Shown one piece after another: positions 1 to 64,000 of a stretch of DNA of 64,000 nt. The stretch is from the IMG/VR virus record IMGVR_UViG_3300034980_000290; one strand, written 5' to 3'. Position 1 is the stretch's first letter. The number at the start of each line of letters is the position of its first letter. The notes below the pieces were generated by a model. The model saw nothing but the letters and a program-made list of their open reading frames with translations, did not search any database and was not told where the DNA came from. Source of the DNA: a virus. Lineage: Duplodnaviria; Heunggongvirae; Uroviricota; Caudoviricetes. The position numbers and the translations under genes were made by a program.

Positions 1-31
1 GAGCAACTCATCAACTGGAGAGCCGCACGGC

Positions 32-589
32 GTGAACCCCGAAAAAGTTCGCTTTATCGGGGAACATGTACTACAGCGAGGCTGCCTCTACATCATCACC
101 CAAACTGAACACGGTTCGGGTGGATCGGCCAAGAGGGTGGGTTACGCCACCTTTGATGATCCTACGGGCGGATCACCCGAAGGGCGTACGGACATTGCAG
201 CGGGCGAAAGCCCCGGGCCAGTCCGTACCCTCCTCGCGTTTTCACGTGAGGAGTTGGCCGAACAGTACCTCCAGGAGGAGCTCAGAAGTGTCGGCGAAGT
301 CGTTCGAATAGTGAACAACGCGCATGATGTGGGCCGAATGGTCCGCACCATGCTGGGTGGGCGGATCCACTGGTTCACATTTGATCGGGTTCCCGGCAGT
401 GCCCTTACACAGGATCGCTACACATGCTGGCAGATCCCTTTGCGACTGTTCGTAGCCATGGTCGGCAAGTACGCCGAGGCCACGGCGGAACACATGAGGC
501 GGATGCCGGGGTGGAACCCCAGCGATGACATGATTGTCGACATCCCGCTGGAGGCGCAACAGATCATCGACGACTCAAGGAACGACTAA
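32..589 (+). CDS. hypothetical protein
   Basis: 185-aa ORF; stop TAA immediately followed by ATG of next ORF (translational coupling). Confidence 0.4.
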   Translation: MNPEKVRFIGEHVLQRGCLYIITQTEHGSGGSAKRVGYATFDDPTGGSPEGRTDIAAGESPGPVRTLLAFSREELAEQYLQEELRSVGEVVRIVNNAHDVGRMVRTMLGGRIHWFTFDRVPGSALTQDRYTCWQIPLRLFVAMVGKYAEATAEHMRRMPGWNPSDDMIVDIPLEAQQIIDDSRND

Positions 590-1069
590 ATGCCTGGACT
601 GCCATGGAATGACAAAGAGCGCCAGCAGGCAGTGGACACTTGCCACGAGATCCAGACGTTGCAGGGGCGCTCACTGAAGGGCAACATGAAGGAGGTCGCA
701 GACCACTTCAATGCAACCTTGGAACGCGGTCGGCCCAGACGTACGTTTCACGGCATCGTGAGGATGTACATGGAGTGCCGAGATGAGATGCAGCCCACCC
801 ACATTGACCTTGGGCCGGTGGAGCCGCGCCGTGAGATCTTCCCAGAGATGGGCCATGACGCCCAGCCTGAGCTTGTCCATGTGTTAGATGAGATGGGGCC
901 GCAGGATGACCCCAAGGCTCTCATCATCGGTGAGATCAACAAACTCCTCCATGGAATGGACTTGGCGCGGTTGCTCCAGGCCCATGCCCGTGTATATGTG
1001 ATTGAGGAAGACCATGCCAGAGAACGCGCAAGGACCGAAGGTCACAATCACACTGGACCCCAAGGATGA
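590..1069 (+). CDS. hypothetical protein
   Basis: 159-aa ORF coupled to upstream gene. Confidence 0.4.
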   Translation: MPGLPWNDKERQQAVDTCHEIQTLQGRSLKGNMKEVADHFNATLERGRPRRTFHGIVRMYMECRDEMQPTHIDLGPVEPRREIFPEMGHDAQPELVHVLDEMGPQDDPKALIIGEINKLLHGMDLARLLQAHARVYVIEEDHARERARTEGHNHTGPQG

Positions 1070-1248
1070 GGATTGCGGTGGGGCGGCCATGTTTCGTTCC
1101 ATCACACGCAACCTTGAGCTGGGTGGAGAGATGTACGAGCTGGGGCAGACCATCCGTGGCTACCTCAAGCACACCGAGGACGACGTACCCGAGTCGGCCA
1201 GGGACTTACTCCACAATGCCCGGTACGCTTTTGAACATCTAACGGGGT

Positions 1249-2271
1249 TTGAAGAGACAGATCTTGGCGTGTAAGCTGAACGATCCCCACGGGGAACTGA
1301 GCCACGACCACGTGAACGTACTGTTCGCCGGGTCAGTAAGGCTGGCAGACATGGAAGGGTGGGACATCACCACCCGTCTTCTATGTTTCGAGGATGGTAA
1401 GCAGACAGAAGACCACCTCCTCAACTACCCCAAGTTCCCGCCCATGTTCGTTCTGCTGGATAGCGGGGCGTTCTCAGCATGGACGAAGGGCAAGGCCATC
1501 AACCTGGATGACTACGTGGATTGCATCATCCGCCATCGGGGCGTTGTCTGCCACGCTGCCAACCTCGACGTTATCCCCGGGCGGCAGGGCCAGAAACAGA
1601 TTTCAGCTTACGAGAACAGGAGAGCAGCCAGCGAGGGCTGGATGAACTACCGATACATCCTGGCCCGGCTGCGCTGGTTGGGACATGAGGACCTGTGCAG
1701 CAGAATCATGCCCATCCACCACCAGGGTGAGAGCATTGACATCCTCAAAACCATGATCGATGAGGGGTGTCAGTACGTCGGCATCAGCCCAAGCAACGAC
1801 GCCAGGACCAAGCAGAGGATGAAGTACCTGGATGAGGTCTTCACCTATCTGTCATCGCAGCCCACCCGCATCCTGACCCACGGCTATGCAGTGACCAGTG
1901 AGACGCTGATGGACAGCTATCCCTGGTTTACGGTTGACTCCATCACCTGGATTTACATCGCCGGGTTCGGGATGGTCAAGACGCCCATGGGAGCGTTTAG
2001 CTTCAGCGAGGATCCTCGTTCCCTCAAGAGCAAGGACAATCTTCGATTAGTAATCGACGAGGGAGGGGAGTGGCGGACGGACAACACGGACTTCCAGGGA
2101 TCACAGGCGGATCTGGAACGGTACATCCGTGAAGAGCTGATGACAGATGTCAACACCTTGGCTCAGGACTACTGGGCCAGAGCACTCGCCAACATCCTCT
2201 ACTTCAAGCACTTCCAGAAGACTGCTACAGGAAAGCAGAGGCAACACCTTGAAGTTCCACTCTTTGGCTGA
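1249..2271 (+). CDS. tRNA-guanine transglycosylase-like protein, possible DpdA-type DNA 7-deazaguanine transglycosylase
   Basis: 340 aa; motif FVLLDSGAFSAW resembles the TGT catalytic Asp motif (LTDSGGYQ); later THGYAV and FTVDSITW resemble TGT second-Asp and LGxG regions; TTG start at 1249, alternative ATG at 1351. Confidence 0.35.
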   Translation: MKRQILACKLNDPHGELSHDHVNVLFAGSVRLADMEGWDITTRLLCFEDGKQTEDHLLNYPKFPPMFVLLDSGAFSAWTKGKAINLDDYVDCIIRHRGVVCHAANLDVIPGRQGQKQISAYENRRAASEGWMNYRYILARLRWLGHEDLCSRIMPIHHQGESIDILKTMIDEGCQYVGISPSNDARTKQRMKYLDEVFTYLSSQPTRILTHGYAVTSETLMDSYPWFTVDSITWIYIAGFGMVKTPMGAFSFSEDPRSLKSKDNLRLVIDEGGEWRTDNTDFQGSQADLERYIREELMTDVNTLAQDYWARALANILYFKHFQKTATGKQRQHLEVPLFG

Positions 2272-2455
2272 CCTACGTTGCTATATAGGCACACCCACAG
2301 GGCCACAAGAAGCGACCAGAAGCGTTTGGTCAAAACTGTGCCGGGTGTATATTACCACGTGAGCTATGCAAACGCCTCCTATGTGGGCGGCGGGCATCAA
2401 GGCAAACACGGGCAGCGCGAGGGCAAACCTTGCAGAGCCCAAAGGAGCAAGCGCA

Positions 2456-2929
2456 ATGGCGAAACGGACGCAGAAGGGTAAGGTCGCCCCCAAGGCACCA
2501 CGCATGGGTCGTGGCAAGGCGACGGCGAGCGGAACGGCGGGCAAGCCCACCGCGAAGAAGGCCACCAAGAACGCCCCGGCGAAGAAGCCCGCCGGTCGCA
2601 AGCCTGCCGCGAAGACGCAGCCCACCGAGGGTGAGGCGTTCGTGTGCAAGATGGGCGAGTCGCAGGTCGGCGTCACCGTCAAGTCCGGTGAGACCCTGTA
2701 CGACATGCTCAAGCGGGCCGTCTTCCCCCGGGGCACCTTCAAGACGAAGGCGGGCACCGACATCACCAACCTCATCGCTGCTGCCGAGCAGGATGTGGCC
2801 CAGGGTCAGGCGACCAGCGTCGCCGCCTGTTTCCAGGACTTGCGGGTGGACGGGATGGGGGCGACCCTCGAAACGCCCATCAAGCCGGGCGTGATCGTCA
2901 CGCTGGTGCCCAAGATCACAGGCGGCTGA
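2456..2929 (+). CDS. ubiquitin-like beta-grasp protein with C-terminal Gly-Gly and histone-H1-like Lys/Ala/Pro-rich N-terminal tail
   Basis: ATG 2456 preceded by aaggag RBS at 2441-2446; protein ends ...IVTLVPKITGG immediately followed by stop, as in ThiS/MoaD/ubiquitin; N-terminal 60 aa are AKK/PAK repeats. Confidence 0.6.
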   Translation: MAKRTQKGKVAPKAPRMGRGKATASGTAGKPTAKKATKNAPAKKPAGRKPAAKTQPTEGEAFVCKMGESQVGVTVKSGETLYDMLKRAVFPRGTFKTKAGTDITNLIAAAEQDVAQGQATSVAACFQDLRVDGMGATLETPIKPGVIVTLVPKITGG

Positions 2930-2956
2930 TTCAACAGGCAGTGCGGCTGGAAGCTC

Positions 2957-2990
2957 AGGGCCGGGGGATAACGACCCCGGCCCCCTTTTT
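2957..2990 (+). terminator. rho-independent terminator
   Basis: gggccgggggataacgaccccggccc stem-loop followed by cctttttgg. Confidence 0.6.
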
Positions 2991-3001
2991 GGAGTGCCCA
3001 A

Positions 3002-4546
3002 ATGAGCGAGATTGCTGAACTACAGCCTGGGACAGCGTTCACCAAGTCCAACTGGCGGGCCTACACCAGTTCGACGCCCGGTGAAGCCGCTGGAGTCCTC
3101 GGCGCGTACCCGGAAGTGCGGCAAGACTTCCTAGATGCGTTGGGTGATCTCGCCGGGCAGATCGAGCGTGACATCTGCGTGTGCGTTGACAACCACTTCC
3201 CGTTGGGTGTTGACGAAAAGGAAGATCGCTACACCGAGAAGCAGTACCGGACCATCTACCTGCACGTGTTCGCTGCTCCCAAGGAAGCTGAGGTCACAGG
3301 GTGCCCGCAGCTCCCCTCAACGGTGTCGGTGAGCGGCGTGGAGTATGACCTCCGTGGTTGCCAGAGGGACTACCTGGAGTACGACCTCGCCCCCCTGAGC
3401 ATGATGGCCGTCAAGACCGACGGTGACGCCCAGGGCTTGGGATACAACCTGTGCCTCTTCCGTGGCCACCACCTTTACCTGAGTGCCGACCTGTTTGACA
3501 ACCGGGGCGACGAGTGGGAGAAGGGCGGTGAGGCTGACTCGGTGTGGAAGGAGCGCACCACCGAGTTCGCCATTGACTCCTGCCAAATGATCCTTGAGCT
3601 CGTCACTGCGGCGGTCGGGTGGCTGGTGCAGAGCGACACCCTCATGAGCTTCGAGGAGTACGAAAAGAAGCGCATTGAGAGGGTGTATGAGGCTTGGAAG
3701 TCCCTGCACGGGATCATGGTCAAGCAGGCATCGGTCGGCTTGACCATGAAGCTACAGAGGGCCGAGCGTGACGAGCGTACCTATCGGCGCCAGCTTGAGG
3801 AAGCTGAAGAGTTCTTACTCAAGGCCATGGCTGACCTCCATGCTGCCAAGATGCAGATGAAGGGTGTCGAGGACGGCATGACCGAGGTGTCCGTGCTGGG
3901 CAACGAGGAAATGTTCAGAAACTTGATGTCCTACTACTACGAGGACATCAAGGTCACGGGAACCGGCGGCAGCCAGACGATCACCGCAACCACGCGGATG
4001 ATTTACATCAAGGAGGAAATCCCGGTCGACATCATGAAGACCAAGGGGATGCACGTTGGCGCCGGGGAGTACAGGAACCGTGATGACATTGAAGTCCGCA
4101 TGGGCATCTTCAAGATTGGCCAGCTGAGGATCACCATTCCCATTGGCCGTGAAGATGGTGTGGGTGGCATGGGCCAGATCGTGGCCAAGAACCTGATACC
4201 CATCAAGGCACAGGATGAGTGGTGCCAGCAGACCGGCGGTGAAATCTATCACCCGCACATCAGGGGTGATGCCGGAACCAGCATCTGCTGGGGCAACATG
4301 GGTGAGCCGGTGCGAAAGCTGAGGGCAGAGAACAACGTCATGGTCTTGCTACAAGTCCTGGCGCAGTTCTTCTTCAGTTACAACCCGGCTGACGCCTACA
4401 ACCGAGTGTGGATGTGGCCAGAGGTGACGCCCGAGGACGGGTTCACCGAAGATGACCTGGTGTACGATTGCAGCAAGAAGGATGTTGGCGCGACCACCGT
4501 GGATGGTGAAGTAGCTCCGCGGCGGCGTGCAAGGAGGACTATCTAA
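3002..4546 (+). CDS. large protein with C-terminal UBC/E2-like domain
   Basis: 514 aa; C-terminal GEIYHPHIRGDAGTSICWGNMGE matches the E2 HPN...C active-site architecture (Cys 9 residues after HPH); central coiled coil; stop overlaps start of JAB gene. Confidence 0.45.
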   Translation: MSEIAELQPGTAFTKSNWRAYTSSTPGEAAGVLGAYPEVRQDFLDALGDLAGQIERDICVCVDNHFPLGVDEKEDRYTEKQYRTIYLHVFAAPKEAEVTGCPQLPSTVSVSGVEYDLRGCQRDYLEYDLAPLSMMAVKTDGDAQGLGYNLCLFRGHHLYLSADLFDNRGDEWEKGGEADSVWKERTTEFAIDSCQMILELVTAAVGWLVQSDTLMSFEEYEKKRIERVYEAWKSLHGIMVKQASVGLTMKLQRAERDERTYRRQLEEAEEFLLKAMADLHAAKMQMKGVEDGMTEVSVLGNEEMFRNLMSYYYEDIKVTGTGGSQTITATTRMIYIKEEIPVDIMKTKGMHVGAGEYRNRDDIEVRMGIFKIGQLRITIPIGREDGVGGMGQIVAKNLIPIKAQDEWCQQTGGEIYHPHIRGDAGTSICWGNMGEPVRKLRAENNVMVLLQVLAQFFFSYNPADAYNRVWMWPEVTPEDGFTEDDLVYDCSKKDVGATTVDGEVAPRRRARRTI

Positions 4547-6291
4547 TGAGCGGCGAGTTCAAGCCACCCCTGCCCCGGATACGGCGGCAAATCGGGGAGC
4601 TGGGAAGCCGACGAGATCCAAAGGAAACCGGACTGCGGGTGTACATCCCGCTCCCGGTGTACCAGAAGATGTCGGCGTTGACCATGAGCGCGGAGAGCGA
4701 AACCAGCGCCATGGGATTCGTGCACCTGGAAAAGGACAGCGACATCACGACGCTGGGCCAGGAGGTGTGGGTAGACGAGCTGGTGTTTGTCAAGAACAAG
4801 TCATCGGCCGCATCCACCGAGCTTGACCAGGACGATCTGGCCCAGGTGATGATGGCCAAGATGAAAGAGGGGCGCGACTTGATGCACATGCGCCTCTGGT
4901 TCCATACGCACTACAACTTCGACGTGTTCTGGAGCCCCACCGACCGCAACGCCAGCAAGAACACGCTGGAGAACAGCCGGTGGACCCTCAGCATTGTGAT
5001 GAACCAGAGGCATGAGCTCCGCGCTTGTGTGGACGTGTACCGCCCTGAGCATCACTGGTACGACGAGGTGCCCATCTACCTTGTGTTGGATTGCCCGACC
5101 CAGAAGTGGGACAGGTGGGCGAAGCAGGCACACAAGCGGATCAACTCCGAACGCATGATCGCCCTTGAGGACTGGCGAAGTGCTGGCGGTGACGAGCAGG
5201 GCCAGGAGTTGAGCCCCGAGTTCATCGAGCGCATTCGCAAGGAAGGCGGGATCGTCACCAGGGAAGACGCAGGCAAGAACAAGGCCGAGGTGGTTGAGGG
5301 TGACCCCGATGACCACAACGTGATTCATCACGTGTGCTCGTGCAACAAGGTGCTGGAGGTTCCGGCATCCTGCAAGAAGTTCAAGTGCCCCGAGTGTGAA
5401 CAACATTGGGACTTGAATTACAAGACCCAGGACGGGAAGGGTTCCAAGGGGCAGGCGGATGATCCAGAGCAGCAACTGACGGCTGACAGGCTGTACGTTG
5501 ATGCCTTGCAGATGCAGACGCACTTGAACGAGGAAACCGACCCCAAGGCGCTGAACGGCTTCCCGTGCAAGGAACTCTTCATGCCTGCTGTTGATGAGGA
5601 GTTTGTCGGTGGCGCTTGCTTCCCGTATGTCGAGGACGTCATCGACAACGTGGAGTACATCACGGCGGACAGGTTCGTGGAGCTGGAACTGGTGTTCCTT
5701 GGCACCCATGGACACATGAGGGTCTACGCCAACGGGACTCAATACTACTGCACCGATGACCACCCCACCCTCTCGACGGTGTTCAGTGCATCATTTGCAT
5801 CGAGCGTGGAAACCGACCAGTGGCCGAACCGATTCATCCCGGTGCGTGACGACAACGCGACCGTGGTGGCGTTTGGCGAACGAGCCACGAGCATCTGGTA
5901 CGACCTTTGGCTCAAGACTTACGTGTCCACCTACCACGATCACTCCAAGGCGGAGGATCCCACCGGGGACATCGAATACTTCGATGACATGAGCGAGCGC
6001 AGGGTCAAGAACGTGATCAGCGCCATGCTCATCGAGCGGCAGGAAGGTGGCTCCCGTGCGAACCAGCCATACCAGCCCAACCTACCCAGCCCGCCCGCGC
6101 CAAGGAGATTGGTGCAGAGTGGGGCCGGGAAGGCCCGTGTCGGGCAACCGTATGGGCAGGGTGCCTTGCGCTGGGAAGAATGGTGTGCCCAACGACAGGA
6201 CAATCCTGTCAAGGTCAGGCGCAGGGATGGCGACGGCAGCCTGAAGAACGTCAGGCTTCGGTTGGATGCGACCAACCTGGATCCGGCATAG
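4546..6291 (+). CDS. JAB/JAMM (MPN+) metalloprotease-domain protein with C-terminal zinc-ribbon region
   Basis: 581 aa; exact JAMM motif HTHYNFDVFWSPTD (HxHx7Sx2D); Cys cluster CSCN...CKKFKCPECEQHW; start overlaps upstream stop (ATGA). Confidence 0.6.
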   Translation: MSGEFKPPLPRIRRQIGELGSRRDPKETGLRVYIPLPVYQKMSALTMSAESETSAMGFVHLEKDSDITTLGQEVWVDELVFVKNKSSAASTELDQDDLAQVMMAKMKEGRDLMHMRLWFHTHYNFDVFWSPTDRNASKNTLENSRWTLSIVMNQRHELRACVDVYRPEHHWYDEVPIYLVLDCPTQKWDRWAKQAHKRINSERMIALEDWRSAGGDEQGQELSPEFIERIRKEGGIVTREDAGKNKAEVVEGDPDDHNVIHHVCSCNKVLEVPASCKKFKCPECEQHWDLNYKTQDGKGSKGQADDPEQQLTADRLYVDALQMQTHLNEETDPKALNGFPCKELFMPAVDEEFVGGACFPYVEDVIDNVEYITADRFVELELVFLGTHGHMRVYANGTQYYCTDDHPTLSTVFSASFASSVETDQWPNRFIPVRDDNATVVAFGERATSIWYDLWLKTYVSTYHDHSKAEDPTGDIEYFDDMSERRVKNVISAMLIERQEGGSRANQPYQPNLPSPPAPRRLVQSGAGKARVGQPYGQGALRWEEWCAQRQDNPVKVRRRDGDGSLKNVRLRLDATNLDPA

Positions 6292-6357
6292 AACATTAGG
6301 TCATGAAGCCCCGTGCGCTACCATGGTGTGCGGGGTAAGGTGCCCAAGGAGCAAGCC

Positions 6358-7107
6358 ATGCAAGACACGGGTGAACAGTTCAAGCGCCAAGCTGAGTTCA
6401 TCCCGCGTAGTACCTGGGAAGGCGTGACTGTTCACGTTGTCGGGTGCGGCGGGATTGGATCAGTGGCGGCGCTGGGACTGGCCAAGATCGGAGCCAGCAG
6501 GATCATCCTGTATGACGATGACACCATCGAGCTCCACAACGTGCCCAACCAGATGCTGACCGCCAACGGGGATGCCATGGGACAGCCCAAGGTGGCAGAC
6601 CTGGGCGGGATCCTGCTCGACTTTGGCGGCGAGCACATCGACGTCATCGCCGAGAACCGGCGCGTGACCACCGAAAACCCGCTGCGGATCGAGGATAGGG
6701 AGGGCCTTCACCTTGTCCTGTGCGGCCCTGACAACATGGAGACCCGCAAGGAGGTCTTCGAGTTCTGCTGCGCCCGCGACGATGTGGTGGGGTTTCTGGA
6801 TGGCCGCATGGCCAGTCGGTTCTTCACGCTGCACGTGGTGGACACGAACGACGAAGCTGAAGCCAAGGAGTACCTGGACGCCTTCTACAGCACTGAGGAG
6901 GCTGAAGAACTGCCGTGCAGCGACCGGGCCGTCTTCCACACCAACATGGTCCTTGCGGCCATGATCTGTGAACAAGCGCGGCGCATCCTCATGCACGCGC
7001 AGGAGGCTTTGGGCACCATTGACCCGGAACAGGTTTTCCGCGAAACGCCAGCGGTGAATACGAAGGTGATGTTCGACCTTACGAACCTCACCCTCATGGT
7101 TGACTGA
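6358..7107 (+). CDS. ThiF/MoeB-family E1-like adenylyltransferase
   Basis: Rossmann motif VVGCGGIGS, YDDDTIELHNVPNQ (D-D-V-SNL-RQ-like), LCGPDNMETR (DCTDNxxTR motif); ATG 6358 with aaggag RBS; ORF track start 6313 is GTG. Confidence 0.65.
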   Translation: MQDTGEQFKRQAEFIPRSTWEGVTVHVVGCGGIGSVAALGLAKIGASRIILYDDDTIELHNVPNQMLTANGDAMGQPKVADLGGILLDFGGEHIDVIAENRRVTTENPLRIEDREGLHLVLCGPDNMETRKEVFEFCCARDDVVGFLDGRMASRFFTLHVVDTNDEAEAKEYLDAFYSTEEAEELPCSDRAVFHTNMVLAAMICEQARRILMHAQEALGTIDPEQVFRETPAVNTKVMFDLTNLTLMVD

Positions 7108-7117
7108 GGAGACTCAC

Positions 7118-7837
7118 ATGCCCCTTTGTATCAAATGCCGTGTGCAGCACTGCGGAGATCACAAGTGTGCGTGCACGCTGAATCACCTGCGCATCCAGGG
7201 GCGGTGCCGTGCTGGGACGTTCTACCAGATCCAGCCCGAGGCTGGTGGAAACAGGACGCAACCGAATGGCATGTGGCGGGACCTGGGCCTGAAGATCAAC
7301 CTCACCCAGCCACTTGAGCGATACATCGCCAAGCCCAGGCGCAGCCGTGGTGAGATTCAGGGCTACCAGATCTGGCACATGATGGATGCCGCTGGGCTCC
7401 AGTGGCCGACTGATCCCACCACAGAAGGTGGGCTGTTGTTGGTTGACCACCAGAAGTTTCACGACTCGGACATCGCGCACATGCCCGATGACTGGAAGCA
7501 GACAGTAAAAGCTGTGGTGGATGACATTCCCGGCCTCTACTTCCGCAGTTTCACTCACCTCAACGCCAACAACTGGTTCGAGCGGGTGGGTGACTTCAAG
7601 GCTGACGAGACCGGGAACTTCCCACTACAGAAGTGGACCAGGTGGCTCGCCACCAACCCTGACAAGCCGCAGGTGGCCCTGGACAACTACATCCTCGTCA
7701 AGCAACGGTCTTGGCGTGAAGAATATCACTTTCAACTTGTGCAGATGGACAACAGACTGGTTCATCACCGAGTATTTGCGCCCCTCCGGCAGAAGCTGCT
7801 GGAACGTATTCAGTCGTTCGTAATGACTGTCGTATAG
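7118..7837 (+). CDS. Cys-rich zinc-finger protein (last gene of Ubl operon)
   Basis: N-terminus CIKCRVQHCGDHKCACTLNHLRIQGRC; ATG 7118 after gaggag; overlaps E1 stop. Confidence 0.45.
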   Translation: MPLCIKCRVQHCGDHKCACTLNHLRIQGRCRAGTFYQIQPEAGGNRTQPNGMWRDLGLKINLTQPLERYIAKPRRSRGEIQGYQIWHMMDAAGLQWPTDPTTEGGLLLVDHQKFHDSDIAHMPDDWKQTVKAVVDDIPGLYFRSFTHLNANNWFERVGDFKADETGNFPLQKWTRWLATNPDKPQVALDNYILVKQRSWREEYHFQLVQMDNRLVHHRVFAPLRQKLLERIQSFVMTVV

Positions 7838-7893
7838 CAACGAGTGAGGCACGTTACGCCTCAAGAAGCCCAAGCTACAAGGAGCAACTGATC

Positions 7894-8292
7894 ATGACTG
7901 ACGAAGCGATCCCCCAGGTGCAGCCGCCGGAGCCGGTGGCCCAGGAAGCCCCTCCCACAGCGCCCGCCATTGGCGATCCGGCGCCGCCCCCGCCTGCCGC
8001 CGAAGCCGCGCCCGTCCCCGAGGTGGCCGTCCCCGAGGCCGCGCCGGTTGCGGAAGCCGCCGCTGCCCCTGCCGCCACCGCCGAGGCTGCCCCGGCGAAG
8101 AAGGGCGGAAAGCCCCGCAGCGAGTTTCCGAACTGGGTCGCGACTCAGTACAAGGACAAGGATGCCCCGTTCACGGACGTGCAGGTGGACTGCGACCCGG
8201 CGAACAACATCGTCACTCTCCGCTGCACCACGGCGGGGGGCAAGACGACCACCAGCAAGATCCGCGTCAACGGCATCAACACCGTCGGTTAG
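7894..8292 (+). CDS. Pro/Ala-rich hypothetical protein
   Basis: aaggag RBS 7879-7884; 75-aa PAPEA low-complexity N-terminus then a roughly 55-aa globular tail. Confidence 0.5.
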   Translation: MTDEAIPQVQPPEPVAQEAPPTAPAIGDPAPPPPAAEAAPVPEVAVPEAAPVAEAAAAPAATAEAAPAKKGGKPRSEFPNWVATQYKDKDAPFTDVQVDCDPANNIVTLRCTTAGGKTTTSKIRVNGINTVG

Positions 8293-8381
8293 GCGAGATC
8301 TTGCGTGCAATCTAATGGCCCATCTCGCCCGCTTGGGTGGGGTGGGCCATTGCATTAGGCGTGCATTGAAGTGGCGTGTCG

Positions 8382-8406
8382 GGCCAGATAGGCCCCCTTT
8401 TTTTGG
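8382..8406 (+). terminator. rho-independent terminator
   Basis: gggcc-agata-ggccc stem then cc + T8. Confidence 0.55.
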
Positions 8407-8475
8407 CCGAATGCGGCCAAACCCAGCAGTCACAGCCCCCCGGGGCTGAATGACCATGAGAAAAGGTGTAGGCCC

Positions 8476-8790
8476 ATGGAAGACGAAACTCTTACCCCAA
8501 GCGCATGGCGTGAGCGGACCATGGCCGAGAACCCGAAGCTCAAGCCCATCAAGATGAGGCTGTGCATGGTCTTCGAGGTTGAGTCCATGCAGGACCTTGA
8601 AGCCAATGGCGGCGAAATCTCTGGCTGCGAAGCCATTGGCCAACTGGCCGACTTGATGGAACGCATCAAGGAAAACTGGAACGAAATGAGGGATATGGGG
8701 GGCTGTGCCCTTGAGCCCCTCAGTATCGTTGACTGCAACTACATGGAACGAAGTGACCGACCCGACCACCCGGAGATTATCGATGAGTGA
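8476..8790 (+). CDS. hypothetical protein
   Basis: 104-aa acidic ORF. Confidence 0.4.
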   Translation: MEDETLTPSAWRERTMAENPKLKPIKMRLCMVFEVESMQDLEANGGEISGCEAIGQLADLMERIKENWNEMRDMGGCALEPLSIVDCNYMERSDRPDHPEIIDE

Positions 8791-9022
8791 CGGAACTCCT
8801 CAAGCACGAGAAGTGGCCCCGAGCCCCCGCGCCCTGGAAGCAACCAACGCCCGGACGTCGAGCATCAATGTGAGCACGACGGCCAAGGGGAAGGTGACCT
8901 GGGATATCAAGGTGTACTTCGACGTGAGCGACAACGCCAGTCGGGAACACGGGCTGGGCGAGATCCAACTCATCGATGAGCGACTGCGCACCATGTTCGG
9001 GGATCGTGCCGCCCATGCCTGA
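8783..9022 (+). CDS. hypothetical protein
   Basis: ATG 8783 overlapping upstream stop; 79 aa. Confidence 0.35.
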   Translation: MSDGTPQAREVAPSPRALEATNARTSSINVSTTAKGKVTWDIKVYFDVSDNASREHGLGEIQLIDERLRTMFGDRAAHA

Positions 9023-9374
9023 CAACAAACCCGGGCAACTGATTGACTGCGAGTATGCGGAGGTGATGTTCAAGCATCAGACCATCGCAAGCGCAGTCAA
9101 CTCTGAGGATGTGGCGATGCTTCGCCAGCACCTTGGGAACTCCACCGTGTTGGAGTTTGATCAAACCGAGACGCCACCGGCCCACTTCAGCATCCGTGGG
9201 TATGCCAGCAAGGGAGCTGGAGACCTGGTCATACAGGTCGATGAGGCGTGGGTTCTGGAGGTGTACGATCGTCTGATGGGGGTGCGCACCTTTCCGGAAA
9301 CCATCGTCATCAGCAAGGAGGCCAACCCCAAGGATTTTGAGACAGGCGTCGGGTTCGACAGCTCTGGTGCGTAG
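9015..9374 (+). CDS. hypothetical protein
   Basis: ATG 9015 overlapping upstream stop (ATGCCTGA); 119 aa. Confidence 0.4.
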   Translation: MPDNKPGQLIDCEYAEVMFKHQTIASAVNSEDVAMLRQHLGNSTVLEFDQTETPPAHFSIRGYASKGAGDLVIQVDEAWVLEVYDRLMGVRTFPETIVISKEANPKDFETGVGFDSSGA

Positions 9375-9434
9375 GCCCAAGCGACGAAAGAACGTACGCA
9401 CCATTTCGTATAGGAGCGTGGAGACACACCACGC

Positions 9435-9629
9435 ATGCCCAGACCTCAGCGCTGGAAGATCATGTACCCCAAACGGTTGAAAGACTGGAAAACCGGCAAA
9501 GAGTCGGTACGGTGGTACCAGATTGGTCTGGCAACTGAAGGCGCTGACGGCGAGATCAAGTGCAACTTCAACAGCATGCCAGTCGGCGATTGGGACGGTA
9601 CGGTACGGCTTGAACCGATAGATGAGTAG
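9435..9629 (+). CDS. hypothetical protein
   Basis: 64-aa ORF coupled to next gene. Confidence 0.35.
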   Translation: MPRPQRWKIMYPKRLKDWKTGKESVRWYQIGLATEGADGEIKCNFNSMPVGDWDGTVRLEPIDE

Positions 9630-10179
9630 ACACCACTACATCTTCATGAAGCTGGACGGTGTGTTGACCACACCAGAGGGCTTGCAGCAGTGCAGACATG
9701 AAGATAGCCGTGACCGTGGACTGCCGACGAAGATAGACCGCCCAAGCCTTGAACGGCTTGCCGCATTCGTTCGCTCGCATGGTGGGACCAGACGCTTTCG
9801 CATCATGCTCACCTCAGCATGGCGCTACATCCCCAAGATAGACCACAGGTTAGGTCACCTGTGGTGCCCGAAGGGACTACCCCGCCCTGAGATCTTACCT
9901 TGGGTGGGGTTCACAGATGAACGAACCACCGGCATGGTGCTCATGGATTGGATGGAATCCAACATGAGCAAGGTGGAGGAGTGGGCCATCCTGGACAACA
10001 ATGAAGAAGATGCCAGCGGATTCCGGCCAGAGCGTACTAAGCTGATCACTGAGGGCTTTCAGGATGAGCACGCTCAATGGCTGGCCAGCCTCTTCGGCAT
10101 CGAGCCCTGGAAGAGTCACATGGAGGTGGTGCCAGCAACCCGGGCACCAACCTTTGGCTCTCTGTACGGGACGGCCTAA
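9622..10179 (+). CDS. HAD-like phosphatase-fold protein (nucleophile Asp replaced by Lys)
   Basis: N-terminal IFMKLDGVLT resembles HAD motif I hhhDxDGVL, but first Asp is Lys. Confidence 0.3.
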   Translation: MSRHHYIFMKLDGVLTTPEGLQQCRHEDSRDRGLPTKIDRPSLERLAAFVRSHGGTRRFRIMLTSAWRYIPKIDHRLGHLWCPKGLPRPEILPWVGFTDERTTGMVLMDWMESNMSKVEEWAILDNNEEDASGFRPERTKLITEGFQDEHAQWLASLFGIEPWKSHMEVVPATRAPTFGSLYGTA

Positions 10180-10322
10180 CGATATGTATGAGAATGCGCC
10201 CGGGGCCGTATAACTGTGGTGCGCGGCGGGGGGCACGGTGCCCGGCACTCCAAGGCCGGTAACATCACGCCCGCCCGCTTACCTTCCCCCCGGCGGCACG
10301 GTGTCGTCGGGGGACCAATCAA

Positions 10323-10514
10323 ATGCCTGTTTACGAGATTGAATGTCAACAGTGCGGCAAGGTACAGCGAGTGGAAGGCCCGCCACCCAAGGGGGTGACC
10401 GACATCCAAGCTGTAGCATTCAAGCTCAACTGGAGAACCAGCGTTGTTGGTGGCCACGTGCTCATCTTGTGCAGCACCGAGTGTGTCATCGCAAAGAAAC
10501 GGGCAAAAGAGTAG
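10323..10514 (+). CDS. small zinc-ribbon protein
   Basis: CQQCGK...CSTEC pairs; 63 aa. Confidence 0.4.
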   Translation: MPVYEIECQQCGKVQRVEGPPPKGVTDIQAVAFKLNWRTSVVGGHVLILCSTECVIAKKRAKE

Positions 10515-10854
10515 GGTATTCGGTGGAGCGTCAGGCAAGTGATCATAGCCGGGCGCGTAGCGGGTGGTGAGCAAGAACGACTGGAAACAGCACGGGTGCT
10601 CATTGACTGACCCAAGCCGTAACGCCCGCAAGATGCGTGACGTTCCCCGTAGTGGGGGCGTGTCTCCGGGGGGGTAGGGTGGCGACCCTGCCCCCCATCC
10701 TTTATGAGCACCATGAGCTGAATCCCTTTATGGTCAAGCTGGTGGAGCAATAGTCCGGTGGACAAAATGCGCGGGCCAACCGCATCGTGGCTCTCCCTCG
10801 GAAGGAGACAAACCCGGCAAGGGGGTGGAAAGCCCCCACCTTTTGGAGTAAACG

Positions 10855-11217
10855 ATGACTGATGGATTACCGCAAGCGAAGCCCGTGGTCCAGCCAGCGG
10901 TGGCGGCAGTGGCCGTGACAGCAGACGGGAATGTTGGCGGGAAGGCCATTCCTCTTGTCGCTGAGAACAGACAGGTCGTATTTACGGATGTGCCCACCGG
11001 GGAGCACTCCGTGCGCTACGGCCGACCGATGCGATTCCAACCGTGCCAGTACCAGACCACGGGCGTTGAGATCTCAATCGTCGTCCCATGTGATGCGAAC
11101 TCTCTTGGGGTCGCCTTTGATCGCGCAAAGGCGTTCGTGGAAGCCAAGCTGCGCGAAGAGGCTCCCAGAGCCCTGGCCCTACATCGCCAGCTCGTACGTG
11201 AGATGGGATTGGGATAG
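10855..11217 (+). CDS. hypothetical protein
   Basis: 120-aa ORF. Confidence 0.4.
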   Translation: MTDGLPQAKPVVQPAVAAVAVTADGNVGGKAIPLVAENRQVVFTDVPTGEHSVRYGRPMRFQPCQYQTTGVEISIVVPCDANSLGVAFDRAKAFVEAKLREEAPRALALHRQLVREMGLG

Positions 11218-11229
11218 CATGAAGATAGC

Positions 11230-12093
11230 ATGAAGATAGCATTTGTGACCTGCTACTACGGCGAAGAACGCCACGTTCAGATGACAGAGCGGTGGTACAC
11301 AGGGCTGATGGAAAGCATCACCTACGCTCAGAACCTCTATCCGGATGTTGAGTGCTCTGTCTACCTGCTCAACAACGGCGCCGTGCGACCAGCAATCGTT
11401 CCCGGCGCACATTGGCACTCCCAGAAAGAGGAGAACATGGGATTCGCCAATGGGATGGCCGAGGGAGTGATCACGGCCAGATCGGATGGACCCCAGGACT
11501 ACTACGCCATCCTGAACAACGACCTCCAGTTTGACAACGTGAACTGGCTGGCGTGGCTCATCTATCATGCCCGCTCTGGTACCACCAAGGACATCCAGAC
11601 CCTGCTCCCGCTCATGCCCAACCACAATCGCTCCGATTTCAAGAGTGATGAGGCCATGATGGATCACGAGCCCAAGAACCTCGGATGGGGGTCATGCCCG
11701 GCTGTCTGTTGGTTCATGCCCGATCATCAGGTGTACTTCCTCGCCACCCACTACCGCACCCCAGGCGTGTTCCACCGTGACTTCAAGATTGGGTGGTACG
11801 AGGACGTGCTGGTGGAAAAGCTGCTCTTTGCTCACTATGAGCATCCCTTCAAGATCATCTACCAGTCGTGGATCAACCATCTTGGATCACAGACCTCGGA
11901 CGACAAAAAGCTCTTTGATGGAGACTTCAGCTACAGGGACATTGCCAAGTCGATCTACCTGCGGCTCATGAAGAAGTACATGCTCCACGAACGGATCAGG
12001 CAACTGGACCGCGACCCGTTCTTTGAGTTCCTAAAGATGCCAGACAGCAAACTGACGAAGGTTGCTCAGCCACCCATAGATCCACCAAGATAG
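11230..12093 (+). CDS. GT-A (family 2-like) glycosyltransferase, putative
   Basis: 287 aa; NMGFANGMAEGV...YYAILNNDLQF resembles GT2 nucleotide-sugar-binding region; preceded by 11-nt tandem duplication creating a 4-codon uORF. Confidence 0.35.
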   Translation: MKIAFVTCYYGEERHVQMTERWYTGLMESITYAQNLYPDVECSVYLLNNGAVRPAIVPGAHWHSQKEENMGFANGMAEGVITARSDGPQDYYAILNNDLQFDNVNWLAWLIYHARSGTTKDIQTLLPLMPNHNRSDFKSDEAMMDHEPKNLGWGSCPAVCWFMPDHQVYFLATHYRTPGVFHRDFKIGWYEDVLVEKLLFAHYEHPFKIIYQSWINHLGSQTSDDKKLFDGDFSYRDIAKSIYLRLMKKYMLHERIRQLDRDPFFEFLKMPDSKLTKVAQPPIDPPR

Positions 12094-12107
12094 GTTACGT
12101 CAAAAAC

Positions 12108-12160
12108 GGCATGCGCCTACAATGGGTGAGCGGGGGCAAGCCCCGCGCAAAGGAGGCAAC
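12108..12160 (+). promoter_or_regulatory. conserved promoter-leader cassette (CTACAAT -10-like, GC hairpin, AAGGAGG RBS)
   Basis: gcgcCTACAATggg ... gcgggggcaagccccgc hairpin ... aaggaggcaacATG. Confidence 0.45.
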
Positions 12161-12688
12161 ATGCCAGAGAAGACCCAACCCCCGGTGGTCATCGCGGTAC
12201 AACCCGCGGACCCCGCAGCCGTCAAGCCCCGCCCGGGCATCCAGCCCGGTGCCATTCCCACCGTCAACAAGGTGGCCGGACTGGGAACCGCATGGTGCTA
12301 TATGCACGCAGCGCCCAACGAGTTCGGGGACGGCGGAACCCGCTACAACCAGCGGAACCTCATCGTCGACGGCGACAACGTCAGGCTGCAAGGACTGGTT
12401 ATCGATGGCAACGGTGGCATTGATCAGCGCCGCAGCCGCGAGTGGCGATGGGACAAGACCCAGCCCGCCACGGCCTGGTCCACCACACCCATGAACGGAC
12501 GTTGGACCGACGCCGCCAACCGGGACAGCCTTGCCCCGCAGACCCTGGACCTGACCGCCTACCCCACGGTCCACGTGTGGCCGGGTGATCAGCAGACCCC
12601 GCCCGCCGTGGCGTTCATCCCCAACGTGGGCACCACCAGGATCTACACGCTGACCAGCGTGTGGGTGGACGGCGACAAGGTGAGCTGA
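12161..12688 (+). CDS. Pro/Ala-rich protein with W-YMHAP-FG-GG-RY motif (paralog of 25367..26044)
   Basis: aaggagg RBS; WCYMHAAPNEFGDGGTRYNQRNLIVDG shared with 25367 gene product. Confidence 0.55.
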   Translation: MPEKTQPPVVIAVQPADPAAVKPRPGIQPGAIPTVNKVAGLGTAWCYMHAAPNEFGDGGTRYNQRNLIVDGDNVRLQGLVIDGNGGIDQRRSREWRWDKTQPATAWSTTPMNGRWTDAANRDSLAPQTLDLTAYPTVHVWPGDQQTPPAVAFIPNVGTTRIYTLTSVWVDGDKVS

Positions 12689-12870
12689 TGAAACACACAG
12701 TCGTCATTGTGCGTACCCTGGTGCAGAAGGCAGAGGTACGGGTGGACGGTAACACCACCAAAGCTGAGGCTGGGGCCGATGCTCTCAGCCCCGAGACGCT
12801 CCAGTATGAGACCCAGTGGAGTGACCCGGTTGAAGAGACCCACCGCATTGAGGACATCAGGGAAGGGTAG
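12688..12870 (+). CDS. hypothetical protein
   Basis: ATG overlapping upstream TGA (TGATG); 60 aa. Confidence 0.35.
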   Translation: MKHTVVIVRTLVQKAEVRVDGNTTKAEAGADALSPETLQYETQWSDPVEETHRIEDIREG

Positions 12871-12878
12871 GATGACTG

Positions 12879-13016
12879 ATGACTGCCACCTACAACGAAG
12901 CTATCAGCAACGTAGCCGCTGAAGTGCGTCGAGAGTGCAAAGTGCTTGGCTTGAGTAGCCCAGTCACCGAGCAGCTCGTCAAGGCCGTCGAGGATCTCAA
13001 GCAGGACGAAGACTGA
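12879..13016 (+). CDS. small hypothetical protein (45 aa)
   Basis: fills gap; stop overlaps next start (TGATG). Confidence 0.25.
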   Translation: MTATYNEAISNVAAEVRRECKVLGLSSPVTEQLVKAVEDLKQDED

Positions 13017-13453
13017 TGGCACTCTGTCTCGTATGCCATGACCAACACAGTGGTACTCATCACTGTGTTGGTCATCCGCCACGGCCCAGGCCAGCAAAGA
13101 ATTTCTACGATGGCCCTCCGGTGCGCACGGTCCAGGTGTGTCGTGATTGTGGTGAAGAGTTCGTTCGCAACTACGAACACACGATCATCTACATGCACCG
13201 CATGAAGATTGGGTTGGTGCTGAACGATGTGTTGGCGGACTGCAATTGGTGTGACCATCCAGACTACAACGGCGATGTCGGCGATGCCTGGATGATGCAT
13301 GAGGCCATTCTTCATTGGTCTTGGCACACGGCAGGGGATTACAATGAAGCGTTGGCAGTGATTCAGATCGAGGAGGAATACGACGTTGACGGACACTACA
13401 CTTGTGACCTTGAAGGTGCCAGAGCGTGGCATCAACGCCTCATGAGCATCTGA
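13016..13453 (+). CDS. Cys/His-rich hypothetical protein
   Basis: 145 aa; CLVCHDQHSGTHHCVGH...CRDCGEE. Confidence 0.45.
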   Translation: MALCLVCHDQHSGTHHCVGHPPRPRPAKNFYDGPPVRTVQVCRDCGEEFVRNYEHTIIYMHRMKIGLVLNDVLADCNWCDHPDYNGDVGDAWMMHEAILHWSWHTAGDYNEALAVIQIEEEYDVDGHYTCDLEGARAWHQRLMSI

Positions 13454-13499
13454 GCGTAATTTGGGCAATCGTGCTCGTTTGTGCTCGTAGCAAGGGAGC

Positions 13500-13811
13500 A
13501 TGAATATGCGTGAAGACACAGCCAGATGGATGGTGTACGCCGGGGCAGCCATCGTGATCTTGTGCACGGGGTATGCTGTTCTCAAGTCCAGCCAGCCCTG
13601 CCACATGGACCACGCGCCACGGCTTCCTCTTACAAAGCCAGAGCCAGCAGTTCATTCTTGGCAGTGGCATCTGGACAACGCCGAGAAGCACCCGCGCATC
13701 ATTGAGCTGCGCAAGAGGCAGGAAGAACAGCGCATCCAGTGGGAGAAGGATGAACAAGAGCGGCGGGATTACATCTTCAAGCTCAATGGCGTGACCAGAA
13801 AGCGTAACTGA
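13500..13811 (+). CDS. membrane protein
   Basis: N-terminal TM helix WMVYAGAAIVILCTGYAVL. Confidence 0.45.
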   Translation: MNMREDTARWMVYAGAAIVILCTGYAVLKSSQPCHMDHAPRLPLTKPEPAVHSWQWHLDNAEKHPRIIELRKRQEEQRIQWEKDEQERRDYIFKLNGVTRKRN

Positions 13812-13827
13812 AAAAGCGGTCGGCGGG

Positions 13828-13889
13828 GGCATGGCGCTACAATATGTGACGCGGGGGCAGGCCAGGCCCAGCGTAGGAGACCATACGCC
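13828..13889 (+). promoter_or_regulatory. conserved promoter-leader cassette
   Basis: gcgCTACAATatg, gcgggggcaggccaggccc hairpin, gtaggagaccatacgccATG. Confidence 0.45.
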
Positions 13890-14165
13890 ATGCCAAGCAA
13901 AAAAACAGAACGCCACTGTCGTCGAACGGCTGACCGCTACCAGCGGGCCGACGAAATAGACCGCGAGACAGACCGCACTTGGTCCAGCCGCCCATGTACC
14001 CGCCCCAAGGGGCTGCGGAAGATGCGCAACATGGTGGAGCGCGGCGAAGCCATTCAGGAACTGCACCTTGCGGTTCGTCGCCTCAAGGCCACTGGGTGCC
14101 CCAAGGACCTGGAGGCAGCGCAAGCCCTGCTCCTCATCCTGCGTGACACCAGGAAAGCGAGGTAG
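13890..14165 (+). CDS. basic hypothetical protein
   Basis: 91 aa directly after conserved leader. Confidence 0.5.
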   Translation: MPSKKTERHCRRTADRYQRADEIDRETDRTWSSRPCTRPKGLRKMRNMVERGEAIQELHLAVRRLKATGCPKDLEAAQALLLILRDTRKAR

Positions 14166-14167
14166 CC

Positions 14168-14548
14168 ATGCGCCAGCGATTCAGCATACCAGAGCACGTG
14201 CAGTGGGATGAACGGGCCACCATGGCCTTCCGCGTGGACGCCTGCCGCACCTTCCTGAACAACCCGGCGCTCCGGGTAAAGTCCGTCATGCACGGCTGGG
14301 CAATTAGTGACGACGTGGTCATGCTCATCGCCTGCGGTGACGACGAACTGTTCACACTCAAGCTGGAGTGGGACAACAACTGGGACAAGCCTGTCACCGA
14401 GCGTGTTCATGAGTTCACGTTCAGGGAGTGTGGGTTGAGCGAATGGTACAACGCTCTGGCGTACCCAGACCCAGTGCTGGGGGTGATCTGGACCGACGCC
14501 TACAGTGACATGGTGGATACCGACTGGCGTGAGCTCAGTCATTGCTAA
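14168..14548 (+). CDS. hypothetical protein
   Basis: 126 aa. Confidence 0.45.
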   Translation: MRQRFSIPEHVQWDERATMAFRVDACRTFLNNPALRVKSVMHGWAISDDVVMLIACGDDELFTLKLEWDNNWDKPVTERVHEFTFRECGLSEWYNALAYPDPVLGVIWTDAYSDMVDTDWRELSHC

Positions 14549-14555
14549 GGGGAGA

Positions 14556-14978
14556 ATGATGGTAGCCAACCCACAAGACACGATCGATCGTCTGCGCTGC
14601 ATGCGCAAAATGATCGCAAGGCAGACCCGCAGGGTGTTGAACGAGGCCAGGGAGGATCCGGGTTTCTTCGCGCTGACGCTGGAGATCAGCGGCCACCTGT
14701 ACTACGACCAGATCCGTGAGGCCGTCGCCAATCGGTGCAAGTACGGGAACTGGCATGACTTGCTGAAGTCTGCCATACGCCCACGTGCGGACGTTCTGTT
14801 CGAGCGGGCAGAGGAGCTGCGGGTCATGTGCGAAGCATTCTGCACCACTGAGCCCGACCCAGAGACGTATCATGCAGAGTACATCCAACAGCAGGCCACC
14901 GCGCTCGCAGACATGGCTGGTGCCTACGAGGATGCAGCACGCCTACTGATGGCGCAGGAAGCAGGAGCGAATGGGTAA
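14556..14978 (+). CDS. hypothetical protein
   Basis: ATG after aaggggagaatg; 140 aa. Confidence 0.45.
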   Translation: MMVANPQDTIDRLRCMRKMIARQTRRVLNEAREDPGFFALTLEISGHLYYDQIREAVANRCKYGNWHDLLKSAIRPRADVLFERAEELRVMCEAFCTTEPDPETYHAEYIQQQATALADMAGAYEDAARLLMAQEAGANG

Positions 14979-15210
14979 GAAACAACCAAGCACCAGGGAC
15001 CAGTTCACAGCAGAGCTACAGAACGTGGCCAAGGCACTCGGTCACATGGAGGGCGTCGAGAAGATGCTTGAAGTGATGGGCGAGCCGAACGAGAACTGGG
15101 GCAGGGAGATGATTCTCAAGCACCAGGAAGCCCTGTCTCGCAAGGAGGAGTACAGGCGCGTCATCCGCAAGACGGTGAAGAATCTGTACCACAGGAGAGA
15201 CGCCATATGA
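14971..15210 (+). CDS. hypothetical protein
   Basis: 79 aa, coupled. Confidence 0.4.
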   Translation: MGKKQPSTRDQFTAELQNVAKALGHMEGVEKMLEVMGEPNENWGREMILKHQEALSRKEEYRRVIRKTVKNLYHRRDAI

Positions 15211-15428
15211 AGCATCACGAAACGAGTGCCAGGGCTCGCGCATGGGTCAGAATGCGTGAGATGATGATGGCACGGCTGGCGCAGATGAATCTCGTTCGCA
15301 AGCGGCACGGTGCCGGTCCGGTAGTCCACAGGCATCCAGAAGACCCAGACGGCGTCTGCGACGGACTGCACTCCACCATCCCTGACCCCAAGAACCCCGG
15401 AGCGTACATCGACATCGGCGGAGGTTGA
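15207..15428 (+). CDS. hypothetical protein
   Basis: 73 aa, ATGA overlap. Confidence 0.4.
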   Translation: MKHHETSARARAWVRMREMMMARLAQMNLVRKRHGAGPVVHRHPEDPDGVCDGLHSTIPDPKNPGAYIDIGGG

Positions 15429-15437
15429 GCCACGGGA

Positions 15438-15616
15438 ATGCGGAAAGAGTATCGCGACATCATCCACGAAGAAGGGATTGACCCCTGGTGCGCAGTGGTC
15501 GTTCTCATCCTGCTGTATGTGGAGTTCGCGTGGCACTGGATCCGCACATGGACTCCCTTTCACAAGCGACGCTGTCGATTTTGTCAGCTTATGTCTGGGC
15601 AGAAGCCAAAGGGATA
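15438..15616 (+). CDS. small membrane protein (59 aa, below ORF-track cutoff)
   Basis: MRKEYRDIIHEEGIDPWCAVVVLILLYVEF... TM helix; more protein-like than overlapping track ORF 15478..15933. Confidence 0.35.
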
Positions 15617-15619
15617 GTG

Positions 15620-15696
15620 GGGGTGCGTGCCTATTGTGCCGTATAGTATGGGGTTGGCGGCACGTGCCGCACACACCACGCACAAGGAGACACGCC
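15620..15696 (+). promoter_or_regulatory. conserved promoter-leader cassette
   Basis: gtgccgTATAGTatgg, gcggcacgtgccgc palindrome, caaggagacacgccATG. Confidence 0.45.
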
Positions 15697-15933
15697 ATGA
15701 AGAACCGCTATGTCATCGCCACCGTGATTGGTGGAAATGCCCGCTACTTGACCAGCGAGCCAGGGCTGACCGACATGGACAACGAGCGGGCGACCGCCCG
15801 TTGGGCACGCCAGCTCAAGAACGCAGACCGGTACACCCGGGAGTGCGCGACTCAACTGGCTGGCATGCTGGCCCAGAACCTGACCGAGTGGGGCAGCCGC
15901 AAGATCTGCGTGGCGGAGATCCAGCCCAAATGA
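15697..15933 (+). CDS. hypothetical protein
   Basis: 78 aa downstream of cassette. Confidence 0.5.
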   Translation: MKNRYVIATVIGGNARYLTSEPGLTDMDNERATARWARQLKNADRYTRECATQLAGMLAQNLTEWGSRKICVAEIQPK

Positions 15934-16154
15934 CCCCCGAAGAAAAGGTGGCCCACTACAGAGCGGGCCGCTACACCTTTGAGGCCAGATACATCATCAC
16001 CAGCGCAGGCTGGAGTGAAGATGACTGGATCAGATACATAGACGCCCACGGCGTTTGGAATCCTCAACCACCCAAGACCAGAGAGCTGCTTGGGCACACA
16101 TGGGATCTTCAACCAAATGGAAACTATCGCAGAAGGGGTGCCAAGGTTGAATAG
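15930..16154 (+). CDS. hypothetical protein
   Basis: ATGA overlap; 74 aa. Confidence 0.4.
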   Translation: MTPEEKVAHYRAGRYTFEARYIITSAGWSEDDWIRYIDAHGVWNPQPPKTRELLGHTWDLQPNGNYRRRGAKVE

Positions 16155-16222
16155 AGTCATCACATCCAAACAGCCATTGATCACTTCGGGTACAAGAGCT
16201 ACCTGGAACTGGGAGTAGTGAA

Positions 16223-16522
16223 GTGAAGATCATCAAGGAGCGCACCTGGAACAGTGACCAGAGCTGGCACTACGAGAAGATCGTGGTGCACCCAGATGGT
16301 TTCCGGTTCCGTGTGCAGATCAAGCGCAACGCCTACGACACGCAGAGCTACGCACGGGTGTCTACGTGGACCACCGAAGAGGGGTGGGAAGTGGTCACCA
16401 CGGATCCCATCGAGGTGTGCGCATGTGCGGGGATCAACTACGTGATGAAGAACGTGCGCAACGCGGACTTCAAGGCTGACGCAGAGCGCCTGCTTGACGT
16501 GGCGCAGGAAGTGGTGGCATGA
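16223..16522 (+). CDS. hypothetical protein
   Basis: GTG start; 99 aa. Confidence 0.4.
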   Translation: MKIIKERTWNSDQSWHYEKIVVHPDGFRFRVQIKRNAYDTQSYARVSTWTTEEGWEVVTTDPIEVCACAGINYVMKNVRNADFKADAERLLDVAQEVVA

Positions 16523-16884
16523 GATTCAAGAGGGATACAGGCCATCACGGTCTGCGCTGCCGATTCGAGGTTGCGCTGTTGATCGACTGCTTGCCGGTCA
16601 ATCTCAGCGTCAGCATGTGGCGCAGCCACGTGGATCATCTGGCGGTGGCCGTGGATGCTGGTGCAGACCAGGTGTCATCCATCAGGCTGATGGCCGGTGG
16701 TCATGAGTTCACAAAGGACGGCATGGATGCCGACACCGCCCCATATGGGATCTGGCACCGCAAGAACGACGAAGCGGACGAGCCGTACGGCCCCAACTTC
16801 TACATCTTCTTCAAGCGCACGCAAGCCCACCTGAGAATCGATCAGGACGCTCAGGGCGTCGTCGTGGTGTTCTGCGACAAGTAG
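16519..16884 (+). CDS. hypothetical protein
   Basis: 121 aa coupled. Confidence 0.4.
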   Translation: MRFKRDTGHHGLRCRFEVALLIDCLPVNLSVSMWRSHVDHLAVAVDAGADQVSSIRLMAGGHEFTKDGMDADTAPYGIWHRKNDEADEPYGPNFYIFFKRTQAHLRIDQDAQGVVVVFCDK

Positions 16885-16905
16885 AGCGTGCCCAGATGCG
16901 CTTGT

Positions 16906-16971
16906 TCTGGGTGGTGTGGTGCTACAATGGTGGCACGGGCGGCCAGGGCGGCCAGCCCCAGGAGACCACGC
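16906..16971 (+). promoter_or_regulatory. conserved promoter-leader cassette
   Basis: ggTGcTACAATgg ... ccaggagaccacgcATG. Confidence 0.45.
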
Positions 16972-17274
16972 ATGAACAACAGAACCATACCCGCGGACAG
17001 CAAGCTGCTGTGCTACCAGCGCAGTGGCAAGAACGGACTGGTAGCAGACCCCTGCAACCGCGACAACGGCGGACACATGTTTGACCACGTGATGGGGCTG
17101 TGCCGCGCAGAGAGCGACCAAGCCACCATGACCCGGGTCAGCTGGGGCCACGACGACGATGGGTTCATTCCCATGGTGCGGATGACCCTTGGGGACACCG
17201 CGTACTACCTGATGCCGGACTGCTACAGCCACGAACAGATCCAGGCAGCCCTGCTTGAGAAGCAAGATGCTTAG
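16972..17274 (+). CDS. hypothetical protein
   Basis: 100 aa downstream of cassette. Confidence 0.5.
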   Translation: MNNRTIPADSKLLCYQRSGKNGLVADPCNRDNGGHMFDHVMGLCRAESDQATMTRVSWGHDDDGFIPMVRMTLGDTAYYLMPDCYSHEQIQAALLEKQDA

Positions 17275-17782
17275 AACGACCAAGCACGGGAAAGCCTACT
17301 ACGCGATGGCGGACTGGGCCGTGGCGGAGTGCCAGAGGGTGCTGGGGCGGGGATTCACCATCAGGATGGTGCTGGACCACGCGGATCTCTTGAACCGCCT
17401 GGGCCAGCGATACCACGACTGGTTGATCAACGATCACGACCGTGCCATGCCGCGTGCCCAACGACTGGCTGACGCACCCCCGGTGGAGATTGGGCCAGAT
17501 CTGAACGGACGGTGGAACAGACTGCGGATGTACCGGGACCGCCTGCGCCGACTCCTCCTGAGCGCCAGCAACGTGGAGGTGGAGGCTGTGATGCAGACGT
17601 ACACGCCCTATCATCGGCATACCAGGGAGCCCTTGGGACCGCCAGAGCAGCGCGTGAAGATCTTCAAGTTCTTCCTGTCCACACCCAAGGAAGGGAACCT
17701 GCCAGGGGATAACGTGCGACCGTACAGGTGGGAGCCGGGATACGTTGACCCGCAACGTAAGAGAATCCAACGGATCGGCTAA
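17267..17782 (+). CDS. hypothetical protein
   Basis: 171 aa; overlaps upstream stop. Confidence 0.45.
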   Translation: MLRTTKHGKAYYAMADWAVAECQRVLGRGFTIRMVLDHADLLNRLGQRYHDWLINDHDRAMPRAQRLADAPPVEIGPDLNGRWNRLRMYRDRLRRLLLSASNVEVEAVMQTYTPYHRHTREPLGPPEQRVKIFKFFLSTPKEGNLPGDNVRPYRWEPGYVDPQRKRIQRIG

Positions 17783-17809
17783 GAAAAGGGAAAATCTGCT
17801 TGTCCTCTG

Positions 17810-17875
17810 CGACCGTCCAGCCGTATAAGGTAGTGACCGAGGTAGATCTTCAACCACAACCTGGGGGGACCACCC
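17810..17875 (+). promoter_or_regulatory. conserved promoter-leader cassette (GCCGTATAAG variant)
   Basis: cagccgTATAAGgtag ... ggggggaccacccATG. Confidence 0.4.
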
Positions 17876-18202
17876 ATGACAAACGCCACGACCGAGACCA
17901 ACCTGTTGCCCGACGTGCTGATGCGCCATGGCACTCGCGCACTCCAAGCCCAGACCGGTTACCAGCACGTCAACGTGTCATGCTACGGCGACATCCTCGT
18001 CGGCCATGGCTGGCGTGCAGCCAGGAATCCCTGGGAAGCCACGATGTGGTGCCCAGGCCCGATGGGACCGCTGTACGGCTACGATGCCTGGGCCAGGATC
18101 CAGATGATCATCAAGAACATTCGGCGCAGGCAGGAAGACGGTTCCCTGCCCGACTTCCTCAAGGACTCGGCGGTCCGGCCCGCCAAGACCTTGGGTGGGT
18201 GA
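17876..18202 (+). CDS. hypothetical protein
   Basis: 108 aa. Confidence 0.5.
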   Translation: MTNATTETNLLPDVLMRHGTRALQAQTGYQHVNVSCYGDILVGHGWRAARNPWEATMWCPGPMGPLYGYDAWARIQMIIKNIRRRQEDGSLPDFLKDSAVRPAKTLGG

Positions 18203-18221
18203 TCTCTCCCACTCGCAGCAT

Positions 18222-18262
18222 GCCCCGCCGCCCCCTGATCAGGGACGGCGGGGCTTTTTTGT
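18222..18262 (+). terminator. rho-independent terminator
   Basis: ccccgccgccc...gggacggcgggg stem followed by cttttttgtg. Confidence 0.6.
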
Positions 18263-18279
18263 GATCACAGGAGGCACTG

Positions 18280-18423
18280 ATGCGTTGCTGGAACGAAAGC
18301 AATGATGATTCTGAACTGCGCGTATGCAGGAAACCGATGAGCCACGGACTGGTCTGGGCAATCGTTCTTGCTGGCGTAGGTGTCATCTTGCTGATCTGCT
18401 CCCTACTGGGCGTGCCGTGGTAG
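18280..18423 (+). CDS. small membrane protein (47 aa, below ORF-track cutoff)
   Basis: aggagg RBS 18269-18274; TM helix GLVWAIVLAGVGVILLICSLLGV. Confidence 0.4.
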   Translation: MRCWNESNDDSELRVCRKPMSHGLVWAIVLAGVGVILLICSLLGVPW

Positions 18424-18493
18424 CCGTACAGGCTGACGTGGCGCACTCCGCCACTATCAGCCACCACTCTGCCGCGTCTGGCGTTGCGGGTGC

Positions 18494-19129
18494 GTGGCGG
18501 GCCATGTGGCAGCAGCCCCACGAGAGGGCGCAGGAGATAGGCCGTTGATTTGTAGCATCTGTTCCAACCAGCACATACCAGGAGAGGTGTGCCAGGATTA
18601 TCTGGAACTGAAGGCCAAGCTGGCCCAGCTTGAGGCTCTCGTTACCTCAACACATGCGATTCCTCCAGAAATCCAGACTGTGCAGGAAGATCTGTCTTAC
18701 CTCCGCAGACAGTTGCACATAGACCGATGGGATCTTATTCGTGACGGCATGGTCATCAGTCTATGCCAACAGTGCGATGCGAACGATGAACTGAGGGAGT
18801 TCTTGCAAACCTGCCTCGGCCCTGACGTCCACATCAATGTTGACTACACAGACCTGCATGATCATGAAGAGCCGATCATCCCTGTGTGTTTCGTTCACCG
18901 CCTACGTAATACCCTTCTGCTGCCTCACTCCACACGTCTACATCACCGCATCGAAGAGGGTCAGCTGGCGATCCATGATGCAGGTGACAGGACTGTCATG
19001 AATGTGATGGGGAAAGAGGTGAGATTCCACCGTCGCGAGCAGACGCCCTACGTGCAGGGACGAGGAACGCCAGTGCCAGGGACTCCATTCATGGAGCCAG
19101 GGACAAGAGCGGGGCCAGACGGTACGTAG
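18494..19129 (+). CDS. hypothetical protein (start uncertain, possible TTG 18546)
   Basis: 211 aa; CSICSNQ...C motif and coiled-coil. Confidence 0.4.
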   Translation: MAGHVAAAPREGAGDRPLICSICSNQHIPGEVCQDYLELKAKLAQLEALVTSTHAIPPEIQTVQEDLSYLRRQLHIDRWDLIRDGMVISLCQQCDANDELREFLQTCLGPDVHINVDYTDLHDHEEPIIPVCFVHRLRNTLLLPHSTRLHHRIEEGQLAIHDAGDRTVMNVMGKEVRFHRREQTPYVQGRGTPVPGTPFMEPGTRAGPDGT

Positions 19130-19147
19130 AAACAGCCTGTCTCGCTG

Positions 19148-19210
19148 GTGTGGTGCTACCATTGTGTACGCAACCACGCGCCCGCGACAGGGCGCACAAG
19201 GAGACACGCA
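19148..19210 (+). promoter_or_regulatory. conserved promoter-leader cassette
   Basis: ggTGcTACCATtg, gcgccc-gcgaca-gggcgc hairpin, caaggagacacgcaATG. Confidence 0.45.
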
Positions 19211-19498
19211 ATGACCGAGAAGAAGTACACGGCCAAGCACGACGTCATCAACCCTGCGGACCCAACCCAGCGCACGACGGTGGAGTGGGCAGACGGCATC
19301 CGCTACTTCAAGATCACGCTCATCTGGGGCGTGGAGATCGAGTGCTGCGCCCAGCGTGTGCACTACAGCGACCCGATTGACGAGGCCGCTGCCAACGCCG
19401 TGCTGAAGGAGCTGGGACAGGACAGCTACACGGACATCATGGATGCCGTGGAAGCTGACGACGCCGAGGACTACGCTCTTGAGGAGTTGGGACGATGA
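19211..19498 (+). CDS. hypothetical protein
   Basis: 95 aa. Confidence 0.5.
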   Translation: MTEKKYTAKHDVINPADPTQRTTVEWADGIRYFKITLIWGVEIECCAQRVHYSDPIDEAAANAVLKELGQDSYTDIMDAVEADDAEDYALEELGR

Positions 19499-19767
19499 TT
19501 CGCTGGTACGCACCGGAAAGCGACGAACACGGTCGCTACACCTCCCTGATCTACGTAGGGAACGACCTGGGGACCGTCAGCAAGGGAGCCATGGGCTTTG
19601 ACCCAGACAGTTCCGTCGAGCAGCAGTACCACATGGAGGTGACCACCCTCTTCGACAGCACGATGATTCTGCTGCGGGATGATGTGCGCCGAATCATGTA
19701 CATGGGAGCGGTGGACAACGCCGACCCCGCACACGAGACCTACCTGGAGGTGCTGAACGCATGCTGA
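19495..19767 (+). CDS. hypothetical protein
   Basis: 90 aa coupled. Confidence 0.4.
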   Translation: MIRWYAPESDEHGRYTSLIYVGNDLGTVSKGAMGFDPDSSVEQQYHMEVTTLFDSTMILLRDDVRRIMYMGAVDNADPAHETYLEVLNAC

Positions 19768-20093
19768 TCTACTACGTGCAGGACATAGAGGGCGTGGTCG
19801 TCGGCGGTCACGTGGAAGCTGCGGACGTGGCAGACGCTGTCAAGATCGTCAGCGCCAGCCTGGAGGCCCGCAGCCCTGACTGTCTGGAGGTGCTGGGGCC
19901 GAACTGGATTGAGTGGTATCCGTTCCGGTGCTGCTCTCAGTTCTGGTTCTACGCCACCAAGCAGGGATGCTACAACTTCTTGGATGGGAAGGGCTGGGAC
20001 TTCGAGGACTGCATCAAGTTCCCGCACGATGACGAACGCAACCGCACCATCGCGACACGTGATCAGGTGTTGAGCGCAGAGTGGAGTGCGTAG
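19761..20093 (+). CDS. hypothetical protein
   Basis: 110 aa. Confidence 0.4.
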   Translation: MLIYYVQDIEGVVVGGHVEAADVADAVKIVSASLEARSPDCLEVLGPNWIEWYPFRCCSQFWFYATKQGCYNFLDGKGWDFEDCIKFPHDDERNRTIATRDQVLSAEWSA

Positions 20094-20100
20094 ACAAGTA

Positions 20101-20197
20101 GGCGTCTTGTACGGAAACGCCGGTCTCACCTTGGTTTGTGCTACAATACGGTACGCAGGGGCCGCATTCCGCGGCCCCACCAACCAAGGAGACCACG
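20101..20197 (+). promoter_or_regulatory. conserved promoter-leader cassette with extended upstream box
   Basis: cttgtacggaaacgccggtctcaccttggtttgTGcTACAATacgg, ggggccgc-attcc-gcggcccc hairpin, ccaaggagaccacgcATG; upstream box also present at 21570. Confidence 0.5.
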
Positions 20198-20516
20198 CAT
20201 GAAGACACAAGCGGGCAACTACCAACCATGGGCCACGATCTGTCTGTACACTGGCACAGGCACCGATCGCCAGCCCGGGCCGATCAGCGTACCGATCAAA
20301 GAGGCGCTGGAAAGCATTGAAGAAATGCTGCCCAGGCCCATGGCAGGCGACGAAGTCGTCGACATCGACGTAGACGTCATCCATGTGGCAGCCCCGGGCT
20401 GGCGAATCTCACTATTCCTCAGCGATGAGATGGGGACGAGGGAGATGGCCGCAGAGTGGGGCGACGAGGCCAACAGACTACACCTGATCGCTTGCAGGGG
20501 GCCGAACAATGACTGA
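20198..20516 (+). CDS. hypothetical protein
   Basis: 106 aa. Confidence 0.5.
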
Positions 20517-20931
20517 TCGCTACAAGGGACCGGCAGACATGGTCCCCACCCACCGGTACTCCTTCACTGGCAACGCCAGCGAGGAGTGGAGCGACCTCTT
20601 CCAATCTGCGTACCGCTACTGCCTGTGGGCCAAGGACTACGCGAAGTCCATGGGCTACCAAGATGACGACTATGTCATCAACTTCGAAGTGGGAGGATTC
20701 ACCAAGCTCAAGCACTGTCACAGCCCGTACGAGGCTGACGGAAGCGAGTGCTGCGACTCCATCACCATTTGGGCACCCAACGGGTTCGACTCCACCATGT
20801 GGGGAGAGTTCGTCGGTCACGTACTCCACAAGGTGCCCTGCGGCTATCCCGACGGCAACCTGACGATCGCAGCGCCGGGCGGTGTGCTGAACGACGAAAA
20901 GGGACTGGTCTTCCACGTGTGGCACGACTAA
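20509..20931 (+). CDS. hypothetical protein
   Basis: 140 aa. Confidence 0.45.
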   Translation: MTDRYKGPADMVPTHRYSFTGNASEEWSDLFQSAYRYCLWAKDYAKSMGYQDDDYVINFEVGGFTKLKHCHSPYEADGSECCDSITIWAPNGFDSTMWGEFVGHVLHKVPCGYPDGNLTIAAPGGVLNDEKGLVFHVWHD

Positions 20932-20941
20932 GGAGCAAGAC

Positions 20942-21154
20942 ATGACCATCAAGAAAGCAGCCTGGGTCATCCTGGGCATCATCGCTGCGCTGTGCGTCTT
21001 TGGCGCGGGCTGGGCGTCGGCACACATCCCCACCACTCCTGACGTGGGCACGTTCGTCATGCACGACGGCATCTTGACTGACAGCAGATCAGGACACTGC
21101 TGGGTGCACGAGCGTGATGGAACGTGGCGGACTCTGGGTAAGCCAGGGAAGTGA
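20942..21154 (+). CDS. small membrane protein
   Basis: TM helix AAWVILGIIAALCVFGAGWASA. Confidence 0.4.
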   Translation: MTIKKAAWVILGIIAALCVFGAGWASAHIPTTPDVGTFVMHDGILTDSRSGHCWVHERDGTWRTLGKPGK

Positions 21155-21351
21155 GAGTGACGCTGGTCATCGTGGTGCGGGGCCAGACGGAAATCGTCAG
21201 CTCCGTGCACCTAAGTCCTCACGAGGCATTGATGACTGCGGACAAGTTGATACAGACCAGCGGTAGATGGATCAAACTACCGTGCGGAGTGGAAGTGTGG
21301 GATGGTCAGGGTGTTGAAGTCAAGACTCGCATCATGAAGGTAAGACGTTGA
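21151..21351 (+). CDS. hypothetical protein
   Basis: GTG start; 66 aa. Confidence 0.3.
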   Translation: MRVTLVIVVRGQTEIVSSVHLSPHEALMTADKLIQTSGRWIKLPCGVEVWDGQGVEVKTRIMKVRR

Positions 21352-21563
21352 CCAATCCAAACTGCGAAGAGTGTGGCGGAACGGGTGTGATGGAAGTAGA
21401 TGGTGGGATGTTTGGAGAGATACCTGAAGAGCATCCGTGCAACTGCACACGGAAAGATCACAAATGGATCACAGTCAGGGAACGGGAAGCGACCAACATC
21501 GTCTGTGCCCACTGCAACGTCAGCCACTCGTCAGAGGACTCGTCTAAGCCCTGCAATCCCTGA
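21348..21563 (+). CDS. zinc-finger-like small protein
   Basis: TTG start; CEECGG...CNC...CAHC. Confidence 0.35.
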   Translation: MTNPNCEECGGTGVMEVDGGMFGEIPEEHPCNCTRKDHKWITVREREATNIVCAHCNVSHSSEDSSKPCNP

Positions 21564-21569
21564 CAAGAG

Positions 21570-21664
21570 CGTTGTACGGAAACGCTGGTCTGCCTTGGCA
21601 TGTGCTACAATACACTTGGCACGGCACGCGCAATCTTGCAGCGGGCCACGCCAGGAGACCACGC
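21570..21664 (+). promoter_or_regulatory. conserved promoter-leader cassette with extended upstream box
   Basis: gttgtacggaaacgctggtctgccttggcatgTGcTACAATacac ... gccaggagaccacgcATG. Confidence 0.5.
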
Positions 21665-21940
21665 ATGTCCACAATCAACACCGCAACCAACCCGGTCAAC
21701 TGGTTGGAAGTCCGCGCTGATTCTGCGCGGGTCATCGCCATGGAGCGCTGCACGGAAGCGTGGCTGTTCCACAGCGCCACCATGCCCTGCGACAATCCGG
21801 TGGCGCGAGACTTCGTCACGGAGCACACCACGTACGAAGGACTCATGGAAGGCGGCACACTCGTCCTTCTGTGGTACGGCGCTGCGCCGGTCAATCACGT
21901 GGTGTCCGTAGGCATCATTCCCCCCGCAGACGCACGCTAA
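21665..21940 (+). CDS. hypothetical protein
   Basis: 91 aa. Confidence 0.5.
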   Translation: MSTINTATNPVNWLEVRADSARVIAMERCTEAWLFHSATMPCDNPVARDFVTEHTTYEGLMEGGTLVLLWYGAAPVNHVVSVGIIPPADAR

Positions 21941-21949
21941 GGAGTCGTT

Positions 21950-22084
21950 ATGTCATCAACATGCAAGTGTGGCGGCAAGCTCCTCCACAAGGACGAAAAC
22001 CGATTCTGGTTCCGTGTCCAGTGCACGGTCTGCAAGGTCATCCGCAAGCAGCGGAAACGTCAATCCAAGGAGATCACGTCATGA
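21950..22084 (+). CDS. small zinc-ribbon protein (44 aa)
   Basis: aaggag RBS 21939-21944; CKCGG...CTVCK. Confidence 0.4.
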   Translation: MSSTCKCGGKLLHKDENRFWFRVQCTVCKVIRKQRKRQSKEITS

Positions 22085-22398
22085 ACAAGTGGAGCGACCA
22101 CTTTGACAACGATCGGGAGGCCGGTGGCGCTCCCGTCAAGACCGCCTACTCCATCATCGGCATGGCCATGCCCACCAACCCTGAGCGCGTGATGCTCATG
22201 GGCGGTCGTCTGCTGCGCGGGGAAGGACCCATGCAGGAAGACATCACGGACACCCTGGAGTGCATGAACGGGAACGCGTTCGTGGAGCGGCTGGGGTACG
22301 GCCTGGACGAGATTGGGTTGACGGAACACGGCGGCACGGCCCCGATCAGGGTCTACATGGCCCCAGGCGATGACGGCGGGTTCATCATCCTGGCATGA
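22081..22398 (+). CDS. hypothetical protein
   Basis: ATGA overlap; 105 aa; more plausible than track ORF 21760..22398 N-terminus. Confidence 0.4.
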   Translation: MNKWSDHFDNDREAGGAPVKTAYSIIGMAMPTNPERVMLMGGRLLRGEGPMQEDITDTLECMNGNAFVERLGYGLDEIGLTEHGGTAPIRVYMAPGDDGGFIILA

Positions 22399-22634
22399 TC
22401 TGCTTCAAGTGTCGTGTGCAAGATCAGTCTGCCACCCATGTGTGCCACAGGTGGGAAGAGGACGACTTAGCTGAGTGGAAGCCGAAAGACGGTGCCAAGT
22501 CTCGTCATGGTGTCATGTCAGGAGCAGTGGTGAGACTTATCACTCAGCAGAAGCACACAGACGGATCAACATGGTGGCAGACTGACCATCATGGAGTCAG
22601 GGTACCGGAGGCTGAACTCCACATCTGGGATTAG
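22395..22634 (+). CDS. Cys/His small protein
   Basis: 79 aa, CFKCRVQDQSATHVCH. Confidence 0.4.
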   Translation: MICFKCRVQDQSATHVCHRWEEDDLAEWKPKDGAKSRHGVMSGAVVRLITQQKHTDGSTWWQTDHHGVRVPEAELHIWD

Positions 22635-22639
22635 GCCAG

Positions 22640-23583
22640 TAGCATTGACACCCTCGATTGACAGTATCGTCAGCTGAACAGTCGCCAACGACACGACCAT
22701 AGGAAGACTTCATCTCTGTTCACAGATTCGTTCCCTACATAGGGGATAGGGGACCGAAAGACAGCTGAAGACTGACCACCACCCCCAGACGAAGAAGTGA
22801 AAGACACTGAGACCGATAGGTGCTCCAAGGGCCTACCTCCCCCTACCCCTGAGCCAGACCACAGAGAGACCAAGAGAGACAAGATAGAGCACCAGAGAGT
22901 ACATACTCCGTCTTGGAGTGAGATACGAGCGAGAGAGATTTTGCCTGTCTCATCTCTCTATTTCAGTCGTCCTTAGACGGATCCCGGCGTAGATCAGTAC
23001 GGATCCGCATATTCTTGGCATCTCGTTAGCCAGAAAAGTTCCTGTCTTATCCGGATCTCCGGAACAGATACAGATCTTGACACGGAAATAGATCTGGATC
23101 TGCATAGACAGAAAGATAACGAGAGATACGGATCCGCATAGATCAAGATCCTTTTGTCTACTTTTGCCTACCCTCGAGACACCCTCTCGACGGATAGACG
23201 GAAGTCACGGACCACAGATGTGCCCAGGAAGGTACTTCCCCTGCCCGTTCCGCACAGACGTGACCAGACTGACGCACTGCTGTGGGTAGGCCCATATATT
23301 CTTGGTGCCTTCTTGTGCGTTCTTAGCCCCTATCCTGCCCAGACGTGTTGCCTGCGGCCACCAGCGCCCACCACCTGGTCTGTGGTGGATCACAAGCCAT
23401 CAAAATCTCGTATCTCCAGAAGACTACAGATAGCGTGGGGTTCTGCAGATGAATCCGGATATCTACTTCTTGGGCTTCTACGGCATCTAACACGGAAGCT
23501 GTGGGGTATGTGGCACGTGTGCCGTATAATAGGGTACACACGCAACCAGTGGCACACGTGCCACATAACCAAGGAGCACACGC
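22640..23583. repeat. non-coding lower-GC region with AG-rich tract, GATC cluster and direct repeats (candidate origin/regulatory region)
   Basis: 10 GATC sites in 22977-23151; acggatccgcata x2; TTAGCCAGAAAAGTTCNTGTCTTATC copy 1 at 23022-23050 (copy 2 at 24483-24511). Confidence 0.5.
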
Positions 23584-23847
23584 ATGTCAATCAACAACAA
23601 CCTTACCCAACACCAACTCTTCCAGCTTGGCTACGCAGCCGCGCCGGAAGGGTGCAAGGAAGTCATCCGTAACGCAGAGCTGCTGAAGGCGCGAGGCAAC
23701 AAGCACACGCTGGCCCTGATGGCAGACGGCCAGCACGCGCTGGCCACACGGATGGGCGCAGAGCGGGACCAGTGCTGGCAGGCTGTGCGGCACATGGTCA
23801 TCACCCAAGACTGGAGCAATCTGGCAGGCAACCGCTACACACGGTAG
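23584..23847 (+). CDS. hypothetical protein
   Basis: 87 aa, directly after cassette ccaaggagcacacgcATG. Confidence 0.5.
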   Translation: MSINNNLTQHQLFQLGYAAAPEGCKEVIRNAELLKARGNKHTLALMADGQHALATRMGAERDQCWQAVRHMVITQDWSNLAGNRYTR

Positions 23848-23906
23848 TCATCCCAAAGGGGTGGGGCAGCCCACCCCTCCTGACCACACAAGGAGTGTTG
23901 CTACTA

Positions 23907-24080
23907 ATGGATCTCCGAAATATCCCTCTGTTAGCTCAGACAGAGGAAGCATGGCAAGCCCACCTTCGAATGATGGATGAGTTGCTTTTAGAGGTTGAAA
24001 GCGCAGTCCGAGCTATAGACCGCGCTGATAAGGTGGTTCATACCCGCCTGGAGCAGCTGAGCAAGGAGGAGTTGACATGA
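23907..24080 (+). CDS. small hypothetical protein (57 aa)
   Basis: caaggag RBS 23889-23895. Confidence 0.4.
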   Translation: MDLRNIPLLAQTEEAWQAHLRMMDELLLEVESAVRAIDRADKVVHTRLEQLSKEELT

Positions 24081-24172
24081 TGCCATTCATCGTGGCAGTG
24101 ATCGTGGGAGTGATCCTGGGTGCGGGATTGTGCGTGATAGACACACGCATCGGATCGGAGTACGACGCATGA
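24077..24172 (+). CDS. tiny membrane protein (31 aa)
   Basis: MMPFIVAVIVGVILGAGLCVI; ATGA overlaps. Confidence 0.25.
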   Translation: MMPFIVAVIVGVILGAGLCVIDTRIGSEYDA

Positions 24173-24375
24173 ACAGCAAGATCTTGAGCGGATGCGTGGT
24201 GGCAGGTCTACTCTTGGCCATGCTGGCCACGGAGTACAGATGGGCAGCGATGGTGGTCACAGGTCTGTGGTGCACGGCTGCGCTGGCCATCCTGATCGCT
24301 GCCGGGCTGTACGTGGCAGACAAGGAACAGGCGGAGAGAGGCATACAGAGCACAGATCAGTACCAGGATCTGTAG
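24169..24375 (+). CDS. small two-TM membrane protein
   Basis: MNSKILSGCVVAGLLLAMLA...LWCTAALAILIAAGLYV. Confidence 0.4.
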   Translation: MNSKILSGCVVAGLLLAMLATEYRWAAMVVTGLWCTAALAILIAAGLYVADKEQAERGIQSTDQYQDL

Positions 24376-24589
24376 CAGACAAACAAAGACAGCGTGTGAC
24401 TCCTACGGAGGTGAGGATTTGCGCCTTGGATGGGCGTACGTTCTCACCTCCATCTTAGCCACCTTTGGTCTAGAGGTGAATTCGTTAGCCAGAAAAGTTC
24501 GTGTCTTATCTAGATATCCAGACTGAGAGACTGAGAGAGACTGAGAGACTCTCGAACAATCCGAAAAACGTCTGTCTTGTCTGGGCTGG

Positions 24590-25365
24590 GAGAGCTGCGG
24601 CATTTTGCCGCAGCAGTGCGGCATTCTGCCGCACCCTACATCTTGTGGTGCGGCATTCTGCCACACCAGTGCGGCATTTTGCCGCGGCACGTATGGCACG
24701 GGATTTGTTTCGGCACGGGATTTGTTTCGGCACGGGATTTGTTTCGGCACGGCACGTGCCATGGCACGGGATTTGTTTCGGCACGGCACGTGCCATGGCA
24801 CGGCATGTGCTACGCGCGGGTGGTGCTAAAGAGAAACGGCATAATCCGGGTGTCCACTTTTGAGGACACGGGTGTCCACTTTTGGGGAATGGCACAAGTG
24901 CCTGCCACGGCGGCACTTATGGCATGGCACGTAGGAATTGAGGGTATTGAGTGTCCTCTTTTGAGGACACCCGGGTTTGTATGCAACGTCCGTGCCACAA
25001 GCGGCACAAAGTATTTTTCTGGCATAAGCGTATGGCATATATAGACTTATGGCATGGCACGTATGGTCCGTCCGTCCGTCCGTCCATCTGGCACGGCCGT
25101 TGCTCTATGATGGGTGTCGGTGGCACAAAGCCAGGGCGCAAGGCCCGTCGACCCCGAATAGGGTTTACAGTTTACGTCCGCACCATATGGCGCGGACATG
25201 CATGCAAGTAGCAGGCACGGATCGCACGCACACGCCATCGCCAACCGGGGAACCGGGACCACTCGCCATGGCATGCCACTCGGGTTCCGGTACTACTTGC
25301 ATGCATGTCCGTGCCGTACGGTGTGGGCATTTCAACGCAACACGCAAACGATAGGAGACACGCAA
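24590..25365. repeat. iteron/palindrome array (candidate replication origin or operator cluster)
   Basis: gcggcattYtgccgc inverted repeat x4 (24597-24685); 17-mer ggcacgggatttgtttc x4 (24695-24779); gtgtccacttttgaggacac palindromes (24848-24972); ttatggcatggcacgta x2; (gtcc)5 microsatellite near 25066-25085; pervasive GGCAC/GTGCC half-sites. Confidence 0.6.
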
Positions 25366-25366
25366 C

Positions 25367-26044
25367 ATGACACGCAAAAAGAACACGGACAAGGCGGCCC
25401 CGGTGGTCGAAGCGGCGGCCCCGGTGGTCGAAGCGGCGGCCCCGGAAGCGGCGGCACCCACGGCACCCACGGCGGCCCCGGTGGCGGCCCCGGTGGACGC
25501 GGCCCCCACGGTCCGCCCCATCACGTGGGACGATGACGCGGCCCCGCCCACCATGGCGGACCTTCGGACGGCGGCCAGTGCCGTCCGCACGGGTTCGGCG
25601 GGCTGGTGGTACATGCACGCGCCGGACGGCAAGTTCGGCAACGGTGGCAAGCGGTACACCCACCGTCTGGCCATCGTGGACGGCATCGGCGATGCCCTTC
25701 CGGACGGTACGCGCCCCATCAACGGCGTGCGCTTCGTCGGGTTGACCTTCGACGCGGACGGCACGGTTGACCCGGCCGGGTGCGCTTCGTGGGTGCCCTC
25801 GACACGCGACCCGGCCCATGCGCCCATGGTCAAGGCGGACGGTCGCACGGTGGCGGGTTTGCCCTCCACGGCGGGCAACGGTGGCCCCGCCCCGCAGTGC
25901 GCGGACACCCGGGGCGCGCGCATCACGCTGCACCCCAACGTGGACGCGGACGGCACCCCGACCATGGTGGTGTCCGGTGCCAAGGGGGGCGCGTACAGTC
26001 TCTCCGGCATCGTGGACGCGGACGGCACCCCGCTGGCACTGTGA
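25367..26044 (+). CDS. Pro/Ala-rich protein with W-YMHAP-FG-GG-RY motif (paralog of 12161..12688)
   Basis: cassette ataggagacacgcaacATG; 21-nt in-frame tandem repeat gcggccccggtggtcgaagcg x2; GWWYMHAPDGKFGNGGKRYTHRLAIVDG. Confidence 0.55.
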   Translation: MTRKKNTDKAAPVVEAAAPVVEAAAPEAAAPTAPTAAPVAAPVDAAPTVRPITWDDDAAPPTMADLRTAASAVRTGSAGWWYMHAPDGKFGNGGKRYTHRLAIVDGIGDALPDGTRPINGVRFVGLTFDADGTVDPAGCASWVPSTRDPAHAPMVKADGRTVAGLPSTAGNGGPAPQCADTRGARITLHPNVDADGTPTMVVSGAKGGAYSLSGIVDADGTPLAL

Positions 26045-26614
26045 AGGCGGTAGCGGCGGCCCTGCTTCTGGCATGGGCCGCCGCCCTCATCGGGGCCGGG
26101 GCCGCCATGGCCCGTGCCATGGTGGCCGTGGCACGTGACCCCGACCCTGACACGGACGGCGCCCCGTAAGGGGTGTGCAATCCTGCCACACCCCCACCTG
26201 TAGGGGGTGTGGCATCCTGCCACGGCACGGCGGCGGCACGGCACACCACAACATATGGTGTGTAAAGTTTGGTTTACCTACGACATTTTGTACCCCCCCC
26301 GGGGGTGCTTGCCGAGAGCGGCCAAGCTCATGACATTGAAGCCTCAAGCATCGAGAACCCGTTCGTGAGAGGTATGGTAGTGAACAAACCCCATCGGTGT
26401 TACTCGAAGAGATGACTGGTTACAGAGGTCATCTCAACCCGCCAGACCGGCAACAGACCAGAACAAACCCGAAAGGGCACATCGGCACCCAAAAACTCGT
26501 ACTTCGTAGCAGCGGCCAGCCACCGCACTCCAATCATGGCACAGGCGGCTTCGCCTCCCTGAACGCTGGTACGTTGGATAGGGGCCGCGTTTCAAAAATC
26601 TCGTAGGGGGTAAG

Positions 26615-27202
26615 ATGGACGCAGTAGAGGTTGAACTGACACCCGAAAATCAGCGAAGGCTGGACGGGGGTTTCACGTATCACGGCATTGACGGGTGGAA
26701 GGCTCCTGACTTCGCAGTGGCGCTGGTTGGTGCGTGGCCCGCTGTGCTGAAGATCGATGCGTATCTTGATGCGCTGAAGGGTGCTTTTGACAAAGGGCGC
26801 CGTGGACTCATTCCCATCACTCAGGGCAGCTCGTGGGAGATGAATTTCAATGACGGGGCAGAGATGGCCGCCAAGGCCGTTGAGCGTCAGGAGGGCGTAG
26901 AGCCCAACACACGTGACGCCTACGCCCGCGTGTGCCGAGGCGTGAAGAAGGGCGCCAAGGCTGGTGAGCAGAGCGTGGGTCGCGTGCCCAGTGGCATGCT
27001 GAAAGCCATCATGGACGTCAAGTACGATGACGGCTTGGAGGCTGCGGCGGTGATTGCGCAGGGAGCTGACTACGAAGACAGCGATGACTGCGCCGAGCAG
27101 ATACGGCGGCTGAAGAAGAACGCCCCCATCCCCAACCACCCTGATCAGCTGGACCTGCCCTTCAGCGATGGGCACGTGGCGGTGCCTGACGATGAGTGTT
27201 GA
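26615..27202 (+). CDS. hypothetical protein
   Basis: 195 aa. Confidence 0.45.
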   Translation: MDAVEVELTPENQRRLDGGFTYHGIDGWKAPDFAVALVGAWPAVLKIDAYLDALKGAFDKGRRGLIPITQGSSWEMNFNDGAEMAAKAVERQEGVEPNTRDAYARVCRGVKKGAKAGEQSVGRVPSGMLKAIMDVKYDDGLEAAAVIAQGADYEDSDDCAEQIRRLKKNAPIPNHPDQLDLPFSDGHVAVPDDEC

Positions 27203-27647
27203 AGAGCAAGTGATGGAATACGAAGGCAGGGACAGACTTGAGCGATTTGCGCTCAAGCACAAGCTGGCGATTGAGCTGGAAGGCGAGGTCGGCTTCGGGC
27301 GTGAGTGCGTTGGGCTGACGCACGGCAACAACTACATCGGCTATCACCCATGGGTGTACAAGCAGAACGGAACGCTGCACCCGGACCTGGTGGAGCACCC
27401 CGATCCCAAGATCATGGACCCGCGCCTGAAACCGCCGAAGGGTTACGCCCCGGATGCCTATCATAAGCACACATGCGTCTGCGTCTTGGGCCGCAGCCCT
27501 GATGCCATCGCTCAACTGGTGGCGTGGGCAGACTACTACGAAGAGCTGGGCGTGGAGGCCGTGGACTACGAGACCGGCGCTACCGGCTTGCAGGCCATGA
27601 TGACCGGCGTGCTGGGCAAAGCCTTCGCCGTACTGGAGCTTGAGTGA
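27192..27647 (+). CDS. hypothetical protein
   Basis: 151 aa; stop overlaps thyA start. Confidence 0.4.
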
Positions 27648-28501
27648 TGAAACAGTATCTTGATGCCCTTGGGCAAATCATGGACGGCGGTCACGACAAA
27701 GGTGATCGCACAGGTACCGGTACACGTAGCGTCTTCGGCATGCAGATGAGGTTCGATTGCAGCGGACCGAATCTGCCGGTGGTGACCACCAAGAAGCTGT
27801 TCCTGCGCGGCGTCATTCACGAGCTGCTGTGGATCATTTCCGGTAGCACGAACATCAAATACCTCGTTGACAACGACGTGCACATCTGGGATGAGTGGGC
27901 TGACAAGAACGGCGATCTTGGCCCGGTGTACGGCAAGCAGTGGCGGAAGTGGGAGGGGCAGATTGATCGAGTAGCAATCAATGAACAGCCTGATCCGGGA
28001 GAGCCACCGATACTGCTTGGCTACAAACAGATTGATCAGCTGAAGGATGTCATTGAGCGCATCAAGACCAACCCCGACTGCCGCCGCCTGATCGTTACGG
28101 CTTGGAACCCACCGGACATCGAATCTGCCACGCTGCCGCCCTGTCACTGCTTCTTCCAGTTCTGGGTGTGCGATGGGCGCATCAGCCTTCAGATCTACCA
28201 GCGGTCGTGCGACATGTTCCTGGGTGTGCCGTTCAACATCTTCAGCTACTCGCTGCTGCTCAGGATGGTGGCGCAGGTGACTGGCTTGCTGCCCGGAGAC
28301 TTCATCTGGACCGGCGGTGACTGTCACATTTACAAGAATCACTTCAAGCAGGTTGAGCTGCAACTGGAGCGAACGCCCATGGGAGGCCCGGCCATCTGCC
28401 TCAACCCCGAGGTGCGCAACATTGACGACTTCACGTTTAGTGACATAGACGTGGTTGGCTACAAGAGCCATCCCGCTATCAAGGCACCTGTGTCCGTGTG
28501 A
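27644..28501 (+). CDS. thyA: thymidylate synthase
   Basis: near full-length match to bacterial ThyA: MKQYLDAL...DRTGTGT...PPCHCFFQF (catalytic Cys)...[14 protein letters not shown]...[10 protein letters not shown] (Asn kept, so dUMP-specific). Confidence 0.9.
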
Positions 28502-28509
28502 GGTGAATC

Positions 28510-28851
28510 ATGAGCGACCCGATAACTGACCCGAAGAAGCTCTTTGCGCAGACGCACGGCCCCGCGAAATGTCGGGGCCGCACTTGTATCATCCACAGCC
28601 CCACTGAACACCACATGCGCGAGTGGCCGGTGCTGCTTCGGGACAGCGGTTTGATCGAACGCACGTGCAAACACGGCGTGAGCCACCCTGACCCTGACAT
28701 CCTCCCTTGGTTGGAGATCCTCGGGATGGAGGGCATGGGCGTACATGGCTGTGATGGCTGTTGTGACCCAGACGAGATCACCGAGGTACTTCCAAAGGAC
28801 TGGCAGCTTGACTTGGATAACGATTCAGCAGCGCCACACAACATTGACTGA
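28510..28851 (+). CDS. Cys/His-rich hypothetical protein
   Basis: 113 aa. Confidence 0.4.
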   Translation: MSDPITDPKKLFAQTHGPAKCRGRTCIIHSPTEHHMREWPVLLRDSGLIERTCKHGVSHPDPDILPWLEILGMEGMGVHGCDGCCDPDEITEVLPKDWQLDLDNDSAAPHNID

Positions 28852-29128
28852 ACTCAAAGGCGAAGTCACCATCACGACACACGATCATGCCAAGGCTCAC
28901 AAGCTGGTGCAGGCGTTGCGGATCCTCGGAGGTGGTGTCGTAACCCGTGCGCTCACAAAACTGGGCGTCCCGGCTGGTTCTCACATCAGCGGATGGAAGA
29001 CTGAGCACGAGCACCAAGATTTCCAGGTGATGGGCCAAGAAGAACCTCAACAAATACCCGGATGCATTCATATCACGGTTGAGTGGCAAAAAAGCCTCGC
29101 CGCACCTGAAAATGCGCGGGTCTGGTAA
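28844..29128 (+). CDS. hypothetical protein (TTG start, uncertain)
   Basis: no in-frame ATG; continuous frame after upstream stop. Confidence 0.2.
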   Translation: MTELKGEVTITTHDHAKAHKLVQALRILGGGVVTRALTKLGVPAGSHISGWKTEHEHQDFQVMGQEEPQQIPGCIHITVEWQKSLAAPENARVW

Positions 29129-29225
29129 AAACGGGCCTGTGTCTCGCCGTTTCTCGCCCTTCAACAACTTTTGTGGGCCATAGCATTACCTGCCGGGGCG
29201 CAGGAGAACGCCCAGCACACGCTAA

Positions 29226-29495
29226 ATGAGCAAAAAACGGGTGAAAATGGCCGAAAACCGGGTAACTCCACGAAGAATTGTCATGTGTACCCGCCATGGC
29301 TGCTGTCGGCGGTTCCTTTTGCCCGTCACACACTACGTAGGCCGTTGCCCCCACTGTTTCACCATTGTGCGCCCGGAAATACTGCCCGACCACGCGCAAA
29401 GAATCCCTTCCCGGTTCGTATGGTTTATGATAGGCGCGTGCTGTCTCATGGCCGTGTTGGTCGCAGGGACATGGCTCGCCAGAACAGTGGGGTAA
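29226..29495 (+). CDS. zinc-finger plus TM small protein
   Basis: CTRHGCC...CPHC then WFMIGACCLMAVLVAGTWLA. Confidence 0.3.
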   Translation: MSKKRVKMAENRVTPRRIVMCTRHGCCRRFLLPVTHYVGRCPHCFTIVRPEILPDHAQRIPSRFVWFMIGACCLMAVLVAGTWLARTVG

Positions 29496-29498
29496 CCC

Positions 29499-29894
29499 AT
29501 GAAACTTTCCTGCAAGCAGGACATGGCCGTGAAGGCATGTGTCCGTCTCGTTGAGTTCTATCCCAAGATGAGCAGCACCGAACAGGTAGCTGAGCTCGAG
29601 GTCTTCTCAGAAGCGCATCTTGGCCGGGTTTTTCGCCGTCTCGCCGTGGCGGGAATCGTGGAACTGGTGAGAGGCCGGAAAGGCGGTGTCAGGCTTGCGA
29701 AAGCGCCCGAAAAGGTGAATCTGGCCGAAATCATCCGCGCAATCGCCGATGACGCCATGATTGAAGCGAATGGGGGCAATCGGGGCCAAAAACGGCTGAA
29801 GGGGCTGTTCGATGTGCTCCAGGGCCGCCTGATGGCCGGGTTGGCGCAGGTGACCCTACAAGAGGTTGCTTCAAAAGATCTAATCCGCGTATAG
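29499..29894 (+). CDS. Rrf2-family transcriptional regulator
   Basis: N-terminal wHTH typical of Rrf2 (IscR/NsrR): MSSTEQVAELEVFSEAHLGRVFRRLAVAGIVELVRGRKGGVRLAKAPEKVNLAEIIRAI. Confidence 0.6.
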   Translation: MKLSCKQDMAVKACVRLVEFYPKMSSTEQVAELEVFSEAHLGRVFRRLAVAGIVELVRGRKGGVRLAKAPEKVNLAEIIRAIADDAMIEANGGNRGQKRLKGLFDVLQGRLMAGLAQVTLQEVASKDLIRV

Positions 29895-30132
29895 GGCGAT
29901 AGGGGGTGCCCGCGGAGGCCCGTACCTTCAACTTCTATTCCCATTCCCTTCTTCTTCGCGTGGTAGCCTCAGCGTTGCCGCGCATCCCGTTGATTCCCTG
30001 CGGGCCGAGATGTGCGGGTGCCCCCGCCTTTTCTCCAGGCCACGAACGCGGCGGGACCGTATAGTGCTATGATGGGGAGGGGCCTCGGCCCTTCTCGCGC
30101 TTCCCTGGCGCAACTTCCTGTAGCCCACGCTT

Positions 30133-30176
30133 CCGCCGCCTGTCGATGCTGGCCCGTCGACAGGCGGTCTTTTTTG
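30133..30176 (+). terminator. rho-independent terminator
   Basis: cctgtcgatgctggcccgtcgacagg stem then cggtcttttttgtg. Confidence 0.6.
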
Positions 30177-30334
30177 TGCCTGTCGTATGTATGGCGTGCG
30201 GTGCAGTACGATTGGCTGAATTTTTTGATTGTGCGGATTGTCTGGGGTGCACGCCCCAGGGAACGCCAACACGACTGCATTGCAAGAATCTTCTCAACCC
30301 TTGTGCGCTGGCGCGTTCAGGGGTTCTTTAGTGA

Positions 30335-30946
30335 GTGACCATGAGAACGCTACTGATCGCCCTTCTGCTGGCCGCCACTGCCACCGCGCAGGCCCCGAAC
30401 ATCATCGAGGAGGACTTGGGCACCGTCTTCCCCCTGACCAACTTCAGCATGACGGGGTACATGAACGCCCCATTCGGTGAGCACGACGCACCCATCTGTC
30501 CCGTCTTTGCGAAGAACGGAAAGGTGGAAGTCCATCTACCGGCACAGTACCCGCCGTACTTCGGAATCCCTGAATTGACGGCTTGTGTGCATTACGTCAG
30601 TGCTTGGCCCATTCCAGACGCCGGACAGCGCGGGATGGAGTTCAAGAAGGATGCTCAGGGCAAGGTGGTTGGCATTCGAGACCCGAATCCGGTCGCATGG
30701 GCACTCCCTCGCACTCACACTCTGTGGGGCTTTTGGGGCGGCCAGATGCCTATTTTTCGAAATGTCTTCGACGCGACCAACATGGAGACGGTTTTGCTGA
30801 TCAACATCAAGCGTTGGAAGCAAATCGTTCCCTATCCGCCTCAGCTGGTTGGAAATTCGTTCGCGATTCAGTGCTTCGTCATTTTCACGGATGCGTCGGG
30901 CACGAAACGGGGTTTCACCACCCTACCGGCCACGGTCCGCTTGTAG
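30335..30946 (+). CDS. secreted protein (signal peptide)
   Basis: MTMRTLLIALLLAATATAQA|P signal peptide. Confidence 0.5.
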   Translation: MTMRTLLIALLLAATATAQAPNIIEEDLGTVFPLTNFSMTGYMNAPFGEHDAPICPVFAKNGKVEVHLPAQYPPYFGIPELTACVHYVSAWPIPDAGQRGMEFKKDAQGKVVGIRDPNPVAWALPRTHTLWGFWGGQMPIFRNVFDATNMETVLLINIKRWKQIVPYPPQLVGNSFAIQCFVIFTDASGTKRGFTTLPATVRL

Positions 30947-31323
30947 GGGCTCGTATACCTGGGGGCCAAAGCACAAAAGCACCTTGAACCAGTTAGCGAC
31001 CGCCCTACGACACATGAATCTCTATTGCATAGCGGTTTTGGTTCAAATCACTCTAAGTACCGCAAATGCGCCTTACATCAAAGAAACCCAGGTATCGACA
31101 GCGGCGTAAGGACTTAGAAGCCCCAGTCTGCATAGCGCATAGCCCTACATCATAAAAAACCAACTCGTCGAGCGAGCGCCTTACCAGACAGAAACCCTGC
31201 GAAACAGCGCGCCAAGATGAACATCAACCTTGCAGACTACAGCGACGCAGAACAGTGGTTTCCGGGCCGTTTTTGGGCGCATAGTGGCATAGGCGGCAAC
31301 TGGGCCGCCAAGGAGAAGCGAAA

Positions 31324-31677
31324 ATGACCGCATCGATACTGACCGTTGCCCAGGACGTGGAGGCCACTTTCGGTGCTCTTGCTGTGGGTCAATACGGTTT
31401 CTACTACTTGCCGAACGGCAAGGACAGCCTCTTGGCCAACAACAGCGTGCATGACTTCAAGTGCATGCTGAGCGGTGATGAGGCCGACTTCATCGAGAGC
31501 AACATCCACCGCCGCCGCGAGTGTCGCGGCATTTGCCTGAGTGGCCTGGAGTCCGGTCTGTCATGGCACTACTGCTATGAGCCCGGCAAGCGACTGAAGA
31601 TCGGCTGTCTGGTCATGCTCGGCGCCGTGGTGCGTGAGTTTGAGCGGTACATCACCGACAACTACAACGCCCCGTAG
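31324..31677 (+). CDS. hypothetical protein
   Basis: 117 aa. Confidence 0.45.
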   Translation: MTASILTVAQDVEATFGALAVGQYGFYYLPNGKDSLLANNSVHDFKCMLSGDEADFIESNIHRRRECRGICLSGLESGLSWHYCYEPGKRLKIGCLVMLGAVVREFERYITDNYNAP

Positions 31678-31741
31678 AGGATTCTCAACCGTATGGTAGG
31701 ATAGGCCGTGCTGCGCCGCACACGCCGCACGGCCTTCAACT

Positions 31742-32305
31742 ATGATCGAGTCAGCATTCGCATGGATCACAGACTTTGTGATGTGGCTGGCGAGCTTAGT
31801 CCCTCGCTGGCGATTCACTCGATCTACGCATGAGGGGGTGGCGTATCTGCTCGGCAAGTACGTGCGCCACTGGAAGGCAGGGGCACATTTCTACTGGCCG
31901 CCCATTACTGACTTTGACGAGATTCCCGTGGTCCGGCAGACCATGGACTTGCCAGAGCAGACCATCACCACGAAAGACCTCAAAACGGTTTTGGCCAGTG
32001 CGGTCATCACATACCGCATCTCGGATGTCGTTGTCGCGTTATCTCAGCAATGGGACTATGAAGACACCATCAGAGACCTTTCACAAGCCGCTCTCCGTGA
32101 CTACGTGTGTGAGCGTGAGTTCGAAGCCATCGCAACCCAGAGACGCCACTCTGGCAAACAGATGGCCACAATGGCCAATGATGAACTCAAAGAGTGGGGT
32201 GTTGAGGTAATCAACATGAGACTCCAAGAGTTCGCGATTACCAAAGCCGTCAGCCTCCACGGACAAGGTGGAGGCTACGTGCCTGATGATGAGGAAGAAG
32301 AATGA
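31742..32305 (+). CDS. SPFH (band 7/stomatin/prohibitin) domain protein
   Basis: N-terminal TM, then VVRQTMDLPEQTITTKDLKTV...VITYRISD...LSQAALRDYVCEREFEAIATQR typical of SPFH. Confidence 0.45.
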   Translation: MIESAFAWITDFVMWLASLVPRWRFTRSTHEGVAYLLGKYVRHWKAGAHFYWPPITDFDEIPVVRQTMDLPEQTITTKDLKTVLASAVITYRISDVVVALSQQWDYEDTIRDLSQAALRDYVCEREFEAIATQRRHSGKQMATMANDELKEWGVEVINMRLQEFAITKAVSLHGQGGGYVPDDEEEE

Positions 32306-33198
32306 TTCGTACGCTTTGTGTCATGCTGTCTCTCATGTGTGGGCTTGGTGCGGGCCAAACCCCGCCTCCGGCGCCCCTGCCCAATCTGAGCGGCCTCACA
32401 GTGCCCACTAACCCACCAGCGGCCACACCGGCCGACATGGCCCACCTGGTCCTTCCGACGCCGACCAGCACGTCCCACACCTTCCAGGCTTTCAATGCGA
32501 CGTATGCCGCTCTGGCAGACATCCCGCTCGGCAGTCTGGCAGGCCCCACCAAGTGGACCAACACCGGATACCCGCCTCAACTGCATGCGCCAGGTCACCC
32601 GAACGCCGGACAGCCGGTCTATGCCGTTCCTGCGAAATGGATGCCTTCCATCGGCCGAGGGTACTTCGGAAGGGCGTGGACGGGTAACATCCGTGATCTT
32701 TCAACCGGGTTGCTGGTTTCTGCCAGCCTTCCGCGCCGAATCGGCTTCACAATCTCAAACTCGATGGGACAGAACATTCTCTTCGGGTTGCCGTCAAAGT
32801 GGTCAGACTTCGATCAGGTTCACATGTACTACGCCCCGATTGACATGAACACGCTGCCGTCGCGTAATGTGACGATAACGGAGCTCATGAATCCATTCAG
32901 GGGTGATCAGCGCCTTGAGATGCTGACATACAACCCGACCACCTTCGGATGGTGGGCGAAGACATGGCCCATGATGAAGTTCGAGACCACCAGGGCTCAA
33001 TGGTCCCGCGTCCCTGACTTCATGGGCCGTCAGACCAAACACATGGACATGTGGGTTGAACTGAGCGATGCGGGTTACAACGCTCTCAAGGGCAAGTCCA
33101 TGGCATTTCAGCCGTTTGTGGTGTATGGCACCAACGCAACATGGCTCGGGGCTGCTCTGGGTGTCCCATTTTCGATCTACGTACCAGAAGGGCAGTGA
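32302..33198 (+). CDS. secreted/lipoprotein-like protein
   Basis: signal peptide MIRTLCVMLSLMCGLGAGQ; Pro-rich after cleavage region. Confidence 0.45.
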   Translation: MIRTLCVMLSLMCGLGAGQTPPPAPLPNLSGLTVPTNPPAATPADMAHLVLPTPTSTSHTFQAFNATYAALADIPLGSLAGPTKWTNTGYPPQLHAPGHPNAGQPVYAVPAKWMPSIGRGYFGRAWTGNIRDLSTGLLVSASLPRRIGFTISNSMGQNILFGLPSKWSDFDQVHMYYAPIDMNTLPSRNVTITELMNPFRGDQRLEMLTYNPTTFGWWAKTWPMMKFETTRAQWSRVPDFMGRQTKHMDMWVELSDAGYNALKGKSMAFQPFVVYGTNATWLGAALGVPFSIYVPEGQ

Positions 33199-33497
33199 TG
33201 ATCAGCTTGGATCAACTTAGCTTCAGTATCATGGCGGTTTGTTCGGTCAGGTACGCCCTGGGCAAAGAAACCGTTGAAGTGAAGGATATCGCCGAAATCG
33301 TACTGGCCAACCTCCAATACCTGGAGGCAGACGATCTCGAGGGTATGATCCACGACATCTGCAACTCACCGCGCAGCCATGGCGCTGGTGAGATGACCTG
33401 GAAGGCTTTCTGCAAGCGGCTGTCGGAGCAGCTTGCCAGCCTTGACACGAACGGTTTTCGGCGGTGTGTCTCGAAACTGGCGGAGAGATGGGTCTGA
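33198..33497 (+). CDS. hypothetical protein upstream of sigma factor
   Basis: 99 aa; ATG overlaps upstream TGA. Confidence 0.4.
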   Translation: MISLDQLSFSIMAVCSVRYALGKETVEVKDIAEIVLANLQYLEADDLEGMIHDICNSPRSHGAGEMTWKAFCKRLSEQLASLDTNGFRRCVSKLAERWV

Positions 33498-33537
33498 AAA
33501 GCGTATAACTCCTTGTCAGGAAAAGGCCCGCCACCTG

Positions 33538-34527
33538 ATGGCCAAGAAAAGCACCAAGAAATCTGCAGAGCCAGAGGCAGTGCAACAAGCGTGGAAACGC
33601 TACAAGTCCAGAGGTGCAAAGGGGGGACGGCAAGAGGATAGGGACATCATTGTTGGCCAGTACATGCAGCTCGTTCGCTACGCTGCGAACCATGCCTGGA
33701 AGACGCTGCCGAACAACATTGATGTTGAAGACCTGGTATCCACTGGGTTTTTTGGTCTTTTGGACGCGATTGAGGGTTTTGACCTCTCGCGCAAGATCAA
33801 GTTCAAGACCTACTGCATGATGCGCATTCGTGGCGCCATGCTTGACGGCCTTCGCCGAGAGGATTGGATACCCCGCCTCGTTCGCTTGAAGGCCAGCCAG
33901 CACCGCAAAGCCGCCAAGAACGTGATGGCCCGCACTGGCTTACCGCCAACCCAAGAAGAAATGGCTGACGAGCTCGGTCTCACCGAGATTGAGTATGCCA
34001 AGTTCAAAAAGGCGATGGGGGTCATTCATGTCTACCCCCTGTCAGACAAGTTTGAGGCTGGCACCAGCGGCGAAGGCGTTGATAAGATTGATGTCATCGC
34101 CGATCCCAAGTCTGCTGAACCCATTGTTGAGCTTGAATCTGCTGATGCTGTAGTGCACATCATGCGGTGCTTGACAGCGCGTGAGAAGCGCATTGTGATG
34201 ATGTACTACTACATGGGCTTCACGATGAAGCAGATCTCGGAAGCCTTGGATCTCACTGAATCTCGCGTTTGCCAGATACACTCAGCCTTCATTGAGCGGT
34301 TGAGGTGCATGATTGAAAGAGACGGGCTTGACAATGCCGAAATACCGCAAGGGCGAAATGATGACGCGGTGGGGGTCTGTCGGGCTGTTTTGCGTGACCT
34401 CAAATGGCGTGGTGAAGAACGACGGCGATCTGGTAATGGGAAGAGGAATGGCCGCTTTACTGAAAAAGAAGTGGCCGCAATCCGCAACCCTGGCGGGAGA
34501 GAAGGCGACGGCGTGGTACAAGGCTGA
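33538..34527 (+). CDS. sigma-70 family RNA polymerase sigma factor (FliA/sigma-28-like group)
   Basis: region 2 DLVSTGFFGLLDAIEGFD...YCMMRIRGAMLDGLRR; region 4 HTH LTAREKRIVMMYYYMGFTMKQISEALDLTESRVCQIHSAFIERLR; C-terminal 70 aa low-complexity and overlapping next gene. Confidence 0.7.
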   Translation: MAKKSTKKSAEPEAVQQAWKRYKSRGAKGGRQEDRDIIVGQYMQLVRYAANHAWKTLPNNIDVEDLVSTGFFGLLDAIEGFDLSRKIKFKTYCMMRIRGAMLDGLRREDWIPRLVRLKASQHRKAAKNVMARTGLPPTQEEMADELGLTEIEYAKFKKAMGVIHVYPLSDKFEAGTSGEGVDKIDVIADPKSAEPIVELESADAVVHIMRCLTAREKRIVMMYYYMGFTMKQISEALDLTESRVCQIHSAFIERLRCMIERDGLDNAEIPQGRNDDAVGVCRAVLRDLKWRGEERRRSGNGKRNGRFTEKEVAAIRNPGGREGDGVVQG

Positions 34528-34828
34528 GAACAACAAAGCCTACAACCTCATCTACCTTCAGCACCCAGATCAGCTTGTCGGTCTGTTTCAGACCAAACTC
34601 CACTTCTCACACCGCGCCCGCTTCGATCTCATCTACTGGGGCCTGCACTACCTCAAGAAGTGGGCCACCGCTTACCCTGACAGCATTGCGTGCATCAACT
34701 TCCCTGGAGTTGGCCTCGGGGGCCTTTACCCCGATGAAGTGGCCCTTTTGCTCAGGGTGCTGCCCAAGAACGTGGAAGTCTGGTCTCGGGGTGAAAAAAG
34801 CGTAGAGAGCGTTATTCTGGGCGAGTAG
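34313..34828 (+). CDS. macro-domain (ADP-ribose binding/processing) protein
   Basis: VTSNGVVKNDGDLVMGRGMAALLKK (macro VNAAN..GGGV.GAI-like) and CINFPGVGLGGLYPDEVA (IAFPaIStGvyGyP-like); true start probably M at 34358; overlaps sigma ORF in different frame. Confidence 0.5.
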   Translation: MKETGLTMPKYRKGEMMTRWGSVGLFCVTSNGVVKNDGDLVMGRGMAALLKKKWPQSATLAGEKATAWYKAENNKAYNLIYLQHPDQLVGLFQTKLHFSHRARFDLIYWGLHYLKKWATAYPDSIACINFPGVGLGGLYPDEVALLLRVLPKNVEVWSRGEKSVESVILGE

Positions 34829-34844
34829 CGCAGATGGGCGTGTC

Positions 34845-34895
34845 TGGTGGCACGTGTGCCGTATAAGGGTGCAGGCACAAAACCAAAGGCACAAC
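34845..34895 (+). promoter_or_regulatory. conserved promoter-leader cassette (GCCGTATAAG variant)
   Basis: gtggcacgtgtGCCGTATAAGggtg. Confidence 0.4.
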
Positions 34896-35423
34896 ATGCA
34901 AAACCCTCGCGCAAAGTACAAGGAACTGGCCGATTTGGCCGAGATCCCCACCACAGGCGGCGTCATGCTCAAGATGGGCGTTGACGTTTGTCTCTCGCCC
35001 ACCTGCCCGAACGCGCCGAAAGAGCAGCCGGAAGCCGTCGAAGAGGAGTCCAAGTGGCGTCCCGAGCGCCGTGGGCTCTGTCGTGCTTGCTACGCGGCCA
35101 TGATTCGAGACAAGCCTGAAACCGGCCCTGAGAGCTTCATCCCCTTCGAGAACGAAGGCCGGTGCCTTCCTCGCAACTTCGGCGGCAACAAGCCCCCAAT
35201 CCGCAAGGCACGCACGCCTGTCACGCCAGCATGGATGCAGGTGGCCTTGGGCACTGCCGCAGCCGTCCCGGCCGAGATGGCGGCTCCGGCGCCCGCTCCG
35301 GCGCCCGCTCCGGCGCCCGCTCCGGCGCCCACGGTCCCGATCGACTTCAGCGGCGACGCGGCCGAGTCCACAGCGGGCGGGGATGACCTGGACCGGCTGT
35401 TGAACACCGAAGTGGGCGAGTAG
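34896..35423 (+). CDS. zinc-ribbon protein with (AP)7 linker
   Basis: CLSPTCPN...CRACY; 12-nt tandem repeat gctccggcgccc x4 at 35283-35330 encoding APAPAPAPAPAPAP. Confidence 0.5.
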   Translation: MQNPRAKYKELADLAEIPTTGGVMLKMGVDVCLSPTCPNAPKEQPEAVEEESKWRPERRGLCRACYAAMIRDKPETGPESFIPFENEGRCLPRNFGGNKPPIRKARTPVTPAWMQVALGTAAAVPAEMAAPAPAPAPAPAPAPAPTVPIDFSGDAAESTAGGDDLDRLLNTEVGE

Positions 35424-35426
35424 TAC

Positions 35427-36392
35427 ATGCCGACAAAGACAACCAAGAAAACCGCCAAGAAGGCGCGAAAGAAGCGTACGCCCAAGGTCAAGCACGACCC
35501 GGTGTACGATCGCAATCTCCTCAAGCAGCTCGTGAGAACGTGCTATGACCTTCAGGAGAAGAGGATGGCCCATGGGCAGCGCCAGAAGGCCCTTGCCCAC
35601 CGTGGAATGCCAGAGCTCAACGAAAGCGACACAGGCGCCTTCGCCGAAATCTTCGGCGGCTTCAAAGACGTTGAAAGGCTCATCGAGAAGCAGATCCATA
35701 AGGTGCTGAAGAGGTTCCCAATCTGGACCAAGTGGTTGGACGAAGTCACAGGTGTTGGCCCAATGATGGGCGGCATCATCGTGAGCAAGTTCGACCCCTA
35801 CGACGCACCAGCCCCTGAAGGCTACGGGGTTGAACACGCTGGTGCCTATGAAGGCAAGTACCTGTTCCGTGAGTGCATTGACAAGGAGAAGGACACCTGG
35901 AATGTTGAGGAGCGCGAGTGCATCATGCGCCAGCGCACCGTCAGCCAGTTTTGGGCGTACTCCGGACTCCACACCATCGAGGTCGATGACAAGGAGGGTG
36001 GCAGGAAGCGTGTGGCGGCGCGGCAGGTAGCTGGGAAGCAGGGCAACTACGAGACATGGCTCAGGGCCAAGCTGTTGGGTGTCCTGGGTGACATCATGAT
36101 CAAGGGAGGCAGCCCGTACAAGAGGTACTACGACGAATGCAAGAAGCGTCGTATAGCCATGGGCTGGGGCACGACCGACATGCACCGGCACAAGGACGCC
36201 AAGCGGCACATGATGAAGTGTTTCATCATGGACCTCTACGTGCAGTGGCGTACGGTGCTTGACCTTCCGGTCAGGGCACCGTACGCCCTTGCAAAGATGG
36301 GGTTGTCCCCGGCGCAAGCGTTCCATGTAGAGGAACACCCAGGGTGGAACAGAAAGGACGCCGCTGAGGCGGCAGCAGCAGCAAATGGATGA
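35427..36392 (+). CDS. basic protein with helix-hairpin-helix region resembling IS110-transposase C-terminal (Transposase_20-like) domain; no DEDD nuclease domain seen
   Basis: Lys-rich N-term; VTGVGPMMGGIIVSKFDPYD and QFWAYSGLHTIEVDDKEGGRK...GNYETWLRAKLLGVLGDIM...YKRYYDECKKRR pattern. Confidence 0.35.
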   Translation: MPTKTTKKTAKKARKKRTPKVKHDPVYDRNLLKQLVRTCYDLQEKRMAHGQRQKALAHRGMPELNESDTGAFAEIFGGFKDVERLIEKQIHKVLKRFPIWTKWLDEVTGVGPMMGGIIVSKFDPYDAPAPEGYGVEHAGAYEGKYLFRECIDKEKDTWNVEERECIMRQRTVSQFWAYSGLHTIEVDDKEGGRKRVAARQVAGKQGNYETWLRAKLLGVLGDIMIKGGSPYKRYYDECKKRRIAMGWGTTDMHRHKDAKRHMMKCFIMDLYVQWRTVLDLPVRAPYALAKMGLSPAQAFHVEEHPGWNRKDAAEAAAAANG

Positions 36393-36603
36393 ACCACAAG
36401 TCACTGGCCCGAAGAATGCCGTCGAGGCCAAGAACCTTGTCGCCAACCTGCTCATCTTCAAGCTGGACGGCGTCGAGCAGGAACTGAACACCGACATCTG
36501 GACACCTGGGCAGCTCAACCGCCTGCGCCGCGCCCGCGATGATGTCAAGGCACGGCTCGAGAAGCTGATCAAGCCGCATCCCGGCGCGGCCCCCGGAGAA
36601 TAG
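36385..36603 (+). CDS. hypothetical protein
   Basis: 72 aa coupled (ATGGATGA). Confidence 0.4.
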   Translation: MDEPQVTGPKNAVEAKNLVANLLIFKLDGVEQELNTDIWTPGQLNRLRRARDDVKARLEKLIKPHPGAAPGE

Positions 36604-36641
36604 CGCAATATCCCCCGCGCAAGTCCGCGTAAGTTGCGGGT

Positions 36642-37100
36642 TTGTGCTGGGAAGCGTTTAGTACCATGGAAGGCGTCTCACAAGAGATCCTACCCTTCGA
36701 AGGCTACACAGGCTATCGGCACTGGTCCAAGGATCTTGCCTCTGGCACCAGTGAGCTGGAGAGGATTTACGCAGCAGGCATTGCTGACTTGGCTTCCGTC
36801 AACGTCTTTGTGGACTTGGTAGGGGCCAGAGGGCTTTGGATCTATCTTATGTTCCCCCCGTCGAGGCTTAGGGACGACCAACAAGCCCAACTGATTGAAC
36901 ACGAGTACACCTCATGCACTATCAATGATGCAACGCAGGTGGCTTTGAACGCACTTGCAGGGGCCTACACGGCTGTGATTGGCAAAGCAACGCCTGCCGA
37001 CCTCCAAACACTGGAGCAACGGCAGGATGGCAACGCCCAAGAAACTGACGTGGCAGGATGCGGTGAGGTGGCTGAAGGCAGCCACGGAACATCTCCGTAG
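36642..37100 (+). CDS. hypothetical protein
   Basis: 152 aa; start uncertain. Confidence 0.3.
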   Translation: MCWEAFSTMEGVSQEILPFEGYTGYRHWSKDLASGTSELERIYAAGIADLASVNVFVDLVGARGLWIYLMFPPSRLRDDQQAQLIEHEYTSCTINDATQVALNALAGAYTAVIGKATPADLQTLEQRQDGNAQETDVAGCGEVAEGSHGTSP

Positions 37101-38163
37101 GGTCGGCCTCCACCCAACCCTGACCAACTACCGCATCGCACTCACGTATCTCAAGTCCCCGTTCAAATCGGAGGACTGCCTCGAAGACTTTGGAGTTTCG
37201 TTCGAGGCTGTGCGCCACGCCCTACAGACGGGTAGTAGACTCCCAACCCCACGCAAAAAGACGGCTGCGATTGCGCCCCGCATTTCGCATGAGAGCGGAA
37301 TGGAAGTAATCACCAAACCCCCGGGATTTGAGGATGAAAAGGACTGGGCCATGATGGCCAAGGGTGCGCAGCGGTACAAAGAGCAGCACGAGCAGAGCAT
37401 GTCTCGTAGCGTGCGGCTGCCGGGCAAGGGGCCAGTGGGCATGATCCTAATCGGGGATGCCCACATCGGCGGCAAGGGCGTAGACTATGATCGGCTGATG
37501 AAAGTCGCCGACATGGCCAACAGCAACCCAAACGTGTTCTGTCTGCAAATCGGTGACCTCATCGACAGCATGATCTGGAACAAAGTCAAGGTCGAGCGGT
37601 GGAAGACCCCACTTGACATCCCCGGCGAGCTGCGCATGGGCGCTCACTGGCTGGCCAAAGTGGTTCCCAAGTGCGTCGGCATCGTGGGCGGCAACCATGA
37701 CACCGTGAGCTACAAGATGACCGGGTATGCTCACATCGACGCCGTGCTACAAATGGTGGGGAACAAGATTCCCTACAACCCGCACCAGTTGAATCTTACA
37801 CTGTTTGTGGGTGAACAGCCGTACGTAGTGGTACTACGGCACAAGGTCCCCGGCAAGTCCCAGTTCAGGGCAACGCACGGGGCGGCCAAGTGGTTCCGAT
37901 GGGCGCCTCTTGATGCAGACATGATGATTGCCGGGCACATCCATGTGTCAGGCATTCAGCCGGTAGACCTCGCAGGTAAAAGGAGATGGGCGGTCCAGCT
38001 CGGTGCGTACAAAATCGTTGATGAGTACGCAGATGAGCATGGGTTCCTGCACGACTGCCAAACCCCAGATGCTTTCGCCATATTCCACCCTGACCGCAAG
38101 CACATCCAGTGCTTCGAGGATATCGATGAAGGACTCAGACACCTCGGAACCTATTACCAATGA
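36979..38163 (+). CDS. calcineurin-like metallophosphoesterase
   Basis: motifs GDAHIG, GDLIDSM, GGNHD, GHIHV; start uncertain (ATG 37027 or 37300); overlaps upstream ORF. Confidence 0.55.
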   Translation: MAKQRLPTSKHWSNGRMATPKKLTWQDAVRWLKAATEHLRRVGLHPTLTNYRIALTYLKSPFKSEDCLEDFGVSFEAVRHALQTGSRLPTPRKKTAAIAPRISHESGMEVITKPPGFEDEKDWAMMAKGAQRYKEQHEQSMSRSVRLPGKGPVGMILIGDAHIGGKGVDYDRLMKVADMANSNPNVFCLQIGDLIDSMIWNKVKVERWKTPLDIPGELRMGAHWLAKVVPKCVGIVGGNHDTVSYKMTGYAHIDAVLQMVGNKIPYNPHQLNLTLFVGEQPYVVVLRHKVPGKSQFRATHGAAKWFRWAPLDADMMIAGHIHVSGIQPVDLAGKRRWAVQLGAYKIVDEYADEHGFLHDCQTPDAFAIFHPDRKHIQCFEDIDEGLRHLGTYYQ

Positions 38164-38497
38164 GGTAGAGGAGGGCATTCCGTACGAACTCATCGAGTCA
38201 GTGTGCGATAGGTACCAGGAGCTCGACGAGTGGGAGAACTTCAGTCTTTGGACCATCAGATACATGAACGGCGACTGTGAGATCATTGCAGCACGCACCA
38301 AGCCGTCGTTCAACGAACACTACGAATGCGACAATCACGGCGATATCATACCGAAAATGGTAGAAGTTGGACAACCGCCATTTGAAGCGGACGTTCGTAT
38401 AGATCTCGTCGTATCTGTAAAGCGGTTGTTCCTGCGTCGCAGTAGGAGCAAGATCATCCTGGAGGACCGACGCGATGGCAACCAAGAAGAAGACTGA
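38126..38497 (+). CDS. acidic hypothetical protein
   Basis: 123 aa. Confidence 0.35.
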   Translation: MKDSDTSEPITNEVEEGIPYELIESVCDRYQELDEWENFSLWTIRYMNGDCEIIAARTKPSFNEHYECDNHGDIIPKMVEVGQPPFEADVRIDLVVSVKRLFLRRSRSKIILEDRRDGNQEED

Positions 38498-38801
38498 CCC
38501 TTGCGGGGCTTGCAAGCGCGAGATGACAGTTGACCCTGGCCGTGAAGCCTGCACGCATGCTTGCATGTGTAGCAAGGATCTGATCAGGGAGTACGCGGAG
38601 AAGGAAGGCACCGTCACCAACAAGGTCACAGCCTGCCCCATCTGCTACGAACGGTTCAGCTCTGTGGTGGTGCCAAGCTCCAACCCCATGCCACAGAGGC
38701 AAAAGAGACCAGCGGCCCGGGCTGTCGACGCCACCAAGGAAGGCAAGCCGACCGTGAATGATGCTGGGATTGTAACAGTTCCCAGCCCCAGGATTCGGTA
38801 G
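38475..38801 (+). CDS. zinc-binding small protein
   Basis: CGACK...CTHACMC...CPICY. Confidence 0.4.
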   Translation: MATKKKTDPCGACKREMTVDPGREACTHACMCSKDLIREYAEKEGTVTNKVTACPICYERFSSVVVPSSNPMPQRQKRPAARAVDATKEGKPTVNDAGIVTVPSPRIR

Positions 38802-39509
38802 GTGGCATCACGCCCAGGAGCTGAGGGTGCGAGCCCCCCGCCAGAGGTTCTCCCGGTCAGTCCGGTTGTAGAACCAGCGGTCAAACCGCGGAGCCAAATG
38901 GAGCAGGTTGTCAAGATCTGCTCCGAAGACTGCACCTTCATCAAGCACGCCGGGCGGGGCAAGCCCAAGGGCTGCGAGTGGTTCCAGCGCAAGCAGGTCA
39001 AATACAAAGACCCTTGCAAGCACGACCTTGAGATGATCAATGGCTTCGTGCAGGCCCACAAAGACGGCAACCTTGACCACGTGAAGGAAACGGTCGGCGG
39101 AGTGGTGGGCTCCATGATGCTCAAGCTGTACGAGATGCTTGCCATCATCGGTGACCAGGGAATGATCCACAAGGAGCCTATCCTTGATGGCAAGGGCATG
39201 GTCATCATGCTTGATGGCGAGGTGGCCTTCAGGTTGGTAGAGCACCCGCTCCTGACCAAAGTGGTCACTATGGCCCGTGCTATCGGCTTCGATCTCAGCA
39301 AGTTCAAGCTGACCCCCGGGGCCTCCGGGGATGCTCCAAAGGCGGCAGGCAACATCCTGTTGCATACTGAGGGGCCAGTGACCCTCCAACAGATTGTTGA
39401 CCAGAACGCGGCTAAGATCGCCGAGTTTGAGGTTCAGGCAGCTACGGCCAGGAAGAACCTCGAGGAAGACCCGGTGTACCAGGAAATGAAGGGCGACCAA
39501 GTAATATGA
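38802..39509 (+). CDS. hypothetical protein
   Basis: 235 aa. Confidence 0.45.
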   Translation: MASRPGAEGASPPPEVLPVSPVVEPAVKPRSQMEQVVKICSEDCTFIKHAGRGKPKGCEWFQRKQVKYKDPCKHDLEMINGFVQAHKDGNLDHVKETVGGVVGSMMLKLYEMLAIIGDQGMIHKEPILDGKGMVIMLDGEVAFRLVEHPLLTKVVTMARAIGFDLSKFKLTPGASGDAPKAAGNILLHTEGPVTLQQIVDQNAAKIAEFEVQAATARKNLEEDPVYQEMKGDQVI

Positions 39510-39997
39510 GGCTGAGGGGAGTCAGCAACCGGGTTGCCCGTCGGATCAAAGCACACGAGACAACCGTGGCGATGATCGCGAAAGAGGTGTTTGCCGAGAT
39601 CGTTGCCGTCCTGGAGTCAGAAGAGCCGGTGGCTATTGAAGGCTTCGGGGAGTTCTACTTTCAGTATCGAGACTACGATCCCAAGATCGCTTGCCGCCCT
39701 GAAGTTGACCCGAAAGAGATGGGGCACATCAAGTACCGACGGGTAGCTTTCAGGCCGATCGGTTATGTGCGGGAGCTGTTGAATCGGAAGTGTCACAGTA
39801 TCGGGGTAAGGAGCAGCAAGGCTTCCGACTTACGGGCCGGTGGGCTGGCTGCGGCAGAAATCCCAAAGCTTCGAGAAGAGGTCAACAAGGCCCAGCTCGA
39901 CATGCGGTTGAAGCTCAGGCGTATGCGGGGTGACACGACCATGGCTGAAGTGGCCACCAATCTTAGCTTCGCAATCGATGAAATGACCGAGGAGTGA
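39506..39997 (+). CDS. HU/IHF-like DNA-binding protein, putative
   Basis: IAKEVFAEIVAVLESEEPVAIEGFGEFYF...RVAFRPIGYVRELL resembles HU fold (GFG.F arm). Confidence 0.35.
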   Translation: MRLRGVSNRVARRIKAHETTVAMIAKEVFAEIVAVLESEEPVAIEGFGEFYFQYRDYDPKIACRPEVDPKEMGHIKYRRVAFRPIGYVRELLNRKCHSIGVRSSKASDLRAGGLAAAEIPKLREEVNKAQLDMRLKLRRMRGDTTMAEVATNLSFAIDEMTEE

Positions 39998-40000
39998 TCT

Positions 40001-40378
40001 ATGGGTTTGACAGTCATTGAAAACGAACCGCGTACCATCATCAAGCATCTTGAGCTTGAGGGTGACGGGGCTACGCCTATTGAGGATTCGACTACGATCC
40101 CTGCCGGGTACAACTTCGTTCAGTTCACCAACCTCGGTACGACTCGTGCCCTGGCGCATATCACAGAAGCTGGTACGCCCACCGGTGATCCCACCGATTT
40201 TGATGTCGCCCAGGTAGGTGTTCTCATCCCGGCGTCGACTGTCAATGGCGGGCTCCGCTTCCACCGTTTCAAGGCCGACAAGACTACTGCGAATGAGCTT
40301 CGTTTGCAGTGTGCGGCATCTGGTGTTGACATCGTCGTTGAGTATTCCAAGGTCGGTTCCGTACTCACTTCAAGGTAG
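40001..40378 (+). CDS. hypothetical protein
   Basis: 125 aa. Confidence 0.45.
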   Translation: MGLTVIENEPRTIIKHLELEGDGATPIEDSTTIPAGYNFVQFTNLGTTRALAHITEAGTPTGDPTDFDVAQVGVLIPASTVNGGLRFHRFKADKTTANELRLQCAASGVDIVVEYSKVGSVLTSR

Positions 40379-40384
40379 AACCGA

Positions 40385-41068
40385 ATGCCCACACTCATCA
40401 TCAGCGCTAACAGTGGAGCTGACGTAGCGTCTGCAGACGACACCTTCATCAGCGGTGCTGCCGCAGAACAGAGTACCAACTTCGGTACTGCGACCATCTT
40501 GCGTATCCGCGGTGGTGCTGATGAGACTACCCGCCGGACGTTGCTGAGATTTGAGCTGTCTGGCATCTTGGCTTTGCTTCCTGCCGGAGCGATTATCAAC
40601 GCTTGTAGGATCAAACTATGGACACATGGAAACACGGGGGCTGGCATTCCGGACATGCACGTCCATAGATCAAATAAGGCTTGGGTTGAGGCCCAAGCAA
40701 CTTGGCTCATTTACGCCACAGCTACCAACTGGGGAACGTCTGGGTCATCTGGGGCTGGGGTTGACTTGGTCGGTACCATTGAATCCTCAACGGGCGCCAT
40801 GGCGTCTTTGGTTGGTGGCTCTGCCCAGCCAGATCACACCATCAATACCTTTGAGGGCAATGCTACGATGGTTGCCTACATTGACGATGTGGTCAATGGC
40901 GATGAAGATGAAACGCACGTCAAGTTCATATTGAGTTCCAGCACCAACACCACCAACAGATTCTGTTCGTCAGACAATGCCGATGACGGTTTCCGGCCAC
41001 AGCTTGAAATCGACTACTATGTGCCCGGCGGCATTTATTTGATGCTCGAACAGAACCTTGGCATGTAA
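40385..41068 (+). CDS. DNRLRE-domain-like protein
   Basis: LLRFELSGILALLPAGAIINACRIKLW and AQATW motifs typical of DNRLRE domain. Confidence 0.35.
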   Translation: MPTLIISANSGADVASADDTFISGAAAEQSTNFGTATILRIRGGADETTRRTLLRFELSGILALLPAGAIINACRIKLWTHGNTGAGIPDMHVHRSNKAWVEAQATWLIYATATNWGTSGSSGAGVDLVGTIESSTGAMASLVGGSAQPDHTINTFEGNATMVAYIDDVVNGDEDETHVKFILSSSTNTTNRFCSSDNADDGFRPQLEIDYYVPGGIYLMLEQNLGM

Positions 41069-41095
41069 ACTGACCATTGAGTCGTATCTTACAGT

Positions 41096-42787
41096 GTGAG
41101 TAGACTTAAACTTGGTCGCCAGATCTCCGATACGTCGCGACAAGCGATCAATGAGGAGATCATGCGCTATGCCGGAGACGAGTATCTCTGGCATCGACAC
41201 GTAACGGGTGTCGACCTTTACCCTCACCAGCAGGTCTACTGCAAGCATCTGAGGGAATTTCACACCAACTTGATGATCGCCAGTCGGCGTATCGGCAAGT
41301 CATTCAGTGTAGCCAGCTTCCTCCTGAAGGAGGCTGTGACCAAGCCCCGCTCCGAGATCAACATCCATGCCCCCGCGCTGGAGCAGAGCAAGCGCAACCT
41401 GCGGTACATGATTGACATGTGCCTCAACAGTGACATCTTGATGGCTTTCATTGAGAAGAAGCTGGGCGAAGGCATTGGCAAGGAGTCGATCGAATTCTGC
41501 AACGGTAGTGTCATCCAAGCCAAGGGGCAGGCATCGTCGGTTGACGGCCTTGGCGCGACCCACCAGTGGTGGGAAGAGGTAGATGACATGATGCTCGACA
41601 CCCTGTACGAGCGCATTTATCCGACAGGCTCCATGATCAAGCCCAGCTATGACTACGGTCAATGGGGCCAGTGCTGCCGTATCGCCACGGGCACCATCAA
41701 GGGCAAGGGCAACACGTACACCTTTGAGCACCCCCCAGAAGGCGCTGGGGTTACCTTCCACGTACTTCCTAAGTACACCGGGTGGCATGGGGTTGAGTGG
41801 GGCATTATCCCGCGCAATGACCTCATCCTTGCCCGCGACGTTCTGATGACCCCAGAACAGTTCGCGCGCACCTACCTCGTCCTGTACACTGAGTCGGCCA
41901 ACTTCTTCCCCACCCGCAAGGTGGACCAGTGCCAGCACCCGAACCTGAAGTGCATCGACATCGTCGAGTACAAGAAGGAAACTGGCAGCCCGCACTACAT
42001 CGCTGAAGGCAATGTCACGGTGGGCATCGACTGCGGCGGCCAGGGCACAGGGGACCACCCATCTGAGTGGGCCATTGACTTCTGCGAGGACCTGGGCTGG
42101 GGCCATATGAAGTGGATCTACGGTGAGCGATTCTCCGCCACCGCCGACCCTGAAGAGGTGCGCCAGCAGATGGGCGCCCTGTGTGAGTTCTTCCGCCCAG
42201 GCCGTGGGTACGGTGATGCTTTCGATACCACCTTCTTGTATGGTCTGAACAAGTACCTGCGCGAGCATGGTGTTACCAAGCGTGACCCGGCTGACTGGGA
42301 GAACCGTCAGGGAGCGGGTGGTTGGGCTGAGTGGCACATCGTACCCATCCGGTTCATCGGTATCACCAAGCACCAGTTGTTCAAGAACTTGCGCATGCAG
42401 TTCTTCCAGCAGCGCCTGAAAATCCCGTACTACGTTGATGACCTGCCCGAGTACAAGGAACTGAAAAAGCTCCGTGACCAGCTTGAAAACATCAAGAAGG
42501 CTGACATGGCAGCGACGCAGGGATACGACAAGTACGAGATGGTCAGAGCCGCTGTCGGGGATGACCACGTAGATGCGACGGCCTTGGCCGTATATGCACA
42601 GGGTGAGCTGACTCAAAATGTCAGGCCACTTGGGATGGCGGTTGAGGGTGGCGGCTTCCGGGACTTCTCGCAGCCGAACATCGTTAGCGACCAAGTGTTC
42701 GTTCAGAGGCCTTCGGGGATCTTTACCCCGATCGGTGACTCTGCTCCGCCAACGAACGTCGGAGACTTTCTCAAGGACCGAGATTGA
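41096..42787 (+). CDS. terminase large subunit
   Basis: 563 aa, GTG start; Walker A-like ASRRIGKS; position immediately upstream of portal. Confidence 0.7.
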   Translation: MSRLKLGRQISDTSRQAINEEIMRYAGDEYLWHRHVTGVDLYPHQQVYCKHLREFHTNLMIASRRIGKSFSVASFLLKEAVTKPRSEINIHAPALEQSKRNLRYMIDMCLNSDILMAFIEKKLGEGIGKESIEFCNGSVIQAKGQASSVDGLGATHQWWEEVDDMMLDTLYERIYPTGSMIKPSYDYGQWGQCCRIATGTIKGKGNTYTFEHPPEGAGVTFHVLPKYTGWHGVEWGIIPRNDLILARDVLMTPEQFARTYLVLYTESANFFPTRKVDQCQHPNLKCIDIVEYKKETGSPHYIAEGNVTVGIDCGGQGTGDHPSEWAIDFCEDLGWGHMKWIYGERFSATADPEEVRQQMGALCEFFRPGRGYGDAFDTTFLYGLNKYLREHGVTKRDPADWENRQGAGGWAEWHIVPIRFIGITKHQLFKNLRMQFFQQRLKIPYYVDDLPEYKELKKLRDQLENIKKADMAATQGYDKYEMVRAAVGDDHVDATALAVYAQGELTQNVRPLGMAVEGGGFRDFSQPNIVSDQVFVQRPSGIFTPIGDSAPPTNVGDFLKDRD

Positions 42788-42812
42788 CCCTAGATTCGTT
42801 TAGGTTGTTGTC

Positions 42813-44441
42813 ATGCAATCAGATACCTTCTACATGGGCGACGGCGGGAAGCTTTTCATCAAAGGCCCGTACGGCCAGACTCCTGGCCTCGCCGAGAAGG
42901 GCGACCGGGAGTTTGTGGGTGGCGGCTACAAGCTGAAGCCTGTCACTCGTCAGACCGATGGCGGCAGTCTTGAAGTAGTCACTGAGATCGTCAACGCGGC
43001 CAGTGGCAGCACCTTCTTTGATGACCGCGCTGGCTTCTTCGGTTTCAGCCAGGATGCCTTCCGCAGCGCCCCCACCGCCCGGCGTGAGTTTCTGGATGAG
43101 GGATACCGGCTCTGGAAGTACGACCCCCTTGGCGGGGTCATCGTCAACCTGACGACCTTCTTTACCATGGGCCGTGGCCTCACCATCAACTACAATGACC
43201 CCACGGTCAATCAGGTGCTTGCCAAGTTCTGGAAGAAGAACAAGATGCCATGCAGAGTGAAGCAGCTTTGCGATGAAGGCACGGCATTTGGTGACAACTT
43301 CATTGGGCTGCGGGTGCACCGCCAGCTCATGATGAACGGTCGCAAGGTGCTCTGGCGCCCGGGTGATGTTGAGGTTGTGATTTACGACCCCAAGATCGTC
43401 GACGGCATTGAGCACGCAGCTGACAACGTACAGAACGTGTTCAGTTATCGCCTCAGCTACACAGGTGAGGGCGGTGAAGAGATCAACCGTGGTGTGGTCG
43501 ACATCAGCAAGTTCGACCCGGACATCCACGATGAGTGCATCCTGCACGTGAAGTTCAACGCGGCCACCAACGACGCTTACGGCCTGTCGGATCTGGTGCG
43601 CATCAAGGAGTGGCTGGACAATTACCAGGACTTCTTGCGCGACTCGGTCATTATCAACAAGTTGTACCGTTCCCCCTGCTACGACATCACCATCAAGGAC
43701 GGCGACGAGACGGACATCGCCAACGCGGTGAGCAGGTACGGTGGCTGGAAGATTGGTGCCAACGCAGTTCACAACGACAAGGAAGAGTGGGCGGTACTCG
43801 AGTTCACCGGAGCCAACATGAGCTCCGAGGACAGCCGCCGCGCCCTGCTTCTGATCGTGTGCGCTGGCGTGGGCATGCCAGAATACATGCTGGGCGATGG
43901 ATCGAATGGCAACATGGCGTCGACGCGGAGCCAACAGCTCCCCGCGATCAAGAAGTTCGAGGATCGCCAGCATACCTACCAACAGTCGTTCGTGATTCTG
44001 TTCGACTTCGTGCTTGACATGAAGATGCTGTTCGCGCAAGGCACGTCCCGGCCCATCCCCGAGGTGGACTTTGAGGGCGACCGCACGTGGCGCGGCGAGA
44101 TCAACTTCCCCGAGATTGCGCGGGAAGAGGATAGCGTGGTGGCCAGCAGCACGGCATCGCTGGTCGAGGCTGGGCTCATGGCCCGCAGCACGGCGGCCAT
44201 CAAAAATGGCATGGACTACGAAGAGCAGCTCCGGCGCATGCAGGCCGATGCTATCTTGACTGCACAGCTCATCAAGGAAACGCAGGCGATGCTTTCCTCG
44301 CTGGGGGTGGACCCCAATGAAGCTGCTGAGATTATCAACAAGGCGTTCATCAGCGTCATGACCCCACCCGATGAAAAACCAGATCCCGCTGAGGGAGGCG
44401 GCCCGCCGCCTGCACGAAAGGAATCGAAGCAAGCAGCCTAA
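42813..44441 (+). CDS. portal protein
   Basis: 542 aa following terminase; size and order typical. Confidence 0.6.
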   Translation: MQSDTFYMGDGGKLFIKGPYGQTPGLAEKGDREFVGGGYKLKPVTRQTDGGSLEVVTEIVNAASGSTFFDDRAGFFGFSQDAFRSAPTARREFLDEGYRLWKYDPLGGVIVNLTTFFTMGRGLTINYNDPTVNQVLAKFWKKNKMPCRVKQLCDEGTAFGDNFIGLRVHRQLMMNGRKVLWRPGDVEVVIYDPKIVDGIEHAADNVQNVFSYRLSYTGEGGEEINRGVVDISKFDPDIHDECILHVKFNAATNDAYGLSDLVRIKEWLDNYQDFLRDSVIINKLYRSPCYDITIKDGDETDIANAVSRYGGWKIGANAVHNDKEEWAVLEFTGANMSSEDSRRALLLIVCAGVGMPEYMLGDGSNGNMASTRSQQLPAIKKFEDRQHTYQQSFVILFDFVLDMKMLFAQGTSRPIPEVDFEGDRTWRGEINFPEIAREEDSVVASSTASLVEAGLMARSTAAIKNGMDYEEQLRRMQADAILTAQLIKETQAMLSSLGVDPNEAAEIINKAFISVMTPPDEKPDPAEGGGPPPARKESKQAA

Positions 44442-44838
44442 GAACAACCGGCTGCGTGACTTCGATGACAAGACTCAGATCTACGGCGTTCTCCTGATTG
44501 ATGAGAACTATCAAGGCGGCGAGAGGATGGTGGGGTTCGTTATCGCTGGATCTTTCGATGACCAACTCAAGTACACCATTGGAGCACTTCCTTCACGCCG
44601 TGGGTGGAAGGTTCAGATGGCTGGCCTGTGTGATAGCATCATCGCAGCTGGTGGTTTGCAGAGCTCACATCCACTCGCATTCGTGTTCACAACCGCCCAG
44701 CATGACCAGGGTAAGAACACGAGTTGGACGATCCCTTTCACTGCGTTCACGGTTGGGTTGAAATACATCTACGACTTGACCATGCGCAGGTGCCTCATCG
44801 ACAGTACAGTGCCAGGAACGTTCTTTTTCGCCCAGTAG
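44371..44838 (+). CDS. hypothetical protein (start likely internal, about 44527)
   Basis: overlaps portal end. Confidence 0.3.
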   Translation: MKNQIPLREAARRLHERNRSKQPKNNRLRDFDDKTQIYGVLLIDENYQGGERMVGFVIAGSFDDQLKYTIGALPSRRGWKVQMAGLCDSIIAAGGLQSSHPLAFVFTTAQHDQGKNTSWTIPFTAFTVGLKYIYDLTMRRCLIDSTVPGTFFFAQ

Positions 44839-44872
44839 GTAGTAGAGAATACAACCCTCGCCACAGGAGGTA

Positions 44873-46252
44873 TTGATACCCATGCGCACACGTGGAAAGC
44901 ATCAAATCGGTCTTGTCCTTGGGTCAGTCCAAGAAGCCAAGATCCCGATGGTGGACGGCAAGCCCGACCTGAGCGGGTATGACAATGTCGATCAGGCTTG
45001 GTTTGACGGCCAGTTCGGCAACGTGCAGGAATCGGCGCAGTTTGTCACCATGATCCCGGTCTACGAGACCACCAGCCGGAATGAGTTCCGGTACGACGAA
45101 GCCAGCATCAAGGCGTTCAACCAGAAGATCATGGGCCGCATGGGTTACCTGGGGCACCAGGACCAAAAGACCGCCGACGCTGGCACTGGCTACCGCACGC
45201 CGGTCGCGCGTTATGTTGCCAGCCGGGTGACCGAGATGGTACACCCCACCACTGGCAAGAAGGTCAAGGCCAGCGAAATCCTGACCTACGTCAGCCAGAG
45301 CGACGTGGCGCAGCAGCACTTCGTGAATGTCCGGGAAGGCACCGCCGGTAGCGTGAGCATCGACGGTGACGCTTGGATGGTCAGGGAGGGCGACACCAAA
45401 GTCATCCTGGATTGGCAGGAAGTCCGCTCCATCGATTTCGTGAACAACTACCACGAGTCGGTGTCGGGAGCCGGAGTCACCGCCATCGTTCGGGAATCGT
45501 TTGTCCCAAGTGAAGCCGGTGCTGAAACGAGCAACCCCGGCACCCCTTCAACGAAAGAGACCAAGGAACCTGACATGGCTGACGAAATCACGCTCACCAA
45601 GATCCAGGAGTCGGCGGCTGGCCGTGAGGTCAAGCTGCACATCGAGAACGCGGTCACCAAGACCCTCAGCGATGCGCACGCAGCCGAGCTCACCACCATC
45701 AACGAAGCCGCCAAGAAGACCACCGACGAGCTGACCGAGACCAAGGCCAAGCTCGAGAAGGCGGAAGGCGAGCTCAAGACCGTCAAGGAGCAGGCCGCCA
45801 ACGCGACCAAGGCCCTCGGCACTGCCACCCTGGTCGGAGCCCGCGCAGCCCGCTTCGACGAGCTGACCGAGGCGGAGGCCACCAAGGCCAAGGCCGAGAA
45901 CCGCGACCCGGACAACCGCGTGCTCGAGATGGCCAAGAAGAGCTTCAGCGCCGACAACCTGGACCGCTTCCTGGTCGCCGATGACGACGACAAGTTCAGC
46001 AAGGGCTCTGCCGCCCTGAACGCTGGCCTCGACGCGTCCATCACCACCATCACCGAGATGGTCAAGAACTTCGGTGCCTTCAAGGGCGCCAACGAAGAGT
46101 CCGACGTGGTCACCACGGTCGTCACCGAGGCCGCCAAGCCCGGCAGTAAGGAGACGGTCAAGGTGGTCGAGGGTGCGGCCTTCAACACCCCGCTCGAGAC
46201 CGCGATCTTCGGCGGCGTTGCCGATGCTCGCAAGGCTGAGCTGACTGTGTAG
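44873..46252 (+). CDS. prohead protease / scaffold fusion protein, putative
   Basis: N-terminal globular 230 aa then Lys/Glu/Ala-rich coiled-coil C-terminus typical of scaffolds; between portal and capsid. Confidence 0.4.
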   Translation: MIPMRTRGKHQIGLVLGSVQEAKIPMVDGKPDLSGYDNVDQAWFDGQFGNVQESAQFVTMIPVYETTSRNEFRYDEASIKAFNQKIMGRMGYLGHQDQKTADAGTGYRTPVARYVASRVTEMVHPTTGKKVKASEILTYVSQSDVAQQHFVNVREGTAGSVSIDGDAWMVREGDTKVILDWQEVRSIDFVNNYHESVSGAGVTAIVRESFVPSEAGAETSNPGTPSTKETKEPDMADEITLTKIQESAAGREVKLHIENAVTKTLSDAHAAELTTINEAAKKTTDELTETKAKLEKAEGELKTVKEQAANATKALGTATLVGARAARFDELTEAEATKAKAENRDPDNRVLEMAKKSFSADNLDRFLVADDDDKFSKGSAALNAGLDASITTITEMVKNFGAFKGANEESDVVTTVVTEAAKPGSKETVKVVEGAAFNTPLETAIFGGVADARKAELTV

Positions 46253-46314
46253 GTCGGCCCACCCAACGAACGGACACGAAAACAAACACCAGCTGAGATC
46301 ACGGAGAACTAACG

Positions 46315-46890
46315 ATGGCACTGAATCATGTCGGACCGGGACAGACCATTCCCCTTGGTCCTCTCACCACCGGTCTCACGGCTGGTGCACTGTACAACGT
46401 CGGTTCCGACAGCGATGGCCCGGGCTACGGCTACTGGGGCATCGTCGAGGACGACGTCATCGGCACCACCGAAGGACTCACCACTGTTGACGGACGCCCG
46501 ATCCTCGACAGCACCAACGACACCGGCGATGGCCTCGGCGACCTGGTCGTCGACGGCGTGCACGAGCTGGTCGTCGGCTCCGGACTGGCCCAGGCCGGTA
46601 CGCTCACCAAGGGCGCCCCGGTGTATGCCTCCGGTGTCAATACGGTTGCCGGTGTCGACACGGTCAACGCGGGTGCCGCAACCCCGGCCACGTACGGTCA
46701 CGTCAAGCCGCAGAGCGAGCTGACTGCAAACGCACGGCGCTCCGGACTGTCCCTGGTGGGCCACGTCTGGCGCAACCCGTTCCTTGACCTCCGCAGCGTG
46801 TCCAACACCAAGGGTGCCTGGGTCGTCGAGACCAAGCTCCTGGGTCGCCCGGAAGCCGGTGGCGTCGCCGTCATCGCTAACATGCTGTAG
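46315..46890 (+). CDS. head decoration/accessory protein, putative
   Basis: Gly/Thr/Val-rich 191 aa between scaffold and capsid genes; hairpin terminator-like structure after (46899-46925). Confidence 0.3.
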   Translation: MALNHVGPGQTIPLGPLTTGLTAGALYNVGSDSDGPGYGYWGIVEDDVIGTTEGLTTVDGRPILDSTNDTGDGLGDLVVDGVHELVVGSGLAQAGTLTKGAPVYASGVNTVAGVDTVNAGAATPATYGHVKPQSELTANARRSGLSLVGHVWRNPFLDLRSVSNTKGAWVVETKLLGRPEAGGVAVIANML

Positions 46891-46966
46891 GATTTGTAAG
46901 GGGGCGGGAAACCACCCCCGCCCCTTTACCCCGAAACAAGACAAGAGACAACGGAGAGAAAGTTCC

Positions 46967-47980
46967 ATGGCACACGAGCAACTGTTCGCCGATGGAGTCC
47001 GCATGCAGGGCGGGCGGTTCATCGTTCCCCAGCGGACCCGGGTTCAGGAATCCGGCCGCACCGTCGAGCGCGTCCAGGAGAGCATGGTGTCCACCTCGGA
47101 TACCAAGCAGTTCTTCACCAACGGACTCCAGATGTTCTTCATGAACGATCCGGAGATCATGGACGTCGGGTGGCAGGAACTGTTCTCTGTCGTCGGCTCC
47201 ACCTCGCACGGCGAGCTCTTCCCCTTCCGCGCACCTGATGCGGCGGGCCAGGGCGTCCACGGCATCGTGTTCGAAGCCGTCGGAGAGCTGGGCGAGATCA
47301 AGTATAACAAGGTCACGTCGGACGAGAAGTACGTCAAGAACGTGAAGTACGCTGGTGCACTGGGCTACTCGAACGAGTGGTTCAGCGATGGCTCGCTCGG
47401 CATGATCGAGATGGCCACCCGCGACTTCCGTCAGAGCGCTTCCGACCGCATGGCGGCCATCCACTACGCGGCCATCGTAGCAGCGGCCACCTCGGGTGTC
47501 AGCCTGTCGGCGGCCATGGGTGGCACCGAGGTCAACGACTGGGTCAACGCCCTGGACGCGGCCAACGTGATCATGCGCCGCAACCGGCGCCTCCCCTCCG
47601 TCGTGCTCGGCCCGCCCGAAGTCGAGAACTTCCTCGGCGTGGCCCAGTTCGGCCACTACGGGTTCCAGAACATCGGCGGCACCCAGAGCAACAGCCTCAA
47701 CGAGAACGCGACCGGCGGTCGCGCTCCCGTGGCTGGCCGCTTCAAGGTCATCACCACCGACCACCTCGCTGCGGGTGCCACTACCTCCAGCGTGTACGTC
47801 ATCGAGCCCAAGCGTCGGCTCATCTCCACGGACCGTGAACAGCTGAGCCTGGGCAACTTCCAGGATCTCTTGCACGACGCCGAAACCCTGGTCGGCAAGT
47901 TCCGCCGGGGCGTCCTGGTCGGCGAAGGCCAGGTCATCCGGCGCATCACCGCCGTGCCGCACGCCCTCCCGGTCGCGTAG
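46967..47980 (+). CDS. major capsid protein
   Basis: 338 aa from ATG 46967 (ggagag RBS); position after scaffold; strong terminator follows. Confidence 0.55.
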   Translation: MAHEQLFADGVRMQGGRFIVPQRTRVQESGRTVERVQESMVSTSDTKQFFTNGLQMFFMNDPEIMDVGWQELFSVVGSTSHGELFPFRAPDAAGQGVHGIVFEAVGELGEIKYNKVTSDEKYVKNVKYAGALGYSNEWFSDGSLGMIEMATRDFRQSASDRMAAIHYAAIVAAATSGVSLSAAMGGTEVNDWVNALDAANVIMRRNRRLPSVVLGPPEVENFLGVAQFGHYGFQNIGGTQSNSLNENATGGRAPVAGRFKVITTDHLAAGATTSSVYVIEPKRRLISTDREQLSLGNFQDLLHDAETLVGKFRRGVLVGEGQVIRRITAVPHALPVA

Positions 47981-48002
47981 TACGAGTGACCGCGTAGGAG
48001 AA

Positions 48003-48040
48003 GGCAGGCGGGCCTGTTTGGCCGCCTGCCTTTTTCTATG
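48003..48040 (+). terminator. rho-independent terminator after capsid gene
   Basis: ggcaggcgggcctgtttggccgcctgcc stem then tttttct. Confidence 0.7.
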
Positions 48041-49438
48041 ATCTCAGCATTAGAGTCGTATATCTCGGGCATGGCTAACAACGGGAAGAAGACGATTCTG
48101 TTCATGACCGACCTCGCAGATACGGGGTTTGGTCGTGTGGGCCAAGAGATCGTCAAACGCTTTGCCCTCAGCGGCATGTACAACGTCGTCTACCTCGGTT
48201 GGGTGGCCCGCAACCCTGCCGTGGTGGAAAAGTGGAAAGAGCTGGGCGTAGTGGTTCAGATGTGCGACGGCAGCATCGAGGACCAGTTCGCACAGAAGAC
48301 CCTGCCACGGGCTATCGAGCACTACCAGCCCGACCTCATCTGGACACTGGGTGACCCATGGATGGTCGACCACGTCAGCAAGATGCCCGGCTACGGTCAG
48401 GACTGGCGCTGGATCAGCTACGTGCCCATCGATCGTGATGAGCTGAACAAGAGCTGGCTGCCCGCCCTCAAGGCCCCTGATGCCCTGGTGCTGTACAGCC
48501 ACTTCGGAGCAGAGGTGGTCAAGCGCCACCTGCCCCGCGTGCAGACCGAAGTGATCTACCACGGGGTGGATACTGACGTGTTCCGGCCCATGGACAAGGC
48601 GGCGTGCAAGCAGGCCCTCGGCATCGACCCCAGCACGTTCATCTTTGGCTTCGTGGGGCGCAACCAGATCCGCAAGCGCATCCCCAGGTTCATGCGGGCC
48701 TTCCACTTCTGGAACTGCCAGCGGTACCAGGAGAACGCCGAGATCAAGGTGCGCAACGATGGCCATGATGAGCTGTGGAACGCTCGGGACTACGCCCGGC
48801 AGGTCTGCCACATGCGCCCCGAGCACTACATGAGGGGAGGCCACTTCCGCCAGCTCCCTGACCGTGCCAACAGCGCCGTCTACCTCCACACCACGAAGGG
48901 CTACACCGACCAGAACGATGGTCTGTGGGTAGGTTGGAACCTCAATGAGTACAGCACGCGCTTCAACCTGGACGACAACGTGATGGGCAAGCCCAGCCGT
49001 ACCATGTTGCCCAGTGAGAAGTCCATGGCGAACATCGAGCATTACCTGCCCGATGAGCATCTCGCCAAGCTGTACAACATCATCGACGTGCACGTGATGC
49101 CAAGCTGCCGTGAGGGCTTTGGCCTGCCCATTATCGAGGCTGCGTCAAGCGGGCTTCCCAGTATCGTGACGGGGTACAGCAGCATGCCGGAGCTGGTTGC
49201 AGATGGCCGTGGCATGTCAGTACCCCCAAGCGACTTCGACGACGAGCCTTTCTTCGACGCCCCCTCAGCCCTGGTTGACATCGCTGGGCTGGTGGAGGCG
49301 ATGAATCAGGCCGTGGCCGAACACGCATCCGGCGCCTGGGCTGAGCGGCAGAAGACTTGCCGCGCCTGGGCTGTCGAGCACACGTGGGACAAGAAGTTTG
49401 GTGAGTTCCACAAGCTGGTGAAAGAGGTCATGATCTAA
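48038..49438 (+). CDS. GT-B glycosyltransferase (group 1 / GT4-like)
   Basis: C-terminal EGFGLPIIEAASSGLPSIVTGYSSMPELV (E-x7-E region of GT4 family). Confidence 0.7.
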   Translation: MISALESYISGMANNGKKTILFMTDLADTGFGRVGQEIVKRFALSGMYNVVYLGWVARNPAVVEKWKELGVVVQMCDGSIEDQFAQKTLPRAIEHYQPDLIWTLGDPWMVDHVSKMPGYGQDWRWISYVPIDRDELNKSWLPALKAPDALVLYSHFGAEVVKRHLPRVQTEVIYHGVDTDVFRPMDKAACKQALGIDPSTFIFGFVGRNQIRKRIPRFMRAFHFWNCQRYQENAEIKVRNDGHDELWNARDYARQVCHMRPEHYMRGGHFRQLPDRANSAVYLHTTKGYTDQNDGLWVGWNLNEYSTRFNLDDNVMGKPSRTMLPSEKSMANIEHYLPDEHLAKLYNIIDVHVMPSCREGFGLPIIEAASSGLPSIVTGYSSMPELVADGRGMSVPPSDFDDEPFFDAPSALVDIAGLVEAMNQAVAEHASGAWAERQKTCRAWAVEHTWDKKFGEFHKLVKEVMI

Positions 49439-49821
49439 TGCCAACACGCGGATTCGTTCTTTCGTGCACCCACCCGAGTACCGGGGTAGTTCAAGAGAGC
49501 GCATTCCACACGATGCGCACCATCTTCATCGACCTGAAGAAATTGCGTGCGTTCATCTGGGTCGACATCTACGCCAGTGAAGCTGACCACGACAACGGCA
49601 AGACGCCGTTCCATTCATTCCCCATCGCATTCACCCAGCACGGAAATCAACTGGTCGGCGAGCTGGGAGGAATCATGAGTGAAAGCCTCAGCTTTGGCGG
49701 TGCTTTCACCAATCTGGCTGGTTCCGGGCAGACCCCAATGGACAGTTTGCTTGACAAGCTGTTTACGTATCTGGGGAACAACCAGTACGCAGGCGTTGCC
49801 CAGGTTAATCCCAACGAGTAG
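49438..49821 (+). CDS. hypothetical structural-module protein
   Basis: 127 aa, ATGA-coupled to glycosyltransferase gene. Confidence 0.45.
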   Translation: MPTRGFVLSCTHPSTGVVQESAFHTMRTIFIDLKKLRAFIWVDIYASEADHDNGKTPFHSFPIAFTQHGNQLVGELGGIMSESLSFGGAFTNLAGSGQTPMDSLLDKLFTYLGNNQYAGVAQVNPNE

Positions 49822-49891
49822 AGCTGTTGCTCGAGTGACCCTGCTCGAATAGCCCTTGGGCGTTTCGATAGGTACACACCAAGGGGGTCTA

Positions 49892-50260
49892 ATGGCAACC
49901 AGTTTTCTCAGGATCGCGCACGGCGTCAGGGAGATGAGTCCTGGGGCCGTTGTGCCGCTACAGCTTGTGATGAGGGATACAAGCGGTCTCCTGGTAGCCA
50001 GCGGCCTCCTGACCAGTCAGGATACCGCTTCCGCAGTGACAGCGCACGTCTACGCCCCGAACGGAGTCATTGTGGGCTCTGGTATTGCCCTTGTCGACAT
50101 GGGAGAGAACGGCGTACACGCAGAGAACTGGGATAGCCCCCTGGATGCGCTTGAGGGCTGGTATACCGTGCATGCCTTCTGGGACGAAGACCCCACAGCG
50201 GTCGCCCTGAAGCACCAAGTGGTGACGCAACTTTTCTACTTCCAGGGTGCATTGACATGA
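49892..50260 (+). CDS. hypothetical structural protein
   Basis: aaggggg RBS; 122 aa. Confidence 0.45.
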   Translation: MATSFLRIAHGVREMSPGAVVPLQLVMRDTSGLLVASGLLTSQDTASAVTAHVYAPNGVIVGSGIALVDMGENGVHAENWDSPLDALEGWYTVHAFWDEDPTAVALKHQVVTQLFYFQGALT

Positions 50261-50751
50261 GCACGAGTAGCACAGCCCTCATTCAGCAAGTACGTCAGCT
50301 CATCAATGACACTGCGGCTGACCCTGCAAACCAGAATTGGGAAGACAGCGAGATTGACGCTGCCCTGGTTGATGGCTATGGCTTTGTCACGTACGGAGAG
50401 CGCACCGAGACGACTGCCAACGGGCAGGACACCGCACTGGCCAAGCTATGGGCCGGGGCCACTCTCTGCGCGACTATGGCCCGCTCCGATGCCCGTCTCT
50501 CCGATTGGAAGGCAGCCAGCGGTGAGGAGTACAAATCGGGTCAGATCGCTGCCAACCTCAACAAGCTCTCGGCTCTGTGGTACAAGCAGGTCGAAGATGC
50601 CATGAAGAGAGACATCCTTCGGAACGCTGAAGGGCAAAGTAAATCCGCCCAAGCCGAAGGTGCACAGATGGACTGGAACGCCCAGCACGGCGCCCACGCT
50701 GCTCGTAAGCAGCCCCGGCTCGCCAAGCACAACAACCCGTCTGACCGATGA
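50257..50751 (+). CDS. head-tail connector/adaptor protein, putative
   Basis: 164 aa, position and N-terminal pattern of gp6-like adaptors. Confidence 0.35.
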   Translation: MSTSSTALIQQVRQLINDTAADPANQNWEDSEIDAALVDGYGFVTYGERTETTANGQDTALAKLWAGATLCATMARSDARLSDWKAASGEEYKSGQIAANLNKLSALWYKQVEDAMKRDILRNAEGQSKSAQAEGAQMDWNAQHGAHAARKQPRLAKHNNPSDR

Positions 50752-51137
50752 CATTCAACGATGAGATCCTGCAACAGATCCGCGCCCAGTCAAAAGAGAT
50801 CAGGGCTGGGCGGAAGGTGCCGATCCTCGTTCTCAGTGGTGTCACAGGAGGCACCGCCCACTCACTGACGGAAGAGGTAACCGGAGGCACCTCTGTATGG
50901 ATCACGGCAAGCGGCACAGTGTCACTTATGAAGCAGCCGCACGAGTTCCAGATAGTTGGAGGGAGAAGCATGCCCTCCAACTGGTACATCTCATTCGACG
51001 CCGAAGAGATTCGCGGGTACGAACATGCCATGAAGTTCCAGTACGGGGGCAGGGACTTCAATCTTGTCGAAAGACGTGACGACCAGTGGGGGCCGCACAT
51101 CACCCATGTTGACTTCATTGTCATGGAGGGTGACTGA
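50748..51137 (+). CDS. head closure/head-tail joining protein, putative
   Basis: 129 aa coupled. Confidence 0.35.
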   Translation: MTFNDEILQQIRAQSKEIRAGRKVPILVLSGVTGGTAHSLTEEVTGGTSVWITASGTVSLMKQPHEFQIVGGRSMPSNWYISFDAEEIRGYEHAMKFQYGGRDFNLVERRDDQWGPHITHVDFIVMEGD

Positions 51138-51517
51138 TGGCGGACTTTATTTTCAAAGGCGTGAATGAGATCCGCAACGTCTTTGGGCGCATGGCTTTGA
51201 AGAATCGCCGTAAGAAGACCATGCGCGATGTGATGATTCATTCAGTACAGGTTGGGTTGCGCGCAGCCAAAGCCGCAGCCCCAGTCCTGACCGGCCACCT
51301 GAGATCAAACATCCAAGGCAAAGTTGAAGGACATGATGAAGAAGTCAGAGGTTGGCTCGAGGTTGATCTTTCAGTAGTGCCGTATGCACGTCGACAGAAC
51401 TTTGAACACGGGGCGCACGCTCGGTTCATGGAGATTGGTTCACTCGCTATCCAGCGTGAAGCTATCAAGTTCTGGGAAGATAGCAACAACGTCGAAGATT
51501 TTGTGTTCAACGAATAG
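51137..51517 (+). CDS. tail completion/neck protein, putative
   Basis: 126 aa coupled. Confidence 0.35.
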   Translation: MADFIFKGVNEIRNVFGRMALKNRRKKTMRDVMIHSVQVGLRAAKAAAPVLTGHLRSNIQGKVEGHDEEVRGWLEVDLSVVPYARRQNFEHGAHARFMEIGSLAIQREAIKFWEDSNNVEDFVFNE

Positions 51518-51519
51518 CC

Positions 51520-51699
51520 ATGGCTGAACGAAAGCAATTAACTGGGTACCCCGGGTATACCGTTGATGACGAAGGCGTCGTCTATGGGCAATCAGGGAAG
51601 CCTGGCGGTGTAACGCAACGTCATCTTGGTGATAGGTATGGTGTAGGGCAGAGTGTGATTTCACGTATTGTCAATGGCAGGAGTTGGTTGAGTGGCTGA
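51520..51699 (+). CDS. small NUMOD4-like/HTH protein (59 aa, below ORF-track cutoff)
   Basis: GYPGYTVDDEGVVYG resembles NUMOD4 motif of HNH homing endonucleases; ...GVGQSVISRIVNGRSW HTH-like; no nuclease domain. Confidence 0.3.
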   Translation: MAERKQLTGYPGYTVDDEGVVYGQSGKPGGVTQRHLGDRYGVGQSVISRIVNGRSWLSG

Positions 51700-52216
51700 G
51701 CGCCTCCTCAAAGCATCAGAGTACAGCCTCGCTACGCGGGTGGGCACAGTCCTTACCTCGTACATCTCCCACCCAGACTTCGACTGGGATAAGAACCCCA
51801 ACGGGGCCGAGCGCACGCTGCCATTTGCAGCCGTTTCGTTCGTACAGGACCAGACCAACCCTGCTTTCATGGATGAGCAGGAAACAACCAATCCCGAGAT
51901 GCTCTTTGCTGTTGTTATTTGTGGCTCAAGCCATGACAACCTGATGGACCAGATTGGTACCGTGCAGGGAAATCTCAGGGCATCTACGGCTACGGCCAGC
52001 GGGATCAACTTCCATGTAGAAGGGTACCCCGGCCTGCCATTGCTGGATCAAGAAGATAGCGACCGCGAGGTCGGTGTTCTGGAGATGGATTTCGGTGCCG
52101 GGATGACACCGAACATTCCCGCCGACGAAACCCAGTGGAACAACCTGAAGCACTCTGTGACAATGCTGATATCCCTCATTCCGATCTACAAGCAAGTGTC
52201 GAAGGACCTTTTGTAG
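51692..52216 (+). CDS. tail component, putative
   Basis: GTG start after aggag; 174 aa. Confidence 0.4.
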   Translation: MAERLLKASEYSLATRVGTVLTSYISHPDFDWDKNPNGAERTLPFAAVSFVQDQTNPAFMDEQETTNPEMLFAVVICGSSHDNLMDQIGTVQGNLRASTATASGINFHVEGYPGLPLLDQEDSDREVGVLEMDFGAGMTPNIPADETQWNNLKHSVTMLISLIPIYKQVSKDLL

Positions 52217-52272
52217 CCGGACTGGCAGTCTTGTCGCTTTGGGTGTTTAGAAACGAGTAGGGCAACAAGAAC

Positions 52273-52818
52273 ATGGCACTTACCTCACTATCTGACAACG
52301 CCTGGAAGGCTCTTTTCCAGAACTTTGGCCGCCTCACCATGATGCGCAACATCATTGGTGGGGACCAGCCCACGTTCCAGTCGGGCGTTGTTATCGCCGC
52401 CCAGAAGCTGGCAGAGGAAGACTTCATCCTCACGAGCGGGATGCTGCCGACCTTCCTCAACAACATGTCAACGCTGAGTGCCAACCTCACCAGCGGGCAG
52501 ACCAACATCACTACGGCGATGACTTCCCTCATCACCGGGCAGATCAAGCCAGACATCAACTCCGACGCCACAACCGCATCAGGCATTCTGAACGACATGT
52601 TCAGCCTCATGCGTACGGACAGCATCGCGATCAGCGGAGTGACGGGGCTGTTCAACACGATGTTCCAGGAGGTGTTCGGCTTCCTGCCGCACTTCTACCC
52701 CAAGTTCAGCGGCGCACAGGCCAGCGCAGGCCACGTACTCCCCGACACCGGCACCCCTGACATTCCCATTTTCGAGGGCTACGCCGTCTTCGACTGGAAC
52801 GACTGGGACACCCCGTAG
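52273..52818 (+). CDS. hypothetical structural protein
   Basis: 181 aa. Confidence 0.4.
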   Translation: MALTSLSDNAWKALFQNFGRLTMMRNIIGGDQPTFQSGVVIAAQKLAEEDFILTSGMLPTFLNNMSTLSANLTSGQTNITTAMTSLITGQIKPDINSDATTASGILNDMFSLMRTDSIAISGVTGLFNTMFQEVFGFLPHFYPKFSGAQASAGHVLPDTGTPDIPIFEGYAVFDWNDWDTP

Positions 52819-52892
52819 AGAACGAACCGCCTCACGTGCCTGCGGGTATATGAGGTTGACAAGCGAAACAAACCTCCACCTGGAAGAAACAC

Positions 52893-53582
52893 ATGGCAGG
52901 CTTTCACGGAAAAAACGCAACTTTGCTCCTCGCCAACAGCCTTTCGGTTGTGGCGTCGGGCATCATGACGAACCTGTCTGGTGATATCTATCAGGCGGGT
53001 AGTACAGAGCGCGACTGGCTCTTCGATGCTGACAACGATGCCTTCGAGATCGTCTACAAGAAGGCCGACCAGAGCTGGCACAAGATCGACAAGAACTCGG
53101 CTGGTATCAACTACGCTGGTGGTGCCGTCCAAATCGTCGGCGTCGAAGATATCGAGATGGGACCGGACTTCAAGAACGTGCTGCGTTCCGACTTGGTCGA
53201 AGTTACCCACAAGATAAACCAGAACCGGAGCTGGGAAGTCAGCTTCGAGCAGGACACCATCGACGCCTCGGTCATGGGTGAGTTCTGGGGCACCAGCCTT
53301 CCGGGCATTCCGCGGTTCACAGGCACCGTTGACGGCCTCTGGTTGGACAGCGACAAGTACGAGAAGGCTGTCGTCAACGCTTCCGGCATCCAGATTCGCC
53401 GCATCCTGCGGTTCCGTCCCACGGCGGAAAAGAACACGTACTACCAGGGGGCGGTGCGGTTCTCGAACTGGAGCTTGAACGCGAGCTTCGACGGACCCAT
53501 CGAGGAGAGCCTGGACTTCCAGGGTGAAGGCCCCTTGGACCTCATCAAGGCGGGCGTGCCGTTCTTCGGCCCCCTGTTCTAA
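52893..53582 (+). CDS. major tail protein, putative
   Basis: 229 aa just upstream of chaperone/TMP genes. Confidence 0.45.
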   Translation: MAGFHGKNATLLLANSLSVVASGIMTNLSGDIYQAGSTERDWLFDADNDAFEIVYKKADQSWHKIDKNSAGINYAGGAVQIVGVEDIEMGPDFKNVLRSDLVEVTHKINQNRSWEVSFEQDTIDASVMGEFWGTSLPGIPRFTGTVDGLWLDSDKYEKAVVNASGIQIRRILRFRPTAEKNTYYQGAVRFSNWSLNASFDGPIEESLDFQGEGPLDLIKAGVPFFGPLF

Positions 53583-53689
53583 GCCGCTCAACTCCTTGCG
53601 CTTGCTTACCAGCCTCCAGTCGAAATCCATAATCGACTGGGGGCTGGTCCCTTATCGGCGTATGGTGGTGTACAGGAGTGCCATCAACC

Positions 53690-53869
53690 ATGACCGACAA
53701 GATGTTCAGCAAGAGTGACGTTGAGCAGATCGCCAAGCAGGCGGCTCAGCAGGCGACTGCCGACGTCAACATCAGCAACGCGCAGGTCGTGGCCCTCAAG
53801 GTGGCCGAGTCTATCGCGCCCATCTTCGCCCGTGCCGTCGTCGACGCCATGGCTGAGACCGCCGAGTAG
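53690..53869 (+). CDS. small hypothetical protein
   Basis: 59 aa; caggag RBS. Confidence 0.3.
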   Translation: MTDKMFSKSDVEQIAKQAAQQATADVNISNAQVVALKVAESIAPIFARAVVDAMAETAE

Positions 53870-53946
53870 GTTCCCTTGGGAACCTCGACGAATCTGTCGT
53901 ATAACCCCGGGCCAGCATAACCACTGACCCGGGGTTACTACAAATC

Positions 53947-54390
53947 ATGAGCGAAGCAACGAAAACACCAGCACCAACGACGCCTGCGGTTGAGCCGCAC
54001 GCCAAGAAGGTGCCACCCCAGTTCCTGACCAAGGATGCGTTTCGAAAGCGTTACGCACTCCGGCAACGAATCATCACTACGAAGGACGGTTCGAACTTCC
54101 GCATCACGCAGATCCCGTTGTCCAACAAGCGGACCATTCGGGAGAACAACATGACGCTGACGTTCGGGGCCGGACGAGGTGAGGACCGAGAAAGCTCGGC
54201 AGCACTTGACGTCGAAGGGATGATGCTCGACACGATCATCGCGTGCACACTGGAGCCCAACTTCTCCGAAGACGACAAGGTTTGGATGGAAGAGCAGACC
54301 GATGCCGCCATCTGGCAAGATCTGTACGAGCAGATCGAAACCCCCGCGAAGCTGGTCGACACTGACGACCCGACCGTCGCGGGAAACTGA
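53947..54390 (+). CDS. tail assembly chaperone (G-like)
   Basis: 147 aa immediately upstream of TMP; ends with slippery heptamer GGGAAAC. Confidence 0.6.
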   Translation: MSEATKTPAPTTPAVEPHAKKVPPQFLTKDAFRKRYALRQRIITTKDGSNFRITQIPLSNKRTIRENNMTLTFGAGRGEDRESSAALDVEGMMLDTIIACTLEPNFSEDDKVWMEEQTDAAIWQDLYEQIETPAKLVDTDDPTVAGN

Positions 54391-54575
54391 AGAAGCGTCT
54401 GAGGGAAGATGGGGAGCTACTGCTCCTCATGCGGGTGTGCGAGGCTCGCAACTGGAGTCTCGAACAGGCGCAGGCGCTGAGCGAGGAAGAGCTGGTCTTG
54501 ATCGTGATTCATTCACAGGTCGAGGCGGACATCCGCAAAGAGACGGAAAGAAAGAACAAGCGGCGGAACAAATAG
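53947..54575 (+). CDS. tail assembly chaperone -1 frameshift product (GT-like)
   Basis: G GGA AAC at 54382-54388 (canonical XXXYYYZ) then -1 frame stays open 62 codons (KLKKRLREDGELLLLMRVCEARNWSLEQAQALSEE...) to TAG 54573-54575. Confidence 0.6.
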
Positions 54576-54634
54576 CACCGCCCCGCTTGGACTGCTGACC
54601 CGGGCATCCCAAGGTGTCCGGGTTTTGTAGTATA

Positions 54635-57600
54635 ATGGCCAAGCTGATCGATATCGTGCTTCGGATGGTAGACCGGGTAAGCCCGTCTACTAATCAGATC
54701 GCACGTAACGCCAGCAAGGCCGGTAAAGAGCTGGAAACCTTCGCGGCGGCAGGCAAGATTGCCGCCTCCGCCATGGGTGCCCTGGCTGCCACCAAGGCCC
54801 TGGACTTCGCCACCGACTCGGTGCGCGAGTTCGCCGCCGCAGAAGACTCCCTGCGCCGCCTGGAAACCGTTGCCAAGAGCGCCAGTGGTGTGCTCGGCGG
54901 TGAGCTGACCAACGCCTTCCGCAGCGCCCAGAAGTTCGCGCTCCAGCACCGCCAGTCAGTACAGGAAGTAATTGACACCTACTTCCAGTTCGGCACGGCG
55001 GGCTTCAATCTTGCCCAATCGATCGAGTTGGGCAAGCAAGCTCTGTTTCTGGCCAACGCGGTCATGCTGGACACTACCACTTCTGCCCAGCTTCTCGCGA
55101 CCGTTATGAACTCTCTGGGTCAGACCACATCTCTGGCCTTCGACACTGTCCAGAAATCTGGAGAGAGAGCCGCATCGGCCCTTGCCACCAGTATTCAGCT
55201 GTTTGCTGTCACTGGTCCACAGTTGGCAGCGGGCCTCAAGTTCGCCATCGGTAGTGCATCTCTGCTCGGAGTGGAAATCGAGGATCTCGTTACCACCCTG
55301 GGTACTTTGAACACCGCAGGTCTGAAGGGATCTGTTGCAGGTACCGCCCTCAACCAAGCCTTCATTCAGATGGACAAGGCCGTGGTCAAGCTGGGTCTTG
55401 ACATGACCAAGTTTGTCAATGAGGCTGGTGAGTTCAGCAACGTGGCTGACCTGCTGGCCGAGGTCCAGCGCACGGTAGGCAAGACAGGACCCTTTGAGCG
55501 GTTCAACAAGATCATCAAGGGCTTCGGCATTCGTGGTGCGCGAGCTATCTCAGCTTTGCTGCCCTTCGCCCCACTCCTGAAGGCCACCCAGCAGCGCATG
55601 AAGGAGAATGGAGGTCAGGCAGAGCGCCTGTCCAACATCTACGAGAATAGCCTCGGCACGGCGTTCAAGCGAACAGAGAATGCCGTCAAGGTCGCGCAGC
55701 AAGCCCTCGGAAAGAACCTTGCCGGAGCCGCCAAGGGTCTTCTTGTAGTCGTCAACCGTCTGGCCAAGGGCCTCAGCGTCTTGGTTGGGGGTCTGGGTAG
55801 CTGGGGCACCGTAGCCCTGTTGACTGTCGTGGGCCTGGTGGGGCTGACGGCTGCCTTCTATGCGCTGGTCCAGGCCATCTTGGTGGCCACCGGGGCCACC
55901 GTCGCATTCGGTACCGTGTTGGCTGCCGTAGCGTGGCCGCTGGCCATACTCTTCGGTCTTATCGCGGGCTTCGTTATCCTTATTAGTGTCCTGGGCGGAG
56001 TGGAGAACCAAGCCGAGGCGGCCCGCGACAAGCTGGCTGACATGGACAAGGTCCAGTTCAAGGGAATCAGCGACCAGATCAAGGTTGCCACCAACGCCCT
56101 GAAGACACTTGAGAAGAGTGCTGACGACCTCGAGCGCAAGGCAGCCAAGGGCCAACTGGGTGATCTATCTTCCACTGCTTTCGGTGGTTCAGTCAAGGCT
56201 GCTGCTGAGGCAGGCCGACGCCTGGGCGTAGATGCCAAGAAGGTTCAGGACAGCTTCAATCGCGCCCTGGACACCACCCTTCAAGCGGATATCTTGAAGG
56301 GCTTTGGCCTTGACAACATTGACACTGCCGGTCTTGACCAAGTCCTAAACTTCATCGCCACCACCAAGGCGGCTGGTGAACTTGAGGCCAAGGTTGTCGC
56401 TATCGCCGATGGCTTCTTGGGTATAGGCGGCAATGTTTCCGTGGTGGTTGGCGATGTTGAAGAGTTCCGTGCCGTCATCACCAAGCTCAACGATGAGTTT
56501 GGCGAGGGCATCCTTGACAACAACAAGGCCATCGTTGACTTCGCCAAGCTGTTGGGTGTGAGTGGTGAAGAGGCCCGCAAGGTGGCTGAGTCCATCGACA
56601 AACTGGCCGACTTCTCTATCGATGATGATTTCCTTGACTTTGAGTCCACAAGTTTCATTGAAACCGTTGAGGCGTTCAAGAAGCTGCCGCTGCTGGCTCG
56701 CGCGCTGGACCTGGAAAGGGCACTTGGGCCTGCTGATCGGTTCCAGGCCGCTTTGGGTACTGCACTCGTTGAGTTGACAGCTATCGCTGGCCTTGATCAA
56801 AGGCTCAGCACGCTGGGCGGCCACCTTGAGACCATTCAGAAGGCTGGTCTTGAAGGCGAAGACGTCAACATCGGCGAGAACATGGCCCAGCAGATCGAAA
56901 TCCTGGGCAACTCAGTCAAGCTGCTTGACACCCAGAAGGAGATCATCGAGCAGAGCATCAAGGACCTTGCTGCTGTCCAGGTTGATGAGCTGTTCGAGAA
57001 GCTGCCCAAGGCGGCGCAAGAAGGCATCCGGACACTGTTGGCCAACGCCAAAGATGCCCTCCAAACGAACATCCTGGGTGCCCAGGAGCTTAGGAAGACG
57101 GAAGAGTCTCTGGCGAGTGCACTCAAGAAGGGGCTTGCCCCGATCGGTGGTACCTTCCTCAAGGATATCGTAGCCAACGGCATGGCAGCAGGGCTGGTAG
57201 ATGGTACCAACGCCGGGCTCCAGGCTACCGCTGAAGCTCTGCGTAGCGAGATCCACGAGGCAATCATCCGCGGTGCCACTTCTGGGTTCACCACTATCGG
57301 ATCGGCACAACTCCAGCCCTTTCTGAATCAGGTGCAGAAGGCCAGCGGCGAGTTCTTCCAGGCCATTCAGTCAGGCGACCCGCTCCAGGGTGCCGCAGCC
57401 CAGTTCCGTGAGGCTATCGGCCAAGGCCCCAACCTGGGCAACTTGACCAAGCTGATCGAGGGCAGCCAAGTCCTGGAAGGCATCGTCAACCAGTCGCTTC
57501 AGCTTGGCCCGGCACTCAGTGGTGCCTTCCAGGAGATGCTCAACCCCATCAATGAAGCCGCCGAGAAGGTGGCAGGGTTGCGGGCATCCCTCCTGGGCGT

Positions 57601-58246
57601 CAAGGCTGGCCCAGACCAAGCGGTTATCAACCAGTTGATCAACCTCCAGCGCGGCCAGGGCGCGTTCGGTGGCCTGGATCTTGGTACGGCTACGCTGGAC
57701 CAGAAGATCTCAGAGTTGGAAGGCATCTTCCGCTCGGTGCAGGGCAGGGGAGGCGACTTCGCAGTCAGCAGCAACACGCTGTCTGCCCTGCGCACGGCTT
57801 ACCAAGCACTCATTAAAGAACAGGAGGAGTCGCGTAAGCGAGCTGACCTCACTGACCCGCTGTCCAAGAGCCGTGAAGCTATCAGCCAGACCCAAGAGGG
57901 CCTGGGCGGTATGGGCACACACCTCAAGGAGCTCAAAGCGGATGCCAACCTGCTCAAGCAGACCTTTGAGGAGATGCCCGGTGCCTTGGAAGATGCCACG
58001 GCGGCCATCACCAAGTTCAAGGCAGAGGTCCTGTCCATTCAGGGTGGCACGGGGATTGGCGTCGACCAGAATGGTTCAACCCTCAACATCCAGATTGGTG
58101 ACTTCAACATCTCCGTCGACGCCAGCGGTGAAGGCGGCTTGAGTGAGGAAGATGTCGAGGCGGCAATCCAGGCCGTGCGGACCAAGCTCGAAGAGGCTGA
58201 TGCGGCCATCCTTGAGAAGCTGGCCCAGATCCTGAGCAACAAGTAA
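54635..58246 (+). CDS. tape measure protein
   Basis: about 1204 aa; N-terminal phage TMP domain, central multi-TM region, long Ala/Gly/Leu-rich coiled segments. Confidence 0.8.
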   Translation: MAKLIDIVLRMVDRVSPSTNQIARNASKAGKELETFAAAGKIAASAMGALAATKALDFATDSVREFAAAEDSLRRLETVAKSASGVLGGELTNAFRSAQKFALQHRQSVQEVIDTYFQFGTAGFNLAQSIELGKQALFLANAVMLDTTTSAQLLATVMNSLGQTTSLAFDTVQKSGERAASALATSIQLFAVTGPQLAAGLKFAIGSASLLGVEIEDLVTTLGTLNTAGLKGSVAGTALNQAFIQMDKAVVKLGLDMTKFVNEAGEFSNVADLLAEVQRTVGKTGPFERFNKIIKGFGIRGARAISALLPFAPLLKATQQRMKENGGQAERLSNIYENSLGTAFKRTENAVKVAQQALGKNLAGAAKGLLVVVNRLAKGLSVLVGGLGSWGTVALLTVVGLVGLTAAFYALVQAILVATGATVAFGTVLAAVAWPLAILFGLIAGFVILISVLGGVENQAEAARDKLADMDKVQFKGISDQIKVATNALKTLEKSADDLERKAAKGQLGDLSSTAFGGSVKAAAEAGRRLGVDAKKVQDSFNRALDTTLQADILKGFGLDNIDTAGLDQVLNFIATTKAAGELEAKVVAIADGFLGIGGNVSVVVGDVEEFRAVITKLNDEFGEGILDNNKAIVDFAKLLGVSGEEARKVAESIDKLADFSIDDDFLDFESTSFIETVEAFKKLPLLARALDLERALGPADRFQAALGTALVELTAIAGLDQRLSTLGGHLETIQKAGLEGEDVNIGENMAQQIEILGNSVKLLDTQKEIIEQSIKDLAAVQVDELFEKLPKAAQEGIRTLLANAKDALQTNILGAQELRKTEESLASALKKGLAPIGGTFLKDIVANGMAAGLVDGTNAGLQATAEALRSEIHEAIIRGATSGFTTIGSAQLQPFLNQVQKASGEFFQAIQSGDPLQGAAAQFREAIGQGPNLGNLTKLIEGSQVLEGIVNQSLQLGPALSGAFQEMLNPINEAAEKVAGLRASLLGVKAGPDQAVINQLINLQRGQGAFGGLDLGTATLDQKISELEGIFRSVQGRGGDFAVSSNTLSALRTAYQALIKEQEESRKRADLTDPLSKSREAISQTQEGLGGMGTHLKELKADANLLKQTFEEMPGALEDATAAITKFKAEVLSIQGGTGIGVDQNGSTLNIQIGDFNISVDASGEGGLSEEDVEAAIQAVRTKLEEADAAILEKLAQILSNK

Positions 58247-60348
58247 TGGGATTCACAGCAGTATTCGGTAGCACCACACTCCCCAACGTGCGCTCTGTCG
58301 CGCGTGGGGCAGAGGTGTCCCTGGAGGCTTGGGTCAATACGACTGACTCACCCGGGCTCAAGAAGCGTGAGTTCACCGTACAGGGCATCATCTTCAACGT
58401 CAACCGCATACCGATCAGGGGGCCGGAGGCCCAGGAGGCTGTCCTCACCACGTACGGCACCCTCGAGGCTGCGCTGATTGCCGAGGGCAGCGCCACCCTC
58501 ACTCTGAACAGCGGCATCACTATCAGCGGTTGCCGAGTGCAAGCTGTCAACATCGATGAGCTGTCCAACAACCCTGCGCTGTTCTACACCGTCACCTTCG
58601 TCGCTGACAATGTGAACCCGTTCGCAGAGACGGTCACGCTTACTGACGATGATGGCACCACCACATTTGATCCTATCCCCCAGGTTACCGATGAATGGAT
58701 TCGCCAGGATGGCACCATTGATTGGACCACCCAGGTCATCACCAGCGCCAAGAAGATCACCATCAGTGGTGTGTTCCAGGGGACCGTGGCTCAGCTTTCG
58801 GACATTGAGGATGAGATCAAGGAACGGTGCACGACGTACGCCACCCAGACCTTGGTCATCCCCAGTGGCAGTTACACGGTTCTGTGCGCAGAGTTCTCGT
58901 TCGAGACCCCAGCTGAGACCGATTCGGAAACTGTCAAGAAGTACACCCTGGAGTTCATCACCGAGAAGAACTACAGCATCGAGAGTGAGAACCTGCCGCA
59001 CACCCTCGCAACGTGGGGCGGCATCAGCCTTGACATCACCAACGGGTACAACTCGACCATCCAGCGCATCAATGATGCTGGTACGTACCGCATCGAGAGC
59101 GAGACCCTCAGCATCAGCGGTGAGAAGCACTACTCCAGCTTCGCCGCCGCCGAGGCCGGGCGAGTTACAATCGCAACCACAGCGAACATAACACCCAACA
59201 CGCATTCCAGTTTCAGCGGCAAGGCCCTGGTAGTGACTGGCGCGACTGTCTCAGAGGTGCAGCGTGAGGGTCGCAGTACCGCCGGGGCGCAGAAGTACAT
59301 CATTCAGGTCAGCCTCAACATGGCGTGGGTGCCACCAGAGGGTGACGCCTGTGTTGGCACCGACGAGAACATCTTCGGTGTCAACTTCCTGTGTGTGTCG
59401 TCAAAGAACTACGGGGGCACCTTGGATCCCTGCGGCCTGAAAACCCAGGACACCCTGTCTGTCAGTGGTATCACCGTCAGCTTGCCCGGCATTGAGATCG
59501 GTAGCCAGCACACGGTGTCCGGGAAGACCTACTGGGTCACCAGCCTCAACATCGGCAGCAAAGATCCGAACGGGCGATACCAGGTCAGCGCCAGCGGGCG
59601 CACCATTGATACCGTTGATCAAGCCCGTGAGTTCATCCAGGTGTTCCTGCCAAGCGGCGGGTTCTTCGATGAGATGACCAGCCGTAGTAAGTCGGCATCA
59701 TACAAGTACAGCATCAACGACGCTGGCTACAAGGTCACGTCGGTGACGATGAATATCGCTGGCAACAAGTTCGTCGGTAGCGGTACCGCCGATAGCTTCC
59801 TGGATCTGCTGGACCACCTCACCCAACAGAAGGGCATTGATAAGCTGGAGCTGCGCGTCACCAGCGTCAACATCGGCAAGAAGGAGCCGTTCGTCGACCA
59901 CGTCGGTTGCACCCTGGGCTTCAAGCAGAGCGTGAGCATTGCCTACACCATGAACTTTGAGGTGGGTGGCTCGTCTGGGTCGCAGCAGGGCGGCGAAGAC
60001 ACACAGATCATCGAGGATGAGTCGGTCGAGATCAAGCAGATCACGAACAAGTACACACAGATCCAAATCCCCGGCGGCTCCCTGAACTTCAAGAAGACAG
60101 GATTGAACCCCGGCTCTGTAAAGATCACCACCACCCGGCGTCGTGTAGGCGGTAATGCAACGATCTTCTTTGGCTACCCAGACCCGCACGGTGCACCGAT
60201 AGCTGAGGAATTCTTCAGCACAAACGACATGCTGTCTGCAACGTCAACGACTCGCAAGCGCGTGCAAGAGTGGACCGTCATCAAGGGTACCATCGGTAGT
60301 ATCACGCCGGGTACCGGAACCATCATCCTAACCATCCCAGCATCATAA
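58246..60348 (+). CDS. distal tail protein (Dit-like) / minor tail protein
   Basis: 700 aa directly after TMP (ATG overlaps stop); N-terminal siphovirus tail component-like region. Confidence 0.45.
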   Translation: MGFTAVFGSTTLPNVRSVARGAEVSLEAWVNTTDSPGLKKREFTVQGIIFNVNRIPIRGPEAQEAVLTTYGTLEAALIAEGSATLTLNSGITISGCRVQAVNIDELSNNPALFYTVTFVADNVNPFAETVTLTDDDGTTTFDPIPQVTDEWIRQDGTIDWTTQVITSAKKITISGVFQGTVAQLSDIEDEIKERCTTYATQTLVIPSGSYTVLCAEFSFETPAETDSETVKKYTLEFITEKNYSIESENLPHTLATWGGISLDITNGYNSTIQRINDAGTYRIESETLSISGEKHYSSFAAAEAGRVTIATTANITPNTHSSFSGKALVVTGATVSEVQREGRSTAGAQKYIIQVSLNMAWVPPEGDACVGTDENIFGVNFLCVSSKNYGGTLDPCGLKTQDTLSVSGITVSLPGIEIGSQHTVSGKTYWVTSLNIGSKDPNGRYQVSASGRTIDTVDQAREFIQVFLPSGGFFDEMTSRSKSASYKYSINDAGYKVTSVTMNIAGNKFVGSGTADSFLDLLDHLTQQKGIDKLELRVTSVNIGKKEPFVDHVGCTLGFKQSVSIAYTMNFEVGGSSGSQQGGEDTQIIEDESVEIKQITNKYTQIQIPGGSLNFKKTGLNPGSVKITTTRRRVGGNATIFFGYPDPHGAPIAEEFFSTNDMLSATSTTRKRVQEWTVIKGTIGSITPGTGTIILTIPAS

Positions 60349-61190
60349 TGGCAAGCAGTGGTGATAGAGAAGTCATCCGGGGAGACTCGACTGACTTCGA
60401 TGAACTCCCGAAGCTGTACAAGCTGTTCGGGGCGACCGACTTCGACACGTTCAAGGCCAACGTCTTGGCATGGCGGGCTGATGCTCTGCAACGTGGTGCC
60501 ATTGAAGATGATGACCCAGAGCCAATCTTCCGTCAGGCAAACTCTCGTACGCTCTTCGGGCATGATTACGAGAAACAGGACTGGCAGATCGACCTTACGC
60601 TGTCGGATGGCCGCACTGAAAGCATCATTGTCAGGGCCAAGAGTCCTGCCCAGGCCGTCAGCAAGATCAAGCGGGCCAATGTGAACGACCGTGGCCGCCG
60701 CAAGAGGTGGAACAACAACGTTGACACAGCCACAGCCACGCCCCTGAACAGTCCCGAGGATGTCCAAGAGCTGGATGTGTACCAGTTCGATCGGAAGGTT
60801 GATAGGGGGCGGCGCAGCTTGCAGATGCGCAACCACATCTTCCCGCACAGGCATGACCCGTACGAGGAGCGAGACGAAGGCAGGTACTTGAGTCGCAAGG
60901 AGCAAGACTTGCTCTTCGATTCTGTTACTGAAGCTCCGATTCCGACGCAAGAAAACGTATACGGGAACACGGAGCCGGGTACAAAGACCACGCCCGACAG
61001 ACTTGCAGCTCCAGATCGTGTGGCGTTCGCACCGAGTAGCGACATCACCACATCATTCAAAAGAATCGCCAACGAGGCGAGGGGGTACAGAGCAGATGAG
61101 CAGGGAACGATTGAACGGGACGACGCGGGGGGCTTCCTCTCCCCGGCGACAGCTGACCAGCCTGCTGAGCCAGCTGACTCCGATGCTTGA
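60348..61190 (+). CDS. hypothetical tail-module protein
   Basis: 280 aa coupled. Confidence 0.4.
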   Translation: MASSGDREVIRGDSTDFDELPKLYKLFGATDFDTFKANVLAWRADALQRGAIEDDDPEPIFRQANSRTLFGHDYEKQDWQIDLTLSDGRTESIIVRAKSPAQAVSKIKRANVNDRGRRKRWNNNVDTATATPLNSPEDVQELDVYQFDRKVDRGRRSLQMRNHIFPHRHDPYEERDEGRYLSRKEQDLLFDSVTEAPIPTQENVYGNTEPGTKTTPDRLAAPDRVAFAPSSDITTSFKRIANEARGYRADEQGTIERDDAGGFLSPATADQPAEPADSDA

Positions 61191-61395
61191 GGGTCAAGAT
61201 GACCCCAACGCCAAGATGGTTTTGCTCATGGCTCAGGTGCTTGGCACGCTTGAAAACTTGACCGATGCCATCGCGAAGCTGGAAAAGCAGAACGAAGAAA
61301 TCGTCAAGACCACCAGCCGTTTGGCTGGTGCGCTATCTGGCCTGGGCGACACCGCCGAACTCACCAAGAAGCTGGACAAGCTGGGTGTCAGCTGA
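61183..61395 (+). CDS. small coiled-coil protein
   Basis: 70 aa, overlaps upstream stop. Confidence 0.35.
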   Translation: MLEGQDDPNAKMVLLMAQVLGTLENLTDAIAKLEKQNEEIVKTTSRLAGALSGLGDTAELTKKLDKLGVS

Positions 61396-61401
61396 TAAGA
61401 C

Positions 61402-64000
61402 ATGGCAGACCCGACTATCCCACCGATTGTCGTTGATCATCAAATCGATGATGAAGGCGGCGAAAACCTTGAGCTGATTCAGAATCTGGGGAGCACCCCC
61501 TCAACTGTCAGCAAGAGGGTTGTTGGCGACGAAGATCCTTCGACGCTCGTGTTGGGAGATCCGGACGATCTGCTGGATGGTGTGAAGATTGACATCACCC
61601 CAATCGGTGAGGTGATCTCAAGGACATCTTACTGCCGTAGGCATGCCGCGTCTTGCGTCAATGTCAGCCTGAGCTTCAACGCACCCGACAGTGACAAGTA
61701 CATGTCCATCAGGGATGACACCCTGTATGTCGAGGGCACGTGGCAGAACAAGACCTACAAGCAGATTCTTGACTATCTGGTTGGTGAAACCCAGGTTGCC
61801 GGTGAGCCAACTTCGCTGATTTTGAACGCCTCGCCGATTGATGATAAGCTGAACGCTTACGCTGGCGAGTTCAAGTTCGACAACGTCGACGTCGTATCTG
61901 CGATCACTCAAGTGTTGGAGCGGGCGGGTAACTTCTCGTGGTTCCTGCCCTGGAATGGCACCGACTTTTCCAATGCCATCACACTTGTAGACCTCGGGGA
62001 CCCAGTTCTGGCCCCAGGGGCACCGTTGGCCACGCTTGGTGGCAACGTGATGACCTCGAACTATTCGGGCAGCGGCAACTGCGCGGTGTCAGCTATCGTC
62101 ACCGACAAAGAGGGCCGTGGCTCCAAGATGCAGTTCGGCGTCCCGGAGGATGCTGGGCAAGCTGCACGACCGTCATCTGGGCTGCATAGCACACACGCAC
62201 CGCTGATTGCCGGGCCTCTTTCGCCAGCCAACATCGGTGGCTTCACCAACTTCAGTGACTATGACATCCTGCGACAAGATGCGGGCCTGGGTGATTGGGG
62301 CAACTGGAAGATTCAGCGTGAGGCAGACGGCAGCGCCAAGGTCGATGAGATCACGTTGTCGTTCAACCTTGGCATTGGTGCCGATGGCGCAGCCGTGCCG
62401 CTCTTTGGGGTGCCGACCGTTGGCAACTGGCCGAACGCCGAACCCCCGCTGGCTGGTGGGTTGGCCGTTCCGAACAACCAGCAGGGTTACGTCGACGACT
62501 ATGTGAAGATCGCCCGCAAGCTCCTCACCCACCCCAACGTGGACATGGTGATTGAGACCTTGTACTCGCCGCCGCCTACGGTGCACTGGCTCAAGATCTT
62601 CCATGAGGAGAAAAAGGACGACCCGAACAACCCCGGCCAGACGCTCATTGTTTCGCCGGAGGATCAACTGGCTGACTGGGCAGCAACCACTGAAGTAGCT
62701 GGGTTGAAGTCAGCCATCGATGGCGGCAGTCACGCCAAATACGATCAGTGGACCGACACACAGATCAGCTTCAACAACACCAAGGGCCGCCCGGCGATCA
62801 AGTACGCCTTCATCGCCCGCCAGCGAGCCCTATGGACCAGCATCCCTGAGATGAAGGTGGACTTCGACCGTGGCTATGTCACGATCGGTAACCGCTACTT
62901 CCACCTCCTGGCCAACTGGCAAGACACCACCACCTGGGAGTGGAAGGACGACCCGGCCATCGCTACGGGTGCCAGCGCCACGAATCCGAAGCTGGTGTAC
63001 TACGCCAACTTCGTTGATTCACTTGCCAACAGCATGGTGCGGTTCATCGGAACACTCGAGCGTCCGCACAAGGTGGCCAAGTCTGGTTCGGCACCGTACT
63101 CAATCGTACGGCGTGATGAGTTCCAAAGCACGAACGTCGAGTACAACGCCAGCAACACGCCGGGCTTCAAGACGTTCTCGGGTGCGTTCAACGACCTACC
63201 CAAGATGCAGCTCATCGCCGACAAACTGGTCAGCCAGAACTTGGCGAAAACTGGTGGCCGTGGCCGCATCAGGTTGTTCCCGGGCAATCTGGCCATCACA
63301 CCCGGCATGGGCACCAATGGCTCTGTCGTCACCAGAGTGCGCCACCAGTTCACCCCCTACTTCAGCACCGAAATCGGGCTGGCGGGTGATGATGAATACT
63401 ACAACCTCCAGGATCTGAACTTCCGCCGCGAGCTGCAAGACGCAAAGAATGCCATCGAGATCACCGATGCCAGCTTGCGCCGCGCCCGCGCATCTCAGGG
63501 CGGGGTGGCATCGAGCAGCAACGCTGGAGGCCTCGTCCCTGAGCACACTCACGGTGACAAGTTCACTGGTGGGCAAGCCCTGGGCCACATCACCGTCAAG
63601 TCGATCGTCATCGAGGACGAGTCCAAGCGTGGTGGTGCTGATGGCGGCAAGGGTCCGGCCATTGAGTTCTCTGCCTTTGGTGACCACGGCACCCTGGATG
63701 TGGTGTTTGATGGTGACAAGGGAAAGTTCGTTACCAACACCAGCATCTTCATTGACAAGGCACCAGATGAGGAGCGTGTAACCGGCCAGACCCCTGCGAA
63801 TGAGAGCTCCAAGTTCTCAGATGTCAACTTGGCCAACCAGACGCAGGGCCAGGGGCAGGGTGGCCCGCAGAACCAACGAGCGACTGGTGGGTACTCACAC
63901 CAGTTGTGGGACTTCGTCAAGGTCGGACCTAACACGGCTGGCGCTGGCGAGCGTATTGCGCTCAACATCGCGCCCCACAAGTTCGAGCCGTTCTGGAATG
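61402..64000 (+). CDS. large tail protein (tail fiber/baseplate/host-specificity candidate), 3'-partial
   Basis: ATG 61402; my reading finds the frame open for 866 codons to the window edge; absent from ORF track because no stop codon lies inside window. Confidence 0.6.
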   Translation, partial: MADPTIPPIVVDHQIDDEGGENLELIQNLGSTPSTVSKRVVGDEDPSTLVLGDPDDLLDGVKIDITPIGEVISRTSYCRRHAASCVNVSLSFNAPDSDKYMSIRDDTLYVEGTWQNKTYKQILDYLVGETQVAGEPTSLILNASPIDDKLNAYAGEFKFDNVDVVSAITQVLERAGNFSWFLPWNGTDFSNAITLVDLGDPVLAPGAPLATLGGNVMTSNYSGSGNCAVSAIVTDKEGRGSKMQFGVPEDAGQAARPSSGLHSTHAPLIAGPLSPANIGGFTNFSDYDILRQDAGLGDWGNWKIQREADGSAKVDEITLSFNLGIGADGAAVPLFGVPTVGNWPNAEPPLAGGLAVPNNQQGYVDDYVKIARKLLTHPNVDMVIETLYSPPPTVHWLKIFHEEKKDDPNNPGQTLIVSPEDQLADWAATTEVAGLKSAIDGGSHAKYDQWTDTQISFNNTKGRPAIKYAFIARQRALWTSIPEMKVDFDRGYVTIGNRYFHLLANWQDTTTWEWKDDPAIATGASATNPKLVYYANFVDSLANSMVRFIGTLERPHKVAKSGSAPYSIVRRDEFQSTNVEYNASNTPGFKTFSGAFNDLPKMQLIADKLVSQNLAKTGGRGRIRLFPGNLAITPGMGTNGSVVTRVRHQFTPYFSTEIGLAGDDEYYNLQDLNFRRELQDAKNAIEITDASLRRARASQGGVASSSNAGGLVPEHTHGDKFTGGQALGHITVKSIVIEDESKRGGADGGKGPAIEFSAFGDHGTLDVVFDGDKGKFVTNTSIFIDKAPDEERVTGQTPANESSKFSDVNLANQTQGQGQGGPQNQRATGGYSHQLWDFVKVGPNTAGAGERIALNIAPHKFEPFWN

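Follow-up and report, generated by a model that had tools for sequence, protein, structure and literature searches.

A 991-nt gap crowded with TGGCAC(G) sites in a novel phage: a possible promoter/operator hub read at the DNA level

The window analysed here, a stretch of 64,000 nucleotides (64 kb), belongs to a novel phage of ~112 kb in which nearly all called genes lie on one strand and which encodes a FliA/WhiG-type sigma factor of its own, a TasA-like RNA-guided protein and a pathway for 7-deazaguanine DNA modification. Positions 24376-25366 form a gap of 991 nt without genes, in which we found four palindromes in helical phase, a seven-unit head-to-tail array of 17-bp repeats, three palindromes with 8-bp stems, a duplicated 19-mer, a (GTCC)5 microsatellite and a 155-nt hairpin (Table 1). 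This repeat locus is the densest cis-element within the 64 kb examined. An earlier note had listed repeats and palindromes at 24590-25365, and every element on its list is present. The four inverted repeats correspond to GCGGCATTYTGCCGC at 24597-24611, 24618-24632 and 24671-24685 and to the one-mismatch copy GCGGCATTCTGCCAC at 24650-24664; the 17-mer GGCACGGGATTTGTTTC stands in perfect tandem at 24695, 24712 and 24729, with a further copy at 24763; the stem palindromes are GTGTCCACTTTTGAGGACAC (24850-24869) and GTGTCCTCTTTTGAGGACAC (24951-24970); the repeated motif TTATGGCATGGCACGTA begins at 24917 and 25047, inside the exact 19-mer; and the microsatellite was confirmed at 25066-25085.

Table 1 Features of the 991-nt gap and its downstream flank (positions in the window; TRF, tandem repeat finder; D and I, direct- and inverted-repeat families)
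Feature	Position	Strand	Remarks
Long imperfect hairpin (inverted repeat I4)	24407-24451	+	Directly after the stop codon of gene 24169-24375; in MFE and centroid structures
41-nt element TCGTTAGCCAGAAAAGTTCSTGTCTTATC...	24482-24522		Direct-repeat family D11; 88% identity to 23023-23063
Short tandem repeat (AGACTGAG/AGACTGAGAG) x3	24520-24550		TRF
Four 15-bp palindromes GCGGCATTYTGCCRC, core GGCA-N3-TGCC	24597-24685		Inverted repeats
Seven head-to-tail 17-bp units, YGGCACGG + 9 nt	24694-24812	+	TRF period 17/34
Degenerate eighth array unit	24813-24829	+	
Palindromes GTGTCC(A/T)CTTTTGAGGACAC	24850-24869, 24951-24970		Repeat families D3, D8, I3
Truncated third copy of the GTGTCC(A/T)CTTTTGAGGACAC palindrome	24872-24888		
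TGGCACAAGTGCC	24890-24902		Between the 24850 and 24951 palindromes
19-mer ACTTATGGCATGGCACGTA, exact copies	24915-24933, 25045-25063		Repeat family D8
Perfect sigma-54 consensus match TGGCACGGACGTTGCA	24982-24997	-	Inverted repeat I10; inverted copy of the 25089 element
Weak terminator-like stem-loop GTGCCACAAGCGGCAC, then AAAGTATTTTT	24992-25018	+	Consensus scan
AT-rich 40-mer, 67.5% A+T, candidate unwinding or bending segment	25012-25051		Between the two sigma-54-like elements
(GTCC)5 microsatellite	25066-25085		TRF
Perfect sigma-54 consensus match TGGCACGGCCGTTGCT	25089-25104	+	Points to gene 25367; 263 nt upstream of its ATG
Near-perfect hairpin, 155 nt (34-nt outer arms and inner stems)	25176-25330	+	Inverted repeat I2
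GTGCCGTACGGT, variant of the class II promoter core GTGCCGTATAAT	25311-25322	+	Ends 45 nt upstream of the 25367 ATG
AGGAG (SD)	25353-25357	+	Before gene 25367
First gene past the gap, 225 aa	25367-26044	+	Pro/Ala-rich N-terminus; 21-nt tandem repeat
Satellite cluster: TGGCATCCTGCCA, two GGCACGG 11 nt apart, then an AT-rich 40-mer	26210-26292		Downstream of the two-gene unit

The gap is non-coding. The suspicion that the ORFs running through the repeats are artefacts is borne out by codon log-likelihoods, which are negative (-9 to -39) for all ORFs inside the region, compared with +15 to +81 for the genes flanking it; moreover, none of the eight gap ORFs tested had a Pfam match, and no gene was called in the gap in an independent assembly. 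The stretch 24376-25120 has a folding z-score (RNA/DNA) of -9. No tRNAs were found, and no match in Rfam 15 reached its gathering threshold, the best sub-threshold matches, both driven by hairpins, being RT-3 (27 bits versus a threshold of 40.5) and Mahella-1 (30.3 versus 70.7). A sigma-70 consensus scan found no promoter on the + strand of the region. At its upstream edge, the I4 hairpin probably ends the preceding operon as a factor-independent terminator lacking a U-tail; T-tails are absent from most post-gene hairpins of this phage. The second site of the 41-nt element lies in the other large non-coding gap.

At the other end, gene 25367 heads a + strand run to which the genes for ThyA, Rrf2, the sigma factor and TasA belong. 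The 155-nt hairpin, which had not been noticed before, lies in its leader, and the fold of 25105-25366 has a z-score of -6.25, with 0 of 200 shuffles folding as well. The product of the gene had no Pfam or PHROG match; its AF2 model is unusable (pLDDT 45.6), and the protein looks beta-rich. The sole homologue found is a distant one (~40% identity) on a 1-kb contig, L002, in which the 148 nt before the ATG contain three GGCAC-type motifs and a GGCACCGTGCC dyad, so the word appears to have been kept across considerable divergence.

Searches for the region itself returned little. No relatives of the phage were found in INPHARED or IMG/VR, and IMG/VR contained neither an exact match to the array and palindrome patterns nor a homologue of the neighbouring protein. 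The sole other copy found, in the ENA contig L001, is 100% identical over all 991 nt; the relatives found do not cover the region, and two Logan contigs begin downstream of it. A distant-mode blastn search against phages and plasmids gave no matches to the region. Scans for a threefold GGCACGG-N10 pattern returned 4 viral and at least 120 metagenome loci, which were set aside as unrelated 17-nt tandem repeats with no protein homology to the phage.

The element common to the whole gap is a short word: ~30 sites built on TGGCAC(G) are packed into the 991 nt. Given the 7-deazaguanine pathway of the phage, the guanines of these motifs could carry modifications. The saturation with GGCAC described in the earlier note is real, with 18 occurrences in 776 nt (23/kb) against 2.3/kb across the window. 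GGCACG/CGTGCC occurs at 0.66/kb in coding and 1.95/kb in other intergenic DNA and reaches 23/kb in the region; the ~3-fold excess of other intergenic over coding DNA is significant (Fisher p=5e-4). The scattered copies of the word are mostly intergenic and show a strand bias (11 on the + strand versus 6 on the -). Related palindromes that had been noticed elsewhere were recovered at 15659, 23512/23551 and 34849, in promoter-like sequence. We defined two phage promoter families, and GGCACG overlaps both: GGCAC dyads overlap -28 to -22 and about +12 to +25 of three GTGCCGTATA promoters, and GGCACGG stands just downstream of two TGCTACAAT promoters. Altogether, at least six promoters, at distances of up to 10 kb, carry the half-site. 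Another 13.8 kb of this phage contains neither promoter cores nor dyads, which confines the system to the 6-35 kb early/middle part of the window.

The recurrence of the word at promoter leaders makes a common trans-acting reader a reasonable proposal, and this part of the suggestion that a single protein recognises all of the palindromes can be retained. A single rigid dimer is another matter. Inverted GGCAC pairs are strongly enriched (nine occurrences of GGCAC-N0-2-GTGCC against 0.62 expected, a number that 0 of 100 shuffles reached), but the pairs have spacers of 0, 1, 2 and 5 nt, which fit one rigid dimeric binder poorly. That many promoters carry the motif speaks for a transcription factor more than for an origin. 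TGGCACG is not a known target of any recognisable DNA binder of the window, these being Rrf2 (29499), an HU/IHF-like protein (39506), the FliA/WhiG-like sigma factor (33538) and TasA (35427).

The arrangement of the sites suggests that they are read as DNA. The four 15-bp palindromes are spaced 21, 32 and 21 bp from centre to centre, that is, 2, 3 and 2 helical turns, a phasing that had previously gone unseen. Such whole-turn spacing would place bound proteins on one face of the DNA and favours a DNA-face function over an RNA function. The four copies of GGCACGGGATTTGTTTC belong to a longer in-register array, whose full seven-unit extent had likewise been missed; all seven units begin with YGGCACGG, and the variable 9 nt that follow read GATTTGTTT in four units, CACGTGCCA in another two and CATGTGCTA in the last type. 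This array is the sole periodic chain and the sole k-mer cluster in the 64 kb. Its units are bipartite, and all seven fit GGCACG-N4-KTGY, a form found in total at 11 of the 18 sites in the region but at 0 of the 53 elsewhere. Since the KTGY half is absent from the 53 outside sites, array sites and promoter sites may not be equivalent.

We consider a DNA-level multi-site binding locus acting as a promoter/operator hub to be the most likely function, at a probability of roughly 0.4. From the sequence, we infer both that proteins bind at the repeats and that this has a regulatory outcome. The 991-bp gap would be a nucleoprotein assembly site, with its ~30 TGGCAC(G) sites recognised by one sequence-specific reader that also has sites on or just downstream of both phage promoter families. 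It sits between the probable terminator hairpin of the upstream operon and gene 25367, whose promoter or promoters it would contain; the in-phase palindromes and the abutted 17-bp units might be occupied cooperatively and so control transcription into the downstream block. The locus may also buffer or titrate the regulator, because it holds far more sites than all the promoters together. Against this reading, abutted direct repeats, dyads made of the same half-site and an AT-rich segment are the classic layout of an iteron origin.

An iteron-type replication origin is accordingly the main rival, possible in our view but somewhat unlikely. Initiator monomers would bind the seven 17-bp repeats, and dimers would bind the same-half-site dyads for autoregulation; melting would start at the AT-rich segment 25012-25051, possibly with priming by transcripts from the promoter-like elements on its flanks, in the manner of T4 oriF/G or the T7 origin. 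The initiator would be encoded by gene 25367, and the smaller cluster at 26210-26292 would play the part of a control locus such as P1 incA or F incC. The layout is indeed suggestive: seven 17-bp direct repeats occur together with GGCACGTGCC dyads from the same half-site, gene 25367 has site clusters on both sides, GGCAC motifs also precede its distant orthologue in L002, and two of the most AT-rich 40-mers of the window lie inside the locus and just downstream (the A+T content of 25012-25051 is the highest in the window, tied with 26253-26292). Downstream, genes for nucleotide and DNA metabolism lie within 3-13 kb, encoding ThyA (27647) and an SbcD-like exonuclease (37027). Moreover, an unrelated metagenome contig, L137, carries four copies of a similar 17-mer, GGCACGGATTTTGTCAC, next to a DnaA-box-like TTATATCCACA and AT-rich DNA, so such arrays do occur in origin-like settings.

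However, the components that an origin of this type would be expected to have are hard to recognise here. No DnaA box was found in the region as a match to TTATCCACA or TTGTCCACA at up to one mismatch, the nearest likeness being 7 of 9 positions (high-GC DnaA boxes) inside the GTGTCCAC palindromes. The AT-rich segment, of only 40 nt, is separated from the array by 200 bp and contains no repeated 13-mers. Gene 25367 shows no Rep or winged-helix signature (Pfam/PHROG, with a poor AF2 model), and neither a gene for a helicase, primase or polymerase nor a + strand Walker A motif occurs in the whole window. In addition, the units abut at 17 bp instead of having the usual ~22 bp spacing on one DNA face, and a half-site that decorates at least six promoters up to 10 kb off is atypical for initiator sites. 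GC skew does not change sign here but is uninformative as to where replication starts.

Another important question is what the reader of the word could be, a phage regulator or host sigma-54. The bipartite structure of the units, not seen in the earlier note, resembles that of sigma-54 promoters, which suggests a reading in which host sigma-54 RNA polymerase is the reader and the locus is a cluster of -24/-12 promoters. The 25089(+) element would drive gene 25367 through a structured 250-nt leader, with 24997(-) as its divergent partner, while the seven weaker tandem -24/-12 elements would load or sequester holoenzyme and the palindromes would serve as enhancer (UAS) sites. We regard this identification, with the array and the perfect inverted pair as loading or decoy sites for the holoenzyme, as doubtful; it concerns the identity of the reader and thus overlaps with the promoter/operator hub. 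The matches are nevertheless concentrated: TGGCAYG-N4-TTGCW at up to one mismatch occurs five times on both strands of the 64 kb, and all five matches lie within the 991 nt, the numbers expected by chance being 0.03 for the gap and 2.1 for the window as a whole. Two of the five are perfect, the only perfect matches in the 64 kb, and form an inverted pair around the AT-rich 25012-25051; the other three, with one mismatch each, lie in the array. GGCACG-N4-KTGC is found at 7 of the 18 sites here against a background of 1% (p about 3e-10), and the enrichment of the KTGY form described above points the same way. The L002 orthologue carries TGGCACGACCCGTGCT (11 of 12 positions) 94 nt upstream of its ATG, the sole such match in that contig, and there are no sigma-54-like matches in the 13.8 kb more of the phage or in the related phages L091 and L092.

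Several observations weigh against sigma-54. The lack of U-tails on most terminators and the phage sigma factor, which scores best on an actinobacterial WhiG model, hint at an actinobacterial host, and to our knowledge Actinobacteria lack rpoN. As a host marker, ThyA is uninformative, with 55-60% identity to everything from archaea to Bacteroidetes. A search of all frames of the window for an enhancer-binding protein turned up neither a GAFTGA motif nor a + strand Walker A, and the 91 window proteins include no Sigma54_activat domain; an activator supplied by the host is possible. No gene is placed so that the - strand element could drive it, GT replaces the near-invariant GC at -12 in the four commonest units, and the copies of TGGCACG at class II promoters have no -12 element. 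For the GTGC of units 4, 6 and 7 and of L002, the inverted half of a 6-5-6 dyad, TGGCAC-N5-GTGCCA, is an equally good explanation. A literature search for sigma-54 promoters in phages turned up essentially nothing.

Could the array be read as RNA instead? The HhH protein at 35427, proposed earlier as a candidate binder, proved to be a TasA-like TIGR-Tas protein (NCBIfam NF052498, 113.5 bits versus a cutoff of 100), and as such it would bind DNA through guide RNAs and not through a fixed motif. Its alignment with the solved IS110-type chain 9mty_A, presumably the published TasR, begins at residue 137 of the latter, which would leave no room for a nuclease domain. TasA proteins have been reported as RNA-guided repressors (10.64898/2026.09.09.750476). 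It is conceivable, if improbable and clearly less likely than the sigma-54 reading, that the 17-nt array supplies this protein (35427-36392) with guides as a TIGR array of non-canonical form, or with some other processed ncRNA; the protein would then be guided to the phage's own promoters. In this form, a degenerate single-repeat array would serve an otherwise array-less TasA, its blocks CACGUGCCA and CAUGUGCUA guiding it to class II and class I promoters, respectively. No canonical TIGR array was found elsewhere in the window. An 8-nt repeat starting with YG plus a 9-nt block gives a 34-nt double unit that approaches the 36-nt dual-repeat unit (PMC12045711; 10.64898/2026.09.09.750476). Furthermore, exact matches to CACGTGCCA occur at four other places, of which three are at class II promoters, and CATGTGCTA has one at a class I promoter, with ~0.5 expected in each case.

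Nevertheless, the array departs from TIGR arrays in most of the features compared. It has a single repeat type, YGGCACGG, instead of alternating edge and loop repeats; by published criteria (PMC12045711, 10.64898/2026.09.09.750476), the box C position reads CGG and is not CCA-like, and the repeat starts with TG or CG. The seven blocks comprise only three "spacer" types, which have A at position 2 and TG at positions 5-6 in common; the commonest, GATTTGTTT (four copies), has no targets in the window, and another reads as the repeat in reverse complement. A distance of 10.6 kb separates the array from tasA, and Rfam returned only the sub-threshold hairpin matches. A re-implementation of the published search found no stem-loop TIGR unit in the region and five scattered matches, at chance level, in 128 kb. 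By comparison, the locus of a TasA that is 32% identical (L095) has a textbook array immediately downstream, with a period of 36-37 nt, two repeats and diverse spacers; the same scans detected it, and their sensitivity is thus sufficient. With this positive control, the stem-loop and dual-repeat searches make a TIGR guide array an improbable reading of the 17-nt array. Closer TasA homologues (56% and 51% identity) also have no adjacent array. No GGCAC locus comparable to the region was found at the TasA homologue loci L091-L099. At one of these, L092, 10-nt A-tract repeats lie upstream of the Rrf2 gene; their counterpart is window 29230-29265 and not this region.

The earlier note had also named a pac site, and a packaging site or physical terminus recognised by terminase is the least credible of the readings, being highly improbable. 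In its favour, binding sites of small terminases typically contain short direct repeats, two independent Logan contigs begin at window ~25416, and in the unrelated viral contig L087, 17-nt tandem repeats closely precede an ORF that, read by eye, is putatively terminase-small-subunit-like. However, the terminase large-subunit gene (41162-42787) is 16 kb away, which weakly contradicts the proposal; the Logan contigs break inside the perfect 21-nt tandem repeat in gene 25367, where a short-read assembly would be expected to break; and both the 112-kb ENA contig and the window itself read straight through the region.

Whichever reader is involved, a core word common to both promoter families makes the locus an obvious entry point to the transcription schedule and replication start of this phage. 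A conventional repressor or initiator would make it an ordinary operator cluster or origin. If the reader were sigma-54 or TasA, the locus would be a rare case of a phage using that machinery: in the former case, sigma-54 would be a phage-exploited factor, and in the latter, the phage would time its gene expression with an RNA-guided repressor.

Comparison with known systems places these possibilities in context. Like dual-repeat TIGR arrays (Faure et al. 2025, PMC12045711), the locus alternates 8-nt YG repeats with 9-nt blocks in a genome that has a Tas-family gene, but its unit is 34 nt instead of 36, and it has almost no spacer diversity. It shares with sigma-54 (-24/-12) promoters the correct GG-N10-GC spacing and one correctly oriented element upstream of a gene, but its elements form a 17-bp tandem array and an inverted pair. 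The ~17-bp direct repeats, the repeat-derived dyads and the nearby AT-rich segment recall P1 oriR/incA, F ori2/incC and RK2 oriV (17-bp iterons), and gene 25367 is flanked by site clusters as in iteron control loci; in contrast to iteron origins, there are no DnaA boxes and no recognisable Rep, and the half-site also decorates many promoters. The four in-phase palindromes with T-tract centres recall the four dyad-symmetric iterons of lambda ori. With T4 oriF/oriG and the T7 primary origin, the gap shares, as far as sequence can tell, promoter-like elements beside a short AT-rich segment, its non-coding nature and its place at the head of an early/middle gene block, but its promoter-like elements are of a different class. 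In the mycobacteriophage L5 stoperators, the P1 C1 operators and the RK2 KorB operators, we know of no 500-bp locus with dozens of tandem sites. Nonetheless, these systems likewise spread one short word over many promoters and leaders, and the locus described here is an ordinary kind of element with unusual details.

Nearly all genes in the window lie on the + strand according to a codon-usage gene caller trained on long ORFs, which left two large gene-free gaps, at 22399-23583 and 24376-25366. The latter, hereafter the region, is far from random. The density of GGCAC is 23/kb, versus 2.3/kb in the window; GGCAC-N0-2-GTGCC was observed nine times versus 0.62 expected; the folding z-score is -9; and only here in the 64 kb was a periodic chain or 6-mer cluster found. 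The region is also non-coding, as the earlier note had supposed when it took the ORFs running through the repeats for probable artefacts: the codon log-likelihood is negative for every internal ORF and clearly positive in the neighbours, and none of the eight internal ORFs tested matches Pfam. A coding reading is unlikely. The other gap (1,185 nt) contains many short palindromes on GATC/GGATCC together with AGA-rich runs, is not unusually structured (z = -1), and includes a single TIGRFinder-like stem-loop match (- strand, 22635-22692) at chance level.

All the repeats listed in the earlier note are present at slightly shifted coordinates, with two amendments: the fourth of the four palindrome copies has one mismatch, and the four 17-mers form part of a more extended array (24694-24812), in which seven 17-nt units stand in register; all seven begin with YGGCACGG, and a degenerate eighth unit follows. 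Two hairpins and a 41-nt element, absent from that list, are included in the table. The four 15-bp palindromes have centre spacings of 21, 32 and 21 bp, i.e., 2, 3 and 2 helical turns, the phasing that would be required for proteins to bind cooperatively along one DNA face. The inverted GGCAC pairs have spacers of 0, 1, 2 and 5 nt, a range that one rigid dimer would not be expected to tolerate.

Coordinates of repeat elements, promoter-like sequences and selected genes
Feature	Position	Sequence	Remark
Hairpin	24407-24451		right after the upstream stop codon
41-nt element	24482-24522, 23023-23063		common to both large gaps
155-nt hairpin	25176-25330		z = -6.25
Perfect sigma-54 consensus match	25089-25104 (+)		
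Perfect sigma-54 consensus match	24982-24997 (-)		
Class I promoter-like, extended -10 core	16920, 20139, 21603	TGCTACAAT	variants at 19153, 6313
Class I spans	16880-16928, 20100-20147, 21565-21611	TGCTACAAT/TGCTACCAT	
Class II promoter-like, core	15636, 23519, 34856	GTGCCGTATA(A/G)(T/G)	
Class II spans	15627-15673, 23510-23563, 34847-34893		flanked by GGCAC dyads
Class II variant	25311-25322	GTGCCGTACGGT	ends 45 nt upstream of gene 25367-26044
Satellite cluster		TGGCATCCTGCCA, two GGCACGG copies, other most AT-rich 40-mer	just after the two-gene unit preceded by the region
ThyA, Rrf2 regulator, SPFH protein			downstream of the region
FliA/WhiG-type sigma factor	33538-34527		downstream of the region
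SbcD-like exonuclease, HU/IHF-like protein			downstream of the region
Terminase, portal, capsid, tail genes	41 kb onward		

Two promoter-like families were found in the window. The class I copies have ~50 nt of upstream sequence in common (GACAAG...GTCT...) and each lie 44-54 nt ahead of a + strand gene; GGCACGG stands just downstream of two of these promoters. Class II promoters are overlapped by GGCAC dyads in their spacer region and at about +12 to +25. The -10 element of sigma-28 is GCCGATAA, and since the class II core resembles it, class II may be read by the phage's own FliA/WhiG-like sigma factor. In the other intergenic DNA, GGCACG/CGTGCC is 3-fold denser than in coding DNA (p = 5e-4), and there are no promoter cores or dyads in another 13.8 kb of this phage. 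The best explanation of the region would be a promoter/operator hub, i.e., a multi-site locus bound at the DNA level that would control transcription, to which we assign a probability of about 0.4. Four features together point to it: the region does not code for protein, the palindromes are helically phased, the core word is shared with the phage's promoters and positioned on them, and the location has a terminator on one side and the leading gene of the following block on the other.

The array units are not of the 'constant plus random' type, since all seven fit GGCACG-N4-KTGY. At the 18 GGCACG sites of the region, KTGY occupies the unit offset in 11 cases (KTGC in seven), versus 0/53 for KTGY at the sites elsewhere in the window. 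Judged by its sequence, this bipartite word corresponds to the sigma-54 promoter consensus: TGGCAYG-N4-TTGCW, with at most one mismatch, has five matches on both strands of the window, all five of them in the region. The two perfect matches form an inverted repeat flanking 25012-25051, the most AT-rich 40-mer of the window (tied with 26253). For units 4, 6 and 7 there is a second way to parse the variable part, namely as the inverted half of a 6-5-6 dyad (TGGCAC-N5-GTGCCA); this parse is impossible for both perfect sigma-54 elements and for the four GATTTGTTT units. That sigma-54 itself reads the motif, a proposal overlapping with the hub, is improbable despite the strong consensus statistics: a search of the window revealed no activator, GT stands at -12 in the commonest unit, and terminators without U-tails together with the WhiG-like sigma factor suggest a host phylum that, to our knowledge, is without rpoN. 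Approximately 30 hairpins were found after + strand genes, only two of them with a T-rich tail; the tail-less ones indicate 'I-shaped' terminators and give a hint on host lineage.

Direct repeats, dyads and AT-rich DNA together make up the classic pattern of an iteron-type replication origin, one of the functions proposed in the earlier note, and site clusters lie on both sides of the adjacent gene. We nevertheless consider an origin somewhat unlikely: DnaA boxes are absent, the units abut, the word is present on many promoters, and the window holds no recognisable initiator and no replication genes. Neither a helicase, primase nor polymerase was recognisable within the 64-kb window, and Walker A (GxxxxGK[ST]) is absent from all + strand frames of the 64 kb; the replication genes must therefore lie in the remaining ~34 kb of the genome. 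A pac site, also proposed in that note, is unlikely.

This tailed phage is novel: when 22-28 kb was compared by megablast with 50,697 phage records, no match was returned, and the large terminase has a single weak match (30% identity). A near-identical ENA contig of 112,310 bp exists, and a 112,629-bp contig is also on record; the ENA contig matches the region at 100% identity, which leaves no variation to analyse. Gene 25367-26044 has one distant homologue, on a contig of 1,091 bp, with an identity of 40-44% that varies with the alignment. Within the 148 nt upstream of this homologue's ATG are three AATCG-GGCAC-type motifs, a TGGCACGACCCGTGCT element that agrees with the sigma-54 consensus at 11/12 positions, and a GGCACCGTGCC dyad; thus, both the word and the bipartite element have been retained despite considerable divergence. 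Further searches, for relatives or for arrays of a similar kind, returned only unrelated 17-nt tandem repeats. An unrelated metagenome contig (L137:1-110) starts with four copies of GGCACGGATTTTGTCAC, identical to the array unit at 13/17 positions, followed by DnaA-box-like TTATATCCACA and AT-rich DNA in an origin-like layout. Gene 25367-26044 itself includes a perfect 21-nt tandem repeat encoding AAPVVEA (25393-25445), of which one unit is missing from the ENA copy (P0001; 218 aa vs 225 aa); two Logan contigs break within it, at ~25416.

The 321-aa protein encoded at 35427-36392 (+), labelled 'HhH' in the earlier note, instead passes the NCBIfam model 'TIGR-Tas system RNA-guided endonuclease' (113.5 bits vs a cutoff of 100). 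It aligns with the solved IS110-type chain 9mty_A, which we take to be the published TasR, from chain residue 137; only ~65 residues precede the aligned part, leaving no room for a nuclease domain, and with this N-terminus missing, the protein is TasA-like. Gene 34896-35423, directly upstream of tasA, encodes a zinc-ribbon-like product, carries a perfect 12-nt x4 tandem repeat, GCTCCGGCGCCC (35283-35330, encoding APAP...), and appears to form one operon with tasA. TIGR arrays are described as consisting of alternating 8-12-nt edge/loop repeats with a UG start, a CCA end and 9-nt spacers or, in a second type, of stem-loops around two boxC-N9-boxD modules (PMC12045711); explicit search rules are available, and TasA proteins are reported as RNA-guided repressors (2026 preprint, 10.64898/2026.09.09.750476). 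Because the 17-nt units can be split into an 8-nt repeat and a 9-nt block, with two of the blocks being exact matches to phage promoters, the array was tested as a guide array by re-implementing the published searches. As a positive control, these scans recovered a textbook dual-repeat array on another contig (L095:10960-11500, also L096:3254-3790), where it immediately follows a tasA of 32% identity. That array comprises at least 14 units with a period of 36-37 nt; its repeats are AGCGAGCC and AAGTCACCC, its spacers are diverse, and it has a terminal hairpin. The re-implemented search detected no stem-loop TIGR units in the region. Whereas a dual-repeat array alternates two repeats, the array here has a single type of repeat, lacks a CCA-like box and shows only three 'spacer' types with internal positions in common; its commonest block has no target within the window, and it lies 10.6 kb from tasA. 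We rejected the guide-array reading on these grounds, and a role as guides for the TasA-like protein is very improbable. No canonical TIGR array is detectable in the 64-kb window, so that this Tas is an 'orphan' in a 112-kb phage of lytic appearance; closer TasA homologues (56% and 51% identity) also have no adjacent array. Phased A-tracts (GAAAAYGG-type, period ~10-11 nt) occur upstream of the Rrf2 gene at 29230-29265, and similar tracts precede the Rrf2 gene of the relative with the 56%-identical TasA (L092:170-330), where they form a long array at the contig end.

Homologues of QueC, QueD (QueD/PTPS), QueE(-like), QueF and FolE are encoded in L085:1-10000, the 10-kb stretch of the same phage that lies upstream of the window, and a DpdA-like queuine tRNA-ribosyltransferase PHROG match lies inside the window. 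7-Deazaguanine pathway genes are present in the phage; some G in its DNA is probably replaced, and this replacement could affect binding to the G-rich motifs of the region.

The finding is both real and statistically robust. None of these results demonstrates a new kind of system, and elements of this kind are well known from phages and plasmids; what is unusual in detail, namely the tandem sigma-54-like bipartite units, the perfect inverted pair flanking an AT-rich core, the word common to promoters and the TasA context, makes the locus worth an experiment.

Follow-up and report, generated by a model that had tools for sequence, protein, structure and literature searches.

Genes and features of the locus

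The stretch of phage DNA analysed here (64,000 nt, referred to as the window) carries on its plus strand a σ factor gene whose 3′ end overlaps the gene of a macrodomain protein. The σ ORF extends from ATG 33538 to the stop codon TGA at 34525–34527 and encodes 329 aa. Its homologous core, which is of the FliA/WhiG (σ28) type and comprises regions 2, 3 and 4, occupies 33538..34311 (aa 1–258). The 71 codons and the TGA that follow (34312..34527) form a run-on tail to which no σ homologue corresponds. The DarG/TARG1-like stand-alone macrodomain gene encodes 164 aa, and since the alignment of its homologues begins at the second residue after ATG 34334, the gene was assigned to 34334..34828. The two genes are co-directional and share 194 nt (34334..34527), which bears out the overlap of about 200 nt claimed in the preliminary description; a start of the macrodomain gene at TTG 34313 or at ATG 34358 would give an overlap of 215 or 170 nt, respectively. 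The macrodomain frame, +1 relative to the σ frame, extends as an open frame over 34313–34828, and the σ frame is accordingly the −1 frame of the macrodomain gene.

A gene with no assigned function and no Pfam match (33198..33497, plus strand, 99 aa), for which a gene call at the equivalent position also exists in the Logan contig SRR12149294, is located upstream of the σ gene. It is a homologue of a 102-aa gene of the relative phage L001, the product of which matched 33207–33491 in a tblastn search (31% identity, E 5e-12). On the other side of the pair, 21 nt past the macrodomain stop codon, there is a promoter-like motif on the plus strand (34849..34866), consisting of GGCAC-GT-GTGCC followed by CGTATAA.

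The σ factor and the promoter-like motifs

The σ protein scored 211.1 bits against the NCBIfam model TIGR02479 (FliA_WhiG; cutoff 189.6), with aa 39–258 covering profile positions 2–222 of 224. Two Pfam domains were found above the gathering score, Sigma70_r2 at aa 43–110 (57.6 bits) and Sigma70_r4 at aa 209–256 (51.4 bits), in accordance with the earlier claim that σ70 regions 2 and 4 are clear and end near 34310. The Pfam score of region 3 (19.7 bits) was under the cutoff of 25.3, although homologues still align along the whole region. A weak match of the Pfam model AdfA to region 4 (E 0.071) was rejected as merely a helix-turn-helix similarity. The identity with the FliA proteins of Planctomycetota is 41–50%, and all of the more than 60 invariant columns are common to both; the Lys-rich N-terminus is also shared with these proteins. 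The genes neighbouring the closest σ homologue are cellular genes. The codon log-likelihood of the core (0.525) is typical for the genes of the window, and AlphaFold2 (AF2) modelled most of the σ domains with a pLDDT of 80–96. On these matches, the upstream gene is an intact FliA/WhiG-type (σ28-like) σ factor gene which is nearest to cellular FliA of Planctomycetota. Nothing relevant was found when the literature was searched for FliA encoded by phages in Planctomycetes.

The passed subfamily cutoff, regions 2, 3 and 4 and the Lys-rich N-terminus are thus what this protein has in common with the FliA/WhiG σ28 factors. It differs from them in being phage-encoded, in its unique C-terminal tail and in the lack of a canonical σ28 promoter (TAAA-N15-GCCGATAA) in the window, where we found 0 full matches on either strand of the 64 kb. 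The heptamer CCGATAA occurs once on the plus strand and twice on the minus strand. The recurrent motif of this phage is (G)CCGTATAA, which has one inserted base relative to the σ28 type. The sequence GCCGTATA is present in six copies on the plus strand and in none on the minus strand; five of these sites and one near-match, at 53894, are intergenic and precede an ATG by 30–55 nt. When up to two mismatches were allowed, 14 matches were obtained, compared with 7.2 ± 2.5 in shuffled sequences. With the motif at 34849..34866 a new transcription unit probably begins, the first gene of which likely starts at ATG 34896. In 32800–35600, no σ70-like promoter was found, and terminators were not in excess. 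By encoding this σ factor, the phage may steer the RNA polymerase of its host to its own promoters.

The macrodomain gene

The preliminary description placed a macrodomain in another frame of the stretch where the σ frame stays open, and both a profile search of PDB sequences and fold comparison agree with it. Pfam models detected no family in the protein at E ≤ 0.1, or at E ≤ 0.01 in a second scan. The family profile did find, among PDB sequences, the DarG macrodomains 5M3I (E 1.4e-9) and 5M31 (E 1.4e-8). The AF2 model (pLDDT 93.3; 93–98 for the N-terminal 64 residues) has the three-layer α/β/α macro fold. A Foldseek search with this model gave 118 PDB chains at E ≤ 0.001, and nearly all of those listed at the top are macrodomains. 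TaqDarG, MtbDarG and TARG1 head the list with TM scores of 0.69–0.78, the best matches being TaqDarG 5M3E and MtbDarG 5M3I (E 8.6e-9, TM 0.69/0.74).

DarG of Thermus aquaticus and Mycobacterium tuberculosis (5M31, 5M3E and 5M3I) and human TARG1 are therefore the best matches by both sequence profile and fold, and the functional positions follow them. The roles of the catalytic K80 and the substrate-positioning N22 of TaqDarG were described by Jankevicius et al. (2016; PMC5179494). The catalytic lysine (TARG1 K84) corresponds to K88 in the present protein, where FQTK is aligned with FPTK of 5M31 and 5M3I, and the asparagine corresponds to N24. N24, T87 and K88 are nearly invariant among 39 family members. 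Both Gly-rich diphosphate-binding loops align with the DarG loops VMGKG and GxGNGG: in the first loop, VMGxGxA, G36 and G38 are invariant in the family, and in the second loop, FPGVGLGG, P124 is invariant and G125, G127 and G129 are nearly so, the DarG loop G117–G121 being matched by G125–G130, nearly invariant across the family. The position of TaqDarG W83 is taken by F91, the family consensus being W. In contrast to DarG, the protein lacks a C-terminal DarT-binding domain, and no DarT gene lies next to its own. The architecture of a DarTG antitoxin was not found at the locus, whose neighbouring genes have no Pfam match except Band_7. Consistently, the PADLOC DarG model matched only partially (E 3.9e-7, positions 26–129 of 329), and the NCBIfam DarG equivalog gave 22 bits at a cutoff of 250, covering profile positions 25–130 of 338 only.

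At least 186 proteins belong to the family, many of them in phage or prophage-like contexts; the best 120 of the 186 are 122–201 aa long and none has a precomputed Pfam domain. A characterised phage macrodomain with anti-DarT activity is AdfM, gp104 of PhiKZ (Morgan et al. 2026, Cell Rep; PMC13309987). Comparison of the macrodomain family with PhiKZ AdfM by hhalign gave a probability of 97.3% (E 2.6e-11, 130 columns). Homology to AdfM is thus combined with a location in a phage, as genes for terminase, portal, major head and tape-measure proteins are present in the window. Both proteins are stand-alone phage macrodomains of DarG type with about 160 aa, N24 corresponds to AdfM N23, and the lysine motif (F/P)TK is shared. 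The identity is, however, 22%, and the present family has a 6-residue insertion before the first Gly loop (NGVVKxDGxLVMG vs NVVGVMG). It also differs from AdfM in having no Pfam match, no phage-nucleus context and an apparent planctomycete host. The phage anti-DarT macrodomain is an already known kind of protein, of which this is a divergent family. The protein probably acts as a DNA ADP-ribosyl glycohydrolase or an anti-DarT factor, and by analogy with PhiKZ AdfM it may strip DarT-type ADP-ribose from the phage DNA. The suggestion that it could counter ADP-ribosylating host defences has thereby been strengthened by the conserved Lys and Asn equivalents and the homology to AdfM, and narrowed to the DarG/TARG1 type.

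In the existing annotations this gene is hardly visible. The JGI call, a 126-aa product that begins at 34448, is cut short and is missing the family-invariant residues encoded in the overlap, and the Logan gene calls contain nothing at the macrodomain locus. Since the former has lost active-site loops and the latter is missing, a probable anti-defence gene escapes notice in both.

The σ-frame tail and the constrained frame in the overlap

The σ homology stops at about aa 258–265, the FliA_WhiG match to aa 258 ending at nt about 34305–34311. All 28 aligned σ homologues (41–50% identity) end 13–17 aa past the invariant L255 and vary in length at the N-terminus only, whereas this σ protein runs on for 74 aa. 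The first ~10 tail residues may be a counterpart of the short C-terminus of the relatives. Among the best 120 matches listed, the query coverage of all non-self σ matches was at most 80%. A scan of IMG/VR with the σ alignment found relatives which were at most 36% identical, none of which extended past query aa 269 or had the tail; the same scan with the σ protein as a query found nothing. A phmmer search of the tail against 1.84 billion representative proteins retrieved only the protein itself and one repetitive non-σ protein, which was rejected as a σ relative because it is built of tandem repeats and resembles the tail in composition. A conserved C-terminal extension in orthologous σ factors, named in the preliminary description as the finding that would refute it, was looked for and no orthologue has it.

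The tail itself is as described before: the frame stays open up to the TGA at 34525–34527 and encodes 71 aa with 17% Arg and 17% Gly. Its amino acid composition falls between that of real proteins and that of typical translations of a −1 frame, and its AF2 pLDDT is about 40–52. The codon score of the tail in the σ frame is −0.137, a value which no real-frame window reaches, while the same DNA scores 0.537 in the macrodomain frame. The GC content by codon position in the overlap tracks the macrodomain frame, with a third-position GC of 0.72 compared with 0.48 in the σ frame, and the family-invariant macrodomain residues G31, L33, G36, G38, A40 and P48 fall within the overlap. By these measures, the constrained frame in the overlap is that of the macrodomain and the σ frame has no coding signature of its own.

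The length of the open frame is not exceptional either. Among 65-codon windows read in the −1 frame of the window's trusted genes, 6–9% are stop-free, and when synonymous codons of the macrodomain protein were resampled, 10.7% of the trials left the σ frame open; the tail is thus an actual open frame, yet its length is statistically unremarkable. We infer that it is an Arg/Gly-rich, probably disordered and unconserved by-product with no function.

Some codon statistics could be taken to point the other way, to functional dual coding in which a basic tail of 60–70 aa is selected, for example for contacting DNA or RNA polymerase or for modulating region 4, and the macrodomain codons are tuned accordingly. 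The σ-frame codon score of the overlap ranked first among 29 stop-free −1 windows, with z = 2.5 relative to resampled synonymous codons. In the macrodomain frame, G occupies 50% of the third positions within the overlap, as opposed to 34% across the genome and 24% in the remainder of the gene (binomial p = 0.008; the enrichment is weaker after dropping the forced ATG and TGG codons), T is depleted at the third positions of the overlap when compared with that remainder, and the intermediate composition of the tail would also fit. When 159 general windows serve as the reference, however, the z value is reduced to 1.9 (about the top 6%), and codon tuning was consequently rejected as evidence of selection on the tail. 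Together with the chance opening of the frame in about 10% of resamples, the absence of a homologue in any σ factor, the low-confidence model and the uniquely low codon score, this makes functional dual coding improbable. A variant, in which the overlap is young but already selected and the Arg/Gly/Glu-rich tail provides the σ factor with extra contacts to DNA or RNA polymerase or with escape from a host anti-σ factor, we regard as slightly more doubtful still. Overprinted phage genes are classically exemplified by phiX174 A/B and D/E and lambda Rz/Rz1, in which both frames are conserved and functional. The present pair resembles them in being phage-borne and co-directional, with about 200 nt common to the two frames, but here one frame alone has conservation or a coding signature: the macrodomain is conserved and the tail is without a σ homologue.

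Sequence accuracy and possible recoding at the junction

At the end of the σ homology, stop codons are dense in both of the other frames, at TGA 34301 and 34310 in frame 2 and at TGA 34314, 34329, 34359 and 34362 in frame 3. A single missing base would therefore give back a σ factor of normal length. If one base were missing from the assembly in 34312–34358, the σ frame would enter frame 3 and stop at TGA 34314, 34329 or 34359, the σ protein would truly have 259–274 aa and the overlap would shrink to at most about 28 nt. Extensions of this kind are regarded as annotation or sequencing errors by Palleja et al. (PMC2478687). The Logan contig, however, is 100% identical over 4775 bp, including 34290–34360 and covering the whole overlap, which makes an indel specific to one assembler unlikely. 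The identical 329-aa product is recorded by JGI, ENA and Logan, although all three records possibly come from the same sample. Homopolymers longer than 3 nt are not present in 34300–34345, and another run-on overlap, conserved in position, occurs in an independently sequenced relative of the lineage. We therefore consider a missing base unlikely. As for the choice between a sequencing indel and a genuine long overlap that the preliminary description had offered, the overlap is genuine at the level of the assembled sequence, and of the causes considered, a lost stop codon fits best.

A correct sequence could still be read in an unusual way. The macrodomain frame is open from 34313, so a programmed +1 frameshift in 34313–34333 would fuse the σ factor in frame to the macrodomain, and a −1 frameshift would yield a σ factor of normal length in addition to the long form. 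The RNA folding at the junction (z = −1.9; 9 of 200 shuffled sequences fold equally well) gives a signal in this direction which is marginal. Neither an X XXY YYZ slippery heptamer nor a prfB-like stop codon context is present in 34312–34358. Moreover, none of the σ homologues carries a macrodomain, and the macrodomain family proteins mentioned above (122–201 aa in the best 120 of 186) have no precomputed Pfam domain such as that of a σ factor. Recoding is thus very improbable, and the σ–macrodomain fusion by a +1 shift is still less likely than the young dual-coding overlap.

Relatives and probable origin of the overlap

In the phage L001, the gene order is Band_7, the 102-aa gene, the macrodomain gene and a 302-aa gene; the σ gene is absent and the TGA of the 102-aa gene, which lies directly upstream, overlaps the macrodomain ATG. 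Since L001, the sole syntenic relative found, has the macrodomain gene without the σ gene, the latter was either inserted here or lost there. A second run-on overlap was observed in the lineage, with 74 nt at 37027–37100 of the window and 47 nt in L001. No close relative with both the σ and macrodomain genes was found in our searches: blastn of 33400–34900 against 50,697 phage records gave no match, an IMG/VR scan with the Band_7 protein as a query gave nothing and a scan with the Band_7 alignment gave just two weak relatives. When JGI metagenome contigs were scanned for the junction with a pattern of two exact anchors separated by a variable gap, 0 matches were obtained, and even the source contig was missed. 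In a prophage-like region of Thermus thermophilus, a σ-like gene is located two genes upstream of a macrodomain homologue; it is not detectably related and was treated as a coincidence.

The arrangement is probably an ordinary, lineage-specific 3′ run-on overlap of two real phage genes, in which the tail is a tolerated by-product. A stop codon that was biologically lost or absent, rather than a conserved dual-coding region, fits the data best. We infer the following route by which the σ stop codon may have gone missing. The σ gene would have entered this lineage by insertion, or else have disappeared from that of L001. Its homologous 3′ end lies within about 10 nt of the macrodomain start codon, and there is no stop codon at the position where all σ relatives terminate. 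Because the stop is absent at the usual end of the σ gene, ribosomes would continue along the −1 frame of the macrodomain gene to the first stop, 64 codons on. An Arg/Gly-rich and probably disordered tail would thereby be added to the σ factor and tolerated as a by-product, and translation of the macrodomain would have to start independently at ATG 34334, inside the σ ORF.

The 3′ extension of an upstream gene is a class of long co-directional overlaps defined by Palleja, Harrington and Bork (2008, BMC Genomics 9:335; PMC2478687). The present case shares its features: the upstream gene is longer at its 3′ end than all orthologues, the extension is without homology, the downstream gene is well supported and the overlap exceeds 60 nt. 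The difference is that the cases in that study were treated as annotation or sequencing errors, whereas here a separate assembly gives the same sequence. Since the Logan assembly reproduces the sequence, a real missing stop is likely, possibly made when the σ gene was inserted beside the macrodomain start.

None of these findings overturns current understanding. The locus documents a phage with a σ28-type σ factor nearest to FliA of Planctomycetota, and it cleanly illustrates one way in which long co-directional overlaps may originate, by an inserted gene without a stop codon beside a resident gene. It also adds a divergent DarG-like macrodomain family, undetected by Pfam, alongside the recently established phage anti-DarT factors.

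Results

The 64-kb window is a segment of a tailed-phage genome in which nearly all genes lie on the + strand and for which PHROG searches identified terminase, portal, major head and tape-measure proteins. The sigma ORF runs on the + strand from ATG 33538 to the TGA at 34525-34527 (329 aa) and contains the Pfam domains Sigma70_r2 (aa 43-110) and Sigma70_r4 (aa 209-256). The protein was assigned to the FliA/WhiG subfamily (NCBIfam, 211 bits vs a curated cutoff of 189.6). This match stops at aa 258 (nt 34311), in agreement with the preliminary description, which had placed the end of sigma regions 2 and 4 near 34310; the frame that it reported as open to 34527 indeed encodes an Arg/Gly-rich tail (17% R, 17% G). 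The tail comprises the last 71 aa. Non-self matches among the best 120 of 2258 covered at most 80% of the sigma protein used as a query. All 28 aligned homologues (41-50% identity, mostly from Planctomycetota MAGs) terminate 13-17 residues past the invariant L255, and differences in their length are entirely N-terminal. The natural sigma stop is therefore expected near nt 34340-34350, which essentially coincides with the macro start codon. Run exhaustively with the tail on 1.84 billion representative proteins, phmmer found no sigma homologue; the only matches were the phage sigma protein itself and one tandem-repeat protein, which is similar in composition and was rejected since it is not a sigma factor. 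The comparison with orthologous sigma factors, proposed beforehand, thus showed by alignment and phmmer alike that the extension is not common to them. In the AlphaFold model, pLDDT falls from 80-96 over most of the sigma domains to about 40-52 in the tail.

The macro frame, shifted +1 relative to the sigma ORF, is open on the + strand at 34313-34828. Its protein has four close homologues and belongs to a family of at least 186 members. As the alignment with the homologues begins at residue 2 when counted from ATG 34334, the macro gene was set at 34334-34828 (164 aa) and the overlap at 194 nt, close to the approximately 200 nt estimated earlier. The family-invariant residues G31, L33, G36, G38, A40 and P48 and the nearly invariant G7, N24 and G25 lie within the overlap, and residues 1-64 form integral strands and loops of the AlphaFold model (pLDDT 93-98). 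GC content by codon position in the overlap also tracks the macro frame (third-position GC 0.72 vs 0.48 in the sigma frame). The codon-usage score is 0.537 for the macro frame and −0.137 for the sigma frame, and no real-frame window of the phage scores as low as the latter.

Owing to its overlap with the sigma ORF, the macro gene is misannotated in both sets of public gene calls. The JGI call P0121 (34448-34828, 126 aa) begins at an internal Met and loses N24 and the first phosphate-binding loop (VMGRG), and the Logan calls (L005) list no gene at this position.

The macro protein had no Pfam match. It matched PHROG 335 ('phosphatase', 1.6e-13), PADLOC DarG (3.9e-7) and NCBIfam DarG (7.6e-5, far under its cutoff). 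A 39-member family profile matched the DarG macrodomains of M. tuberculosis (5M3I, E 1.4e-9) and T. aquaticus (5M31, 1.4e-8), followed by TARG1, and the same proteins were the best Foldseek matches of the model (TM 0.69-0.78), which bears out the earlier suggestion of a macro domain in a different frame. K88 (FQTK) aligns with K80 of TaqDarG, N24 with N22 and G125-G130 with the G117-G121 loop; K80 is catalytic in TaqDarG, where the roles of N22 and the loop have also been described (PMC5179494). The family also aligned with PhiKZ AdfM (hhalign probability 97.3%), a phage macrodomain demonstrated to strip DarT2 ADP-ribose from DNA (PMC13309987). Taken together, these profile, fold and residue matches and the AdfM homology point to an anti-DarT DNA ADP-ribosyl glycohydrolase of the stand-alone type as the most probable identity of the macro protein. 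A DarG antitoxin was considered and rejected, as there is neither a C-terminal domain nor a neighbouring DarT gene. The family is divergent and unannotated, and carries an insertion of 6 residues ahead of the first Gly loop.

Other macro-family members were found in Thermus thermophilus AP025596.1 (929894-940364), among prophage-like small co-directional genes including SSB, and as a paralogous pair (5001-5462 and 5915-6397) separated by one small gene on a 240-kb metagenomic contig. A 252-aa sigma-like protein (Sigma70_r3 match) is encoded two genes upstream of the Thermus member; no relatedness between this protein and the window sigma was detectable.

A promoter-like motif (GGCAC-GT-GTGCC followed by CGTATAA, + strand) lies 21 nt beyond the end of the macro gene, with ATG 34896 following about 30 nt further on, so that the sigma and macro genes would end one transcription unit. 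The motif (G/C)(T/A)G(C/T)CGTATAA occurs at 10203, 15636, 17818, 23519, 34856 and 53894, on the + strand only. Every copy is intergenic and is followed by an ATG at a distance of 30-55 nt, in several cases with a Shine-Dalgarno sequence resembling AAGGAG; three copies are flanked by GGCAC..GTGCC inverted repeats. It resembles the sigma-70 −10 box TATAAT and also the sigma-28 −10 box GCCGATAA plus one extra base; it may be a target of the phage sigma. No canonical sigma-28 promoters were found in the 64-kb window.

Two other repeats were noted. At 24695-24780, in a 2.2-kb stretch of poor coding signal (24376-26614), a 17-nt unit, GGCACGGGATTTGTTTC, is repeated in tandem at least 4 times; this iteron-like array may be an origin or bind a regulator. 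The Gly/Pro-rich repeat GGCGGCCCCGG... (25393-25490, period about 21 nt) belongs to an ORF of very high GC content (25355-26044; 0.88 at third positions) and may be collagen-like.

Discussion

The preliminary description left a choice between a sequencing indel and a genuine long overlap. TGA codons in frame 2 at 34301 and 34310, where sigma homology ends, and in frame 3 at 34314, 34329, 34359 and 34362, near that end, are so dense that one missing base would restore a normal sigma. Nevertheless, the window and a Logan contig (SRR12149294) show 100% identity along 4775 bp covering the entire overlap, the identical 329-aa product was recorded by JGI, ENA and Logan, and homopolymers at 34300-34345 do not exceed 3 nt. 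These findings make an indel introduced by one assembler unlikely. A read-level error may still be present, and the assemblies may share a sample origin; error as an explanation is considered improbable overall. In the sequence as it stands, the overlap is genuine. Recoding by frameshifting is very unlikely, since no slippery heptamer was found at the junction, its RNA structure is only marginal (z = −1.9) and no sigma-macro fusion occurs among the listed members of either family.

The length of the run-on can be explained without selection. In 39 trusted genes of the window, stops make up 4.2% of −1-frame codons and 6-9% of 65-codon −1-frame windows are stop-free; when the synonymous codons of the macro gene were resampled with the phage's codon usage and the protein was kept fixed, the sigma frame stayed open in 10.7% of cases. 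The third positions of macro codons within the overlap are rich in G and poor in T, and the sigma-frame codon score is the highest among 29 stop-free −1 windows (z = 2.5) and falls in roughly the top 6% of 159 general windows (z = 1.9). These features form one weak, unproven signal of more than chance.

The origin of the junction is suggested by L001 (Logan ERR2752148, 27 kb), a syntenic relative with the order Band_7 (73% aa identity), 102-aa gene (31%), macro gene (44-48%), 302-aa gene (57%), exonuclease-like gene (66%) and further genes. In L001, the TGA that ends the 102-aa gene overlaps with the macro start codon (ATG), and a sigma gene is absent. The window sigma gene is placed exactly between the homologues of these two genes. 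This sigma was not found within 4 kb at any other macro-bearing viral locus examined, its identity to IMG/VR sigma factors does not exceed 36%, and its closest homologue is surrounded by cellular genes. In the simplest inferred history, a planctomycete-type FliA gene would have been inserted directly in front of the macro gene, either already lacking a functional stop or losing it afterwards. Also missing from L001 are the 298-aa gene (32302-33198) and an ORF at 34896-35423. This ORF, between the macro and transposase-like genes, has no Pfam match and holds a (Pro-Ala)n repeat (35283-35330).

A second co-directional run-on overlap (74 nt, 37027-37100; 47 nt in L001, 4824-4870) joins a gene of ~140-150 aa and the exonuclease-like gene. 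Its position is conserved, and the tails past the end of homology are non-homologous between the two phages. Run-on overlaps thus seem to be tolerated in this lineage.

The best explanation of the sigma-macro overlap is that an acquired sigma gene runs on at its 3' end into a conserved gene of probable anti-defence function. Such a run-on would be ordinary and specific to this lineage, and it matches the '3'-end extension' class of overlaps (Palleja et al. 2008, PMC2478687). The macrodomain is of an already known kind, to which the macro gene of this phage adds a member.
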